In this document: positions 1-64,000 of the stretch, piece after piece | Layout of the letters: every line of letters starts with the position of its first letter | How positions within the stretch are numbered: the first letter of the stretch is position 1 | Assembly: GCF_006345805.1 (NCBI RefSeq) | Contig: NC_043007.1 | Span: 68,882,001 to 68,946,000 of the forward strand | From: Octopus sinensis | Lineage: Eukaryota | Reading direction: 5' to 3' | DNA: 64,000 nucleotides | Program-made: the position numbers and the translations under genes | The notes under the pieces: generated by a model | The model's database searches: none | The model's input: only the letters and a program-made list of their open reading frames with translations | Told to the model about the DNA's origin: nothing

Positions 1-66
1 TATATATATATGTGTATATATATATATATATTATATATATGTATATATATTATATGTATATATAAA

Positions 67-98
<32 letters not shown>

Positions 99-126
99 TG
101 TGTGTGTATGTATATATATATATATA

Positions 127-171
<45 letters not shown>

Positions 172-1346
172 GGGTGGTGTGTGATTGTGTATAGAAGAAT
201 CTCTTATTATAAAAGGCAGATTTTATCTGCCTCCTTTGTCTCTTATAGAAATCTACAATATAGGATTTCTTCAATTTCAATTTACCTAGCATTTTTAAGA
301 GTAGAATGCATCGGGTCGTGCCAGGTCCAGTTTTTAAAATTTCAACCCCAATTAAGCAAAATTTAGAGAAAACTCACATTGTGGTGTCTAAGTCAAGTGC
401 TTTTCTTAGTGTGGGCTATAGCACACGCCACACACACACACACACACACACACACAAAGGGAGTGATCTGATTCACTCACGCTATCACTCTAATTTCTAC
501 GACTTTCTCTTTGCAAGTTTGCAACGAATAAAGTGAAACTATTTCTATAACACGAGAGAGGTGTACCTTAAACCACTACTAAAAAAAAACACAGCAAACA
601 GAAACAAATAAATACATAACGATTTACTCCTCACACAATTTCTTCAATTAGAGTTTACCCATGATTTTTCTATTGGGTCATGTACTTCTATTGGGTCATG
701 CCATACAAAATTTCTTTCAATTTTACCCCCAATTAAGACAAAATTCGAGAAAACTCAATATTTTAACATTTCACTCCGAAAGCATTGATGTACATGTGTG
801 CGTGCGTGAGTGTGTGTGTGTCATTCCTTACACACACGTATACACATACATATATGACAGTGACAAACACAAACGTTTCAAACAACTACATACAAACACG
901 TGTGTGTTTGTTATTAGTAAAAAACGCGCCAAACACAACTCACTTCTCATTCCAACACATTTGCAAAGACACAAGGACGGTTGAATTGCTATAACAATAC
1001 AGAAAAGGTAAATTGGCTTTTATTTTACTTTCTGTCGTTAAATTTTGTAGTATTAATTGGCGACCCGAGTTCTTTCAGTATAGATTTAACATACATAATA
1101 TATACACAATTCTGTATATATTTTATTATATAATATATATATAGATATATGTATATATAATTGCAGTATGAAACAGTGTTTATGTATAAACAGACGACAC
1201 TTATATATAGTTATTAATAAATGTATGCATCCGTTTAAGAAAAACCAAAAAATATTTTATTCTTTATAAATGTTGTGTTCAAAATAACATTTTCTTTTAA
1301 GAATGTGTATATAACAAAGTATGTGTATATAACTAGGTGGCTTATA

Positions 1347-1743
1347 TCTTTATATATAAGAGTGAAGTTGTGTGTCTGTCTCCTACGATTTAGATTCGTA
1401 ACTACTCCCACATTTTGCGGTGCAGTTTAACCAAAAGCGGGTATCTTATAGTCGTGATTCATATCGAGCCCTTCTGGGTATTAGCGCGCGTCTACGATGA
1501 GTCTACGATTTAAAAAAAATTTACCATCATATTTTTCCATTTTAATGCATTTTTGTCGCTATTATATAAGGGAAGTCACTCTATAAAAATATCTACGATG
1601 TGTCAACGATTTAAAAAAAAATTACCGTAATTTTTTTTCAATTTTTAATGCATTTTCTTGCTATTTTTTGGCTATAACTCTCTAAAAATGCTTATATAGT
1701 TATTTCCCTTACAAACCCGAGCAACGCCGGGCGATACTGCTAG
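1347..1743 (+). mobile_element. Non-autonomous Helitron
   Basis: 5' TC (A|TCTTTATATATAAG), 3' GC-rich hairpin CCCGAGCAACGCCGGG at 1716-1731 followed by CTAG at 1740-1743, inserted between A and T without TSD; internal ~75-bp direct repeat (1491-1563 vs 1592-1665). Confidence 0.85.
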
Positions 1744-1870
1744 TATATTAATAAAAGGAATTCCAAACTTGTCTGATTTTCTCGTTTTATTTACAATCTT
1801 ATAATGATATAAGATAATATAGTATAGTATAATAAAATAAAATAATAGAATGTAAAATGTTCATTCTGAT

Positions 1871-1915
1871 TGAACTAGTACTTTCATGCATTAAATTCTG
1901 CAATCTTCAGGTTCA
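1871..1915 (-). ncRNA. Minimal type-I hammerhead ribozyme (probable Penelope-like element terminus)
   Basis: Minus strand: TGAAC-CTGAAGA-T-TGCA-gaatttaa-TGCA-T-GAA-AGTACT-A-GTTCA; 5-bp stem I in register, 4-bp stem II, palindromic stem III, CUA cleavage triplet. Confidence 0.7.
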
Positions 1916-2630
1916 TGTAGTAGTGGTGACAGTCATGCTTCACAATTTTTGACTGTAACGAGATGATTGAATCTGTGCTTTAAATACAGCTGTGTAGTCT
2001 CTAGATACTAGGTTTTGCAAACTGTATTCTGACCAATCAGTGTGTAGTTATCACTCATTACTTAGCTGATTGTTTAGAGACGTCACGCTTTGTTGGACAT
2101 GCAAGAGTCCTGTATCTTGACCCTGGCCAAAGCAGCACATTGTTGGGCTATTTTTAGAATGTTTGTAATAGCCTTTGTCAGAGATTTTAATATTTTTATA
2201 TTTCAATTGTCATCATTATCATTGTCAGCACCTTAATTATTGTTGCTAGTGGTGATGGTGGTGGAATAGACCTTTTAACCCCCTAAATAAGATAATTTTC
2301 CTGCTATCTAAGTATTATTATATTGCTTATTTAGCTTGGGTTCGAATTTATCAATAAAATTCTTTTCTCTGATTTTCCTCTCGATTTCACTTGGGCTGTG
2401 TATTTGTAGAATGGAAATATAATATATTATATATATATACATATATAATATATATATATATATATATATTATAATAGGTATATATGTATGATGTATGTTG
2501 TAATGTATATGTATATATATATATAATATATGTTGTTATAATTATCAGTTTAATAAATAAATAAGTTAACATTTTTTATGTCTTAAAGTTGATGAACCAA
2601 TTATTGTTTTCCTCTATTTTCTTATTTGCA

Positions 2631-2676
<46 letters not shown>

Positions 2677-2804
2677 ATATAAAATATATATTATATATAT
2701 ATAAATATATATATCTTGTTTATATATATATATATGTAATATATATTATATATATACATACATCATATATACACATACCACACACACACACACATATATA
2801 TATA

Positions 2805-2869
<65 letters not shown>

Positions 2870-2928
2870 GAGTGCGTATAGACTTTAAAACAGAACACAA
2901 TTCGCTGTCTGGTTTCAATAAAACACGC

Positions 2929-3062
2929 CTGATCTTTAAACGTCTTTAACGTAGTGTATTCAATTGCAAGCTTCTGGGCAGTGTCTCTAGTTTGTAGATA
3001 TTTTTCTCGCCAAATACGAGAAACTGCAAAGCCACCATGTCTACTTCCTTCCCTTGATTCAG
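2929..3062 (-). CDS. Candidate internal coding exon of unknown gene
   Basis: Pyrimidine-rich acceptor (cttttatatcag) followed by open frame (A)ESREGSRHGGFAVSRIWREKYLQTRDTAQKLAIEYTTLKTFKDQ; donor uncertain (GC at 2928); no homology recognised. Confidence 0.25.
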
Positions 3063-4081
3063 CTGATATAAAAGCGTTTATGAAAAGACTGACAACATAT
3101 ATGGGAAAGATAGAAAACAAAATTTAAATAAGAGTAAATAAGGGATTTTCTTGCACGCTTCTATAAACTGGATACTAAATCGAACGAATACTAATTGCTC
3201 ACATCTATTAATATGTATTGTTTTCAGCAATATATTATAACTGTGGCTATAATTTGTTATACTAATTAGAAACGAATTGGAAATTGTTGTAGTTAACTAA
3301 AATTTCTTTTCTTTTGACAAATATTATCCGCCTGCTTGCAAGAATTTGGAATTTAGCACATATGTGTTTCAGACACTGGAATAAAGTAAAGAATGAATTT
3401 AACCATATTAATTAACACACGAGATTTCACCAGTGATTCACTAACAGCTAACTGGATTAAACTACTGTGAAGGGAAAACTTTATTTACTTTCTGAGACGT
3501 AGAAGTTTCATTTCTATAGCTTGCGAATGATATACTTACATATTTACGTTAAAAAGAGTAACAAAAGTGTTTACATTGTTGTTAAAAAAACAAACGAATA
3601 TGCCTGTGTTTGAAGATTACTGAAGAGAAAATTGTTTTTGTAAATACAAAATATTTTCGAACCTCTGTTGTGTGAGTTATTAGAGTATCCGGAAGTCATG
3701 GTGCATGGTAGCCATTATGGTGTTGAATTGTTTCAGATCACAAATCAATTTATCTTTCCAAAATCAAAATTTGCGCATGGGAGAAAAATTACTTTCATCC
3801 TTCAAATGGTTGAAAAAATACAGTACTAACCAAAAACTGGAGGCCATCGTTTCGACTAACTTCCTCCTCAGTCACACAAAACTTAACTTTGTGGCCCTGT
3901 GCTTGTTTCAGAAACAATTAAGGGCGCCTGGCTAGCAGATTAGCGCCGGATGAAATGCATAATGGAATTTGTTCTGGGTCCAAATTCCGCTGAAGTCAGC
4001 TTTAACTATCATCATTACGTGGTCCGTAAAATAGAAAGTAGCATCGTCAGAGATGTGAATGCGATATTCTATTTTTAGGTA

Positions 4082-4290
4082 AAAGGTGACGAGCTAGCAG
4101 AAACGTTAGCACGCCGGGTAGAATGCTTGGCGGCATTTCGTCTGTCTTTACGTTCTGAGTTCAAATTCCGCGGATGTCACTGTGCTTTTCATCCTTTTGG
4201 AGTCGATAAATTAAGTACCAGTTGAGTACTGGGGTCGATCTAATCAACTGGCCTCCTACCCCAAAATTTCGAGCCTTGTGCCTTGAGTAT
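4082..4290 (+). mobile_element. tRNA-derived SINE with Nin-domain-like core (Octopus OR/OK-type)
   Basis: Head GAGCTAGCAGAA...GTTCAAATTCC (A/B-box-like) and core GTCGATAAATTAAGTACCAGTTGAGTACTGGGGTCGAT; the same core recurs many times in the window. Confidence 0.8.
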
Positions 4291-4387
4291 TTTTGGGTAA
4301 GAGAACAACAAATTCAATCGACCAGTCTTCTCTCAAGACTGGTGGTCTTGTATCTGAATTACAATCAGTCATTTAATATACTGTTTG

Positions 4388-4440
<53 letters not shown>

Positions 4441-4552
4441 ATATATATAATATATATATATTATATATATATATATATCGTCAGTAAATCATAAATCCGA
4501 AGAGAAGCACACTCTAAGTTACAGAGCAGTTGAATAATTAGGTAAGAGATAG

Positions 4553-4707
4553 TTATGGTCGGTCTATGGGGTTACTCTGAATTTCACGTCCATAACGTGC
4601 TTAGCTTTGAGGCGTTTCTTCAGACTCTAATCTGGGTCTAAACAACGGCGCAGAGCTAAGCGCTTTATAGACGTGAAACCCAGGGTAATCCCATAGACAG
4701 GCCATAA
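4553..4707. mobile_element. Imperfect palindromic MITE-like element
   Basis: ~72-bp arms (TTATGGTCGGTCTATGGGGTTAC... / ...GTAATCCCATAGACAGGCCATAA) around a ~10-nt loop; TA at both ends. Confidence 0.6.
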
Positions 4708-4782
4708 TATATACATATATATATATATTATATATATTATATATATATATAAACACACACACACACACACACATACATATAT

Positions 4783-4873
<91 letters not shown>

Positions 4874-7363
4874 TGCGCGGGCGCATACACACATGCATAT
4901 ACACACGTACAACGCACATGCAATGGGTAGATAGACAGACAGTTAGATAGATAGGTAGATATGTATATATATATAGAGGGAGAGGGAGAGGGAGAGAGAG
5001 AGATGAATGGACATAATCATGCGATATTGTTTCAGTATTATTAAGCTTATTGTTCCTATTTCATGAACATAGCTTGATGGATGATTGCATTAATAAAAAG
5101 CATACGAGAAAATCTATTATTGATACAGACCATTCAGAAATAAGCAATTATTTTTAAGCGTTTTTTTAAAATGATATTTTAAGTCTGTCTGCAATTAAAA
5201 CACCTATTATTCTTGAGGCATTAAATATGCTGCTTATTTTTTTACTCTGTCTTGTATAAGAGATATTCATTGAGAACTGATGAAGATGCTTTACTGGAAA
5301 ACTGGAAAATATTTACGATATATATATATTTACTTTAAATTGCAAAACTGCAAAATCGAAATACGTTAGTAGAATAGGTAATACTGGAAGCTGCAAAGTA
5401 CCTAAGGCTTCAATTCAAAAATCGCCTACAAGCTTTTCTTTCTTCTCTACACGACAGCCATTATTTTTGAATTCGACTAAATTCATAATTATAGTGGGTT
5501 GTCAGTAACCTGCACCATGCCAGAGTAAATACACAGCAAATACTGTTTGCTTTTATCCATTTACTGAGTCTGAAACTAATTGGCGCTCAGTTTGACATTT
5601 ATCCCTGAGGAATTAGTAAAGATATACATGCCTTGCCCTTGATGAGGATGTAGAGGCACCATCGTTACATACGGTGTGTCTTGGGCACTTTAACCCTGCC
5701 GGAGACCATCTGTCTCCAGACTTGACCCCAGTCGATTTCCTTCAGAAGAAAGTCAGAAAGAAAAAAATAGAATGAGAAAGAGAGGGGTAATGGATTGAAA
5801 GAGGACTGGTACTTTATTTTTCGACCCCGAAAGGGTACAAATGAAACTAATCTCAGTAGGATTTGAATACAAAACATATAGAGCCAGAACAATTATCACA
5901 AGGAAATCTATCCAATGCTTTAAAGACTCCACCAATTAGCCGCAATAATTTTATAGGAGGATCGGTTGAATTTGTTATGGTCTCTTACCCCAAAATAGAA
6001 TATCACGTTCACGTCTCGGATGATGCTACTTTTACGCTTATAAATATCCGAGACACCCCACTCATTGGTTTGAGGATACTCACCACTATACTCCAACATC
6101 TGACTCAGAGGTGTTACTGTTCTACTGCTACTGCAATAGTCTCTGCTCTTCGGATTCTGATGGAGTTACCTAAACTTATTTTCTGCTTCTTTTATCACTC
6201 ATATTGTATGCATCATAACACTACCACAACCACCACTACTCAAGCGTCCGTCGCATTTTCTTTCTAGAACGGTGGGGGTTCAGCACACTTGTTATATCAT
6301 TGACCTCTTCGTGGAATAACTTATCGACCTCCATGTTGTTAATTTCAAAAATAAAATTAAAAGGTATAATTAGTAAAAATGTTCTTTATTTCAAAATAAT
6401 TCTTTCGTTCTGTTCTGAAATTATTGCACTTTAAAATAAAATCTAATGAAAATACTTAACGAAATCGATAAATAACAATAAAATTGATATAGTTGGAATA
6501 TTTAAGAAGACATGTTTGGCGATTACCAATTATTGCATTGATATTTGGCAGGAAATTAGTGAGTTTTAGACTTAATTTATCGTGCTCTTCTAGATTCATT
6601 TCACGAATAATATCAACAGCCCTGTTGCTCGAAATTGTTTCCGATGTCTATCGACTCCTTGGATAACCAAACAGACCCACAAGGTTAAAAAGTGATCTCG
6701 GTGCCAACCCCTTTTCCAGAATGTCGGTCCATTGAAATTCATCCGCAGCCCATGATTATTCTTAAAGCTACTAATTCGCTGCGTTACAAAAAACTTAAAA
6801 CACAAAACTGAAAAACGAACAACTTACATATTAACCACCACGGTCGCAACTCTCTTGAAATCCATGAGAACAGCACTTTACTGTAGAACAAACCTTTAAA
6901 GTAAAACAAAACAAAAAAAAACTTTTAATACGTTAAAATAACAACAAAAAATTCGCCTAAAACTTTCCACACCTAAAAACCAGATCTAAAGAAATTCTAT
7001 CAAGTCCGCGATTTTCCAACACATATCAACAAGAATAAAGTTAACTGCACGAACAAGACAATAGAATATTTGTTATGTTTCGAGCGCAATGAATTGTGTA
7101 ATTGCCGTGTTGACCCGGATTCCATGTTGTGTATTACATGTGTTACTGGGTAACTCATGAAATTACTTAGCTTGATAATGTAAATAAGGAATTTATAAGT
7201 GGCAAATTCATTATTTCTTGAAAACACGCGCCCTACTTATGTATATATGTACATACATATGTGCATATCTATCTATCCACCTATCTACCTATCTACCTTC
7301 CTATCTATCTACCTATCTACCTACCTATCTATCTATCTACCTACCTATCTATCTATCTATCTG

Positions 7364-7417
<54 letters not shown>

Positions 7418-8084
7418 CGTCTGTAAGTATGTATATTGTGTGTTTCGCAATTTATTTAATTATCAAGTTTTAGATACTTTTATCAGTTGATTGTCAAGAG
7501 TTATTTCTAATTTGTATGGATTTCTTTGTTTAGTGAAACATCACTATTTTTGTTTTATACTCACTTTTTCTTTTTTTTAATTTTTTACGTTTAATTCGTA
7601 TTTGATAGTTGTAATTATTGAGATTGTTGTGATTGACAAATCAAATTTTGTACCAATTATTAAACAGATTTATCTTTCTTGAATGCATTTTGCTTTTGGC
7701 AGAGTAAATTCGTCAGATAACATTAAGAATAATATTCTGAGTTAATATTTAATAGCAGATGTATTCTATTTATCAAAACATTCTATATTTTATCAGAGAA
7801 CGCACGCACACACACACGTGCGCGCTAAAACCATACAAACACGCGCAGATACAAACATAGGAGAATGTAGTTTTAAATTATGCATTTATAACATTTTTAC
7901 ACGAGATTTACCGCAATAGAACATATGACTAAATCAAAAGTTACATTTCGTGTACTGTAAAAGACACGCTATAAACACTTTCTCACTCTCTCTTTCTTTC
8001 TCTCTGTATTATACATACACACATATATATATACACATATATATATATATAATATATATATATATACACATGTATATACATATT

Positions 8085-8117
<33 letters not shown>

Positions 8118-8373
8118 TATATATATACTTATATATACATGTATATATATATACATATATATACATATATATACATATATATACTATATATACATATATA
8201 TATTCATATATATACATATATATATAAATATATATATATACACATATATATATACATATATATATATGTATATATATATACATATATATATATAAACATA
8301 TATATACATATAAATACAGATAGACAGACAGATAACTAGAAAGATTGATTGATATGTATATGTACGCATATAT

Positions 8374-8422
<49 letters not shown>

Positions 8423-9798
8423 GTACATGCACACACACACACAAGCATATGCATGTATGTATTCGGATTGTTGAATTGCTGAATACGCTTTGGGTGACTG
8501 TCAACGGCAGATAAACCACTTTCTTCCTTAAAATTATAATATATTTGTAAATGGTTAATATTCTTTTCAAGCATAGTTGCTTAGCATACAAAATGAAAAA
8601 CTAATGTTAAAGACAGGGAATAGTATATTTGGAGATCATGGGTCATTCCTGTGAAAGCACGCACTTAGCTGATAACTTTTGACAGTTTATATAATCAACC
8701 GAAGTTCTCTCTTGCATCAAATAAAGAACAATAATTTGAGAATATTTCGCTTAAAGCCTTGTGGTATTTGCACCCATTGTTCATATTCTTAGTTCGATTC
8801 TCGCCGAGGTCACCGTTGCCTTTAATTCTTTTGCTGTCGATAAAGTAAATTAACAGTCGAGTATTTGGATAGTTGGAATCGACAATACCAACCCTCTTCC
8901 ATTACAACTGCTTGCCTTGTGTTTTAATTAGAAAATATTACGTAGACAGTTGTATCCACTGTATCAGTTATTTTAAAGCAGCAAGATATTTCTCAGAAAT
9001 AATTTGTTGAATTTCTACTATCGTAAATGATTTCAACAAAAGTTCATTAGTCGGGTTTGTCTACAGAAGCCTAGTAGGGTTTCGCGGTAGTGCTGGTGGT
9101 GGCGGTGACAGTAGTGGTGGTGGTAGTGGTGGTGATGATGATGATGTTACTGGTGGAATTTGTGTTGATGGTGATGCTGGCGACGACAATGATGGTGGTG
9201 ACAATAAGAAGGATATGAACGAGAAGAAACGCAAGAACAAAATGAAGGATGCTAACCATTTAAGTAGTGAGAGAGAAAGGGAGAGAGAGTATGTGTGTGT
9301 GTGCATGTGTGTTTGTGTGGCTGTGATAATCGGTTAAATATTTGACAAGATAACGTTTGGTCTTTAATTTAAAACTAATCAAGTCACAACTGAGTTCTTA
9401 TTTATCTTTAATTTAGAATAGCTAAAACGCTATTAACAGTTCATTCCACTTGGGGATTTTCATATCCAAATATATTCGAATTGATTCACACCAATTTTCG
9501 CTGGTGTATATGTACTCCTATTGGGTATATATATATATATTATATATATATATATTATAATATATATATATATATATTAATAAATTTTAGGGTAGTAAAA
9601 AATTCTAGAAAAGTTCTCCGCTACCAGCGGTCAAGTGGGAAAGAGAAAAATAGTCAATAGACTATATAATATACATTCAAACATATAAGGGATGGCTATA
9701 ATAGAACATCCGACTCACTAGAAAGAGCAGCTAAACTCCAAACCACTAATAGTTGTAATTCTGAAATGGAAAAAGAAATAAAAACGTTTAACCCTTTC

Positions 9799-9893
9799 CT
9801 TTCTGGACTATGCATAGTTTCAGCAATCTTATGTAAATAAATTAAATTAAATTAAATTTATTTACCACCGGCGTTGCACTCATCAGCAGAAAA
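9799..9893 (-). ncRNA. Type-I hammerhead ribozyme with extended stem II
   Basis: TTTTCTG-CTGATGA-GTGCAA...TTGCT-GAA-ACTATGCATAGT-C-CAGAAAG; 7-8 bp stem I, 12-nt palindromic stem III, GUC triplet, predicted cleavage between 9806 and 9805. Confidence 0.8.
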
Positions 9894-9971
9894 GCCAAGG
9901 ACAAACACCAAACGTTATCTTGTCAAATATTTAACCGATTATCGCCTCGTGAATATATGGTAGTCCTTGGC

Positions 9972-10066
9972 TTTTCTGCTGATGAGTGCAACGCCAGTGG
10001 TAAATAAATTTAATTTAATTTAATTTATTTACATAAGATTGCCGAAACTATGCATAGTCCAAAAGG
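9972..10066 (+). ncRNA. Type-I hammerhead ribozyme (inverted twin of 9799-9893)
   Basis: CTGATGA 9979-9985, GAAAC 10044-10048, GTC 10057-10059; stem I slightly weaker (CAAAAGG). Confidence 0.7.
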
Positions 10067-10182
10067 AAAGGGTGAACGTTTTTATTTCTCTTTCCATTTC
10101 AGAATTACAACTATTAGTGGTTTGGAGTTTAGCTGCTCTTTCTAGTGAGTCGGATGTTCTATTATAGCCATCCCTTATATGT

Positions 10183-10285
<103 letters not shown>

Positions 10286-10295
10286 TATATAGAGG

Positions 10296-10346
10296 AGCTT
10301 CTACAGGACTAGAACTGTTTCATTCAAGCGAAATCTTCAGGAAGCT
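10296..10346 (-). ncRNA. Type-I hammerhead ribozyme
   Basis: AGCTTC-CTGAAGA-T-TTC-gctt-GAA-T-GAA-ACAG-ttctagtc-CTGT-A-GAAGCT; all three stems in register, GUA triplet. Confidence 0.8.
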
Positions 10347-10631
10347 AGTTAACAAGAATTGTATTGGCATTTATACATTTAGGCAGGTTTAAAGGGGTGG
10401 TGGTGGGGGACTTTTTGGGGGTAGGCATAGCGCAAAAAAATCATACTTGGGGAGTGGTCAAGGAGTCAGTGGTAAATTAGATAGAAGAATAAATAAAAGA
10501 ATAAAAAAAGGGAATAAAAACACTCCCCCAAGTATGATTTTTTTGCGCTATTCCTACCCCCAAAAAGTCCCCCACCACCACCCCTTTAAACCTGCCTAAA
10601 TGTATAAATGCCAATACAATTCTTGTTAACT

Positions 10632-10682
10632 AGCTTCCTGAAGATTTCTCTTGAATGAAACAGTTCTAGTCCTGTAGAAGCT
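10632..10682 (+). ncRNA. Type-I hammerhead ribozyme (inverted twin of 10296-10346)
   Basis: AGCTTC-CTGAAGA(10638-10644)-T-TTC-tctt-GAA-T-GAA-ACAG-ttctagtc-CTGT-A(10676)-GAAGCT. Confidence 0.8.
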
Positions 10683-10765
10683 CCTTCTATATAATAAATT
10701 AATTTTACTCTGCTATGTATTGAGTACCTTATTTACTGTGGTTAACCCCGAATCAACCCGGGACC

Positions 10766-10848
<83 letters not shown>

Positions 10849-12149
10849 GAGGTAGAAAAGTAACACTCGAATTGATATGTATAAGAAAAATAAGACAAGG
10901 TAGGAAATGTTAAAATAATGTTATCATGAAGTACATTTTAGTACCGGTTTCCGCCCTTTAGATTTTTTCAATTAAGAGTTAAATAAAAAAAACAATTAAA
11001 TTGGAGAAACAAATTCAATGAAAAGTTTTGAAAATATTTCCATCGTCTTCAATTGGTCTGTTTGTCTCCCCTTGTCTTCCTTTGTGAATGCTTGGTAGGT
11101 TGGTAGGTAATTAGTAGTAAATCTGAGGGAATAGTTTTATGAGTACAGACAATTGATGGTTTAAGCAGGAGCAGCCAAAGGAGGAGGAGGAGAAGAAGAA
11201 GAAGAAGAAGAAGAAGAAGAAGAAGAAGAAGAAGAAGAAGAAAAAGAAGAAGAAGAAGAAGAAAAAAGAAGAGGAAGAAGAAGACAAAGGAGGAGGAAGA
11301 GAAGTGGTAGGGAAAGAAAACGAGAAAGAAAAGGAAAGGAAAGAAAAGAAAAGAAAAATACAAGACTGCTGTGACACCGTAGATTGTTCATAGCATCTTT
11401 AATGGTCAAATGACCTAAAAGTGACCTGTTATGGTCGTAGCAGTAGTGGTTAGAATTGTTCTAAATTCTTGTAGTAGTTTCATCTGTGGTGGAAGCGTTC
11501 AAAATAGGTTTATATTTTGCGATAAAATATGGTTCTTTGCTAAAGCGCTGATTATAGATTAGATTGTCCCTGAGTTTATACAGGAAAAAATTCTAAAGTT
11601 GGGTTGTTCGTTAGTGGCGCAAATATCGTTGTGCTCGTTTTATCCTATTTTTCTGTATTCTTGTATTTTAATCTGGGGTTTAAAAACAGTCCACACTAGA
11701 GGATTAAGGTACATGTACAAAGGATGATGGAATATATATATATATTTATATAACATATATTTATAAATATCATCAATAATATTAATACGCCAGTTTGTTT
11801 TTTGTAAGTACCTGATGTGTGTGTCACGCTTAAGAGAAAGGAATTGTTGAAAGAAATTTTGTTGCTTACATAAAATTTTTAATTAGTTGTTTTGGAATTT
11901 CTGGAAGAGACTTGAAACCACTGCCTATGTGTTGTATTACTACATCTCAACACTCATGCCTACTGCTCCACCGAAGCAACAACTGTCGTAATGGGAAAAT
12001 TAAGATACTTAAATTTGACGCGTGTCGAGAAAGGGAGAGAACGAAAGAGAGAGACAGTGAGAGGGAGTCGCTGAATTCCTTTGAATTCCTTTCTACGATT
12101 GAACTGAAATTGACTTCTGGCTATTAAAGGCCCAACCACACACACACAC

Positions 12150-12356
12150 ACTTGTTTTATGTTTTCTACCCATTGCTTGACATACGATATTGATGTGTTT
12201 GCGTCCCTGTAACATAGCAAACAGGGACGCAAGTAGAAGAGACTGATAGAATATGCACCAGGCTTACAGGGAATAAGTCCAGGGGTCAATTTCTAAAGGG
12301 TGTTGCTTCAGCATGACCACCGTCAAATGACTGAAACAAGTAAAAGAATAAAAGAC
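12150..12356 (+). mobile_element. 3' half of SINE (same family as 44130-44562)
   Basis: Ends in CAAATGACTGAAACAAGTAAAAGAATAAAAGA, matching the tail of the 44.1-kb copy. Confidence 0.7.
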
Positions 12357-12484
12357 TACGAGAAAAACGTCCCGTGCCACTAAACCAAGAGAGTTACGTA
12401 CAATGTATTTTAAGGCTAAATAGCAATTCTGTCTACGTTTGTGTAACAGATATTTTGGTTGGATTATATAGCTATTGGTTTTAC

Positions 12485-12561
12485 CTTTCTTTCTATATTC
12501 TGTAACTGTCACAATATACTTTTCTACTACTAGATCCTGCGACGAAATCTGAATCTCTAAT
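12485..12561 (-). CDS. Candidate 77-nt exon of unknown gene
   Basis: Acceptor atatttcag, donor AAG|GTAAAA, one open frame LEIQISSQDLVVEKYIVTVTEYRKK ending in phase 1, compatible with the 3062 exon. Confidence 0.25.
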
Positions 12562-13346
12562 CTGAAATATATGCTGATAGTGTACACACTATTTCCTGAA
12601 CTACAATAGACCCGCATAAGTAAAATAAATTTAAATAAAGTAAGAGAAGTAATTTTATAATGTAAAACTTAAAACTATATAATTAACGTTCATGCGTTGT
12701 TTCAACGCCAGAAAATGCAGTTTTTGTTCTACTGCATAATTTATTCTACTTATACGAAGTCATTCCAAGTCCAAAAAGTAGTATACGCACTATCTGTATA
12801 TACTTCAGTTAAACAAATCAGAACTTATGCATGTAGTACTGATGACCCGCAAATCCGGTGAAATAGGGTGTATGCCGCTCTCATAATCCCTTTTGGATCG
12901 ATTTCGTTTCGTTTGGTATGTTGCTTTTAATGCTCTATGTCTTCCAAGGGATTTTTCCAGACAAAACCTGCAACTTCTGGTGTTTAAACAACTCACGTTA
13001 AGTATGCGGTATTAATAATGTTTACATTACATAGATTCTTCTATTGTAATTCGCACACACACTCATAATTATGTATATATGAATCCACACATGTACATAC
13101 ATACACATACATACATACATGCATACATACATACATACATGCATGCATGCATACATACATGCATACATATATACATAATATATACATACATATATATACA
13201 TATATGATAATATAAATAATATATATGCATATATATATTATTTATATTATTATTTGCTTGAACGCTACGCAACCATTTCCAAATATATATAAACATGAGT
13301 ATATGTATATATATATATACACACATACATATATTATATATATATA

Positions 13347-13424
<78 letters not shown>

Positions 13425-13559
13425 GTGTGTATATATATATACATATATATACATACACATGACAGATGTAAATAGACACCCTTATAATCATAAAAATTTA
13501 TTTAAATCTGAAATTATACATTCAAATTATTTATTAATTGTTATGATGTGAATATTTAA

Positions 13560-14460
13560 TCTTTAGTAGACCCTATTAGACATGTTACTGATAAGATGAC
13601 GAATATTATCTTACGGAATTTCTTGCGAAGTTTCATGCAGTAATCTCAGAAGATCTGGCTTTGATCATACTTTCTTGTTCTTTTTATGGAGTGTCCTATC
13701 CATTATGCTCGAGAGGTATTCAATAGGGTTCATATCTGGTGAATGGCTTGACCATGGAAGCTTTTTAATGTCATTCTCTTCCAATTAAATCTTGGGTCAT
13801 TTTAGCCGTTTGACAAGGTACACCATCTTCCATAAATGGTCTTCTTTAATCATTTCACCACTGGAGAAGATTGGAAGAAGTCCTTTCTGCAATATGGACA
13901 TATATTTACCTGAGTTTATGTTTCTCTCACACTGCACCAGCTCTGATCACCCATTGCTCCAAATTGCTCTCCAGACCATCACAGAATAGCTGCCAATGTT
14001 TTCACATGAAATACTTGATCACAGAGTTTCCAGATCCACACTCGACCCACTGTCAAAAATGCAGCAAATATGGGACTCATTGGAGAATGTGTCAGTGTCC
14101 CAAAATGCTAGGTCCTCTCCAACATCTCACTGACCCAATCTTTTCTCCGCTTGATTTTGGCTGGTCAAAGAAGTGCTTTCTTTCTTGTGGCTCTGCCATA
14201 GTAACCAAGTTTGTAGAGATAACTGACAGATGTACTGGGACGGATACCAGCTTATTCTACGTCAGAGGCCTTGCGAAGAGGATTATCCTCCTATCAGAGG
14301 GCCTAGGGGAGGTGATGCAGACTTCTTCCCTCTCTGGTGAATTGCTCAATCACTCTATTAACTTTAGAAAGCAGAATCCAAAGGTTTTCTGCAATTTCAC
14401 GCTATGTCCACCATCAGATTAACCCACAGTATAGCCTCTTTGAAATTCAGACTTCCAAGG
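13560..14460 (-). mobile_element. Degenerate Tc1-like transposase remnant
   Basis: Minus-strand conceptual translation retains FSNES, MEDGVPCQTAK and LPWSSHSPDMNPIEYL (cf. WPxQSPDLNPIE) with stops and frameshifts; boundaries approximate. Confidence 0.75.
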
Positions 14461-14643
14461 CTTCTTATGTATATGGTATGATTAAACAGTCATATATAAA
14501 GTCTGAAACATAAAAAATGTCAATTAATAAAAAATACAAACCTTTACAAGTTAGAATAAACATAAAACGATGTTTTATATGGTATCTATTTACTTCTGTT
14601 ATGCCTCCGTGAGTGTGTTTGTGTGTGCGCGTGTATATATGTG

Positions 14644-14675
<32 letters not shown>

Positions 14676-14689
14676 TGTATGTATGTATG

Positions 14690-14730
<41 letters not shown>

Positions 14731-15454
14731 TATAGTTCTTGAATATCATCCTGAAGACTGATTCAAATATATGTACGAGCGTGTATAATAAAAGTCAATC
14801 TAAAACTGAAATTATTTAATTGAGTGGCCCTCACATAAAATTGTAGAATTATGCCAGTAATAGAATTCGATATTTTTCATGTTGAATTCTCCCAAGACTT
14901 GATATGAAGTCGTGTGTCGAAATATATTATGTCGAGAGAGTCATTATACCAATAGTAAAACACACGACCTGGTTGTATTTGTTTTAGTTTTTATTTATTT
15001 GTAAATTAGTTTCCTTTCTCAAGGTACGACTCTTGATCTCATCATGGTGGGAAGGTTAAACGAGCGAGTTTCAGAGCTATGCCATCGGGGACCTCGAATC
15101 CCTGATAGATCCACCCAAAGTGGACAGGTCTGACAGCGGTGGTGCTAACTGGAGGGCGATGGGGAAGTCCTGGCGGCATCTTTTCCGGAATCCGGTGGTG
15201 TGGGTTCGCGTCTTTGGGCATCCTACGACGGGAAGGCGTAACACGAGGGCTTTCTCCCACCGGTCGTAGACGGTGGCTTATAATGCAGGCGGGAACAGTT
15301 TTCGTGGACTTTGATCATCCCTTGAAACTCACATGAACTCACAACCACGGTGAACTCAATAAGAGCCGGCATAACCCCTCTCAAGTGACTATTGTTACAA
15401 GACAAGACAAGAGTTAACTATTTAACCAGTTAATTAATTTATCAGTTGATTAAT

Positions 15455-15745
15455 TGTGCGGAAATGTGTCTTAGAAATAGGGACCACACCAGCTCGGCAT
15501 CGAGGAAGATTTCTAATCGGCGTAGCTGCAGTACGTGGCTACGCATCAGCAGCCATGGCATGACTAGCTCTCTCTCCAGAGGGCGCTGGTAACAGATGGA
15601 CCGTCTGACCAGTGGAATGCGTCTTTTCAACAGGAAACGGAAAGGTAAATGCTCCAGTCTGGCTAAACGTAGACTGGAGCAAAGCATAACGGCCTGGCGT
15701 GTATTAAGGAGGTTATGTGGTGACATGACCGCATGATCCCACTTT
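15455..15745 (-). mobile_element. Tx1-type LINE ORF2 fragment
   Basis: RLEHLPFRFLLKRRIPLVRRSICYQRPLERELVMPWLLMRSHVLQLRRL aligns by eye with RLERQLFRFLWKGRSPLVKRSVCCQKPLNGGLGMPWLMMRRHALRLRHL of the 30-35 kb element. Confidence 0.8.
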
Positions 15746-16314
15746 CGATCACACTTCGTGGTCTCTTGCATATATATCATTTGTCAGAGTTTCGGAATAG
15801 TTAATGTCGAATGAGCAATGTTTGTTACACCAAAACTTTGCTGAATCACATATGTGCATATGAAGTTGCGTATATACATTCATGCACATTGATTGCTCCC
15901 GCTCAAATGACTGCTGTCTCTTTAAGCTTCCATACGTGGGAAGTACAGCCTGTCAACATCTTCACTGATGTAGAATTTTATGTATGTATGTATGTATGTA
16001 TGTATGTATAAAATATGTGCAAAATATCAACAACATATAAATTCACGTGACTTTAGACAACACGGCAACATGTGTCGATATAATCATTGGAAACTCGTAA
16101 AATATTAATCTTATCTGAATAATTTGTATGCCATAAGTAAGAACAATGATTATAGAAAATTGAAAAATATTTGTGAATAAATTGTATAAAACTGGAAATA
16201 TTTGTTTTTGCGTATTGCTATTAAATCTTACAGATGTTCTCTAACCCTTTGTCTCTCCTTTGCTTTATACACTGTTTTAAAGATCTTGTCCTTCGTCTAG
16301 TCTAATATAATAAC

Positions 16315-16328
16315 GTCTCCATGGCAAC
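16315..16328. promoter_or_regulatory. RFX X-box motif
   Basis: GTCTCCATGGCAAC matches the GTHNYY-AT-RRNAAC X-box consensus; target gene not demonstrated. Confidence 0.45.
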
Positions 16329-16484
16329 AACGTAGCAGTAAAATTTAATTTATTGCATTATACGAAGTTTGCGAATTTTCTAAAATATAGTATAAATAAT
16401 AAGGCCCTTCCTAATATACAAAAATACAATAGTTCTGTAAAAGTAATCGGATTTGGCTTAACTATACGACACACCTAGAGACTA

Positions 16485-16830
16485 TTGGTTTCAAATATTG
16501 CCACACGGCCAACAATTACGAGGCAGGGGGTAAGCACTCAATTAGTACTTACTTTATCGACGCCGAAAGGCAAAGTCGACCTCGGCAGAATGTGAGCTCA
16601 ACGTAAAGACGGACGAAATGCCGCGAAGCATTTTGCCCGGCGTGCTAACGATTCTACCAGCTGATCTCCTTACATGTAGAGAATATTAGTTTCAAATTTT
16701 GACACAATGCCAGCAATTTAGAAGGTAGGTGTAAGTCAAATGCATCAATCCTAATGCTCGACTCATACTTATTTTATCGATTCTGAAGGAATGGAAGACA
16801 AAATCGACGGCGACGGAATTTATGTAACAC
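16485..16830 (-). mobile_element. Two adjacent Nin-domain-like SINE copies (16485-16672, 16686-16830)
   Basis: Reverse-complement of the SINE core and head (GTCGACCTCGGCAGAATGTGAGCTC...CCCGGCGTGCTAACG); the second copy is 5'-truncated. Confidence 0.75.
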
Positions 16831-18354
16831 TTCAAGTAATCAGTTCAAATCAGCATGGAATATATCGTGATCATATTTATTCATTCAGGATGTAATTGCC
16901 ATCGTTAGCAAAGCAAATATATTTTGCCGCCTTGAAACGTGTTTTCTGATTCCGCGGCCAAAAAAAAAAAAAAGTTCTTTAGAAGAGAAAGATGTTTGGA
17001 ATATCATTTCGACATCATTCTTGCTTCCGAATATTTTTCTTTTTTTTCCACTATTAAAGTGACCTGAATTAGTAAAAATTTAATGGCGTTAGTTCTAAGA
17101 GTAAGAAGGGTGTTCAAGAGATCTCCAACCTAATGAATTTCCCTTTCCTAAGGTTATCTTCACTGAATATGGCTTATCATTATTATGTTGCACGCTGTCT
17201 CCCACACTTGTCTTCTGTAAACACTTTCTCCATCTGCTTGAAGTCACCTTGCTCTGCGGCTGATAGTTTATTTGGCCTCCGGCATAAATCCCCGATACTT
17301 TGGACTAGATTCTCTTCTAATATGACGTCAGACTACTCGCTTGAAAATATGGCATAACTTTTTGGTGCGCCTAATATATCTACTGCATGATACGTCGAAA
17401 CTTTTGTTACACAACCGCGGTCTGAACACCGACATAGATCTACGATAAATATTTTTCAAATAATAGTGTCAAATTTATTTAACTGTAAGTTCATATGAAT
17501 TTCAGTATGTTTTTTATATCTTGTTGAACTTATGGACATTCTATATATGTTATATTTATTTTGGTTAACTTTGATCACTTGATACCGGTCGTTATTAGGC
17601 ATTTCCATGTTTTATTCTTTTCTCTCTTTTGAGCGTCGTATGTATCATTGTCGCCATTCCTCTTACACACGCGCACAAGCTCATGTACATATATATAGTG
17701 TTATATTACACTGCATTATGTATTATGTATGCGTATGCATGTGTGTGTGTATGTGTGTGTGTTGTGTTGTGTATGTGTATTGCGTTGTGTAGGCGTAGTA
17801 TAGATGAATGGTTACGAGGTGACACTAGGGCACATAATAGAAAAATCAAGAATTAGGAAGAAACAATAACATTTTCGCTAAGAAGATACCCACGTCTATT
17901 TCACACATATGTTTCACTCTAATCTGACCTTTGTAAAGCTTGTAATTTATCTTTATATTTTTCCGGACAATCATACAGCTTCCCTCCATCAGCTAATCAC
18001 TACAAGCTCAAGTCATTACTCTGGTACCTATTTCTACTACCACATGTTCTCCTCAGCAACATTAGGTTTAATAATTACACATTGGTAGCAAGTGTGGATT
18101 GCGTAATTTCTAATTTTGCTCTATGTATATAAATGATACGATACACTCCAACCCGAATTCAACGACACTCACACACACATTATATATATATATAGTTACG
18201 TTATATTCCGTTAGGAATGTGGTAAAGTACAGTATAAACCTCGTCCATCTTCAGAATTACGCAGTACTATCGGTAGTATTATTACATATTTCCTAGTTTA
18301 AATTTGGGCATTCATCATGTGTGAATATAAAAATTGAAGAAGAGATAAGGTTAG

Positions 18355-18776
18355 ACATTTATTTATTATTCGCTACAATTTGACGCAACGTAGTTCTCCA
18401 AGAATACAAGTATTTGATTATGCAACTGTTTGTTTGCATAATGAGACCTAGTTGTGTTTTCTCAGACGATATACGCGTGTTGTCTCTGTTACTTTGAAAT
18501 CGTCGACTTCAAGGCCATCTCCTCTGTCCATCGTGGTTTGAATATATTAGCGTCTACTAAAGCGGATCTATCAGCCGCTACTAAATTCAAACCAGGACGA
18601 ACAGAGGAAATGGTCCAGAAGTCGACGATCATAAACTAACGGAGACAACACTCGTATATTGCCTGAGGAAACAAACTAGATCGCATTATGCAAATAAACA
18701 GTTGCATAATCAAATACCTGAGTTCTTGGAGAACTACGTTGCGTCGAAACAATTGTAACGAATAATAGATAAATGT
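18355..18776. mobile_element. 422-bp imperfect palindrome (MITE-like)
   Basis: ~200-bp arms (ACATTTAT...GGTTTGAAT...TAGCG / CGCTA...ATTCAAACC...ATAAATGT) around a ~23-nt loop; no TSD recognised. Confidence 0.7.
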
Positions 18777-18845
18777 TCCAACCGTACTCCTTCTTGATTC
18801 CCGTTTCTTCAATATATATATATGTATGTGTGTGTGTGTGTGTGT

Positions 18846-18878
<33 letters not shown>

Positions 18879-19139
18879 TTATTTATATATATTATTATTA
18901 CAAATTTAGGATTTTACCAATAGGACCACAACTTCAAATTCAGGACAACCTCATTTTCTGGAGTACACATAGAAAGTTATATCCAAAATACTAATCTAAT
19001 AATATAATCATTTTAAATCCTACTATATCGTACAATAAAATAAAGTACATTAGAATTAATTAAAAGTTATATAAACATTAAAAAATATATATATACCTTA
19101 CCTGTTATTAGTCTGTGGGGAAAGAAGATAATATTAATG

Positions 19140-19232
19140 AACGCTACACGTGTTTCTACGCTGGTGGTTTGTTTTACCAGTCTATTAGGTATACTTAATA
19201 CATAAATCCACCAGTGCGTCCTCAGGCTATTT
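19140..19232 (-). ncRNA. Partly decayed type-I hammerhead ribozyme
   Basis: AATAGC-CTGAGGA-CGCACTGGTGG...CCACCAGCGTA-GAA-ACACGTGT-A-GCGTT; stem II 9/11 paired, palindromic stem III, GUA triplet, weak stem I. Confidence 0.6.
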
Positions 19233-19342
19233 TTCTTTATATTATTATATTATTATTATTAATGGATCCTACTTAATCATACAAATTCTAAGATATCTTC
19301 ATTAAAAATAATAAAAATAAGAATATCTATTTATATATATAA

Positions 19343-19585
19343 TTTCCTAATATATTTTTACAAAATTTAAAAGATTTTTAAAATTAAAAAATTAAAAAAT
19401 TTTAAAAATTGATAAAAATTTATAAAATTAAACACCTAAAAACATAATAATGATATATCTATATATATATATATATATCATTATTATGTTTTTAGGTGTT
19501 TAATTTTATAAAATTTATCATTTTTAAAATTTTTAATTTTTAATTTTAAAAATCTTTTAAATTTTGTAAAAAATATATTAGGAAA
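19343..19585. repeat. AT-rich fold-back centred on a (TA)n tract
   Basis: ~115-bp near-perfect inverted arms (TTTCCTAATATA...CATAATAATGATA / TATCATTATTATG...TATATTAGGAAA). Confidence 0.85.
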
Positions 19586-19616
19586 TATATCTATATAATA
19601 TATATATATATATATA

Positions 19617-21589
<1,973 letters not shown>

Positions 21590-22134
21590 ATATGAATGTA
21601 CATATATATGTAATGAGTTTGTGTATTTTCTTATTGATATAATTTATAAGTTTCAATATCTTGTAATATAAGACATTTATATAGAAAAATCAATAAAAGT
21701 TTACGGAATCATTTAAATGAATATATTTGTCTATAAGAACGAAGTTTGTGTTTATATCGATGTGCAAGGGTACGTGTACGTGTGTGTGTGTGTGTGTGTG
21801 TGAGCGTGGGCGTGTGTATGTGTGCGTGTAAGACGGTATGCATATATATATTTATGGGTAAAGAAAATCATATGTAGATTCCTTTACCAAATATACACAA
21901 ATAGATGCATAAAAAGACGTTCGTATCCATTTATTGATTCACACATAAAAATGTTTTAAGTTGATACTTATAGAATATGTCAATATTAGAGGACACATAC
22001 ACAAACATATACAAACGGCGTTTATACATACAGATGCATATATGTGTCTGTATATATATATGTGTGTGTCTGTGTGTGTATACATATATATATATATACA
22101 TATATATATATGTATGTGCTTATTCCGGTGTATG

Positions 22135-22187
<53 letters not shown>

Positions 22188-22214
22188 TTAAATATATACA
22201 TATATATACTATAT

Positions 22215-22259
<45 letters not shown>

Positions 22260-22855
22260 AATCAAATAGGTAAACTTTTTGATGGGTCGATATGCAGATA
22301 CATAGGGGAGAGAGAGAGAGAATTAAAGGTATGTATATATGTAAGTGCATATATACTTGTGACACAGATTATATGTCTGGATGTTTGTGTTTGGTGAAAT
22401 TTATAAATTGTTGTGATGTACAAGGATATATTCGTGTATAATGTTTCAGATGTTTTTGTTCGGTATGGTAAAGCCATTCCGGAGGTCTGAGCAGACTGTG
22501 GTAAATTAATGAGGTCGATACCATTTTAAAGCCAATTCAAATTTCCTTAGTTGATATATATGTCCACCGAATCAGATTTATTCTTTATTCATTTCTTCTA
22601 TTTTTATTTTCGTTATTCGACTGCTGCGGTTAACCTTGGAGTCAGCCGAGATTTTAGCTGATCAAATTGACTCCAAGATTATTTTATGTGTAGTACATAA
22701 TCTGACGCCCTCTTATTGCTCAACTACTAAGTTTTGTGGATATAAACAGATCAGAACAGACAAAACCAAGCATGGAGATCACACACACATGCACGTACGT
22801 ACGTATATACCTGCATATATATAAATCATATATAATTCATACACACACGTATACA

Positions 22856-22886
<31 letters not shown>

Positions 22887-22887
22887 G

Positions 22888-22918
<31 letters not shown>

Positions 22919-22974
22919 ATGTATATGTATATGGTAGTTTGGTGGTTGTGTACTCCTTATGCAGAGTTTGACCA

Positions 22975-25900
22975 CCACCTGTACCTACACCTTAGAACCA
23001 TCATGGCATCAGACGTGGCTTTTTAAACCAGACAATATTCTGAAAAGACACCTACACAGATTGCATATTCGATTTGGACCACTAAGAGGTGCAGATAAGT
23101 TCTGATCTTTGTGGATCTTAACATGTCTTTTGAGGCCTCCGTTAAATTTGCAAACCTTCTAGCGTACATTGCATTCAAAGTTGTGCACAGACATATAAGC
23201 AGAATAGCTGGTGGAGGTTAGTTTTCCATGGGTTCACAAATGAGATTTGAGCCCAGCAAAAGAAAAGCATTGTCCGTCACAAACTGTGCACAAAAAAGAT
23301 CATTGTGATTCACCTTCTCGATCGTAACATTCTTCCTTAAATCTTCTTTGAGTCTTGCAAGCGTTATCCTGGCCTCTTCAAACGCTTTCACTCCACTCCA
23401 CACTTTTGTTCGTTATCCAGCTCGATCCGAAGCAAAAGTTTCTATGTCATCTGGTTCCATTCCAAGTGACTTCATAGTAATCCTTATGCCGTTCTTAAAC
23501 CTTTTTTTAGGTTTACGCCGATAGCGTTTCCCCTCTGGAAGCTCACCATAAAACAACTATTTGGGCATGCGTTCATCCACCATTCGAACAATATGGCTAC
23601 ACCAGCTCAGTTGCTTTCTCAGAATTATAGCTTTAATTGAGGCGATGCTTGCAGATGCAAAGACATCTGTTTTTGGTGGAATTGTTCTAACAATTTAAAA
23701 TATCTTTCATAACAAGTTCATGTTTCACAAGAATACAACAGGGATGATAAGACAAATGATTTGTAAGGAACCAACTTTCTATTGTTATTTATGTGTCGCT
23801 GGCGCCAAACACGTGACACCAATCCACCATATGCTTTTGCAGTCCTTTCAATTCGCAGATGTATTTCTGTATCAAGATTTCCATCATTTTGAAAAGACCT
23901 TCGAAGGCAGATGAACGAATCAGCAACCTCAACAGCCCTTAACAAAAGGTTTAGTGGGGTTACAAACAGCACCATACTCAGGTTGATGCATTACAACTGT
24001 TTTTTTTTTATTTTTTCAAGTTGATGGTCAAGCCCAAATCATCACAAGCTGACTCAAATGCCGATACAAGAGATTGCAGACCTGTTTCAGAATAACTGAC
24101 AAGATCGCAATCGTCAGTGTATAAAAGTTCACTAATGAGTGAAGTAAAAACCTTCGTCTTGAATTTCAGTCTGGTCAGATTAAAAACATTCCCTGTTGTT
24201 CGATATTGTATATAAATACCCTCCTCAGAGCTTTGAAAAGCCTGTGACAACACAACAGCAAAGTATATTGCAAGGAGGGTGGGTGCATCAAGGTCTCCTT
24301 GCTTTATTCCATTTTCCACGGCAAAAAATTCAGAGAGCCTACCAACAAAACTTATCTTGATACAAAATCATATCTTGATGCAAAACCTTGATCATGTTTA
24401 GAAATTTTTCTGGGTAACCTATTTTCCTTTGAATTAGCCACAGAGCATTTCGATTAACAGTAGCGAATGCTTTTCTCAAATCAACAAAGCAATGATATAG
24501 GGCAAGATTCTGTTCAATGCACTTTTCTTGAAATTGTCTGATAGTAAAGATACAATCAGCTTTGCCACTGGAGGAACGAAAACTACACTGAAACTCAGAC
24601 ACTATATTTGGAACTATCAGACCCTGGAGATTTATTGTCATTCAGCTTATTCACAGCTAAATAAATGTCATTTAGAGTTTGTTCAAATGCCATCTCTTCT
24701 ATAACTGGAAAATGTTCGATTTTTTTTATCATGATCATGTCAGCAGATGATGATCTATTCGAAAGTGCAGAAAAATGTTCTACCTAGCGCTTATGAATTG
24801 AAGCGGCGTCAGTCAGAAGCAAACGTCTATTTGCCGTTCTCACTGTATCTGTTGAAGATTTTGGGCCATATACCTCCTTAACATAAGAGTACAAACCTTT
24901 GACATCATTTCTGTCAGCTGCTTCTAGTGCCCTTTTGCTCTAGCATTCTACCATTCCTGTTTAATTTTCCTCAGAGCAGTCTGCACTTTCCCTTTCAGCT
25001 TTCTGTAAACTTCGCTTGTGCTGGGGTTCAAGAACTGAGAAGGGAGTGTATTGCCTAAGTTTTGTTTTTCTAAAAGTAGATCATGAATTTCTGCTGATCT
25101 ATCTGAGAACCAGTCACTGGAGTTACGTGATTTAAATCCCACTGACGAACTTCCAGACTGAAATACGTTTCTTTCAAAATCTTCCCATAGATTGTTTGGG
25201 TCAAGATTGATACTTTCTATAGGATCGTTGAATCTTTGCAAGTTCCTTGATAATTTAAAGTTTGCAACATTGAATTTCTTGGTTACCTTAGGACCAGCCT
25301 GTCGATTTTTAGGCATTATCGAAAAACATTTTCCACGCACCCGACAATGGTCAGTCTTACTCTCTGCTCCTCTCATGACCCGAATGCTAGAAACATATTT
25401 TATATCACGTTTCTGATCAAAATATAATCTAAGAGATGCCATTGCTTAGATCTTGGGTGCATCCAGGTGGTTTTATATATATATTTTCTGCTTAAACAGA
25501 GTGTTGGTAACAAACAAATTATTCTCTGTACAAAATGTCAAGAGAGCTACTCCATTTTTATTACATTTTCTAATTCCATGTCGACCTAAAACAGGCCATG
25601 GAATGTAGTCCTTTCCAAAATTGCGTTGAAATCTCCCAATATGACTAGCTTGTCAGAAATTGGTACTTTCCTCAATAACTGTGCTAGATCATCATAAAAT
25701 TGTCCTAAAGTTTCATCAAAATAGGACATTGTTGATGCATAAATACTGACAACGGCAAGAAACCTACCTATTGACAGTTTAATACGGCATGACATGGTTC
25801 GTTCAGAGACACCACTTGGAAGCTCGGCAATGAAGGATACTAATGAATTCTTGAGAGCCAAACCAGCACCAGCTTCTCTACGTTGACGCTTAGGTAGGCC

Positions 25901-26225
25901 TCTCCAAATGATAGTGTATCCATAAGTGGGTTCATTTACTTGACCCTCACCAGAGAAACGAGTTTCAGAGAGTGCAACTATATCAAGGACATATTTCTTA
26001 AGCTCACATGCTTTCTGGCCTCTTGTTGAAATTATCATCAAGAAGTGTGCGCACATTCCAGCCAAAATTCAAAGGATGTTTATTTTTACTTTATCTTGAA
26101 GATTGTTTGACCACAGTGGCAGGATGGCGACCGGGCCCAGCCTGCGATACACTGGGACACCTGCTGAGCCAGACCTGTTCCCTTGACGTTCCCAAGCCTT
26201 TTTTGCCATTTACTGAATGCGCTTG
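22975..26225 (-). mobile_element. Degenerate RTE-clade LINE (APE endonuclease + reverse transcriptase)
   Basis: DIVALSETRFSGEG, VSIYAST, LVILGDFNA (EN); FVDLRKAFATVNR, GIKQG, LLYTDDCDL (RT); many stops and frameshifts; ends approximate. Confidence 0.9.
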
Positions 26226-26347
26226 AGACATTTAGACTAAGTTACAATTGCATTTTTAGGTTTCTGCCAACAAACCAAAAGTAAGATATGCAATATCAAA
26301 ATATAAATAAAGATTTAGATATAAATTATATATATATAAGAAAAATA

Positions 26348-26420
<73 letters not shown>

Positions 26421-27427
26421 AGAAAAGATAAACATATATATATATACATATAAGAAAAAAGAAATATTCGAAATAACATCTTTAGGTGAGACAAGCTGAC
26501 ACTGAATCAGCTTCGCTGACTGACAGGTGATGGTAGTTTGGAAAATGCGCGGGCTAAAGCTATGCGCCTTCACTAGTCAGTTAAGGTGGGAGAGTGTCAC
26601 GTGACACTCTTGCTGGGGCTGCCTGCTGGAGGCTAGCGGCAGGTATTTAAAGGGGGAATTTGACAAGTCAGTTAGTCACTGACTGACACTCGCTGACGAT
26701 ACATCGAAGAGGCCAGGGAACAGAAGAAAGAAGGAGAAAGAAGACATGCACCCAACACCAGAGCTGAAGACACCTCCAAAAAGGCGGGCACCACGTCAAA
26801 ACAGTAGAGGAGTAGGGGCCGAAACCGGACGTGGTTCCTCCTGATGATGTCTTGAGCTAACTGGATCCTATAAAGGAGCTGTTGTGGTAGCAGACCACGA
26901 AACTTGGTTGTAACTCCTCCTGCTGGAACATTACACCATGTTCTCTTGTTAGTGTCTCAGAAAAGTACTTATGACCGTACAAAAGTGACCTACAAAAACG
27001 ATGATGAGAAAAATTATACTGGCCTGCCTAGGAGAACAGTTAAATATAGGTGCAACCAGCATAAACAGTACATCAATACATTATCTCGGAATGTTGGTAA
27101 ACTGTTAATGTGACATACAGAAAAATTAAGGTCGAATAATTTATTGTTAAAAATTGAGGTTGAATAATTTATTGTTAAAGCTGTTGTACGGTGTGTTGAA
27201 TTGCGGACTGTTAATTAGAGAAAATTTCAGACATGAACTTTTAGACAGGAAATGCGATAAATTCAGCGGAGTATCAAAACTAATCACTAGTTGTCGCCAT
27301 TAGAAAATGCATATCTTGTGATATTTAGACTACCTCTAGAATAATATTCTATAACCTACTTCTGCTGACAAAATTATATATACATGAATACACGCACACA
27401 CACGCACACACACACACACGCACACAC

Positions 27428-27458
<31 letters not shown>

Positions 27459-27463
27459 TACAT

Positions 27464-27559
<96 letters not shown>

Positions 27560-27849
27560 ATATATATGAATGTATGTATGTACGTATGCATGTATATGTA
27601 CGAGTATATATTTAGATATGTATATGCATATATATATTTTTATGTATTGTATATCTATAAAATCTAAATACACGTGTATAAATATATACATATCTGTTCG
27701 TGTGTATGTATATTATTAAATTTCTCAGCCAGTGTTAGGATAATACGCATAGATGTCACCGCTGAGATTTCAAACTAGAATGAAAGATTACAAGACTAAA
27801 TATTGTAAGAAATATTATTCTTTGCTCCATCAATTGGTTTCTGTTTTTT

Positions 27850-28220
27850 ATTACCTCCGCCTTAGCGAAGCCGGGGATATTGTTTTCAGTAGTGTTTGTT
27901 TGATTGTTTGTTTGTCGCGGAGAAGTTGTCTCGAGAACTGTTGGATGGATTCGAATCAAACTTTCAGGGATGTTTGGCCTCGTGACTGGCACGAACTGAT
28001 TAGATATTGGCATTGATCCGGTACCGAAAAAGGGTTCTGATTATTTTTTTTTTTTTTTTTAATTTTTGAGAGCGGTCGGGTTCACTTTTAGCATTCTCGT
28101 TTGTGAGTGAAATCGAGATTATTTCAGATATTCTCATTTCAAAAATCATCTCTGGCTAAATAATTGAGAGGTCGCTGGTGTTGCCTTGGGGGAGATTTGC
28201 GCTCTCTGAGTGCTCTTGTT
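27850..28220 (+). mobile_element. Helentron-associated non-autonomous element (HINE/DINE-like)
   Basis: 5' TTATTACCTCCGCC followed by GTTT-type repeats, 3' subterminal inverted repeat CCTTGGGGGAG and stem-loop GCGCTCTCTGAGTGC, TT flanks. Confidence 0.65.
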
Positions 28221-28237
28221 AATATTTTTTTCTAGAG

Positions 28238-28664
28238 GGCGGTGGGCTGGCAAAATCGTTAGCATGCCGTGCAAAATGTTTAGCGGCATTTCGTCTGTCT
28301 CTACATTCTGAGTTCGAATTCCTATTATCCTTCTGAGTCAATAATGTAAGTCAATAATGTAAGTACCAATTCAGTTCTGGGGTCGATGTAATCGATTTAT
28401 CCCCTCTGCCGAAATTGCTAACCTAGTGCCCAAATTTGAAATCAATATTCCTTTCTAGTATTGGCACAAGGCTTGAATCTTTTTTGGAGAGGGCTAGTCG
28501 ATTATATCGATCCTAGTGTTTGATTGGCACTTATTTTCCTCGACAGCCAAAAGGATGCGAAGTAAAGTCGACCTCGGCGGAATTTGAACACAAAATGTAA
28601 AGAAGGACGAAATGGTACAAAACAATTTGTTCGGCGTGCTTACAATTTTACCAGCTCGCCGCCT
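28238..28664. mobile_element. Tail-to-tail pair of Nin-domain-like SINEs (28238-28445 +; 28459-28664 -)
   Basis: Both have a head (GGCGG.GRGCTGG) and core; the + copy is flanked by an imperfect 15-nt TSD (AATATT...TTCTAG). Confidence 0.8.
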
Positions 28665-28678
28665 CAAGAAATTTATAG

Positions 28679-29024
28679 GTCGAAAGCGAAGATGCTCACG
28701 GGCGGATGGACGAGGCGAAGGCGGCGGCATATCGAGAACTCATCGGCCGTAAAGGGTCAAGAGGCACTTATCCGCATCCACGAACACAAAGCGGGAAAGC
28801 GCGACGAGAACGACACTTTCATTGAAACCTCCTCCGATCGGCAAGACGGTATGTATATGAATGTATTACTCTATTAGTGATTTTATGTGTATGCTCCTAT
28901 GTGTAGCTATGTAAGCATCTGCGTAGCTATGTAAGATTTGTGTGTAGCTGTGTATGCATGTGCGTAGGCTAACACAGTGGACATCCGTTTCATTCATGCA
29001 GACAATGCGCGCCTTCGCGAATCG
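28679..29024 (+). CDS. Candidate exon pair (28679-28848, 29002-29024) of an unknown, possibly prohormone-like gene
   Basis: GC-rich island with GC3-biased codons, donors G|GTATGT and TCG|GTAATG, acceptor ttcatgcag; phase-compatible join. A continuous reading needs one base removed at AAAGGG (~28760). Confidence 0.4.
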
Positions 29025-30143
29025 GTAATGTCAAAAGTGCAAATCCCGATAAAACTGTCCTTCACAATCTATTTATCGATCGATCAGATTATTTTAGCCA
29101 TATCTGTGTGCTGCAAGCAGGCAGTAAAAAACCGTGCGCGCGCGCACACACACGCACACGCGCACGCACACACACTCATGTGGTGTGTATGTGTACGCGT
29201 GCGTCTGTCTGTGTGCGTGTGTGCCAATAATAATATGTGCATTTAGTTTTGTGAGAAAATGCCTAATTGACAATCCGCATAAGCTAGGGTATACGGTTTT
29301 CAGAAAAAGCAATCAACTAACTAACTGGCATATTTCAATTACAATCTTTACGTGGCAAAGTAAAAATAGGCAACACTTTTCTCAAGTTTAAATTCTGACA
29401 TTGTTTTTATTTTCTACATTCCAGCGTTGGAGTTTTGCATGTTTGTTAGATACCAGCTCCTTCCTCAGAGGAAGAATTCAAAAAGTTAAAAACAGAATTG
29501 AACATACATACCTAGCGCGCATACACGCACACATACACAGAGTCTTGGAGATAAATTGGAACAATTTTTTACGATGCATAACACTGGTTATAGATACTAA
29601 AATAATGGTAGTAGACAGATATAAATTTAATGTAGCATTTATTACAACAAAACTATTTCCACTCAATATGGCGGCCCTTTTTGGCAATTACTGCCTTTAC
29701 ATGAGAAAGAAATTTGTTTCTTTATCACCCACAAGGGGCTAAACATAGAGGGGGCAAACAAGGACAGACAAACGGATTAAGTCGATTACATCGACCCCAG
29801 TGCGTAACTGGTACTTAATTTATCGACCCCGAAAGGATGAAAGGCAAAGTCGACCTCGGCAGAATTTGAACTCAGAACGTAACAGCAGACGAAATACGAA
29901 TTTCTTTATTGCCCACCGGGGGCCAAACATAGATATGGACAGTACAACTGATGGGATCAGTGAATCGATATGATTTTACATAAATGTGACATCAAAAAAA
30001 ATACAATACATAAAATCGAATGGAATACACAGTACAAAAACAATACAAATGAAGCTATGATCAAGTTACGCTCCGATCCCACAAGCCCCGATCTACCGCT
30101 GATACCTTTTTATTTTTCCTTTTTTTTTTTTTTCCTCGTCTAT

Positions 30144-33100
30144 TCACACGGTTCCTTGCACGCACAACACTCGTGCAACATACTTCCATCTCTTTTGGAA
30201 CGTACACTCTGACAGACACCTCTTCTCCAGCCACAGTTTCCTTTTCAAATGAAAAGAAAAAAAGGATCGTAAATTGTCACCAGAGATAAAGTTGCCTGTC
30301 TTAATTCCTTTTATCCTAGTATTCCATACAGCCTCTTTTGCTATTGCTACAACCGTGAGAAAACAATTCTTACCTTCGTTCGTTAGAACTCCCTGTGGGT
30401 CAATATTTATAATTGACTCAGTCGACAGCCGTACTCTTCCTTCGCCGGACAACAGATGTTCAGCATAAGCCCACATTTCAGTTATCTCCGGACACTGAAC
30501 AATAGCGTGAGGGACGGTTTCCCTGTCCCCCACCGCATCTTGGACAGGTCGGCGACTGACGTTTACCATGTCTTGCGAGCTTATCCCAAACGGGCAAGGC
30601 ACCTCTGTAGCATTGCCAGGTTAAGGACTTTTGGAAGTTGTCCAACGTTCTCAACCCGAATGTACGATGAAACAAGCTGTCCAGTTGAATAAATCCGAGA
30701 CCTAGAGTCGACCCCAGGCCATCGTCGCATTCAGACTCTACCTACCCACTATATAAAATCCGTGTGGAACCCCCACCGCTGGCGTTGCCCGAGCGCCGGA
30801 ACAGCAAGAGGGCCTTACGGCACTCTTTATGCCACTCACTCGACCTCGGTCTACGAGAACACCAGGCTTCCTGTTCGCAAAAACTCTTGAACTCAGGGAA
30901 CATTTGTCTGGCCAGCGGAGACCACACCCGTTCACTATCCAGGAGAATCCAGAGGTGCCTCAACCTCAACGCATGTCTGCGCATCATTAACCAAGGCATC
31001 CCTAAACCTCCATTTAAAGGCTTTTGACAGCAGACAGAGCGTTTCACAAGTGGCGACCTGCCCTTCCACAAAAAGCGAAAGAGCTGTCTCTCCAACCTGA
31101 TCAACCACGAATCCGGACAGGGCACGACAGTCAGGCGGTAGGTAATGACCGATGCGATAAACACATTGGCCACTTCCGCCCTCCCTTTCAGGGATAGCCA
31201 CCGCCAAGACCAGGTCTTGACTACTGCAGCCACCCTGCTCAATACCTCCGTCCAGTTCTTCTCTATCTGGAGGCCTGGTCCAAACCAGACTCCCAGCAAC
31301 TTAACCGGTCCCTCCGTCCAGCGCCTAACAACACTGTCTGAAGGCATCGACTTGCCAACCCAGGTGCCGAGCTGCAAGCCGACCGACTTTTCCCGGTTAA
31401 TCTTTGCTCCTGCTACCTCCTCGTAAGCCTCAATAGTCTTACCTACTTCACGTAGGCGTGCCACTGTGGTTACACTGATAGTGATATCATCCGCGAAAGC
31501 CGTAACAAACTCCTCTAGTCCTGGTTCTCTCGGGATGCCACTCAACTTTGCAGTAATGGCTCGAGAGCCATCACATACAAAAGTGGTGAAAGCGGACATC
31601 CTTGACGAACCGAGCGTCTGATGCAGAACGGCTTCGAAAGGAAACCGTTCACCCGAACTATCGAGTCAATGTTGTGGTACAAAGCGATAAACCACCTGAG
31701 GAAGCCAAGGACCAGGCCAAACCGCGCAAGTACAGTCGTTAGGTATCGATGGTCAACCCTATCAAAAGCTTTAGACTGGTCCAAATGCACCAATGCCCCA
31801 CCTTTGCCAGATTTATTACCAAACCTCTCTATGGTATAGCGAATAAGATGGAGGGTATCCTGAATGGTTCTGCCTGGGATGGCACATGTCTGTGCCTCCC
31901 CGACTATACCATTCGCGACACGCGCCAACCTTTTTGCTAGAACCTTGGCCAAAATCTTCACTTCTGCGTTTAACAGTGTGATGGACCTGAAATTCTCTAG
32001 AACGTCCCCCTTGTCCGGGTCCTTTCTGACCAACGTCACTACTCCCCGGCGCACAGATCTGGGGATAAACCCATTCTGTTTCCAGTTCGCGTACACGTCA
32101 GTCAGTAGTTGCCCGAACAAGTCTGGCATACATTTATACAGCTCGTACGGAAGACCATCAAGTCCCGGTGACTTACCCGCTTTACAATCGGCCAAAGCCT
32201 CCATCACCTCCTCAAGTGTGATTGGCCCTTCGCAAGACTCCGCATCCGACCCCGAGAGGCACGGCAGCCCGGTAAGAAAGTCCTCGAGGGCTCTCCCCCG
32301 AACAGCTGGGCGAAGTACTCCCGAAAGACCTCACACATTTTCTCGGGTTCGTTTATCAAGACACCATTTTGATTCGTCAAAGACCGAATAGAGGAACTAT
32401 TTCCTTGCCGAGCTTCCACCACTCGGGCCCATCCAGCGGCTTTGATTCCTTCACTTCCCATTGCACGTAACTTAGCTCTGGTAATACTTCCCATGTGGTG
32501 GGCTTCAAGATGCTGGTTTAACTCCAGTCTTTTCACCCTCGCTTGGTCTGTATTACCAGTCCTCCAGGCTTCTTCTAGTTCCTTAACTAGACCATCTCCT
32601 ATTTTACGTCCCTTCTTAGCTAAACTTATGCTAAACCTAATAGACTCATATTTGATGGCTCTTTTTAGGGCGTACCACCATTTGTTATTAATGATGGTAC
32701 CTGTTAATGCCCTCTGTATTAACATCTTGATCCGCTTTCTGTACTCCTCAATCGCCAAAAGGGACGTATTGAGTTTCCAGTAGCCAGATCCCTGTCTATG
32801 CAACTTATCTACCGTCAGTTTACAGGTAACCATCTTGTGGTCACTGTAGCTGACTAGAAAAAACTGTGGACACTCAACTATGGACTTATCTTTTTCTCTA
32901 ATTAAAATCCTATCTAGATATGTTCTGGTAGACCCGTCACTATTTGACCACGTCCACTGTGGAGTGTTCGCGTGCTCCAACCTATATGGATCTGCTAGCT
33001 GAAATTGGCTTAGCAGATCCCGAAAGCCTGTGTTACATTTTCTGTTCATGTTCGAGTTTGAGCCAACACAATCTGTGTGTGCTGCACATATTGTATTAGA

Positions 33101-33522
33101 GTCTCCTAACACTACTAGTGAATGCGACGTGGCTAGGAACTTTCCTAGGCCACGAAAATATTCAGTTTGCGGGCCAATAATGTTTGGTGCATAAATAGCG
33201 ACCAGCCTGATTGTCTTGCCACAACTGAATGTCAAGTCGAGAACGACCAGCCTGCCTTCTGGGTCAGAAAAAACCAACTTTTTCTCGGCTACCCGGTTTC
33301 TTTTTAGTAGGACCACACCCCACCCCCACCTCCCGCCCGACTCGGAGAAACGTATTTCTCGTAGCCGTTCAGGAGGGGGAGCAGATCTCTTGGCCCCTTC
33401 ACCCGGGTTTCCGTTGCAACAATTACATCCAAATTCCTCGACCTGATGTCATTCAGAAAGCGTCCTTGCTTCCAGCTTGACAACAGGCCATGAACATTTA
33501 AACAACCAATGTGAATAGCCAT
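30144..33522 (-). CDS. Tx1-like ORF2 (APE endonuclease, reverse transcriptase, zf-RVT), frameshifted
   Basis: IGCLNVHGL, ATETR, LVAIYAPN, VLGDSN, YLDRI, SDHK (EN); SPGLDGLPYELY, DQSKAFDRVDH, RQGCPLSPLLY, FADD (RT); CPRC...ETVPHAIVQC; split into about six ORF-track pieces. Confidence 0.88.
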
Positions 33523-33533
33523 CACTTACCTGT

Positions 33534-35058
33534 TTAATTAGGATTGTCTGGTGGAGGGGGGACCTCCACCTTTTTTTATCCAGGGTCGGAGGTGGACGGT
33601 CTTGGGAAATAGATTTGTCAAAATCCCGTCTCACCACCGACACAGAATTATCAGGTGGAGGGGGAATCTCCACCTTTTCCTTTTCTCGCGGGATCGGAGC
33701 TGGTAATCCATGAAATATCGACTTGTTAAAATCTAATCTCAATGAAGATACAGTCTTTCTGTACTTATTTTGTAGAATTCTATAAGTCTTATTTGAGACT
33801 TCATATATGTCGTAATTGATAAATTCCTCTGAAAGGTTATCAATTTTTTTTACAGTCTTTATGAGTTGAATGTCTCTCATGAGCTCAGTATCTTTAGTGT
33901 ATACGGCTATTATGCCTTTTTCTTCTTTTTCTCTTCTGGCAGTCTTTTTTGGTCGTTGTTCTGTAGTAGTCGCCGCTCTCGGCTGGGTTGCTGGTTGTAT
34001 TTTTCTTTTGTTTGTTGTTTTTCTCATCTGTTTCTTCTTTATCTTCTTCCTCTTTGTCTTTTTTCTCCTCTTCCTCCTCTTCTTCATTTTCCTTGCAGTT
34101 CCTTCGAATGTGGCCTAATTGACCACATAAAAAACATCGAGGTTTTCGGCCCTCAACAAACACCACGAGGTTCTCCTCCCCTACCTCAATTGTCTCAGGA
34201 ATTGTTTGAATTATTTTAGGGTCCGCTTGAATGAGAAGATTAATTGTTTGACCATCCCAGCGTGGGTTTTCCGTAGCGGTAGCCTGGAGGAGAGTAATTT
34301 TTTCTACCTCTTTGATTAGGACTGCCGCCAACAACCACATAGGTTCGACCTCTGGCGGGACCCTTGTAATTTTTATTCGCGACGTCCTCATCCCCATATA
34401 ATAGGGTATTAACTCCACGTCGTTCGTTTTCAACGTTTCAACTGAGTTCTTGTGTGCTATTTCTTTATTGGTGAACCTTACTTCCACCGTTCCGAATTTT
34501 TTCCTCTTCTCAGAAATACTACGTCGCCCAATATTGGCTTTAAGCACTTTTCTATTTTCTCTTCTGACATTCTTTCAATTTTTCTATTTTGTAGACAATA
34601 TGTTTTGAAAATTATTGTTTTTTGCTTTTCTTCCTGTAATAACTTTTGCGGAGGTTCAATTTTCACACTGTTGTCAGTTATTTCCATCATTTTGCTGTAT
34701 TTCATAATTTCGCTTTTATTCGTCGACAGTATCTGGGTTCCACCCCCAGCAGCCAACGCAAAACTTTTTTTCCATTTTTTGGTTCTATCTGGATGCTAGG
34801 CACATCAATTATTCTCTTCGACACAATGCCTTTGTTCTCTGGCAAAGTCGGAAACTCTTCTGGTGAAAGTTCTGACGAGCTCTCAGACACATCTCCAAAA
34901 ATATCAAATATATTATCCTCTCTGCTATTCCTTCTTGTAGCGGGGGAAACCCCTATTTCCTTGTCTGTAGTTGGCTCCTCGCCGGACATGTATTTCCTCC
35001 TCTCAACAGGAGAAACAAGTATTTCTGCTCCAACGGTAGGCTCCATGCTAGACGACAT
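33534..35058 (-). CDS. Tx1-like ORF1 (gag-like, zinc knuckle), frameshifted
   Basis: CFLCGQLGHIRRNC at 34095-34136 preceded by the typical L1/Tx1 ORF1 region and followed by an acidic/basic tract; pieces in four frames. Confidence 0.8.
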
Positions 35059-36034
35059 TCTTCCCCCCAAAGGGGGAATGAACAACGCGTGCTACCACAA
35101 GCACTAAGTGTTTTCAATTGAAAACTCCAACAGTTAAGTTATTCAACAGTTTAACAAGAAACAACAGTTGTTAACAATATTAACACCACGAAACAGCAAT
35201 TCTTACTTCACGAACACATGTGCGACAGACGAAATACGGCTACGCATTTCGCCCGGCGTGCTAACGGTTCTGCCAGCTCGCCGCCTTAATGAGAAAGAAA
35301 TTGTTTTGCAGCTGCCGTAATCTCTGCCACTTTGAATCCGTGTGTCGCACGCACGATGCAGGTCTTCAAACTGTTGACACTCGAGTGTTGTGAAGCATTG
35401 GTCCTTGCTTGAAGTATGCCTCATAAAAAGTAATCGAGAAGGTTGAGGTCTGGGCTATTATTGGGTCAGATGTAGTCCCTCACAAAAACTTGCACCAGAA
35501 ACCCCATTTATGTTAACACTGCAAAAACTAAAAATCAGTATGAACTTTCTTCTGCTCACATCATGTGTATGGTAAAATAAAACATTTGCTTTCTCTTCTT
35601 GTTCAGCCAATTATGTGGGGCACTTGAGTAAACGGAGCAGATTCAATGTATTTTCCACTGCTTATCTTAATCATTTATATGATAACGAATTTTCATAAAA
35701 TCCGTTGTGATGGAACCTCGTTGATCTTAGTCGTAAAACTGTCACAAACGTAATAAATGCACATATATTCACGAGGCATACTGATTAAATTATTATTATC
35801 TGAAGAAATATTATAATAAATACAAAATGGTTCAAATATAATTGTAAAGACAAAATAGTTAGTCTCATCTCAAAAATATATGCTATTAAAAACCAAAGAC
35901 AATTTTTATATCAGAATCAAAACTGTTATATTGGTAGATTTTTAAAAATAAGTGTGTGTGTGTGTGGAAGAGAAAGGGAGATGTATGTATATGCATATAC
36001 ATATATATATATATATAATATATATATATATATA

Positions 36035-36095
<61 letters not shown>

Positions 36096-36096
<1 letters not shown>

Positions 36097-36434
36097 TATA
36101 TTAAATTAGAGATAAAACCACTATTAGGCAAATCAAACAATGAAAAACTTAAGCCAATACATAAAATTAATTTATTTATATTATTTTAAATATATATAAT
36201 ATTTTAAATATATATCAAAAGTATTAAAAGTTTAATAAAAGATAATACTTTTGATATATATTTAAAATAATATAAATGAATTGATTTTATGTATTGGCTT
36301 AAGTTTTTCATTGTTTTATTTGCCTAATAGTGGTTTTATCTCTAATTTAATATAATATAATATTTTACTATAAAATTGGATTTAATCCTAAATCTGATTT
36401 TTCCCTGTAAGTTTGGATTTATTCCCTAATATTT

Positions 36435-36435
<1 letters not shown>
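36096..36435. mobile_element. Fold-back element between (TA)n tracts
   Basis: Arms ~36096-36226 and ~36244-36357 inverted (ATTAGAGATAAAACCACTATTAGGC / GCCTAATAGTGGTTTTATCTCTAAT), right-hand extension to ~36435; no hammerhead core seen. Confidence 0.75.
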
Positions 36436-36491
<56 letters not shown>

Positions 36492-36982
36492 TTCATTGTG
36501 AACTTATTTCTATTTTGACCACAAGCTTTTGAAGAGGTTAAAGACTTTTCACAACCACATGTTTTCGGTATTGACCCGTGTGAGGCACGCCCTTTAACTA
36601 ATCGCTTCTACGATAGGCTAGCAATAATCAGTGCTCTGTGAATACAATTTGGTAAAGAGTAACAGAACGAAAGAAATCTTGTGTATGTGCTTATACTTAC
36701 GTGCTGTGTGTACCTGTGTGTACGTTCACCTATATACACATACATACATGCATACACACACATACACATATATATGTATATATATATGCATATATGTATA
36801 CACACACATGCACACATACCCACTCACGCACACACACACACACATACATATATATATATAAATAAATAACAAGAGGTGGATATTGGTTCACTTCCTACAG
36901 CTGTTTAGCTGTTTTAGACAAGTTTTTATTAATGAATAGCGTTATTACTCTACTATTCATTTGAAACCTGAACTTTTATCCA

Positions 36983-38240
36983 CAGGGTGTTTGAAATATT
37001 TGAGGACAGATTTATGTTCATAAAAAAAATACAGATGTATAATAGCAGATAATAACTTTATCAAACGATGCTGAGAATAAAAATAAACCTTCTTTATAAT
37101 GTTATTCAATAAAGTGACCTTCAGCTTCAACAAGCGCTTTTATATGAGATCTAAATCATCTACATGCTTGAATCAAGTAGTCCTGGTTCACATTGGACAT
37201 TACTCTGCCAATGGCATCTTTCATAGAATCTTTGGTGTTGTGAGCATGTTCATTGACCCCTCTCTCTCTCTCTCAACAACGCTCCAGATGTAATAGTCCA
37301 GTGAGATCTGGAGAATTAGGAGGCCAAATCTTTGCGGTTATGGGATGATGAAAATTTTCAGCCATGCATTCCTGTGTTACTAGAGCCTTGAGTGATAGTG
37401 CAGAGTCTTACTGAAACACATATGGCCTTCCATTGCATACACTATCTATCCAGGGCTTAACAATTATTTCCAGGACCTCAATGTAGGCAGCAGAGTTAGC
37501 TCTAAGGCCTTGTGGAAAGAAATAATGAGGTATCACATGTACGTCATTGCTGACAACCCTTAAAATCATGACAGCTGCAGAAAAATTTGTATGCATAACG
37601 CTTGGAACTTCAGAATGGTCTGCACATAACCTTCTGTCATTTCTTCTGTTAACTTTTTGATCTTGGTCGAAGTTTTTTTCGTTTGAGAAAAACCAAATCA
37701 AATCTTCTTCTGCTTGATTTTCCAGTTTCTTTAAGAGCCTTTTATATCTGATATAGTGATTTTCTTTTGCTTTTCTGACAAATTGATCTTTTCTCATCAT
37801 ATAAGACTTATATCTGATGTCTTAGTGGACAACATTTCTGAGTGTTCTTTCTGACAAATGGAGATATTTTGCAATTGACCTCATGGACTTTCTGGGATTT
37901 TAATCAATGGTCTGTTGAACTTGCTGGATAACTTCGGGTGCTCTGATGCCTTCTGAGCATGTAGGATGTTTTATGCTTTGACACTGGTGTTACGTTTCCA
38001 TCTTCAATCTCTAGCTCCTTACACACTTTGTAGACGAAAGATCTGGTAACTTTTAAAAATCGAGATATTTCTAAATCGCTAAGCTCAGCCTTTATACCAC
38101 AATAACAGCATGCCTCTTCATTTCTTGAGTTAGCTCCAGGCCTGCCATTATCATTTTCTGAAGCAAAGATTATACAGAGTTAGCAAAAAAAAATGCAGCA
38201 ATGACCCAAAAAAGGTGTCCTCAAATACCTTAGGACCCTG
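36983..38240 (-). mobile_element. Tc1/mariner element, maT (DD37D)-like, degenerate
   Basis: Imperfect TIRs CAGGGT...TATTTGAGGACA at both ends, TA at right flank; WFFSNEKNFDQDQKVNRRNDR, GRPYVFQ, WPPNSPDL motifs. Confidence 0.85.
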
Positions 38241-38521
38241 TATACACTTTCTCCTCGACTTATGACCATCCGCACTTACGACCACAAAAAAATAAGGAAA
38301 TAAAAATGTAAATAAATAACTATGGTAGTATCGGGTAAAGCAGGCCTCCCTGAGATCCAGACATCCATTGCCTGCCACTATCTCACATACAGTCGCTTTC
38401 AAGCATCAGTTGCGTTTGAATGAAAATAGTGTTGAAAAATATAAATCCGACATACGACCACATCGACTTACGACCTGTCAGTCAGAAGAGAAGGTATATA
38501 CGTGTGTGTGTATTATATGTG

Positions 38522-39112
38522 TACTACTAAAACTCTGAGATTGCTTGCTTGCGTCCGTGCTTGTCAATAATTCAATAGAGCTAAACCGACGCATAATGGG
38601 AAAATACTCTGAAAGTAAGGACCCTTGAAATGTGAATACAAACGGGATAAAACAAGTTTTGTTTAAATCGGACCACAGATTCCCGAGATTCTCGGATTTC
38701 TGTGTATCTTCATATAATGGCCAAAACGGGGCATAATGGGAAAAAACTCGGAAAGTAACATAACACTAAAATGGGAGTATATAATACTGTGAAAATTATT
38801 TCCAATAATTTTATGTTTACGTTATATAACAATTCCTTTTGCACTTGTGTAGAAGTGTGCACATAAGCCATAAATAAATGCTATTACTGGAGTTTAAGTG
38901 TATCCCAGAAGTTCTATTTCTATTAGATGCTGTAAATAATTAATAAAACCGTAAACATGAACTTCTAAACTAGACCTATGATGACACGAACTAATTGAAA
39001 TATTTAACTGAATCATCATAAAATTAACTTTCATTTCAATGCAATATTGAAACCAGCTTCAATGTTTTCTAACCTAAACCGTCAATGACCCAACGGGTCA
39101 CGGGTAATCTAG
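38522..39112 (+). mobile_element. Helitron-like non-autonomous element
   Basis: 5' TACTACTAAAACTC + GCTT repeats, internal duplication GCATAATGGGAAAA..GAAAGTAA, 3' hairpin ACCCAACGGGT then CTAG|T; 5' TC not intact. Confidence 0.5.
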
Positions 39113-39152
<40 letters not shown>

Positions 39153-39165
39153 TATATATATATAT

Positions 39166-39248
<83 letters not shown>

Positions 39249-39349
39249 TAGATATAGATTTATAAACAAGGTTAATAATGATATTTAAATATCGATTTTA
39301 TCTAGTGGCCAGCATGGGAATAAATACCATACAAAGGTAATAATTATTT

Positions 39350-39436
39350 AAACTACAAATTAGGGTATCTGAGAGTCAGGGTTTTGACTGTTATTTCAGC
39401 ATGGTGGTATCTCTCAGATACCCTAATTTATAGTTT
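39350..39436. repeat. 26-bp inverted repeat (1 mismatch) with 35-nt loop abutting (TA)n
   Basis: AAACTACAAATTAGGGTATCTGAGAG ... CTCTCAGATACCCTAATTTATAGTTT. Confidence 0.85.
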
Positions 39437-39457
39437 ATATATATATATATATAAAAC

Positions 39458-40860
39458 AGCGTACCCAAAAGTAACAGGAACATTTCCTGTGGAACAAACC
39501 CGTTGTAGTTCAGGCTTCCGCCGCTAGAAGCTACTTGATGTGACCCTTAGACATCAGTATACCGAGCGGTGTCCTCGAGTGAAGTCGTACTGTTACATGG
39601 TGCGTCTGTGTTTTGCAATACTTCTCCTCTGTTCGGCGATTTTTGCGATGGCTGAAACGAAGGAATTGTGTGCTTCCGTGAAATTCTGCTTTCTGACTGG
39701 TAAACCGGCGGTAAAGAGGGTGCTGTCATGAGCAAAACACTAGATTACAAGTGGTTTCCACGTTTTAGGAATGGTCACTTGTTGCTTGAAGACCAGCTTC
39801 GTTCAGGACGACCGTCTGCAAAACATTTTCCTTTAAGGACTTCTTTTATTCGGGAAAACAAAAAGTCGAAGGGAGCAAGATCGAGTGAATAGGTTGGGTG
39901 GGGAAGCGGAGTCATGCCATTTTCGGTCAATAACTGTCTTACACACAAGGCGGTGTGCGCAGGCTCATAGTCATGACTAAACCACCACACTCCATTTTGC
40001 CACAGGTCGGAGCGTCTTTATCTCACTGCGTCTCGTAAATGCTTCAGAAAAATGTCTGGTCAACAGTTTGTCCAGGAGAAACAAATTCTTTGTGAACAAT
40101 TCCTTTCGCATCGATGAAACAAATCAGCATCGTCTTGACACTGGACTTCACTTGAAATGCCGTTTTAGGGCGTAGTGAAATCGAATTCTTCCACCGACTT
40201 GATTGCTGCTTCGTGTCCGGGCCATAGCTGAAGAACCACCTTTCTTCACCAATGATGACTTTCGCAAAAAGATCCGGATCAACTCCCAACTGTTTTTCTG
40301 TTCACGACGACACGTATTCAGTCGTGACTGCGTTTGGTCTTCCATAACCAAGCGAGGCACAAATTTTGCTGTAACTCTCTTCATTCGTAATTCATCGCTC
40401 AAGATTCTTTGGCAAGAGCTCCAGGACACACCAGTCATATCAAGAAGCTCATTAATTGTTCGGCGACGGTCCTTCAAGTTCACTTCATGAATTTTCGTGA
40501 TGTTTTCATTCGTTCGGGAGGTTGACACTCGCCTTAAACGAGGATCGTCTTCAAGCGACAAATGATATTTTCTAAAGCGTGAAAACCATTCCTAAACTTG
40601 TGTTTTGCTCATGGCAGCGTTCTTGTAAGCTGTTTGAAACATGATTACTGTTTCGGGAGTAGTTTCCTTAGCAGGAAACAGAAAATCACGGAAGCACACT
40701 GTTCATTCGTTTCGACTACTGCAAAAAATCGACGAACAGGGGAGAAGCACTGCAAAACAAAGACGTACCACATGACAACACGACTTCACCCGAAGACGCT
40801 GGTCGGCAGACTGATGCCTGAGGGTTGCATCAAGTGGTTTATAGCGGCGGATGCCTAAAC
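39458..40860 (-). mobile_element. mariner (DD34D-type) element with an inverted 5' segment in place of its 3' end
   Basis: Minus-strand transposase pieces LEDDPR, KRVTAKFVPRL, IIGEERW, HPTYSLDLAPFDF; 39509-39816 (+) is an inverted homologue of 40540-40859. Confidence 0.85.
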
Positions 40861-41004
40861 AGTATACATACATATATACATATAAACATACATGTATGTG
40901 TGTGTGCGTGTATACATATATATATATATATATGTATGTATGTATGTAGAGTATGTATGTATGTATGTATGTATGTATGTATGTATGTATGTATGTATGT
41001 ATAG

Positions 41005-41620
41005 ATCCTCACTCTATACTCCTCTGAACATCAGCATCCTTCAGAGCCCTCAAAGAAACCTCAAGCGCTGGGATCACTATCATCGAAGAGTTCGCTTATT
41101 AAAGATAGATCCACGACATAACTAGGACCGCATCCCAAAGACTAAACTTTCTCTTTAGGGTCAGAAAACATTTCAGCCCCCAACAGCTACTGACACTCAC
41201 CAAAGTCCAAAGGAGGTTCACATCCGGCCGATTCTACTAGCTACATATACAGACATCCTGGACCGTATCTTAAAATGACTGACATGGGTATTTGGCACTC
41301 CAACTCTCAAAGATAATTTCCAGCATGTCCAAAATGCGTGCTGTCTCCTCTCTGTTTCTCATCCCTCGCTCCAAAAATGTTCTTTGCTCGTAGGAGTTGG
41401 CTAATGTTTTACCCCAGCAACTCAGCCACCCATGACTTACTCGTCTTTCTATCTCTTGTCATCACTGGTGCACGAAACCTTTCGGCTCCGCATTAACCTA
41501 ATTCTAGTTCTTTCCACCCGCTAACATCGGCTCACTGTAATCTTCTCCATGTTCAAGTCTTCTTTGCTGATGTTGACCTGCATACGTTTAAACGGAATAT
41601 TAAAGACAGATGCTGATGCT
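41005..41620 (+). mobile_element. CR1/L2-group LINE 3' fragment
   Basis: QRLNFLFRVRKHFSPQQLLTLTKVQRR, typical of the post-RT region of L2/CR1-type ORF2; degenerate. Confidence 0.65.
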
Positions 41621-42129
41621 GGACACTACTGGTTGCTGGGACAGGATGACCTTAGTAGCCAGTCACGTGTAATACAGCGATCGGTATTAGCACGACTGTC
41701 CCATAGGAATATTGGTATTAGATGAAGATTTGCATTACCAATTATTCGCATCACCAACAATAACTCCATCCGTGTCGGCGCCATCGTTATAATATTTTCA
41801 TCATCATCATCATCAACAGCAGCAGCAGCAGTATAAGAGGCAGAATCATCATCATCATCATCACCATCATCGTCGTCGTCGTTGTCGTCGTCATCGTCAT
41901 CGTCGTCGTCGTCATTATCGCTGTCAATGTCGTCGCTATTGAGATTCTCTTTCAGATGCTACTGCAAATGCAAACGGCATCGAATTATAGCAATTGCTGT
42001 CCTGCCACGCACACACAGACACAGACAACTTTACAAACACAAAATCCAGACGTGCACACATCTGTGCACGCACGCACGCGCACACGCGCACACATATACA
42101 ACACATACACCGACACAATCACAACACAT

Positions 42130-42231
<102 letters not shown>

Positions 42232-42240
42232 TGATTGATT

Positions 42241-42380
<140 letters not shown>

Positions 42381-42712
42381 CACACACTTGCACCCACTCA
42401 TTCACACACACATACTCATGCACACCCACTCACACAGAGACAAGTATACATAATACATTATATATACATATGTATATAAACACACACAAACATTCACACA
42501 CACACATTCATATATATGATAATTCTGTTTTCATGTATAAATGTTTATAAAAACTGTCAAACATTACGTTTAAGGATTAAGGACCGTGCAATATTTTTCG
42601 ACAGAGCAACATATGTGTTTTATATTTACAAAGAAATTGTTGGCAGTTACTTGGAAGTTTCTATTATGTTGCTCTCATTGTATGAAATATGAATATGTGT
42701 GTGTATTTGTGT

Positions 42713-42780
<68 letters not shown>

Positions 42781-42785
42781 TCTTA

Positions 42786-42966
42786 CAGAAAAGAAAGTAA
42801 TATTTTGAACGCAATATAACCGTGAAAACAGCAGAAACATTGGGCATTTCACCCTTATAAGACGGAAAAAGTTGCCAGAAGTTGCTGGCAACTTTTTCCG
42901 TCTTATAAGAGTGACATACGCAATGTTTCTGGCTATATTGCGTTCAAAATATTACTTTCTTGTCTG
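42786..42966. mobile_element. 181-bp palindromic MITE (Tc1/mariner-type ends)
   Basis: TA|CAG...CTG|TA; ~32-bp outer TIR; inner perfect 25-bp stem CTTATAAGACGGAAAAAGTTGCCAG / CTGGCAACTTTTTCCGTCTTATAAG with 6-nt loop. Confidence 0.85.
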
Positions 42967-43108
42967 TATTACTTTTTTATCTGTATAATATGAAACATAT
43001 TCGATGCTTCCAAACACACACAAAATGTCTGTTTACATATGTTGTTGTTATTGTTGTTGTTGTTGTTGTTGTTGTGTGTGTGTGTGTATCTTTTATAAAA
43101 ATCCGTTC

Positions 43109-43144
<36 letters not shown>

Positions 43145-44129
43145 AGGATCTTGGGCATCCTCCATCCGATTACGCTCAAATTTGATATGCAGATACCGAC
43201 GGTATCAGGACGTGTATAAGTCTTTAAAAAAATTACAAAAATCGATTCCAGGTGAGAATGCGATCGGTAAAGCTGTTTTTGTCCTGCTTTTCTTCCATCG
43301 ACCTGATCATAACTGCACCTTCCATTTTCTGTTGTTTCTTTCCTGCCAAACTTACTGTTTAAACCATGTTTGTGTTCTCCCAGTCAACAGCCTTATCATT
43401 ACTGGTACTTTAAACTCTTCGGTTGCATATTTGTGTGAATAAAATCGTTTTTCTTTGGAATAGAAAAAAAGTCTATCTTTATTTCTTCTTTTGCTGGTGT
43501 CTCAAATTTAGGTTAAATCAGTGTTTCTCAAAGGGGAGGCCTATGGGACGGTGGGACATGTTGTTTTGAGAAAATTTGGTTTAACTGTCTGACAACGCAG
43601 CACCGTCCATTGGACGGGGAGCGTTTTGCTCGTATATATATATACAAATATGATGGACTTTCCCGTCGAAGTCAATCTTTGAGTGTTCAGCTTTTGCCGA
43701 ACAACATGCACAAATGATTTATTTACAGAGATGAAAAACTTCGTGTCGCACATTAGCTTACTCTCTCCATCAAATCGACGTTGCATGAAAAAAATCACGG
43801 TGTACCACGCGTCAGGTGATCGCAGCGCAACGTGAGAAGAAATGTTTTGCTCAGGAACACCACGCACCACCTGGTCAATTAACTGAAAATCACGACCACT
43901 GCTTATATTATGAGAGTTTGATGAGCTGTTCAACCGGACATGCCAATGCATTGTGGTTGGTAACATTGAAAGTTATGACAACCACGAAACCCGAAACTAA
44001 GCATTTTATCTATTTTTATTTGGGCCAAGTTGTTATTCTGTTGTTTTTATTAAAACTGAAGAAATATCAAAACGTATAAATATGTTATGTATATATAGGC
44101 GCAGTGTGTGTTTTACATATGTATATATA

Positions 44130-44294
44130 GGCGCAGGAGTGGCTGTGTGGTAAGTAGCTTGCTAACCAACCACATGGTTCCGGGTTCAGTCCCACTGCGT
44201 GGCATCTTGGGCAAGTGTCTTCTGCTATAGCCTCGGGCCGACCAATGCCTTGTGAGTGGATTTGGTAGACGGAAACTGAAAGAAGCCTGTCGTA

Positions 44295-44357
<63 letters not shown>

Positions 44358-44562
44358 GTGTGTGTTTGTCCCCCTAGCATTGCTTGACAACCGATGCTGA
44401 TGTGATTACGTCCCCGTCACTTAGCGGTTCGGCAAAAGAGACCGATAGAATAAGTACTGGGCTTACAAAGAATAAGTCCCGGGGTCTATTTGCTCGACTA
44501 AAGGCGGTGCTCCAGCATGGCCGCAGTCAAATGACTGAAACAAGTAAAAGAGTAAAAGAGTA
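44130..44562 (+). mobile_element. Full-length tRNA-derived SINE with internal microsatellite
   Basis: A box TGGCTGTGTGG, B box GGTTCAGTCCC, body GGGCAAGTGTCTTCTGCTATAGCC, internal (TA)n(TG)n, tail CAAATGACTGAAACAAGTAAAAGAGTAAAAGAG; inverted partial copies at 44582-44660 and 45040-45200. Confidence 0.85.
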
Positions 44563-44658
44563 TATATGAATACGTATTTATTCTTTTAATTCCTTCTGAC
44601 ATTTGACTGCAGCTATGCTGGAACAGCACCGTTTCTCGGAAAAATCGCCCCCGGGGCT

Positions 44659-44719
<61 letters not shown>

Positions 44720-46120
44720 TGTGTAGTAGTAGATTCATAAAAAAGTTCTTGGTCCCGTATGATATATTTGAAAAAATATGGCTTTTTGTTTTCTTACCTT
44801 CCATCTTTATCTTTTTCTTTTATTTTTTCTCTTCTTGATTCTTTTTTCCCATATGGTGTTGTATTTTATTTTTGTATTCTTTATTATTTTTTTATATTAG
44901 GTTTATACTCTTTATTTTTTCTATCTTTTATTTTCCATTTTTATTTTATATTTGTATACCTGCAAGAAAAAGCTTTTGCTGTTTAAACAACCTTCTAAAC
45001 CACAGAATTTCAGTTTGAAAACGGCTATCAAAAAGCTCGAAACTTCTTACCAAAATTATCCCCCACACACACACACAAAAAAAAGCCTTGTCTACTATTT
45101 TTCCAAATATATTACACATGCCCAAGCTACCACGCAGTGAAACTGAACCCGGTAACATGTGGTTGAGAAACAAGCTTCTTACCAAGCAGCCACACCTATA
45201 TATATATATATAAACATTATTGACCTCATATACTGGTAGGCTGCGAATTGGCGTGGTGGAAATATCTGTCTCAAAGGTGTTAAAACACCTAAGCTTTCGG
45301 CTGAAATAACAACACATTCAGAAGTGATGGAAATCACTGTTTCACTGTTTTCGTAGCTCAGCAACATCTCGTATCCAAGCAGGACCGTAGAAGAATCATG
45401 CCGCCATTCCACGACTTATATGCATACAGCGTGAAAACTATATCTTGATATGCACGGACAATGCAAAAGAATAAATTCAATTATGAAACAGAAGCAGCGC
45501 TGGTGTAATGAACATTATCGACCACATTTACTGAACAGATGTATTTTGCGTGTTTGCTAGAAAGCTGCGATAGGAGTGGTGGAGATTACTCTCTCAAAGT
45601 ACCGGGTGTTAAAATATCTTGAACTCATAGACAAGCGACACAATTGTCACAGGTTAGAGAGAGAAAGAGAGAAAAGGGGAGAAAGAAAGAGAGAGTGAGA
45701 GATGCATATGGAAAGGATGGGCTGCATGTTTCTCTATTCATATTTAATTTTTTCTTTTCTTTTCTCTCTTTCTTTCTTTCTTTCTTTCTTTAAGACGCTG
45801 CAGCAAAACTTCATGGTGGCGATCTCCACTTCAACACATTCCTATCATACAATGGTAATTGCTAAATGTTTTGCTCAAACTTAGCAGGTTTTTGGGAGGT
45901 TTATTTTGTGGGGTGGAATGGGTTCTTATTAGGCATTCATTGTTAAACAGCTTTAAGACATCACTCTCACCATGCATTGAACAACGGACAACATTTAGCA
46001 CAGAAAAAGAAAATACTAAGCAAGTAACCAAAACTGCAGGAGATGGGTATATGCCTTCTAATCTTGAATTTAACTTTATCTCTATGTACATTCATATACA
46101 TGCATACATACATTCATATG

Positions 46121-46161
<41 letters not shown>

Positions 46162-46203
46162 TAAGGAGCAAAAATACTGGAGATTCAAAATGATTACTTC
46201 ACA

Positions 46204-46249
46204 ATGTCCCTTGAAGAGCTAATATAAATAGCGAAAACCGGTTGGATAT
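46204..46249 (+). ncRNA. Minimal hammerhead motif with two +1 homopolymer insertions
   Basis: ATGTCC-CT(T)GAAGA-GCTA-atataaa-TAGC-GAA(A)-ACCGGT-T-GGATAT; 6-bp stem I, 4-bp stem II, palindromic stem III. Confidence 0.5.
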
Positions 46250-46424
46250 CACGAAATCCGTAAAATATTTATATATATATATATATATATAATATATATA
46301 TATATATAAATTTCTTTATAAAAGATATTAAACTATGTGAAACGAAGGAATTTCTCTTCCACTTTTGATGTGTTTTCCTCATATTTTCAACATATTGTTA
46401 TATATATACATACATACATACATA

Positions 46425-46468
<44 letters not shown>

Positions 46469-46484
46469 GATATAGATATATATG

Positions 46485-46532
<48 letters not shown>

Positions 46533-46586
46533 TTGAAAAAGGAAAAGAATAATTTCACTGATAGTTCTTATCAATTTAATTTTCAA

Positions 46587-46621
<35 letters not shown>

Positions 46622-47097
46622 TATATATAAGGATTTAATTAAATGTCATGAACTTCATTCTTCATTAACTTACTGCTGTTTCTGCTATAAGAAACAATGC
46701 ACTCACAGTTGAGCATCTATGCATATACATGCATAGGTGGTTACGCATTCATGTGTGCATGGAATTTGCAATTAACTTTGTTTTTAGTTTTTAATGTAGT
46801 AAAAGCCACACACAACGACCCAAAGTATCACACACGTTTATTGCTCGGAATACGGATTAGGTAAACAGCCGACAACTGATGAAGGGTCATTCCTTGTGTT
46901 GCTTGTCTTGTTTTCCATTTGTTTCTTTCGTTGCGTTCAAAAAGAGCCCTTATTGCAAATCCTCTTACTTCGTATTAATTGTCGTTTATGTTTTGTGACG
47001 TCCTGTGCCCGCATATGCATATGTATATACGTAAACATGTATGTACGTATACGTACGTATATATGTATATATATATATATATTATATATATATATAT

Positions 47098-47170
<73 letters not shown>

Positions 47171-47693
47171 TCGTCTAGGCTTATAGGCCCTCTTTATTTG
47201 TTTTCCTGTCCTGTTTCTATTCCTTCTTGTACTGTATTTCTTGTAATTGTATTTTTATTTTGTATTTGTTTTTAATTGTATTGTTTTTACGTCCTGTTTT
47301 TGTCACATTTTTTTCCTTGTTTTTACCCCTCTGCAAAGGAATTTTATTTTAATTCTTTCGCAGGAAGGATTAGTTCGACGAGACGTGCTCTGTCCTCACC
47401 TTCGAAACACGCTGGAGTTGAACTAGGGACGGCTGATGAAGGGGAGTTTTCCTTGTGTAGTTGTCTTGTACTCTGTTTTTTCGTTGTTAAAGGAATGACC
47501 CGTTCCATGCTGTTTTTACGTTTTCGTTTCTCGTTGAGTTCTACGTCTATTTGTGGTGTCCTGTACACACGTATATATATTTATATATGCATGTATATAT
47601 ACATGTAGATGTAGGTACGTACATATATGTTTGTATGTATGCATATATTTTATTTATTCAATATATATTTATACATACATTATATATGTTATG

Positions 47694-47752
<59 letters not shown>

Positions 47753-47899
47753 ATATATATACATATATATATATTTATTTACAACCGCACATACATACAT
47801 TAATACCTCCGCCCGTGAGCAGGTAAGACCAGCATTGACTCCTAAGAATACAGGGTACACTAATGACTAATTAGCCCGGCTCTAAATAGACTAAGAATC

Positions 47900-48014
<115 letters not shown>

Positions 48015-48023
48015 ATATATATA

Positions 48024-48120
<97 letters not shown>

Positions 48121-48128
48121 ATAGTGAA

Positions 48129-48455
48129 GGCGCATGGCTCAGTGGTTAGAGCGTCGAGCTTACGATCGTGAGGTTGTGAGCTCGAATCCCGGACCGGGCT
48201 GCGTGTTGAGCAAGGCACTTTATTTCACGTTGCTCCAGTTCACTCAGCTGTAGAAATGAGTTGCGATGTCACTGGTGCCAAGCTGTATCGACCTTTGTCT
48301 TTCCCTTGGATAATACTGGTGGCGTGGAGAGGGGAGGCTGGTATGCATGGGCGACTGCTGGTCTTCCATAAACAACCTTGCCCGGACTTGTGTCTAGGAG
48401 GGTAACTTTCTAGGTGCAATCCCATGGTCATTCATGACTGAAGGGGGTCTTTACC
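48129..48455 (+). mobile_element. tRNA-derived SINE (third family)
   Basis: A box TGGCTCAGTGG, B box GCTCGAATCCC, followed by ~250 nt of non-tRNA body ending GGGGTCTTTACCCTTTT. Confidence 0.8.
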
Positions 48456-48793
48456 CTTTTTTTTATATATATAATACATATATATATGTGAGTGTGTATA
48501 TATATATATGTATACACACATAGATGCGTATACAAGCATGCATACATATATCTATGCGCATATATATATATATATATACAGGTATATATGCATTTCTGTA
48601 TACACATACTTATATACACATACTCTCTCACATACACACGCACGCGCACCTTCGTTTTGGGATCACTAGTACTTTATTTTCTCCCCTTCTTCCTAGCTCC
48701 CATGTCTGACCACCTCTGTCCAGCCATCACCATGATTGACCGCTAGTTACTAAAAATTTTTTTTATTCTTTCTCTGTTTATTTTCTCGTGTTC

Positions 48794-48829
48794 CTTTCTG
48801 TTGAAGAGCATAGATTCGAAACGTAAAAG
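48794..48829 (+). ncRNA. Small hammerhead variant (core CUGUUGA)
   Basis: CTTT-CTGTTGA-A-GAGC-atag-ATTC-GAA-ACGT-A-AAAG; stem I in register, 4-nt palindromic stem III, non-canonical A6U. Confidence 0.4.
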
Positions 48830-49459
48830 ACTTTCTCACACTCCCGAGCGTTAAACTAATACACCTGTTTATTGTTTACACACCTGTCTTCATGTGTGTG
48901 TGTGTGTGAGTTATGATTATTTTATGTCAGTTATATTGCATGAAGTGTCAACACTTAGAAGTCTAAAGTTTTTAAAAGCAACAGTACATTTAACACAGAT
49001 TTTATTTACTGAAAAGCGACAGAATTTACTCAGCCGAACAAATCTAACCGCACGCTGACCAAAGCCTCAAAGAATATTCTCATATATTTAATTGGTATTA
49101 ATCATCTTCATATCTAAAGTTATACACATGCATATATATGTATATGTGTGCGTATATAATATATATATATTATATATACATATATATATTTATATGTGTG
49201 TGTGTATATGTATGTATCTATATACATCTATATATATACATATGCGTGTTTGTTTAAAGACTCGTACCTACCTACATTTATGTATGTATGTAAAGATACT
49301 TATACGTATACATATATTAAGATATATATGTATACACATGTATATGCATATATATGTAAATATATCCCTAAACATCTGTGTGTGTATGTGTCTTTGAAGA
49401 GGTAGATAGATAAATAGATAGATAGATAGATAGATAGATAGAAAGATAGATAGATATAC

Positions 49460-49495
<36 letters not shown>

Positions 49496-49805
49496 TGATA
49501 GATAGATAGAGAGAGAGAGATAGAGAGACAGATATCTTTAGGTACATAGATGCTACATATATATGCACAGACGCACTCATGCGCGCACACACACGCATAC
49601 CCAACACACTCATACACACGCATTCAATGGGGGCGGTATATGGCGAAATTTATAAGTAACTTTTACAGTTTCCTTTAATATCAGAAATGTACATATTTAA
49701 CCCTAAATTTCGTAATTAGGTTCAAATTTGTTAATGTATTAATGTGCTATTAACTTATGTATATTAAATATCTAACATTTATTTAATAAATGTATGTATA
49801 TGTAG

Positions 49806-49860
<55 letters not shown>

Positions 49861-49892
49861 TACATATATAGATAGATAGATATTGGAGTAAA

Positions 49893-49925
<33 letters not shown>

Positions 49926-49938
49926 ATATATGTATATG

Positions 49939-49972
<34 letters not shown>

Positions 49973-49996
49973 TGTATATGTATATATGTATATATG

Positions 49997-50067
<71 letters not shown>

Positions 50068-51112
50068 AAACCCGTGTGTAATGTATTTTCCCCAATAGCT
50101 ATCTATCTATCTATCTATCTATTGAACTACAACATATTCGTATGTATTTTTAATGAGACGTATACACATACGCTCATACTGACACATGCAAGCATATAAC
50201 ACAGCTTCTAAGCTGTCGCTTGACATGCTAAAAATACCAACACACTCCTTCGAATCATATTCACTATTTATGAAAAATAAAAAAAGTAATATGAAATTGG
50301 AAAATGTATTCCAAACTACATAAAAGATATGTCAAAAGTGACAAATAAACAGGACGGTCATAATTGGAAAAGTTTGATATCATAGCCAGTCTGATCGATC
50401 TTTATTTTGATATCATAGTCAGTCTGATGAAGCATTAAATGCCACTCTAAAAAGTTTACAGACGCGCGTGCACACACAGCTGTTCCTGGTTCATTACGCT
50501 AACCGATGGGAGAAGTTATATGGGATGGTTTGACCTGCTAGAATAGCCAAATTTCTTACAAGAGCCCTCTTTGAAACATTAAATTCTTCAAACTTGGCTT
50601 CACGTAAGTCTTTGAGCCGAGTTAGAGAACTTCAGTTCTTTGTTTTCGTTTTTAATCATTACACTGTTCTATACGGGTACATTTTGGAAAAGCGCAATGT
50701 ATATATATTATATATATATAGATATATATATATATATATAATATATATATATATGTGTGTGTGTGTGTGGTGTGTGTGTGTGTGTGTGTGTACATATGTA
50801 TGCATGCAAATATATATATGTGTGTGTATGTTTACGTATGTATATATATTTAACCGTATATATAAGTATAAATATATATATATATGTATAAATACACACA
50901 CATATATATATATAGATACATATACATACAGTGTATGTATATATGTATGTATTTGTGATTGTGTGCAGACGCGTGTATGTATGCATGTATTGTTTACAGC
51001 TCTTTATTTTCTGAGATCAAATCCCGCCGAGGTCATCTTTATTCCAGTCAAGTAATGGAGTCGATCCTCTCAAACTCAGTAGGCTTGTTCCAAAATTAAA
51101 AAGAATATTATG

Positions 51113-51172
<60 letters not shown>

Positions 51173-51214
51173 GTTATTGTTGTTGTTTTTGTTGTTTTTG
51201 TTGTTGCTGTTTTT

Positions 51215-51380
51215 GTATTTCGTCTGTCTACGTTGTGAGTTCAAATTCCACGGCGGTCGACTGTGCCATTCATACTTTCGGAGGTCGATAAATTAAGCAC
51301 CAGCTGCGTACTTGGTTCAATCTAATCGACTGGCCCCACCCCCAAAAGTTCGGGCCTTGTGCCTAGAGTAGAAAAGATTA
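51215..51380 (+). mobile_element. 5'-truncated Nin-domain-like SINE (further fragments at 5790-5890, 8740-8890, 61225-61340, 61440-61625)
   Basis: GAGTTCAAATTCC...GGTCGATAAATTAAGCACCAG...GGCCTTGTGCCTAGAGTAGAAAAG. Confidence 0.75.
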
Positions 51381-51400
51381 TTATTATTATTATTATTATT

Positions 51401-51433
<33 letters not shown>

Positions 51434-52261
51434 TTCTTCATCATCGTCATTATTATTATTATTATTATTATTATTAATCTCTTCATCTTTTCGGGATAAG
51501 AACCAGTTGGGCTCTAGGGTAGACAACTTCCGCCTCCTAACAAAACTGCTGGCCTAGTGCCAAAATCTGAAAAGATTGTCAGAGTTATTCATATTGAACA
51601 TCATTATTATTTTTAAATGGCACAAGTCACAAAGTAATTCAAGGGCTAAAACTTTATAGGTGCCATACAGGAAATTCTCGGTTCATTAATCACAGTTACA
51701 TGCTGCACGCACGTGCGCGCGCGCATATACACATGCATACATGTATACTCGCTGCACACATAACTATATCCATATATGCATGTATAAATATATATGTCTG
51801 TGTGTGTGCGTGAGAGAGAGAGAGAGTTGGTAGAGTCGGTATGTGAAAGCACGTGGCTTGATGTATAGATGACAAAAAAGAGTGAAAAAACTATAGAAGG
51901 CTTGTGTTTATGGTTAAAGAATATATTTAAATCGTTATGTCTTAGAAAAATTTTATAAAATTTTGCGTATAGTAACAGTTTTTGAAGAAATCACCGGTTT
52001 CGTATTTTCTTTTCAAATTTCTCAAATTTCTTTACCTATATCGTGTCATGTCTTCGCTATGTTATGATATATATATATAAACACAAACGAAGATCCTTAT
52101 TCCGTGCATGTGGTTTGGTGGGGCGCTAAAAGTTTAAAATCACTGCTGCTGCCGTTTTAAATTGCGAACGACACACCGAAATGATGTCCTGGACATACAC
52201 ACACCTACACACCCACCTAGACACACACGCACAACCACCCTCATCGTCCACTTCTAAATCA

Positions 52262-52296
<35 letters not shown>

Positions 52297-52769
52297 CGTA
52301 TGCATATAATACATATATGCATATCATATATATGTATATATATATATATATATAGTGAGAGAGAGAAGGAGAGAAAGTGAGAGAGAATGTGTGAGTGAAT
52401 GAGTGAGTGACATACATAGCCTGGAAGATATATGGGATGATCATAGCTGCATCATATCGATCCTAGGTATGCTTGACCAGAGCTGATCTGGGGCTAGACA
52501 ACAACAATAATCGCAATTACAACAACGGCAAACAACATCAACAACCGTGCTAGTGAACATTATTATCCAACGGCAGTTAATAGAGAAGTTAGCCGCTCCG
52601 GTGCTGCTATCCAAATGTTGAATGGGCGGATCTCTCTCCCTCCCCTCCTCTCTCGCTTTCCGTTTCTCTTTCTCCTTCTTCCTCTCTCTTTCTCTCTCTC
52701 TCTCTCGCTCTTTCTATCTGTCCCTCACACTTACTCTTTGTCTTTATCTCTGTCTCTCTCTTTCTCTAA

Positions 52770-52842
52770 CGATGGTTGTATCTCCGTGTACCGTCAATTG
52801 TTCTGGATGATTAAAACTTACCGTTACCAACACCGCCGTCGT

Positions 52843-52883
<41 letters not shown>

Positions 52884-54496
52884 GCAGATCACCACATCCA
52901 GCAACACCACCCACAACACCCAACGCCGCCACTACCACCACCAACAAAAACATACACTACCACCACAACATCTCTCATCACCAACATCACTACCATCACC
53001 AGCGCAAACAATAAAAAGAGTATAACCCATCCCCGTTACCCCCAACACAAGCACCACCACAAACCACCATCGCCACCCACACCAACACTACCACCAACAC
53101 TACCACCAACACAACCACCGGCAACAAAAATAAGAGATACAACGTACGTGATGGTGTTATGATGGCGACGGTGTTGGTTGTAGGCGTGATGGTAGAAATG
53201 TTGTTGGTGGCGATGGCGTTAAGCGGTGCGATGTTGGAGCTGGTAGCGGTACCGGTGTTATTGGTGATAGTGACGATGAGGTGGATTGTGTGACAGGCAT
53301 TGATGTTCTTGTATTGATGGGGGTGGAGTGGCAGTGGCGGGGGTGGTACTTCTTACTGATGATCGGGTGGGTTTGTGATGGGCAGGCAGGAATGTACCTG
53401 TATTAATATTAGTGGCGGTGGTAGTAGTGAGGGAAGATGCGGCGGTGGTAGTAGTGAGGGAAGATGCGGCGGTGGCGGCGGCAGCAGCGGTGTCGATGAT
53501 GGTGGAGATGCTGGTTGTGATGGTGGTGGTGATGATGGGGGCCGGTGTTGGTGGTGCTAATAGCGATTGGGTGGATTGCGAAGTCAAGGAGGTGATCCTC
53601 TTACATTGATGGTGGTGACGGAGTCAACGGTGGAGGCAATGGTGGAGGCGGCGGTGGTGGAAGTGGTGATGGTGGTGGTGGTGGTGGTAGTGATAATGGT
53701 AGGCGGTGAGACGGCGTTACTGGCGATAGTAGTGGGGATAATGGTGATGAACATAGAAAATGATGAATAATGGTGGTGGTGGTGGTGGTGGTCATGGTCG
53801 TGGCGGTGGTCGTCGTCGTGATGCTAGTGTGGTAACGTTAGTAAAGAGGAGAGGTGGTTGCAGCGGCAGCAGGTGCAGCAATAGCAACAGCAGCACGAGA
53901 AGCAGCAACAGCATCGGTTGTGATGTGGTGCCATGTGGTTTCAACGATATCAACAGCAACAGCTGGAGTTGTCGTAGTGGTGGTGGCGGCAGAAGAGGAG
54001 AAGGAAGAGAAGGACAAGAAGAGGAAGAAGAAGGAGGAGGAGGAGGAGGAGGAAGAGGAAATGGTGGTTGTGGTTGTGGTGGGATTTTAGGAAGGATTAG
54101 TTATAATGAAGTTGCTGCTGTTCTCACTGATGCTGCTGTTGCTGCTGCAGTTGGTGTTGCTTGTTGTTGCTGTTGTTGCTGCTGCAGTTGGTGTTGCTTG
54201 TTGTTGCTGCTGTTGCTTTTGCTGTTGTTGTTGTTGTTGTTGTTGTTACTGCAGTTGCTGCTACTGATGATAATGATGATAATGATGCTGCTGATGAGGA
54301 GATGGAGAACGCAGCATTAGTAGCAACAACAACAGCAGCAGTTTTGATCATGGTAGTCGTAGTCACAGATACAATAGCAGCAGCAACAACAACAGCAACA
54401 GCAGTCGCAGCAGCAGCAGCCGCGGCAGCAGCAGCAATAACGACAACACCCGCCTTAGTGTGATAGCGAGAGAGGGAAGAGGTAATTCTATGAGCT

Positions 54497-54527
<31 letters not shown>

Positions 54528-55290
54528 GACGAACAACAAAGAGCTATATATAAAAGAAGAAAACAAAAAAAAATATATGCAAAAATAAACTTAATACAAA
54601 AAGAACAACACTCCTACACCGCTTTCTCTATCACTGTCACCACCACCACCACCACCACCACCACACCACCAATACCAGCAACAACAATACCAGCAACAAC
54701 TATAACAAACAATAACTCTCTCACTACAATAAAAGACAAGAATAAAATCAACGACATTCAAATACCGATCGCATGCAAAGAAATAAAGAAATAAAGAAAT
54801 AAAGAAAAAAAGAAACAAACAAACAAAGAAAAAAAGAAAGAAAGAGAAGAAGAAACAATTTGCAAGAATAATCGGGGACGGGAAGGAGGGTGGTTATCAG
54901 AGTGTCAGTGGTGGTGGTCGCGGTGGAAGCAGAGTGGATGCAGGTATGAACTTTTTTATGAACGCAAGAACGCGAAGAAAGAGGTAGATTATAGGTGGTG
55001 TGCGTGTGCGTGTATGTGTGTATGTGTATGTGTGTGTGTGTGGTAGGTGGAGGGGGAGGGAAGGAGAGAGTGAGAGGGAGGGATGGAGGGAGGGGGTAGA
55101 GAGTGATTGAAAGAAAGTGTGAGCTGTGATAGATTTATTATGAACAACAAATGCAACAACAGTCACTACTACCATCACCACTTCCTCCGCAACTACAAAA
55201 CAACAGCAAAAGCTACTACTACTACTACTACTATTAAAACTACTACTACTACTAGTAGTAGTAGTAGAACTACTGCTACTGCTACTGCTA
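52770..55290. repeat. Mosaic of degenerate trinucleotide repeats (CAC/GGT/CAG/GCT/GAG/ACT)
   Basis: Triplet-periodic low-complexity blocks with alternating strand polarity; every frame is interrupted by stops. Confidence 0.8.
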
Positions 55291-55407
55291 TGTAGACGAT
55301 AAAAGAAAAAGAACGATAAACATTATGCCGCTTTGGGTTGGACTTAAAAGTGAAACTGCCTGCTGAGAGGCCTATGCATCCTACGCAAGATGGGCAAACC
55401 TCTTGCT

Positions 55408-55438
55408 TATAAATACACGCGTTTCTACAACATCCAGT
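55408..55438 (+). promoter_or_regulatory. Core promoter of the neuropeptide gene: TATA box + initiator
   Basis: TATAAATA at 55408-55415; TCCAGT initiator-like sequence with A at 55436, 28 nt downstream of the TATA start. Confidence 0.6.
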
Positions 55439-55708
55439 GTAAAAGCTGCAATACTTATCTAACAGCAGCTTGCATATTGCCTTCACTGCACGGTCATTTC
55501 TTTTAGAGACAAATAAAACAAGGGAAGAAATCTTAATAACTTATCGATCTGCAAGTACATCAGCAGCAACATAAAGATAACCGCAACAGCATCAGCAGAA
55601 GTTAATATTTTTATCAACTTGCCTTAGAGGAAGAAAGAACAAGAGATAAAAAGACACTGACTGTTGCATGAAACGGATTTGAAATTCCCTATCCTTCAAA
55701 CCAACGAA

Positions 55709-56638
55709 ATGCATTCTTATGAAATAATTCTAAAATTAAGTCTTGCCGTTTTGGCATCTTCACTGCTTGTGGAAACTCATGACTTTAAAAGCTACTCGAA
55801 TGCTGACAAAAGGTTTAGGGCGTCTGGTGACAGAATAAAAGACCTGCTAAGAAAAAGAAATGTTAACAGTTTCATGGAAATGGAAAGCCCAGAGAATTAC
55901 ATTCGCGAACTGGCTGCTAATCGAGGAATTGAAATTGACTATCCAGAACATTTTGACAAGAGAATTAGAGAATTAGTCGGCAAACGATATCCTGAAAATT
56001 TTGACAAAAGAATTCGAGAATTGGTTGGCAAACGAGGAACAGAAATTGACTATTCCGATCACTTTGATAAAAGAATTAGAGAATTGGTTGGCAAACGTGG
56101 GACCGAAATAGAATATCCTGATCACTTTGACAAAAGAATTAGAGAATTGGTTGGCAAACGAGGAAACGATGTGGAATATTCTGATCACTTTGACAAAAGA
56201 ATTAGGGAGTTGGTTGGCAAACGAGGATCAGAAATTGAATTTCCTGACAAGAGAATTCGGGAACTGATTGGTAAACGTGGAGGTGAAATTGATTATCCTG
56301 ACAAGAGAATCCGAGAATTGATCGGTAAACGAGGAGGCGAAGTTGAATATCCTGAAAATTTTGAGAAGAGAATTAGAGAATTAATTGGCAAACGAGGCAC
56401 TGAAATCGAATTTCCAGACAAGAGAATTAGAGAATTAATTGGTAAAAGAGGAACTGAAGTTGAGTATCCTGAACATTTTGACAAGAGAATCAGAGAACTG
56501 GTTGGTAAACGTGGAAATGAAGGTGAAAATGCCGAACATTTTGACAAGAGAATCAGAGAATTGGTTGGTAAAAGAAGTGTTCCATCAAATATCAGTAAAA
56601 ACGTCGTTAAACGAAATGTAGAGAAAGTAGAAGGTTAA
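55709..56638 (+). CDS. Neuropeptide precursor (309 aa) encoding IRELV-amide x7 and IRELI-amide x4; possibly PRQFVamide/LRNFVamide-related
   Basis: First in-frame ATG at 55709 (the ORF track starts at TTG 55664); signal peptide MHSYEIILKLSLAVLASSLLVETH; 11 KR-IREL(V/I)-G-KR cassettes; extensive synonymous variation between cassettes. Confidence 0.93.
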   Translation: MHSYEIILKLSLAVLASSLLVETHDFKSYSNADKRFRASGDRIKDLLRKRNVNSFMEMESPENYIRELAANRGIEIDYPEHFDKRIRELVGKRYPENFDKRIRELVGKRGTEIDYSDHFDKRIRELVGKRGTEIEYPDHFDKRIRELVGKRGNDVEYSDHFDKRIRELVGKRGSEIEFPDKRIRELIGKRGGEIDYPDKRIRELIGKRGGEVEYPENFEKRIRELIGKRGTEIEFPDKRIRELIGKRGTEVEYPEHFDKRIRELVGKRGNEGENAEHFDKRIRELVGKRSVPSNISKNVVKRNVEKVEG

Positions 56639-57261
56639 TTGGTTGCTAGGAGCAACGAAAATTAATGCAAATATTGGAATATTTAAATAAGGAAAAACAA
56701 AGGTTCTACACAATGACCGGGAGAAAGAAAACAAGTCACATGAAGAAAAGCAAAAAATCATTTTTAAAAAATGTCTATTTCAGGAAACCAAATTTTTCAA
56801 AAAAAAAAAAAAAAAGACAAAATATTTAACATTCATTTCAGAATGAGAAATCAAAGAAATGAAAACCAGGTGAAATGATTTTAAAAATATATATATTTCA
56901 AGAAATATATATATACATATATATACATTCACAAAATAGCAACAGAAGAAAACGAGATAAAATTTATATTTTGGAAGAAAATAATAATGGTAAAATAATT
57001 TTTAATATATTAAGAATGATTATAGTAATAACAATAAGTAATAATAATTAATAATAATAATGATGATAATGTTGATGATGATTATGATGATATGACACTA
57101 AAAATGTCGAAATGGAAATTATATTATCTAAAAAAAAACAAACCAAAAACACATAACAGGACTTATTTTTAAAAGTTCTACTAATTAAATTACCTACCTT
57201 TTCCTTCCTACATGCTCCAAGCTTTCTTCTGTTTTTTATTTCTCGTTCCTCTCTCACGATC

Positions 57262-57303
<42 letters not shown>

Positions 57304-57472
57304 ATACATATATATGAAGTTTAACAACATCTTTCCTCACTACCCATAAACTATCATGAAGTAAAAAAAAAAATAATTGAAATCGCACCGTTGTTTTTAT
57401 GCCTTCTTAATTCTTGCTATTTCTGTGTGAGTGTATATACATACATACATACATACATACATATACATATAT

Positions 57473-57539
<67 letters not shown>

Positions 57540-58028
57540 GTGTGTGTGTATGTAGGTAGGCATGTATATATATGCATATTCATATTCACACTTATACATT
57601 CACACAAATTTATATATATATATGTATATACACATACGTTTTTGTATGTATATATACCTATATATATATCAGAAATGATGCCCAATTCCATAATGTTTAT
57701 TTGCCCTGTTGAAATTATACTGCTATATTGCTATATTCTACAGTTTGTTGTTTATTCAAGAAGTGGATATATCTACTTTCACTTTTACTTTCGGATTAGT
57801 TGCAAAAGTAAAAGTTGGATTCAAACTTTATTTGTACAATAACATTGCCTTCGTTTGCATGTGCGTGTGTATGCGTGCGTGCGTCAGTTTGTTTGCCCGT
57901 GCATAATGTAAACATTATGTGTATCCGTATAATTCCGTATAATTATTAAAATGTGGATTGGATATAGATTTATATATACTACTCTTTCTGCCTATCTGTC
58001 TATCTATCTATCTATTTATCTATCTATG

Positions 58029-58113
<85 letters not shown>

Positions 58114-61100
58114 GTCTGTCTGTCTGTCTATCTGTCTATCTATCTATCTCTATCTGCCTGTCTGTTTTTTTCTGTCTGTCTCTGACTCTCTCTCTCTCTC
58201 CCTCTCTCTCTATCTATCTATCTATCTATCTATTTATCTATCTATCTGTCTGTTTATCTATCTATCTTTATATATATACACATACACACATTTATATATA
58301 TTTTTATACACGTTATATATGCATATCATTCTGAATAATAGAGGCGTATGCGTGTCAGTATGCATGTATATACGAAGTAAAAGATCTCTTTTTAATTAAC
58401 TATATTAGTACGTGATATGACATTTACATTATTAATTACTGTAATTATACAAAGTTTTATTTGCTTATATTATTTTAAGCTTCTCATTATTTATTAGAGT
58501 TTGTCTCTCGTGGTTCGTTCATTTTATACTATTTATCAGTTATATATGCGTAATTACTATAGCTACAGTTAACTTTGAGGGGTTTTTTTCCTTGGTGTAT
58601 GCGTGAGTGTGCGCGTGAAGTTTATTGCTTTTACCACTTCATGAAGAGAATGTTGTAGCACGCTTAACGAGGATTGTTCTGTTGTTGGTAATATCGCAGT
58701 CCATGTTTCAAGTTTTGTTGATGTTGTTAGGATTAGTATAGTTGTTCTTAGTATTTCTCTTCTTATTGTTGCTGCTGCTGCTGTTGTTGTTGTTGTTGTT
58801 GTTGATAGGTTGATTAGGTGATGGTCTAGGGCTTTGGGGCGGGAGACCCCAGACCTTGGAAAAAAAAACTTTGGTCGTCTTCTTGTAGTCGAGGGCTCTT
58901 CGTTGATGCCCGACACCACTGGAAGGTGGCCCTCGAAGTCGCTGGAAATGGAGATCTCCAGGTCCAAAGTCTTGCACGGCTGCTGCTGTTGCTGCTGCTG
59001 TTATTAGTATTGTTTCTCATGTTGTTAGTATTGGTGTCGTTAGTATTGTTGTTGATAGTATTGCTGCAGCTGTTGTTAGCATTTTTGTCCTTATTAATAT
59101 TGTTGTTTTTGTTGTTAGGTCTCATGTAGACATTCCAGCCGTGACAATCCCGTCTTCCGCCTAAACAGTGGGACATCTCTGTACATGCCCTTCACCGTGC
59201 TCCACTAACTTTTCTTTAAGACAGCTGGGTGCAATTTTAAGGATATTTTATTACTTATTTCTGTCCATCAGTACAACCACGTGGAAGCTCCCCCTTCCTG
59301 TAGTGAGAAGCAGAGGATGTAGTTGTGACAGATCTCTGTTAAGTAGATGCGTGGAATCCAGATATGCTGAGTTGGACGGTGATGGGGGTGAGGAAAGCGA
59401 ATAGCTCTGTAAATTTGACAGAGATGATTATGCGCCAAAAGTCACAAAAGTCACAAATATTGTGATCTGTAGGCATAATCTAGCGGCTTCAGCTGTTACA
59501 CCAACAGGATTTTTATACTTCGTTGTGTTTTTGGTCCATCCTGTGCAACTGGACATTAAGCAAGAGGACGATTCGTATGAAACGGAACAGGTGATTGTTC
59601 GTCGGTCAGTCGAACAGTCGGTTGTTCAAGTTCCGGAGAAACGGCAATTGCCGTTTAACTCCAGCTCAGTCCTAACTGAGCAGAGCTATAAACGAAAATA
59701 CTCCGTCCGTTATCGTGGCATCGTTTTGGGGCTATCTAGGACTACATTAATATAATGAATTCTTCCCATTAAAAAAAAAAAAAATTCAATGTGGGATGTG
59801 AGGTAAACTTTGACTACCATTTTTAACAGATCGACTAAGTAGTTTCGCTAGGTCTTCCTTGTTGGATCAGCAGAAATTGTAGTTCTAGTGGTATTGCAGG
59901 TACAGTCATCGGACAGGAAGGATTCGGCAAAGAACATTAACACGAGTTTTAGAATGTTAATATACCAACACAATAACCCAGAAGCCGAAAGAGACAGAAA
60001 GCCGTGGGTGTGGATTAAGCGGGTAGATGAATTAATTTCACAATTTCACAATGTTGATATCTCTTTATATCTGGCAGTATAATCATTGAAGTCAGTATCT
60101 GATGTGTACTTGTTTTATTGTACCTTCGGAAGTGTAAATATGAAATAAAGTTGATCTGATCACAGCAGTTTTGAACTTAAAGTTTAAACGAATTTTCCTA
60201 ACCACCCCAGCAGTACAGAGACTTGTTGTTATTGTTGTTGTGGTTGTGATGGTGGTAGTAGCGGTGGTGGTGGCAGCAGTGGTTGGTGATATTGTTGCTT
60301 CTGTTATTGTTGCTGTTATTGTTGGAGATTTTGTTTTTTTTTATTATTGTTGTTATGGTGGTGGTACTGGTGGTGCTACTGCTGCCGTTGGTTTTACTGT
60401 TGTTATTTTGTTGTTGTTGTTGTTGTTACTGCTCTTGCTGACGTAGCTGTTATTGTGGTTGTAATTGTCGATGTTGATGTTCTTGTACTTGTTATTACTG
60501 TTGCTGTTGTTTAACACCAGGTCAAAGCTGAAGTAGTAGATCTTTATTCAAATATTTATCACCGTTGAAATATACCGGCCTTCTATTTCATTTTTTCTAT
60601 TAAAGTCCAGGACTACACATTATCCAGCGTATTCTTCCTGTTTTTCTTTTTGTTTTCTGTTTTGTTTTGTTTTTAAAGACAAGAAAAGGTTTTGACGGAA
60701 ATTTAGCTCCTATTTCTAGCCGGTCGAGCGACCGCTTAGAGCGAAGGTGGTTGACATTTTCATCATCAGTTGCCAAACCCAAGTGTATAACAACCCGAGG
60801 GGTTGCAAAGATGTCCAGGAAAATAGTGAATCTTTAATTTCACAAACACATAGGTATGTAACTTATAATTAATTGCCATTTTTGTTTGAAAGCTCAAAGC
60901 ATATTTCTCAAGAGAGTTGTTGAAAGTCTTCCCCTTGCAGCAATTTCTAATCTGTATGCAAACGAATTTTCCTCCGGTGACTAGAATGCTTTCCAGGCCT
61001 GCCATACAGACACCGTTGTTAAGAAGTAGATTTATACTTTTCAATGTTTCTTCGTTCATTTTATTTTTGGTTTATCATATTTAACTTTATATTTAAGTTA

Positions 61101-62403
61101 GTTAGCACGTTCATCACAAATTATTTAATATTATTATCGATTTCTTTTCAAGGAGATGAGTTGGCAAACTCGTAAGCTTTTCGAACGAAATGCTTAGATG
61201 TACTTTATGCGTTTTATGTTCTGTGTTCAAAATCCGCCCAATATATTTTTAACTCTTCGATAGAATAAGTACCATGTAAGCACTTGGCTCGATGAGATCG
61301 ACGAACGACCTCCTCCCAAAATATCAGGCACTGTGCCTTTAGTAGGAAGGATTATTATTGTATCTATAGAAGAAAGGAATACCATTGCATCTATAACAGA
61401 AAGGATTATTGTTGGCAAAATAGTTAGTATTTCGGACAAAATGTTTAACTCCATTTCTTATACTTCTTTAAGTTCTGAGTTCAAATTCCGCCGAGATCAC
61501 TTTTGCAGGTACATCTTTTTTTTGGAGTCGTTACAATAAGTACTACTCAACTACTGGCGCCGATGTAATCGACTAATACTCGTCCCTAAAAATTACTGAT
61601 CTTGTGCCTACATTTGAGACCCCTTTTATTGGTTCGTTTGATCCCTTTCTTTTCCTTCTGTATTCATTTTCTTTAATATTTATCTATTCATTCTATTCAT
61701 GTTAGTTGTTGCTCTTCTTCTTTAATATTTCAACATTGTTGTTGTTCTTGAGGTTGATGATGAGTTTAAAACTAATGATGGGGCGGTAATGATAGTGATG
61801 GTGGTGTCGGTCTTGTTGTTTTTGGGTGGTGGTGGGTGGTGATGGTGGTGGTAGTAGTGATGGTATTGTTGTCGTTGTTGTTGGTGGTGGTGGTAGTAAT
61901 GATGAGGATGATGGATGATGATACTGCCATTTTTGTTATTTCTTTTCTTTATATTCTTTTGATGTTTATTGGATGAAAACTAATATATATATACATACAT
62001 AAACACGCACACATATATATACATGTTCATATTCATTGGCTCTATATGAAGAATATGTATAGATGTACGCATATGCATAAACATATTTATATACATATAT
62101 AAATGCATATTCAACTTTTATTCAAATGCATTTTATATATACATTCGTATAAACATTTATAGGTGTATGTGATATATGGATATTGGCTAAACTGGCAAAA
62201 TGACCATTCCGAAATATAACAATATCTGTTTCAACACACGACTTCACATAAAAAATCTTGCACAACAAATATTTAAACGTACATGTATATATGTGAATCT
62301 ATATATGCTTATATATATGTATACAGCTATTTTCCTCTCTTTTACAACTACTTAGCGAAAATGCTTATATGTGCATGTATATGCCTATATCTACATATTT
62401 ATG

Positions 62404-62482
<79 letters not shown>

Positions 62483-64000
62483 ATGTATGTATGTATATAT
62501 ATACATGAAATTATATGTTTAGTGTAAATACAATAATACAATTAACATTTAAAAGGACACGAAAGAAGAACCAAAATTTGCCATGTTGGATTTTCTCTTG
62601 ACGCTTATTGGAAAGATAAAATATAACGTTTCGTACGTTAGTTGTTCATCGAAAAATGGAAGGAATATATACAGGTACCTAAAAATTATATACATCAATA
62701 GATATACGTATACATGTATATGTATATATATATGAGTGTATATACGCGCACATAATTAATGTGTGTGTGTGTTTGTGGACATTTGTCTGTTCGTTGATGA
62801 TGTGCTTGTGATAATTGTACGCGTTATTCATTGGCATCTTGTGTTCTCATTGCTTTGGATTTGCTCTTCATTTAGGATTTTAGTTTTGTAAGGATTAAAT
62901 TTGCAGAGAGATTTTTTTAGTTTAATGAGGTTTTGTTGTGTATATTGTACTATATTGATATTGCGTGACTGTTCATCACTGAAATTCTTTTTCTAGCAAG
63001 ACTTAAACATATTTGGAGATATATTTGTTGCATATGTGTGTGTAGGTGGCGAGTACATGTATATATTTACTGATGTTCATGTATACTTAATTATGTAGAT
63101 ACCAGGATATTAAACATCATCCTTGGAGCGTGACATCAAAGGCGACAACAATTAAAAGTAACAAATGAAAGCAAAATATCACAAACAACACTAACGATTA
63201 CACCAACAGTAATATCAAAAGCAAAATATATATCAATACTAACAAGAATAGGAAGATGTTCTACAGTACCAGAAGGAGCATTCAGTTGTATCAACCCATA
63301 CTCCCTAATCCCAGTGGCAATCCCATAAAAAATCAACTCTTAGACCTTTAGCAACCACCAGCACCACCAACAACATAATCACTACCACCACCACCACTAC
63401 TACTACTCGCACCATTAGCACCACCATCACGACCACCACCATAAAGTGAATCATTTGGAACTTCATCAGTATTTGCAGCTGACACCACCCTACTGATAAT
63501 CAAGGTGATCCATGTGAATCCAAGTCTTATTGATTTCACTTTGTCGCAGAAACCCTGAGAAAGTCATCAATAAAACCAACCCGTTTCCTTCTTAGTAAAC
63601 CATAAAGGAAATATGTTGCACATTAAAAGGTGATTTTCTTAGTAAATTAATCGTGTTTATCAATCGTTGAAGCGATATATATACCACTGAATGGCAAAAT
63701 TGTCTCATGGTACGAATGCTCCGGCTTAATAAAGTAAGCAATATTTCAATTTTCTTTCTTGTAGTTAAGTAAACGTCATTTTCAGACGTTTTTATATTTT
63801 AGTATTTTTATTTTTATTTCGTGTTACGTGTGCTCTATTGAAGACAAAGTTGTTCGTATTAGGTATGACCACTGTTTTCTCTTGGTTTTGCATTTTTATT
63901 ATATTGACTGTATTTTACATAATATGTATGCTGAGCCTACGAGAATTATTTTCTGTAATACGATCACATTTGCAAGGGTTTAGCTGCTGCTTTGACTGAA

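What the first reader, a model, noticed from the sequence alone, without database searches (positions are those of the whole stretch)
29715..29940. Tx1 LINE and its host SINE share the same 3' tail: a candidate SINE-LINE partnership
Seen (plus strand): SINE tail TTTCTTTATCACCCACAAGGGGCTAAACATAGA (from 29718) vs LINE 3' end TTTCTTTATTGCCCACCGGGGGCCAAACATAGA (from 29901), ~33 nt with about 5 differences. Other copies of this SINE core in the window carry different tails (...GCCTAGAGTAGAAAAG, ...GCCAAAATTTGAAA). Established: SINEs borrow the 3' end of the LINE that mobilises them; this is typical of RTE/CR1/L2 and uncommon for L1-clade elements, which usually use poly(A). Inference: this SINE subfamily is mobilised by a stringent-type Tx1 and the SINE body swaps tails between partners.
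Basis: partly seen in the sequence, partly recalled or inferred. Interest (0 to 1): 0.8.

Follow-up and report, generated by a model that had tools for sequence, protein, structure and literature searches.

The report
Octopus SINE borrows Tx1-like LINE tail
A short parasitic DNA element (SINE) in an octopus genome ends in the same 33-40-base, hairpin-containing tail as an L1/Tx1-type LINE nested inside it; the pairing recurs in other octopods, so this LINE group probably copies the SINE.

Summary
All elements lie on the minus strand. A dead 5.3-kb LINE (29899-35225) has ORF1 with a CCHC knuckle, an APE endonuclease, an RT and a Cys-rich C-terminus. It is flanked by a perfect 13-bp target-site duplication (TSD) and sits inside one tRNA-derived SINE, which has its own ~20-bp TSD. 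Both elements end, directly against their TSDs and without poly(A), in the same 33-nt tail (28/33 identical).

Neither refutation condition held.
- Relatives of the LINE keep this tail at the end of their 3'UTR: Octopus sinensis, Argonauta hians (two loci) and a metagenome contig. The O. sinensis copy matches the window SINE tail 34/38.
- About 25 tail copies, mostly on SINEs, lie in 43 kb of Argonauta DNA.
- The only other LINE in the window has an unrelated 3' end.

The tail holds a 4-bp hairpin with a CUUGU loop, kept through compensatory changes. The other SINE tails in the window are variants of the same hairpin. One resembles the tail of a more distant LINE of this clade.

Best reading: a stringent-type SINE/LINE partnership in the L1/Tx1 superclade, which is rare there. 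Tx1 subgroup placement and trans-mobilisation remain untested.

The parts
29899..35225 (-). Degraded full-length-size L1/Tx1-like LINE (5327 bp) nested in a SINE
   Evidence: Pfam: zf-CCHC in ORF1, Exo_endo_phos, RVT_1 x2. tblastn of relatives runs to the C-terminus at 30153. The ends are set by a 13-bp TSD. There are at least 3 frameshifts and 1 in-frame stop in ORF2.
29899..29933 (-). LINE 3' tail: TCTATGTTTGGCCCCCGGTGGGCAATAAAGAAATT, directly followed by the TSD, no poly(A)
   Evidence: conserved in LINE relatives
29911..29923 (-). Hairpin in the LINE tail: GCCC-CCGGU-GGGC (4-bp stem, 5-nt loop)
   Evidence: Present in the MFE and centroid folds. 96% of cells paired in 14 tails. 84% paired with 3 of 4 pairs showing compensatory changes in 19 tails.
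29899..30143 (-). LINE 3'UTR (245 nt, stop codon ends at 30144)
   Evidence: 69% identical over 225 nt to the 3'UTR of the O. sinensis LINE copy L025
30144..30602 (-). ORF2 C-terminal segment (Cys/His-rich region; zf-RVT in relatives)
   Evidence: PF13966 is annotated on relatives P0001-P0003
30742..32207 (-). ORF2 reverse-transcriptase region, in two frames (31542-32207 and 30742-31599)
   Evidence: RVT_1 E 4e-18 and 3e-5. Best solved-structure matches are human L1 ORF2p at E 1e-33, against R2 at 1e-16 or weaker.
32204..33316 (-). ORF2 N-terminal APE-type endonuclease segment
   Evidence: Exo_endo_phos hit, E 9e-4, below the Pfam cut-off. Relatives carry PF03372.
33894..34547 (-). ORF1 segment with one CCHC zinc knuckle (type I ORF1p)
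   Evidence: zf-CCHC E 4.5e-5, above the cut-off
29886..29898 (-). 3' copy of the LINE target-site duplication CGTATTTCGTCTG (also part of the host SINE)
   Evidence: identical 13/13 to the 5' copy
35226..35238 (-). 5' copy of the LINE target-site duplication CGTATTTCGTCTG
35226..35287 (-). Host SINE, 5' (tRNA-related head) part
   Evidence: 83% identical to positions 1-64 of the full-length SINE copy at 4083; sequence
29717..29898 (-). Host SINE, 3' part (B-box-like GTTCAAATTC, CORE-like body, LINE-like tail)
   Evidence: 86% identical to the SINE copy at 4135-4249 over the body. The similarity stops where the tail begins.
29717..29749 (-). SINE 3' tail: TCTATGTTTAGCCCCTTGTGGGTGATAAAGAAA, directly followed by the SINE's TSD. 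Hairpin GCCC-CUUGU-GGGU at 29727-29739.
   Evidence: 28/33 to the window LINE tail. 34/38 to the O. sinensis LINE tail.
29750..29776 (-). Upstream part of the SINE 3' module (TCCGTTTGTCTGTCCTTGTTTGCCCCC), shared with Argonauta SINE tails
   Evidence: alignment A1
29694..29716 (-). 3' copy of the SINE target-site duplication (CAAATTTCTTTCTCATGTAAAGG)
35284..35303 (-). 5' copy of the SINE target-site duplication (CAATTTCTTTCTCATTAAGG). The last bases may belong to the SINE head.
51217..51380 (+). Comparison SINE copy with a type A tail (CCCCCAAAAGTTCGGGCCTTGTGCCTAGAGTAGAAAAGATT + (ATT)n)
   Evidence: The tail matches the 3' end of the distant Tx1-like LINEs L022/L023 27/32.
4083..4295 (+). Comparison SINE copy, full length, type A tail
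16500..16671 (-). Comparison SINE copy with a type B tail (GGCCGTGTGGCAATATTTGAAAC)

Best explanation
This is a stringent-type SINE/LINE partnership in an octopod genome.

The LINE belongs to the L1 superclade and is Tx1-like: a CCHC ORF1, then APE endonuclease, RT and a Cys-rich C-terminus. Its RNA ends in a module of about 35-40 nt: a U-rich arm, a 4-bp hairpin with a CUUGU-type pentaloop, then AAUAAAGAAAU(U). A tRNA-derived, CORE-like SINE carries a copy of this module as its own 3' end.

Inferred mechanism: the LINE's ORF2 protein recognises the hairpin module. It starts target-primed reverse transcription at the terminal GAAAU, not on a poly(A) tract. A Pol III transcript of the SINE with the same module is therefore copied in trans.

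Shown here:
- Both elements end in the module exactly at their TSDs, without poly(A).
- They are two independent insertions. The SINE came first, then the LINE landed inside it.
- The module is conserved in the LINE clade and in many SINE copies of a second octopod.
- LINE and SINE tails within a species match each other better than across species.
- The hairpin is kept through compensatory changes.

Inferred: protein-RNA recognition, trans-mobilisation, and that the SINE took the tail from the LINE rather than the reverse.
For: Sequence match. The tails are 28/33 identical and unique in 64 kb.

Anatomy. The LINE (29899-35225) is flanked by the perfect 13-bp TSD CGTATTTCGTCTG. It splits one SINE, whose halves share a private variant (GTATTT against the consensus GCATTT) and which has its own TSD of about 20 bp. 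Both 3' ends abut their TSDs with no A-tract.

LINE identity. CCHC ORF1, APE and RT domains. The best solved-structure matches are human L1 ORF2p, E 1e-33 over residues 10-444, against R2 at 1e-16 or weaker. Relatives carry zf-RVT.

The tail in LINE relatives:
- O. sinensis L025...CCCCCTCTATGTTTGGGCCCTTGTGGCTAATAAAGAAATT, 34/38 to the window SINE tail, with the 3'UTR 69% identical to the window LINE's.
- Argonauta L001/L021: two tails.
- Argonauta L026.
- Metagenome contig L002.
- L027: partly kept.

SINE copies with the tail in Argonauta. 6 pattern matches in 10 kb against 0.01 expected. 10 in 22 kb and 18 in 20.8 kb, and all but three of these 28 are not on a LINE. At least two different SINE bodies carry it.

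Within-species matching. LINE against SINE is 28/33 in each species. LINE-LINE and LINE-SINE comparisons across species give 22-25/33.

Hairpin. 96% of cells paired in 14 tails. In 19 tails, 84% are paired against 28-51% for slid controls, 3 of 4 pairs show compensatory changes, and 0 of 500 shuffles reach the covariation score.

The motif belongs to the LINE. LINEs at 42-50% aa identity, from a source where no octopod SINE was seen in 23 kb, end in ...GGCCTTGTGCC..., a second hairpin and GAAATAAAA.

Other LINE. The other LINE in the window has an unrelated 3' end.
Against: - Only one SINE copy with this tail was seen in the 64-kb window, and none in 20.8 kb of O. sinensis. In Octopus the subfamily is therefore rare or old; the abundance evidence comes from Argonauta.
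- This LINE copy is dead (frameshifts and a stop), so it is not itself the driver.
- The hairpin has only 4 bp. Folding energies of the tails do not differ from shuffles (z from -1.2 to +1.0), so the structure rests on conservation and covariation among related sequences.
- The extended stem shows conservation but almost no covariation.
- Placement in the Tx1 subgroup was not tested against reference Tx1 sequences.
- The 3' ends of other octopod LINE clades (CR1, RTE, L2, Dong-R4) were not surveyed beyond the one in the window.
- There is no functional evidence.
Confidence: 0.75

Rival explanations
1. Reverse direction or a different engine. The LINE lineage picked up a SINE-derived 3' end, for example by read-through or template switching. 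The SINE would then be mobilised by another LINE clade (CR1, L2 or RTE type) that is the true source of the tail.
For: The direction of transfer cannot be read from two sequences. Octopus genomes hold active RTE, CR1 and Dong-R4 LINEs, and their 3' ends were not surveyed here.
Against: The hairpin core sits at the 3' end of LINEs of this clade across 42-68% aa identity. That includes a source in which no octopod SINE was found in 23 kb. The tail always lies at the terminus of a long LINE-specific 3'UTR. LINE tails keep AAUAAA while SINE tails have lost it. The non-L1 LINE in the window has no such tail.
Confidence: 0.08
2. Relic tail. The SINE acquired the tail from this LINE clade in the past, but amplification of the copies seen was by relaxed, tail-independent mobilisation. 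The shared tail would then have no present function.
For: Only one copy with this tail lies in the window. The hairpin is weak thermodynamically.
Against: No element ends in poly(A), which relaxed L1-type mobilisation uses. The tails are kept intact at the exact terminus in dozens of Argonauta copies. The hairpin shows compensatory changes. LINE and SINE tails track each other within species.
Confidence: 0.1
3. Local artefact. The 33-nt repeat is a long target-site duplication, a segmental duplication or gene conversion produced when the two elements became neighbours.
For: The two copies lie only 184 nt apart in direct orientation.
Against: The LINE's TSD is a different 13-mer, and the SINE's own TSD flanks the SINE tail, so each tail belongs to a separate insertion unit. 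The SINE tail was there before the LINE arrived. The same LINE tail and SINE tail occur unlinked at other loci and in other species.
Confidence: 0.01
4. Chance or convergent similarity of two A/T-rich ends that both contain a poly(A)-signal-like AATAAA.
For: The 3' half of the tail (AATAAAGAAA) is of low complexity.
Against: The G+C-rich hairpin and the CTATGTTT arm are shared too. 0 matches are expected in shuffles. The match to the O. sinensis LINE is 34/38.
Confidence: 0.01

Closest known systems
Stringent-type SINE/LINE pairs with a common 3' tail (Ohshima/Okada model, e.g. eel UnaSINE1/UnaL2; reviewed in PMC3747384)
   Same: The SINE 3' end is homologous to the 3' end of the LINE 3'UTR. 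The tail contains a conserved stem-loop. The elements do not end in poly(A). One SINE body occurs with different tails.
   Different: Nearly all known pairs involve CR1, L2 or RTE-type LINEs; here the LINE is L1/Tx1-like. The stem has only 4 bp. The element ends in GAAAU(U), sometimes followed by (ATT)n, not in the repeats known for L2.
L1-clade SINE/LINE pairs in plants and algae (maize/sorghum SINEs with a monocot L1 lineage; Chlamydomonas SINEX-3_CR/L1-1_CR; PMC3747384, PMC3472496)
   Same: An L1-clade LINE whose 3' end with a stem-loop is shared with a SINE. [quoted passage not shown]
   Different: At least the algal pair ends in poly(A) repeats. Here there is no poly(A), the host is an animal (a cephalopod), and the tail sequence is different.
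SINEU mobilised by Tx1-Mar LINEs in crocodilians (Kojima 2015, PMC4494074)
   Same: A Tx1-group LINE inferred to be the engine of a SINE family.
   Different: The passages of that paper read here (abstract and one results section) base the inference on shared target-site preference and shared snRNA-derived 5' heads. Here it rests on a shared 3' tail and hairpin. The SINE heads also differ (snRNA against tRNA).
Octopus tRNA-derived CORE-SINEs OR1/OR2/OK (Ohshima & Okada 1994; cited in PMC4758252, PMC4824008)
   Same: An abundant tRNA-derived SINE of octopus with a CORE-like body. Repeat annotations call octopus SINEs tRNA-Core or tRNA-Deu.
   Different: No partner LINE for octopus SINEs was found in the searchable literature. 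The 2026 O. vulgaris annotation lists 893 of 900 recently active SINE families as unclassified.
Mammalian L1/Alu (relaxed type)
   Same: An L1-superclade LINE serving a non-autonomous Pol III SINE.
   Different: There, recognition is through poly(A) and the 3' sequences share no homology. Here there is a specific shared tail and no poly(A).

Membership tests
Stringent-type SINE/LINE partnership (common 3' tail) | The SINE 3' end is homologous to the 3' end of the LINE's 3'UTR | tested here: met
   28/33 to the window LINE. 34/38 to the O. sinensis LINE copy.
Stringent-type SINE/LINE partnership (common 3' tail) | The homology lies at the true 3' terminus of both elements (delimited by TSDs), with no poly(A) | tested here: met
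   The LINE TSD of 13 bp and the SINE TSD of about 20 bp directly abut ...AAAGAAAT(T) and ...AAAGAAA(C).
Stringent-type SINE/LINE partnership (common 3' tail) | The tail is a property of the LINE family, not of one copy | tested here: met
   Present in L025, L001/L021 (twice), L026 and L002; partly kept in L027.
Stringent-type SINE/LINE partnership (common 3' tail) | Many independent SINE copies carry the tail | tested here: inconclusive
   Met in Argonauta: about 25 copies in 43 kb, on at least two SINE bodies. In the window's genome there is only 1 copy in 64 kb, and none in 20.8 kb of O. sinensis.
Stringent-type SINE/LINE partnership (common 3' tail) | Conserved 3' stem-loop supported by compensatory changes | tested here: met
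   The 4-bp stem is 84-96% paired, 3 of 4 pairs show double changes, and 0 of 500 shuffles reach the score. Folding energy is not significant.
Stringent-type SINE/LINE partnership (common 3' tail) | The LINE protein mobilises the SINE in trans, dependent on the tail | not testable with these tools
   This needs a retrotransposition assay.
L1 superclade / Tx1 group LINE | APE-type endonuclease N-terminal to the RT in ORF2 | tested here: met
   Exo_endo_phos (weak in this decayed copy) lies upstream of RVT_1. PF03372 plus PF00078 are annotated on relatives.
L1 superclade / Tx1 group LINE | The RT is closest to L1-type RTs | tested here: met
   Human L1 ORF2p at E 1e-33 over 435 residues, against R2 proteins at 1e-16 to 1e-11 over the palm only. 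No CR1 or RTE structures exist for comparison.
L1 superclade / Tx1 group LINE | Type I ORF1p (RRM and/or CCHC knuckle, not Transposase_22), as described for Tx1-type elements (PMC5203782) | tested here: met
   zf-CCHC E 4.5e-5 in ORF1, with no Transposase_22 hit. No RRM was detected.
L1 superclade / Tx1 group LINE | Falls inside the Tx1 subgroup in an RT phylogeny with reference Tx1, Keno, Kibi and L1 sequences | not testable with these tools
   No named Tx1 reference sequence could be obtained. Indirect support only: octopus repeat annotations list L1-Tx1 as the L1-type group present.
L1 superclade / Tx1 group LINE | Target-specific insertion (typical of Tx1-group elements) | tested here: inconclusive
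   Hints only. The LINE sits in a SINE at GTATTTCGTCTG, and another SINE copy begins at the same nucleotide. Tail-to-head arrangements occur in Argonauta. The sample is too small.
tRNA-derived CORE-SINE (octopus OR type) | tRNA-related head with internal Pol III boxes | tested here: inconclusive
   A B-box-like GTTCAAATTC and a head shared by all copies are visible. ARAGORN and Rfam call nothing.
tRNA-derived CORE-SINE (octopus OR type) | Short, dispersed, multicopy, flanked by TSDs | tested here: met
   About 12 copies or fragments in 64 kb. TSD of the host copy shown.
tRNA-derived CORE-SINE (octopus OR type) | Body homologous to the CORE domain / to OR1 or OR2 | not tested
The resemblance to CORE is from memory and from annotations in the literature.

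The most novel reading that the evidence does not exclude
All three SINE tail types in the window (A, B and the LINE-like C) are variants of one hairpin tail. The bulk of octopod CORE-SINEs, the SINE burst that fills about a tenth of octopus genomes, would then be driven by sister families of a single L1/Tx1-like LINE clade. Recognition would be stringent and hairpin-based, with SINE subfamilies switching between sister LINE families by swapping tails. That would be the first large animal SINE expansion attributed to a stringent L1-superclade LINE.
Probability: 0.4. Interest if true: 0.7.

Novelty: new member of a known kind. Interest (0 to 1): 0.55.

Why it matters
SINEs make up roughly 8-12% of octopus genomes, and their expansion is octopus-specific. 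Yet recent annotations leave almost all active SINE families unclassified and name no partner LINE.

Identifying an L1/Tx1-like LINE clade as the likely engine gives a concrete, testable account of that expansion. It also adds an animal case to the very few L1-superclade LINEs known to share a specific 3' tail with a SINE (3 of 58 pairs in the 2012 survey). This bears on whether stringent 3' recognition is ancestral in the L1 clade.

The small hairpin with compensatory changes is a defined target for RNA-protein and retrotransposition experiments.

Tried and rejected
- A scan of metagenome contigs with the degenerate tail pattern gave 15 loci, all bacterial coding-sequence chance hits and no cephalopod DNA.
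- Scans of viral and prokaryotic genome contigs for the SINE core gave nothing. Extra octopod DNA therefore came only from contigs that encode LINE proteins.
- P0122 could not be traced to a contig.
- L020 ends 113 nt after the stop codon, before any tail.
- L027 keeps only part of the tail.
- Rfam and ARAGORN found nothing in the window.
- A tail-like motif at 37506 is a chance match inside unrelated sequence.
The Tx1 subgroup therefore stays unverified.
- Albertin et al. 2015 is not held.
- No TSD could be read for the O. sinensis LINE copy, because it lies in a tandem-repeat-like flank.
- The idea that the 33-nt repeat is a TSD of a SINE inserted into the LINE tail was rejected once the nesting was seen to be the other way round.
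Full report
**What is at the site.** The window is octopod DNA. The best protein relative of the LINE is from Argonauta hians (58% identity). The LINE's 3'UTR is 69% identical to that of a LINE copy on an Octopus sinensis chromosome.

The two 33-nt strings in the finding are real. A pattern covering both matches only at 29717-29749 and 29901-29933, with none expected in shuffles. They are 28/33 identical. They were quoted on the plus strand, but every element here runs on the minus strand, where they read TCTATGTTT-GGCCCCCGGTGGGC-AATAAAGAAA (LINE) and TCTATGTTT-AGCCCCTTGTGGGT-GATAAAGAAA (SINE).

**Anatomy.** Reading the minus strand from 35303 downwards:
- a direct repeat of about 20 nt, CAATTTCTTTCTCATTAAGG;
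- the 5' head of a SINE (35287-35226), ending ...GCCGTATTTCGTCTG;
- a 5327-bp LINE (35225-29899);
- the 13-mer CGTATTTCGTCTG again (29898-29886);
- the rest of the SINE down to 29717;
- CAAATTTCTTTCTCATGTAAAGG (29716-29694).

So one SINE inserted first and made a TSD of about 20 bp, now carrying two indels. A LINE later inserted into it and made a 13-bp TSD that is still perfect. Each element ends in the shared tail immediately before its own TSD, with no poly(A). This rules out the idea that the repeat is a TSD or a local duplication. The two tails belong to two separate retrotransposition events.

**The LINE.** Its parts are:
- an ORF1 segment with a CCHC knuckle (33894-34547);
- an APE-type endonuclease segment (32204-33316, a weak hit in this decayed copy);
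- an RT in two frames (31542-32207 and 30742-31599);
- a C-terminal Cys/His segment (30144-30602);
- a 245-nt 3'UTR.

At least three frameshifts and a stop break ORF2, so this copy is dead. Among solved structures the RT is closest to human L1 ORF2p (E 1e-33 over 435 residues), far ahead of R2 proteins. Relatives carry Exo_endo_phos, RVT_1 and zf-RVT. A CCHC-type (type I) ORF1 is what the literature describes for Tx1-type L1 elements of non-mammalian animals (PMC5203782). Octopus repeat annotations list L1-Tx1 as the L1-type group present and active (PMC13282606 and PMC8967140). I could not obtain a named Tx1 reference to place the RT by phylogeny. 'L1 superclade, Tx1-like' is therefore supported, but 'Tx1' in the strict sense is not tested.

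**Is the tail a property of the LINE family?** Yes. Every close relative whose 3' end could be read has the tail at the end of a 3'UTR of about 230-640 nt:
- O. sinensis L025...TGTCCCCCTCTATGTTTGGGCCCTTGTGGCTAATAAAGAAATT. This matches the window SINE tail 34/38, better than the window's own LINE does.
- Argonauta L001/L021...TTCTGTGTCGGCCCTTGTGGCTAATAAAGAAATCTAT, plus an older tail 360 nt upstream.
- Argonauta L026...CCCCTCTATGTTTTTGCCCTTGTGGCTAATAAAAGAAAT followed by (ATT)n.
- Metagenome contig L002...GGGCCCTTGTGGCCAATAAAAGAAATC followed by (ATT)n.
- L027 keeps CTCTTGTGGCCAAT but has lost the end.

More distant LINEs of the clade (42-50% aa identity; L004, L022/L023, L024) come from one ENA sample. 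No octopod SINE was seen in 23 kb of that sample. These LINEs end in ...CCCCCAAAAC.TC.AGGCCTTGTGCC, a second covarying hairpin and GAAATAAAA. The hairpin core therefore belongs to the LINE clade and was not recently borrowed from a SINE. The only other LINE in the window (about 22990-26100) has APE and RT domains but is not hit by any of the 120 Tx1-like proteins then in hand. Its 3' end is unrelated and runs into a microsatellite.

**Is the tail a property of a SINE family?** In Argonauta, clearly.
- The tail pattern occurs 6 times in 10 kb, against 0.01 expected.
- It occurs 10 times in the 22-kb locus L021 and 18 times in the 20.8-kb locus L026. Only three of these 28 belong to LINEs.
- The rest end SINE copies with the same CORE-like body as the window's SINE, or a second SINE body whose 60-nt 3' module aligns with that of the window's SINE.
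- In the two Argonauta SINE copies read in detail the TSD abuts the tail: 11-13 bp in one and about 14 bp in the other.

In Octopus the subfamily looks rare: one copy in the 64-kb window and none in 20.8 kb of O. sinensis.

Within each species the LINE and SINE tails are 28/33 identical. Cross-species LINE-LINE and LINE-SINE comparisons give 22-25/33, and SINE-SINE gives up to 26/33. For example, C-G at one stem pair and CTATGTTT occur in both window elements, against G-C and CTGTGT in both Argonauta elements. This is the pattern expected if SINE tails track their partner LINE.

**Structure.** The centre of the tail forms a 4-bp hairpin with a 5-nt loop, usually CUUGU.
- In 14 LINE and SINE tails of this type, 96% of cells pair, against 5-49% when the partner column is slid.
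- I then added the type A and B SINE tails and the distant LINE tails, giving 19 sequences. There, 84% of cells pair against 28-51% for slid controls. Three of four pairs show changes on both sides (GC/CG and GU/AU/UA). None of 500 shuffles reaches the covariation score.
- The flanking U-rich and A-rich arms can extend the stem (86% paired) but hardly covary.
- Folding energies are no better than shuffles.

The support is therefore comparative rather than thermodynamic, and the sequences are related, which inflates such counts.

**The other tails.** The other SINE copies in the window carry type A tails (CCCCCAAAATTTCGGGCCTTGTGCCTAGAGTAGAAAAGATT) or type B tails (AAATTGCTGGCCTTGTGCCAAAATTTGAAAC). 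Both contain the same hairpin with the same loop, with one stem pair flipped relative to the LINE-like type C tail. The type A tail matches the 3' end of the distant LINEs L022/L023 27/32 (E 4e-4 in a small database). It looks like movement among sister families of one LINE clade rather than among clades. I did not find the cognate octopus LINEs for types A and B, so this part is a hypothesis.

**Mechanism proposed.**
1. The LINE mRNA carries the hairpin module at its 3' end. Its AAUAAA is kept in 5 of 6 LINE tails but is AAUAGAG or GAUAAAG in nearly all SINE tails. This suggests it serves polyadenylation of the Pol II transcript only.
2. ORF2p binds the module. After nicking the target it starts reverse transcription at the terminal GAAAU(U), sometimes with (ATT)n slippage. 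This gives insertions without poly(A) and with TSDs of about 11-20 bp.
3. A Pol III SINE transcript ending in the same module is used in trans.

The structural facts are shown here. The recognition and trans-mobilisation steps are inferred from the established behaviour of stringent-type LINEs (PMC3747384).

**Comparison with what is known.** Shared SINE/LINE tails are an established principle, but they are very rare for the L1 clade. A survey found 3 SINEs with L1 tails among 58 pairs, although more than 800 L1-clade LINEs were in the database. In the review read here those cases are plant and algal. Tx1-Mar LINEs have been proposed to mobilise crocodilian SINEU; the passages read base this on shared targets and 5' heads. 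Bivalve SINE partners reported so far include Nimb and CR1-Zenon, and that paper does not mention Tx1. No searchable paper names a partner LINE for octopus SINEs, and the 2026 O. vulgaris annotation leaves 893 of 900 active SINE families unclassified. Repbase/Dfam entries could not be checked, so a prior database annotation cannot be excluded.

I file this as a new member of a known kind: a stringent SINE/LINE pair, in an unusual clade and in a genome where SINEs matter.

**Verdict.** Confidence in the partnership is about 0.75. Interest is moderate to high (0.55).

Noticed in passing
window 22990-26100 (-): A second, more decayed LINE of another clade. It has APE (25586-26065), RT (24008-24641) and C2H2-like motifs at the C-terminus. 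Its 3' end runs into a (CA)n/(TA)n microsatellite and shows no similarity to any SINE tail.
   Followed up: partly
window 15445-15717 (-): An isolated 270-bp fragment of another Tx1-like LINE (52-56% aa identity to P0001/P0002). No 3' end is present.
   Followed up: partly
window 51080-51230 (+): The 5'-truncated SINE copy at 51217 begins at GTATTTCGTCTG, the same nucleotide at which the LINE is inserted in the host SINE. It is preceded by another SINE's type B tail plus (ATT)n/(GTT)n. This may be an insertion hot spot inside the SINE, which would fit Tx1-type target preference, but two cases prove nothing.
   Followed up: partly
window 28238-28322 and 28579-28663: Two SINE copies in inverted orientation form 85-nt arms that are 78% complementary and lie 256 nt apart. 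If transcribed, this is a potential double-stranded RNA.
   Followed up: partly
LINE and SINE tails: window 29899-29933, 29717-29749; L025 11031-11070; L021 and L026: The hexamer AAUAAA is kept in 5 of 6 LINE tails but reads AAUAGAG or GAUAAAG in almost all SINE tails. This fits a poly(A) signal needed only by the Pol II-transcribed LINE.
   Followed up: partly
L001 6258-6652 and 9058-9063; L021 13621-13909: In Argonauta, new insertions often sit tail-to-head just behind an older tail. One case is a 5'-truncated LINE 3'UTR 130 nt after a LINE tail. Another is a SINE directly followed by a second SINE.
   Followed up: no
L022/L023 (ENA ERZ21867824, contig ctg88761c): Two full-length Tx1-like LINEs with identical ORF2 lie 6.8 kb apart in tandem on one contig. 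The source organism is unknown.
   Followed up: no
protein P0122 / P0180 (NCBI MCP3653585.1, WP_288064025.1): A protein annotated in a 'Herbaspirillum sp.' metagenome-assembled genome is the C-terminus of a cephalopod-type LINE (73% identical to P0002). The 1.8-kb contig is probably animal contamination of the bacterial bin.
   Followed up: no
L025 11070-11800 and 9000-9700: The O. sinensis LINE copy lies in a tandem-repeat-like flank (units resembling GATGTTCTACCACAGTTGTCACCAGTC), so its TSD could not be read.
   Followed up: partly
window 55664-56638 (+): A 324-aa ORF whose only hit is a sub-threshold HNH-endonuclease-like match (E 0.004). Its nature is unknown.
   Followed up: no

What the first reader, a model, noticed from the sequence alone, without database searches (positions are those of the whole stretch)
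55709..56638. IRELV/IRELI-amide precursor: a neuropeptide I cannot match to a described sequence
Seen: 11 pentapeptide cassettes ordered V5-I4-V2, each KR-flanked with a Gly amide donor. The peptide Arg uses AGA, CGA, AGG and CGG codons and Leu uses TTA, TTG and CTG while the protein is invariant, indicating purifying selection. Degenerate copies (IKDLL, IRELAA) lie N-terminally. Established: molluscan PRQFVamide and LRNFVamide precursors encode repeated x-R-x-F-V-amide pentapeptides. Inference: a divergent cephalopod member with L replacing F, or a new family; receptor unknown.
Basis: partly seen in the sequence, partly recalled or inferred. Interest (0 to 1): 0.8.

Follow-up and report, generated by a model that had tools for sequence, protein, structure and literature searches.

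The report
Octopus PRQFVamide-family neuropeptide precursor gene
This is a real octopus gene for a small-peptide brain hormone precursor (11 copies of IRELV/IRELI-amide), but it is the octopus member of the known molluscan PRQFVamide/LRNFVamide family and its exact protein sequence was already published in 2019, so it is ordinary.

Summary
Window 55709-56638 (+) is one uninterrupted 309-codon ORF with a hydrophobic signal-like N-terminus.

The "unmatched neuropeptide" part does not hold. The translated ORF is 309/309 identical to "octopusVulgaris.12157", printed in Supplementary Datasets S2/S3 of De Oliveira et al. 2019 (PMC6425005). That sequence was assembled from RNA-seq run SRR331946. It sits beside O. 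bimaculoides model Ocbimv22004644, among Theba LRNFVamide, Deroceras prqfvamide and Lottia PRQFV-amide-like precursors.

Database searches return only x-R-[E/D/Q]-[F/L]-[V/I/L]-GKR precursors, including Lymnaea, Biomphalaria, Bulinus and unionid bivalves. Some bivalve-like precursors carry IRELV/IRELI next to F-type copies. The scallop "LRNFVamide" precursor is already reported to yield SRELVamide. Octopus "prqfv" genes are already used as neuronal markers.

The gene is therefore the cephalopod orthologue in which every copy has Leu instead of Phe at position 4. Still open: mass-spectrometric proof of IRELV/IRELI-amide, the receptor, and which published prqfv1/prqfv2 label belongs to this locus. 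Novelty: already known. Interest: low.

The parts
55407..55418 (+). TATA-box-like motif TTATAAATACAC, putative core promoter 302 nt upstream of the ATG
   Evidence: This is the only TATAAA in the 900 nt upstream. The same 12-mer lies 208 nt upstream of the ATG of the related precursor in L001/L002, and in the O. vulgaris copy L003. Promoter function is inferred, not shown.
55709..56638 (+). Complete single-exon coding sequence (309 codons plus stop) of the IRELV/IRELI-amide precursor, the octopus PRQFVamide/LRNFVamide-family gene
   Evidence: The translation is 309/309 identical to octopusVulgaris.12157 in PMC6425005 Datasets S2/S3. The same protein is encoded on GCA_006345805.1 CM016869.1 and GCA_951406725.2 OX597824.1.
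55709..55774 (+). Signal-peptide-like N-terminus (MHSYEIILKLSLAVLASSLLVE); the exact cleavage site was not determined
   Evidence: The Kyte-Doolittle 11-residue mean is 1.5-2.5 over residues 4-13 as window starts, then falls below 0. It aligns with MHPFEIVLHFSILALASTYTAA of the L001 precursor. No dedicated signal-peptide predictor was available.
55835..55858 (+). Decayed copy IKDLL-RKR (no Gly amide donor)
   Evidence: O. bimaculoides has IKGLL here, so the site is not conserved.
55901..55924 (+). Decayed copy IRELAANR (dibasic sites and Gly lost)
   Evidence: It aligns with the first intact KRIRELVGKR of the L001 precursor.
55958..55987 (+). Cassette 1, KR-IRELV-GKR
56006..56035 (+). Cassette 2, KR-IRELV-GKR
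56069..56098 (+). Cassette 3, KR-IRELV-GKR
56132..56161 (+). Cassette 4, KR-IRELV-GKR
56195..56224 (+). Cassette 5, KR-IRELV-GKR
56249..56278 (+). Cassette 6, KR-IRELI-GKR
56303..56332 (+). Cassette 7, KR-IRELI-GKR
56366..56395 (+). Cassette 8, KR-IRELI-GKR
56420..56449 (+). Cassette 9, KR-IRELI-GKR
56483..56512 (+). Cassette 10, KR-IRELV-GKR
56546..56575 (+). Cassette 11, KR-IRELV-GKR
55988..56545 (+). Span holding the ten acidic spacers that separate the cassettes: YPENFD, then G-x-E-[IV]-[DE]-[YF]-[PS]-[DE] with or without an HFD/NFE tail. The DNA forms a tandem array of 63- and 54-nt units with higher-order periods of 117 and 171 nt
   Evidence: Spacer list and pN 0.23 / pS 0.52. TRF periods 63, 54, 117 and 171.
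56576..56635 (+). C-terminal tail SVPSNISKNVV-KR-NVEKVEG. The terminal Gly could make NVEKVE-amide
   Evidence: O. bimaculoides has NVEKLEG. Amidation of the tail is inference only.

Best explanation
Window 55709-56638 is the intact, expressed, single-exon gene for the octopus precursor of the molluscan PRQFVamide/LRNFVamide ("xRxFVamide") neuropeptide family. The window is 100% identical to assembly GCA_006345805.1, which I recall to be Octopus sinensis. The protein is identical in the O. vulgaris assembly and transcriptome.

Inferred mechanism, from the standard secretory-peptide pathway:
- The N-terminal signal peptide directs the protein into the secretory pathway.
- Prohormone convertases cut at the KR pairs.
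- A carboxypeptidase removes the trailing Lys-Arg.
- Peptidylglycine alpha-amidating monooxygenase converts the exposed Gly into a C-terminal amide.

One precursor would then release 7 IRELV-amide and 4 IRELI-amide, plus about ten acidic spacer peptides.

The pentapeptides most likely act as neuromodulators or co-transmitters on a still unidentified receptor. By analogy with Aplysia PRQFVamide, their effect on feeding and gut circuits would be inhibitory or modulatory. If this locus is one of the published octopus prqfv genes, it would also act in optic-lobe and central-brain neurons.

For: Shown here:
- The ORF, cassettes and codon pattern are as described.
- Cassette pN/pS is 0.027/0.60, against 0.23/0.52 in the spacers.
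- All 10 substitutions and the 3-aa insertion between the window protein and O. bimaculoides Ocbimv22004644 lie outside the 11 cassettes.
- O. vulgaris and the window differ by one synonymous base in the CDS and no indel, while the flanks carry about 1% mismatches and many indels.
- The second L-type precursor, from an unnamed organism (L001, Logan run ERR12921336), shares the signal peptide and the pentapeptide but not the spacers.
- Family assignment: phmmer hits have E 1.8e-33 to 4.6e-13 (plus one at 9.7e-4). All are x-R-[EDQ]-[FL]-[VIL]-GKR repeat precursors, including the PRQFV-bearing Bulinus, Lymnaea and Biomphalaria proteins.
- An exhaustive HMMER scan of 1.84e9 representatives gives the same picture.
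- IRELV/IRELI occur beside LRDFV/AREFV in P0005, P0009 and P0010. IRELL, PRELV and QRELV occur in the named unionids Sinanodonta and Potamilus.

From papers:
- The identical sequence is in PMC6425005 Datasets S2/S3, derived from RNA-seq SRR331946.
- The scallop LRNFVamide precursor yields SRELVamide (PMC5996578).
- Octopus PRQFVamide homologues are reported in optic gland, peduncle complex, optic-lobe amacrine cells and paralarval brain.
- Aplysia PRQFVamide is cited there as inhibitory on feeding neurons and gut.
Against: - No peptide-level evidence (mass spectrometry, amidation) for IRELV/IRELI-amide was found in any text I could read.
- The Sepia peptidome paper (Zatylny-Gaudin 2016) is not held.
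- Similarity to gastropod and bivalve precursors rests almost wholly on the short repeated cassette, so strict orthology, as opposed to family membership, is inferred.
- Phe4, present in 81% of family copies, is absent here, so receptor and function may differ from Aplysia.
- The qPCR primers published for "Ov-PRQFV" (PMC5736919) do not match anywhere in the 64-kb window. At least one octopus "PRQFV" in the literature is therefore another locus.
- I could not map prqfv1/prqfv2 or prqfva1/prqfva2 to this gene.
- The signal peptide was judged by hydropathy only.
Confidence: 0.9

Rival explanations
1. It is a new, cephalopod-specific neuropeptide family that resembles PRQFV/LRNFVamide only by convergence of short KR-xxxxx-GKR repeats.
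For: Similarity outside the cassettes is nil for gastropod and bivalve hits. Position 4 is Leu in all 11 copies, whereas 81% of copies in the homologues have Phe. No Pfam family covers it.
Against: Four of five peptide positions fit the family: Arg2 is invariant, position 3 is acidic, position 5 is V/I, and position 1 is I/L/V. The Gly-Lys-Arg context also fits. Intermediate precursors carry IRELV, IRELI and VRELI together with LRDFV and AREFV on one chain (P0005, P0009, P0010). Searches of billions of proteins return this family first and other amidated-repeat families only at much weaker E-values. A published clustering places it among LRNFVamide/PRQFVamide sequences.
Confidence: 0.05
2. The functional products are, or include, the conserved acidic spacer peptides. 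These have the pattern G-x-E-[IV]-[DE]-[YF]-P-D(HFD), with a Tyr in an acidic context that could be sulfated. On this reading the pentapeptides are not the only products.
For: Spacers within the octopus precursor follow one pattern with pN/pS of about 0.45 on raw proportions (JC-corrected dN/dS 0.31), that is, below neutrality. Most spacer residues are kept between O. sinensis/vulgaris and O. bimaculoides.
Against: The spacers are not conserved at all in the L001 precursor, nor in any gastropod or bivalve relative, while the pentapeptide is. All interspecific changes between the two octopus lineages fall in spacers or flanks. Spacer similarity is explained by recent tandem duplication of 54/63-nt units and of a 171-nt block. 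Sulfation is speculation.
Confidence: 0.05
3. It is a non-functional or unexpressed repeat ORF, such as a pseudogene or an artefact of a coding-like tandem repeat.
For: The ORF lies in a repeat-rich, gene-poor stretch with LINE debris and microsatellites.
Against: The full-length, identical protein was assembled from O. vulgaris RNA-seq run SRR331946. The reading frame is intact in three octopus genomes or gene models. There is strong purifying selection on the cassettes. A TATA motif is shared with the related locus.
Confidence: 0.01

Closest known systems
Aplysia californica protein PRQFV-amide (UniProt Q86MA7; Furukawa et al. 2003, as cited in PMC5736919 and bioRxiv 10.1101/340984), and the PRQFVamide precursors of Lymnaea, Biomphalaria, Bulinus and Deroceras
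   Same: A secreted precursor with many tandem pentapeptides, each KR-flanked with a Gly amide donor. The consensus is x-R-[E/D/Q]-x-[V/I]. IREFV, VREFV, LREFV and AREFV copies differ from IRELV by one residue. Significant similarity: E 1.0e-30 (Bulinus), 6.2e-23 (Lymnaea), 8.6e-21 (Biomphalaria).
   Different: The octopus precursor has no PRQFV copy and no Phe at position 4 in any copy. It has only 11 copies of two near-identical peptides, against a mixture of 4-6 peptide species in gastropods. The spacers are unrelated.
LRNFVamide precursors (Lottia gigantea Lotgi1|233778; Theba pisana Tpi-LRNFVamide-1/2; Patinopecten yessoensis LRNFVamide precursor)
   Same: Same architecture and the same Arg2 / hydrophobic C-terminal amide. 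In the datasets of PMC6425005 the octopus sequence is printed between Tpi-LRNFVamide-2 and -1. The scallop precursor is reported to yield SRELVamide, an xRELV-amide like the octopus peptide (PMC5996578).
   Different: These precursors are dominated by LRNFV/LRDFV or xRYFL copies. L at position 4 is at most a minor copy there and the only form here.
Unnamed bivalve-like precursors P0005, P0009, P0010 (ENA/Logan assemblies) and the unionid proteins of Sinanodonta woodiana and Potamilus streckersoni (P0016, P0019)
   Same: They contain the very peptides IRELV, IRELI and VRELI (or IRELL, PRELV, QRELV), each followed by GKR.
   Different: Those L-type copies sit next to a majority of F-type copies (LRDFV, AREFV, MRDFV) in short 230-265-aa precursors.
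L001/L002 precursor (P0001/P0002; Logan runs ERR12921336 and ERR12921338; organism not named, probably another cephalopod)
   Same: It is the only other purely L-type precursor found (IRELV x4, IRELI x2, IRELL, VRELV). It has a similar signal peptide and the same TTATAAATACAC motif upstream.
   Different: It is 198 aa with 8 intact copies. The spacers are unrelated. The last copy ends in Gly-stop. The first copy is intact where the octopus copy has decayed to IRELAANR.
Platynereis FVamide and molluscan MIP/PxFVamide, fulicin-like precursors
   Same: Tandem short amidated peptides ending in F-[V/I/L]-amide. They appear as weak hits (E 1e-17 to 1e-4) in the exhaustive search.
   Different: There is no Arg-acidic pair at positions 2-3 (ARMFV, PYEFV, xPxFV). 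These are separate families in published catalogues.

Membership tests
PRQFVamide/LRNFVamide (xRxFVamide) neuropeptide precursor family | Secretory precursor with an N-terminal signal peptide | tested here: met
   There is a hydrophobic core at residues about 5-21 followed by a polar stretch. It is alignable with the N-terminus of the L001 precursor. Judged by hydropathy only; no SignalP-type tool was available.
PRQFVamide/LRNFVamide (xRxFVamide) neuropeptide precursor family | Multiple tandem pentapeptides, each preceded by a dibasic site and followed by Gly-Lys-Arg (cleavage plus amidation signal) | tested here: met
   11 exact KR-xxxxx-GKR cassettes.
PRQFVamide/LRNFVamide (xRxFVamide) neuropeptide precursor family | Peptide consensus: Arg at position 2, E/D/Q/N at 3, V/I/L at 5 | tested here: met
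   I-R-E-L-[V/I]. In the 19 distinct homologues tallied (P0002 omitted as a duplicate of P0001), position 2 is R in 197/202 extracted sites, position 3 is E/D/Q in 199, and position 5 is V/I/L in 198.
PRQFVamide/LRNFVamide (xRxFVamide) neuropeptide precursor family | Phe at position 4 (the 'FV' of the family name) | tested here: not met
   All 11 copies have Leu. However, Leu occupies position 4 in 38 of 198 family-type copies in the homologues, on the same chains as Phe copies. SRELVamide is listed as a product of the scallop LRNFVamide precursor. Phe4 is therefore typical but not obligatory for membership.
PRQFVamide/LRNFVamide (xRxFVamide) neuropeptide precursor family | Significant, family-specific sequence similarity to named members | tested here: met
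   E 1e-30 to 1e-20 to PRQFV-bearing gastropod precursors. Every hit below 1e-18 is a precursor of x-R-[EDQ]-F-type amidated pentapeptides (one, P0029, ends in F rather than V/I/L). Caveat: the score comes from the repeated cassette.
PRQFVamide/LRNFVamide (xRxFVamide) neuropeptide precursor family | Prior assignment by curators or authors | tested here: met
   The identical sequence is printed among LRNFVamide/PRQFVamide precursors in cluster-ordered Datasets S2/S3 of PMC6425005. Its header carries no family label, so the assignment is read from its position in the file.
PRQFVamide/LRNFVamide (xRxFVamide) neuropeptide precursor family | Mature amidated pentapeptides detectable in nervous tissue; neuronal expression | not testable with these tools
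   Needs peptidomics or in situ data. Papers report octopus 'prqfv' expression in neurons, but I could not tie those gene names to this locus.
FMRFamide-related peptides (FaRPs) | Peptides ending in Arg-Phe-amide | tested here: not met
   The peptides end in Leu-Val/Ile-amide. No RFG motif is in the ORF.
Mytilus inhibitory peptide / PxFVamide family | Peptides of 6 residues or more with Pro at -4 and F-[V/I]-amide | tested here: not met
   There is no Pro and no Phe in the cassettes. Such precursors appear only as weak hits.

The most novel reading that the evidence does not exclude
The complete Phe4-to-Leu replacement in every copy, seen only in the octopus precursor and one other (probably cephalopod) precursor, may mark a lineage-specific ligand switch. 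It would have co-evolved with a still unknown receptor, making IRELV/IRELI-amide a functionally distinct cephalopod transmitter, for instance of optic-lobe amacrine cells, rather than a simple PRQFVamide equivalent. A weaker add-on is that the Tyr-containing acidic spacers are sulfated bioactive peptides.
Probability: 0.15. Interest if true: 0.4.

Novelty: already known. Interest (0 to 1): 0.12.

Why it matters
It matters little as a discovery. The gene, its protein sequence and its family placement are already public, and octopus prqfv genes already serve as cell-type markers.

What remains useful is practical:
- The report fixes the exact genomic locus, its single-exon structure and a likely promoter.
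- It states explicitly that the mature products should be IRELV-NH2 (x7) and IRELI-NH2 (x4), not PRQFV-NH2. Anyone making antibodies, synthetic peptides or receptor screens in cephalopods under the name "PRQFVamide" needs to know this.
- The receptor for the whole PRQFV/LRNFV family appears to be unidentified.

Tried and rejected
- Full-text searches for the peptide strings. Searches were swamped by substring noise (ganirelix, firelight). The cleaner search for 'IRELV' plus 'neuropeptide' found nothing relevant. The match came only from a supplement search.
- Pfam scan of the precursor and four homologues: only sub-threshold noise, including a below-cutoff TRH hit for Bulinus. The precomputed PF27357 label on P0001/P0002 is marked 'faint' and belongs to the spurious upstream extension.
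- The published Ov-PRQFV qPCR primers (PMC5736919) were searched in the window with up to 3 mismatches. There were no matches, so that amplicon is another locus or paralogue.
- I tried to map prqfv1/prqfv2 (bioRxiv 2022.06.11.495763) and prqfva1/prqfva2 (PMC9712504) to this gene. No supplement text or gene identifiers are held. A search for the O. bimaculoides gene identifier in main texts found nothing.
- An exact look-up of the window protein in the 15-billion-protein collection reported 'not in the collection', although look-up of encoding contigs located it on two NCBI assemblies.
- A second homologue search seeded with the L001 precursor found no further L-type precursors.
- The Sepia peptidome paper could not be read.
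- A scan of the whole window for another GKR-rich ORF (a tandem paralogue) found none.
- Rfam at gathering thresholds found nothing in the window.

Full report
**1. Observation**

Reading window 55400-57000 and translating 55709-56638 (+) gives one open frame of 309 codons plus stop. It starts with MHSYEIILKLSLAVLASSLLVE, a hydrophobic, signal-like segment: the Kyte-Doolittle 11-residue mean reaches 2.5, then turns negative.

A regex scan finds exactly 11 KR-IREL[V/I]-GKR cassettes.
- Val type: nt 55958, 56006, 56069, 56132 and 56195.
- Ile type: nt 56249, 56303, 56366 and 56420.
- Val type again: nt 56483 and 56546.

The codon claim is also exact. Peptide Arg uses AGA x7, CGA x2, AGG x1 and CGG x1. 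Leu uses TTG x6, TTA x3 and CTG x2. Lys, Ile, Glu, Gly and the trailing Arg vary synonymously too.

The two decayed copies are present: IKDLL-RKR at aa 43-50 and IRELAANR at aa 65-72.

A Nei-Gojobori count over all cassette pairs gives pS 0.60 against pN 0.027. The only replacement site is the V/I position. The first eight codons of nine spacers give pS 0.52 against pN 0.23. The pairs are not independent and the sample is small. Still, the contrast is large and supports selection on the cassette.

At the DNA level the array consists of 63-nt and 54-nt units, with higher-order periods of 117 and 171 nt. These higher-order periods suggest that multi-cassette blocks were duplicated, which could account for the V-I-V block order.

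**2. Source of the window**

The exact protein is encoded on two chromosome assemblies: GCA_006345805.1 (CM016869.1, about 68.93 Mb) and GCA_951406725.2 (OX597824.1, about 39.09 Mb). The window is 100% identical to the first over 10,930 bp and 97.0% identical to the second. From memory, not from a tool, these accessions are the Octopus sinensis and Octopus vulgaris assemblies.

Between the two, the CDS differs by one synonymous base and no indel. The flanks carry about 1% mismatches and many microsatellite indels.

**3. Relatives**

A search of 5.8 billion proteins returned 20 hits, 19 at E 1.8e-33 to 4.6e-13 and one at 9.7e-4. All are repeat precursors whose amidated pentapeptides follow x-R-[E/D/Q]-[F/L]-[V/I/L].
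- The named gastropod proteins (Bulinus, Lymnaea, Biomphalaria) mix PRQFV with I/L/V/A-RE/DFV.
- The named unionid bivalves (Sinanodonta, Potamilus) mix LRDFV, VRDFV and FRDFV with PRELV, QRELV and a C-terminal IRELL.
- Several unnamed bivalve-like proteins (P0005, P0009, P0010) carry IRELV, IRELI and VRELI on the same chain as LRDFV and AREFV.

Over the 19 distinct homologues (P0002 left out as a duplicate of P0001), position 2 is Arg in 197 of 202 extracted sites. Position 4 is Phe in 160 and Leu in 38.

An exhaustive HMMER pass over 1.84 billion representatives gave 59 hits at E <= 1e-3 and 22 at E <= 1e-10. The strong ones are again IREFV, LRDFV and PRQFV precursors. FVamide-type (ARMFV), fulicin-like (PYEFV) and LASGLV precursors appear only at weak E-values.

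Only one other precursor is purely L-type: P0001/P0002, from Logan assemblies of runs ERR12921336 and ERR12921338.
- It encodes IRELV x4, IRELI x2, IRELL and VRELV.
- Its signal peptide is similar (MHPFEIVLHFSILALAS).
- Its spacers are unrelated.
- Its first copy is intact at the position where the octopus has the decayed IRELAANR.
- It carries the same 12-mer TTATAAATACAC 208 nt before its ATG, against 302 nt in the window.

The shared motif suggests a TATA promoter and an intron-less gene. I infer another cephalopod.

**4. Literature**

The decisive result came from a supplement search. Datasets S2 and S3 of De Oliveira et al. 2019 (Sci Rep 9:4846, PMC6425005) print "octopusVulgaris.12157". 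A string comparison shows it is 309/309 identical to the window ORF.

In those datasets it sits next to "octopusBimaculoides.Ocbimv22004644". Its other neighbours are Theba LRNFVamide-1/2, Deroceras prqfvamide 1, Lottia PRQFV-amide-like and Platynereis FVamide. The paper's O. vulgaris data are RNA-seq run SRR331946, so a full-length transcript exists.

The O. bimaculoides protein differs by 10 substitutions and one 3-aa insertion. All of these lie in spacers or flanks, and none in the 11 cassettes.

The main text of that paper lists PRQFVamide among the lophotrochozoan repetitive peptide families.

Octopus PRQFVamide homologues are also reported elsewhere:
- as enriched in optic glands of unmated females (bioRxiv 10.1101/340984);
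- as cloned from O. bimaculoides (bioRxiv 10.1101/2023.11.27.568875);
- as prqfv1/prqfv2 FISH markers of dopaminergic amacrine sublayers and medulla neurons of the optic lobe (bioRxiv 10.1101/2022.06.11.495763);
- as prqfva1/prqfva2 markers in the O. vulgaris paralarval brain atlas (PMC9712504).

The scallop "LRNFVamide" precursor is reported to yield SRELVamide (PMC5996578).

The string IRELV together with "neuropeptide" occurs in no relevant main text of the held library. I found no receptor paper.

**5. What could not be tied down**

The qPCR primers for "Ov-PRQFV" (PMC5736919) match nowhere in the 64-kb window, even with 3 mismatches allowed. That amplicon is therefore another locus.

The same paper cites Zatylny-Gaudin et al. 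2016 for incomplete Sepia PRQFVamide prohormones and for PMEFLamide in haemolymph. This points to a second, differently built "PRQFV-like" gene in cephalopods. That paper is not held.

I could not decide which of prqfv1/2 or prqfva1/2 is this locus. The window holds no second GKR-rich ORF.

**6. Mechanism**

Shown:
- the precursor anatomy;
- selection on the cassette;
- the existence of a transcript;
- family similarity.

Inferred from the standard secretory-peptide pathway:
- signal-peptide removal;
- prohormone-convertase cleavage at KR;
- carboxypeptidase trimming;
- amidation from Gly.

This yields 7 IRELV-NH2 and 4 IRELI-NH2, plus acidic spacers and perhaps a C-terminal NVEKVE-NH2.

The modulatory or inhibitory role and the receptor class are analogy only. 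They rest on Aplysia PRQFVamide as described.

**7. Rivals**

- A convergent new family is unlikely. Mixed F/L precursors exist, and the family alone dominates the searches.
- Bioactive spacers are unlikely to be the main product. The spacers are not conserved beyond Octopus.
- A dead ORF is excluded by the transcript and the intact frames.

**8. Verdict**

The interpretation "divergent cephalopod member with L replacing F" is right. The claim of an undescribed sequence is wrong.

The finding is an already catalogued member of a known family. The residual open points are peptide detection, the receptor, and naming. Note that the mature peptides are not PRQFVamide. Interest is low.

Noticed in passing
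window 30144-34547 (- strand): A frameshifted non-LTR (LINE-type) retrotransposon. It has an ORF1-like protein with a CCHC zinc knuckle (33894-34547), an endonuclease/exonuclease/phosphatase domain (32204-33316) and reverse transcriptase split over two frames (31542-32207 and 30742-31599). It looks degenerate.
   Followed up: partly
window 24948-26065 (- strand): A second LINE fragment. The ORF at 25586-26065 hits Exo_endo_phos (E 1.2e-7). The adjacent ORF at 24948-25442 has no Pfam hit.
   Followed up: partly
window 37408-37800 and 40148-40561 (- strand): Two short ORFs whose sequences look like pieces of a mariner/Tc1-type transposase (my impression from the translation). Neither reached Pfam at E <= 1e-3.
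   Followed up: partly
window 55000-55300 and 56980-57500, and many other places (e.g. 8184-8591, 13069-13491, 41985-42429): Dense microsatellites (GT, TA, CTA, AAT and others) closely flank the neuropeptide gene. They account for most indels between the two octopus assemblies.
   Followed up: no
window 55988-56545 (spacers): Nine of the ten spacers share G-x-E-[IV]-[DE]-[YF]-[PS]-[DE], with or without an HFD/NFE tail. The Tyr sits between acidic residues, the usual context of tyrosine sulfation. This is speculation and was not tested. The spacers are not conserved in the L001 precursor.
   Followed up: partly
L001 753-764 / window 55407-55418: An identical 12-mer, TTATAAATACAC, lies upstream of both L-type precursor genes, 208 and 302 nt before the ATG. 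It is a likely shared TATA promoter element. No canonical AATAAA lies within 500 nt downstream of the stop; the first ATTAAA is at 57184.
   Followed up: partly
PMC5736919 primers versus the window: The published 'Ov-PRQFV' qPCR primers do not match this locus. Octopus expression data under the name PRQFV may therefore refer to a different gene. Sepia 'PRQFV-related' PMEFLamide hints at a second gene type.
   Followed up: partly
window 55709-56635 versus the protein collection: The exact-sequence look-up says the window protein is not in the 15-billion-protein collection. Yet look-up of encoding contigs finds a called gene with exactly this product on two NCBI assemblies. This is a tool or database inconsistency, not biology.
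   Followed up: no
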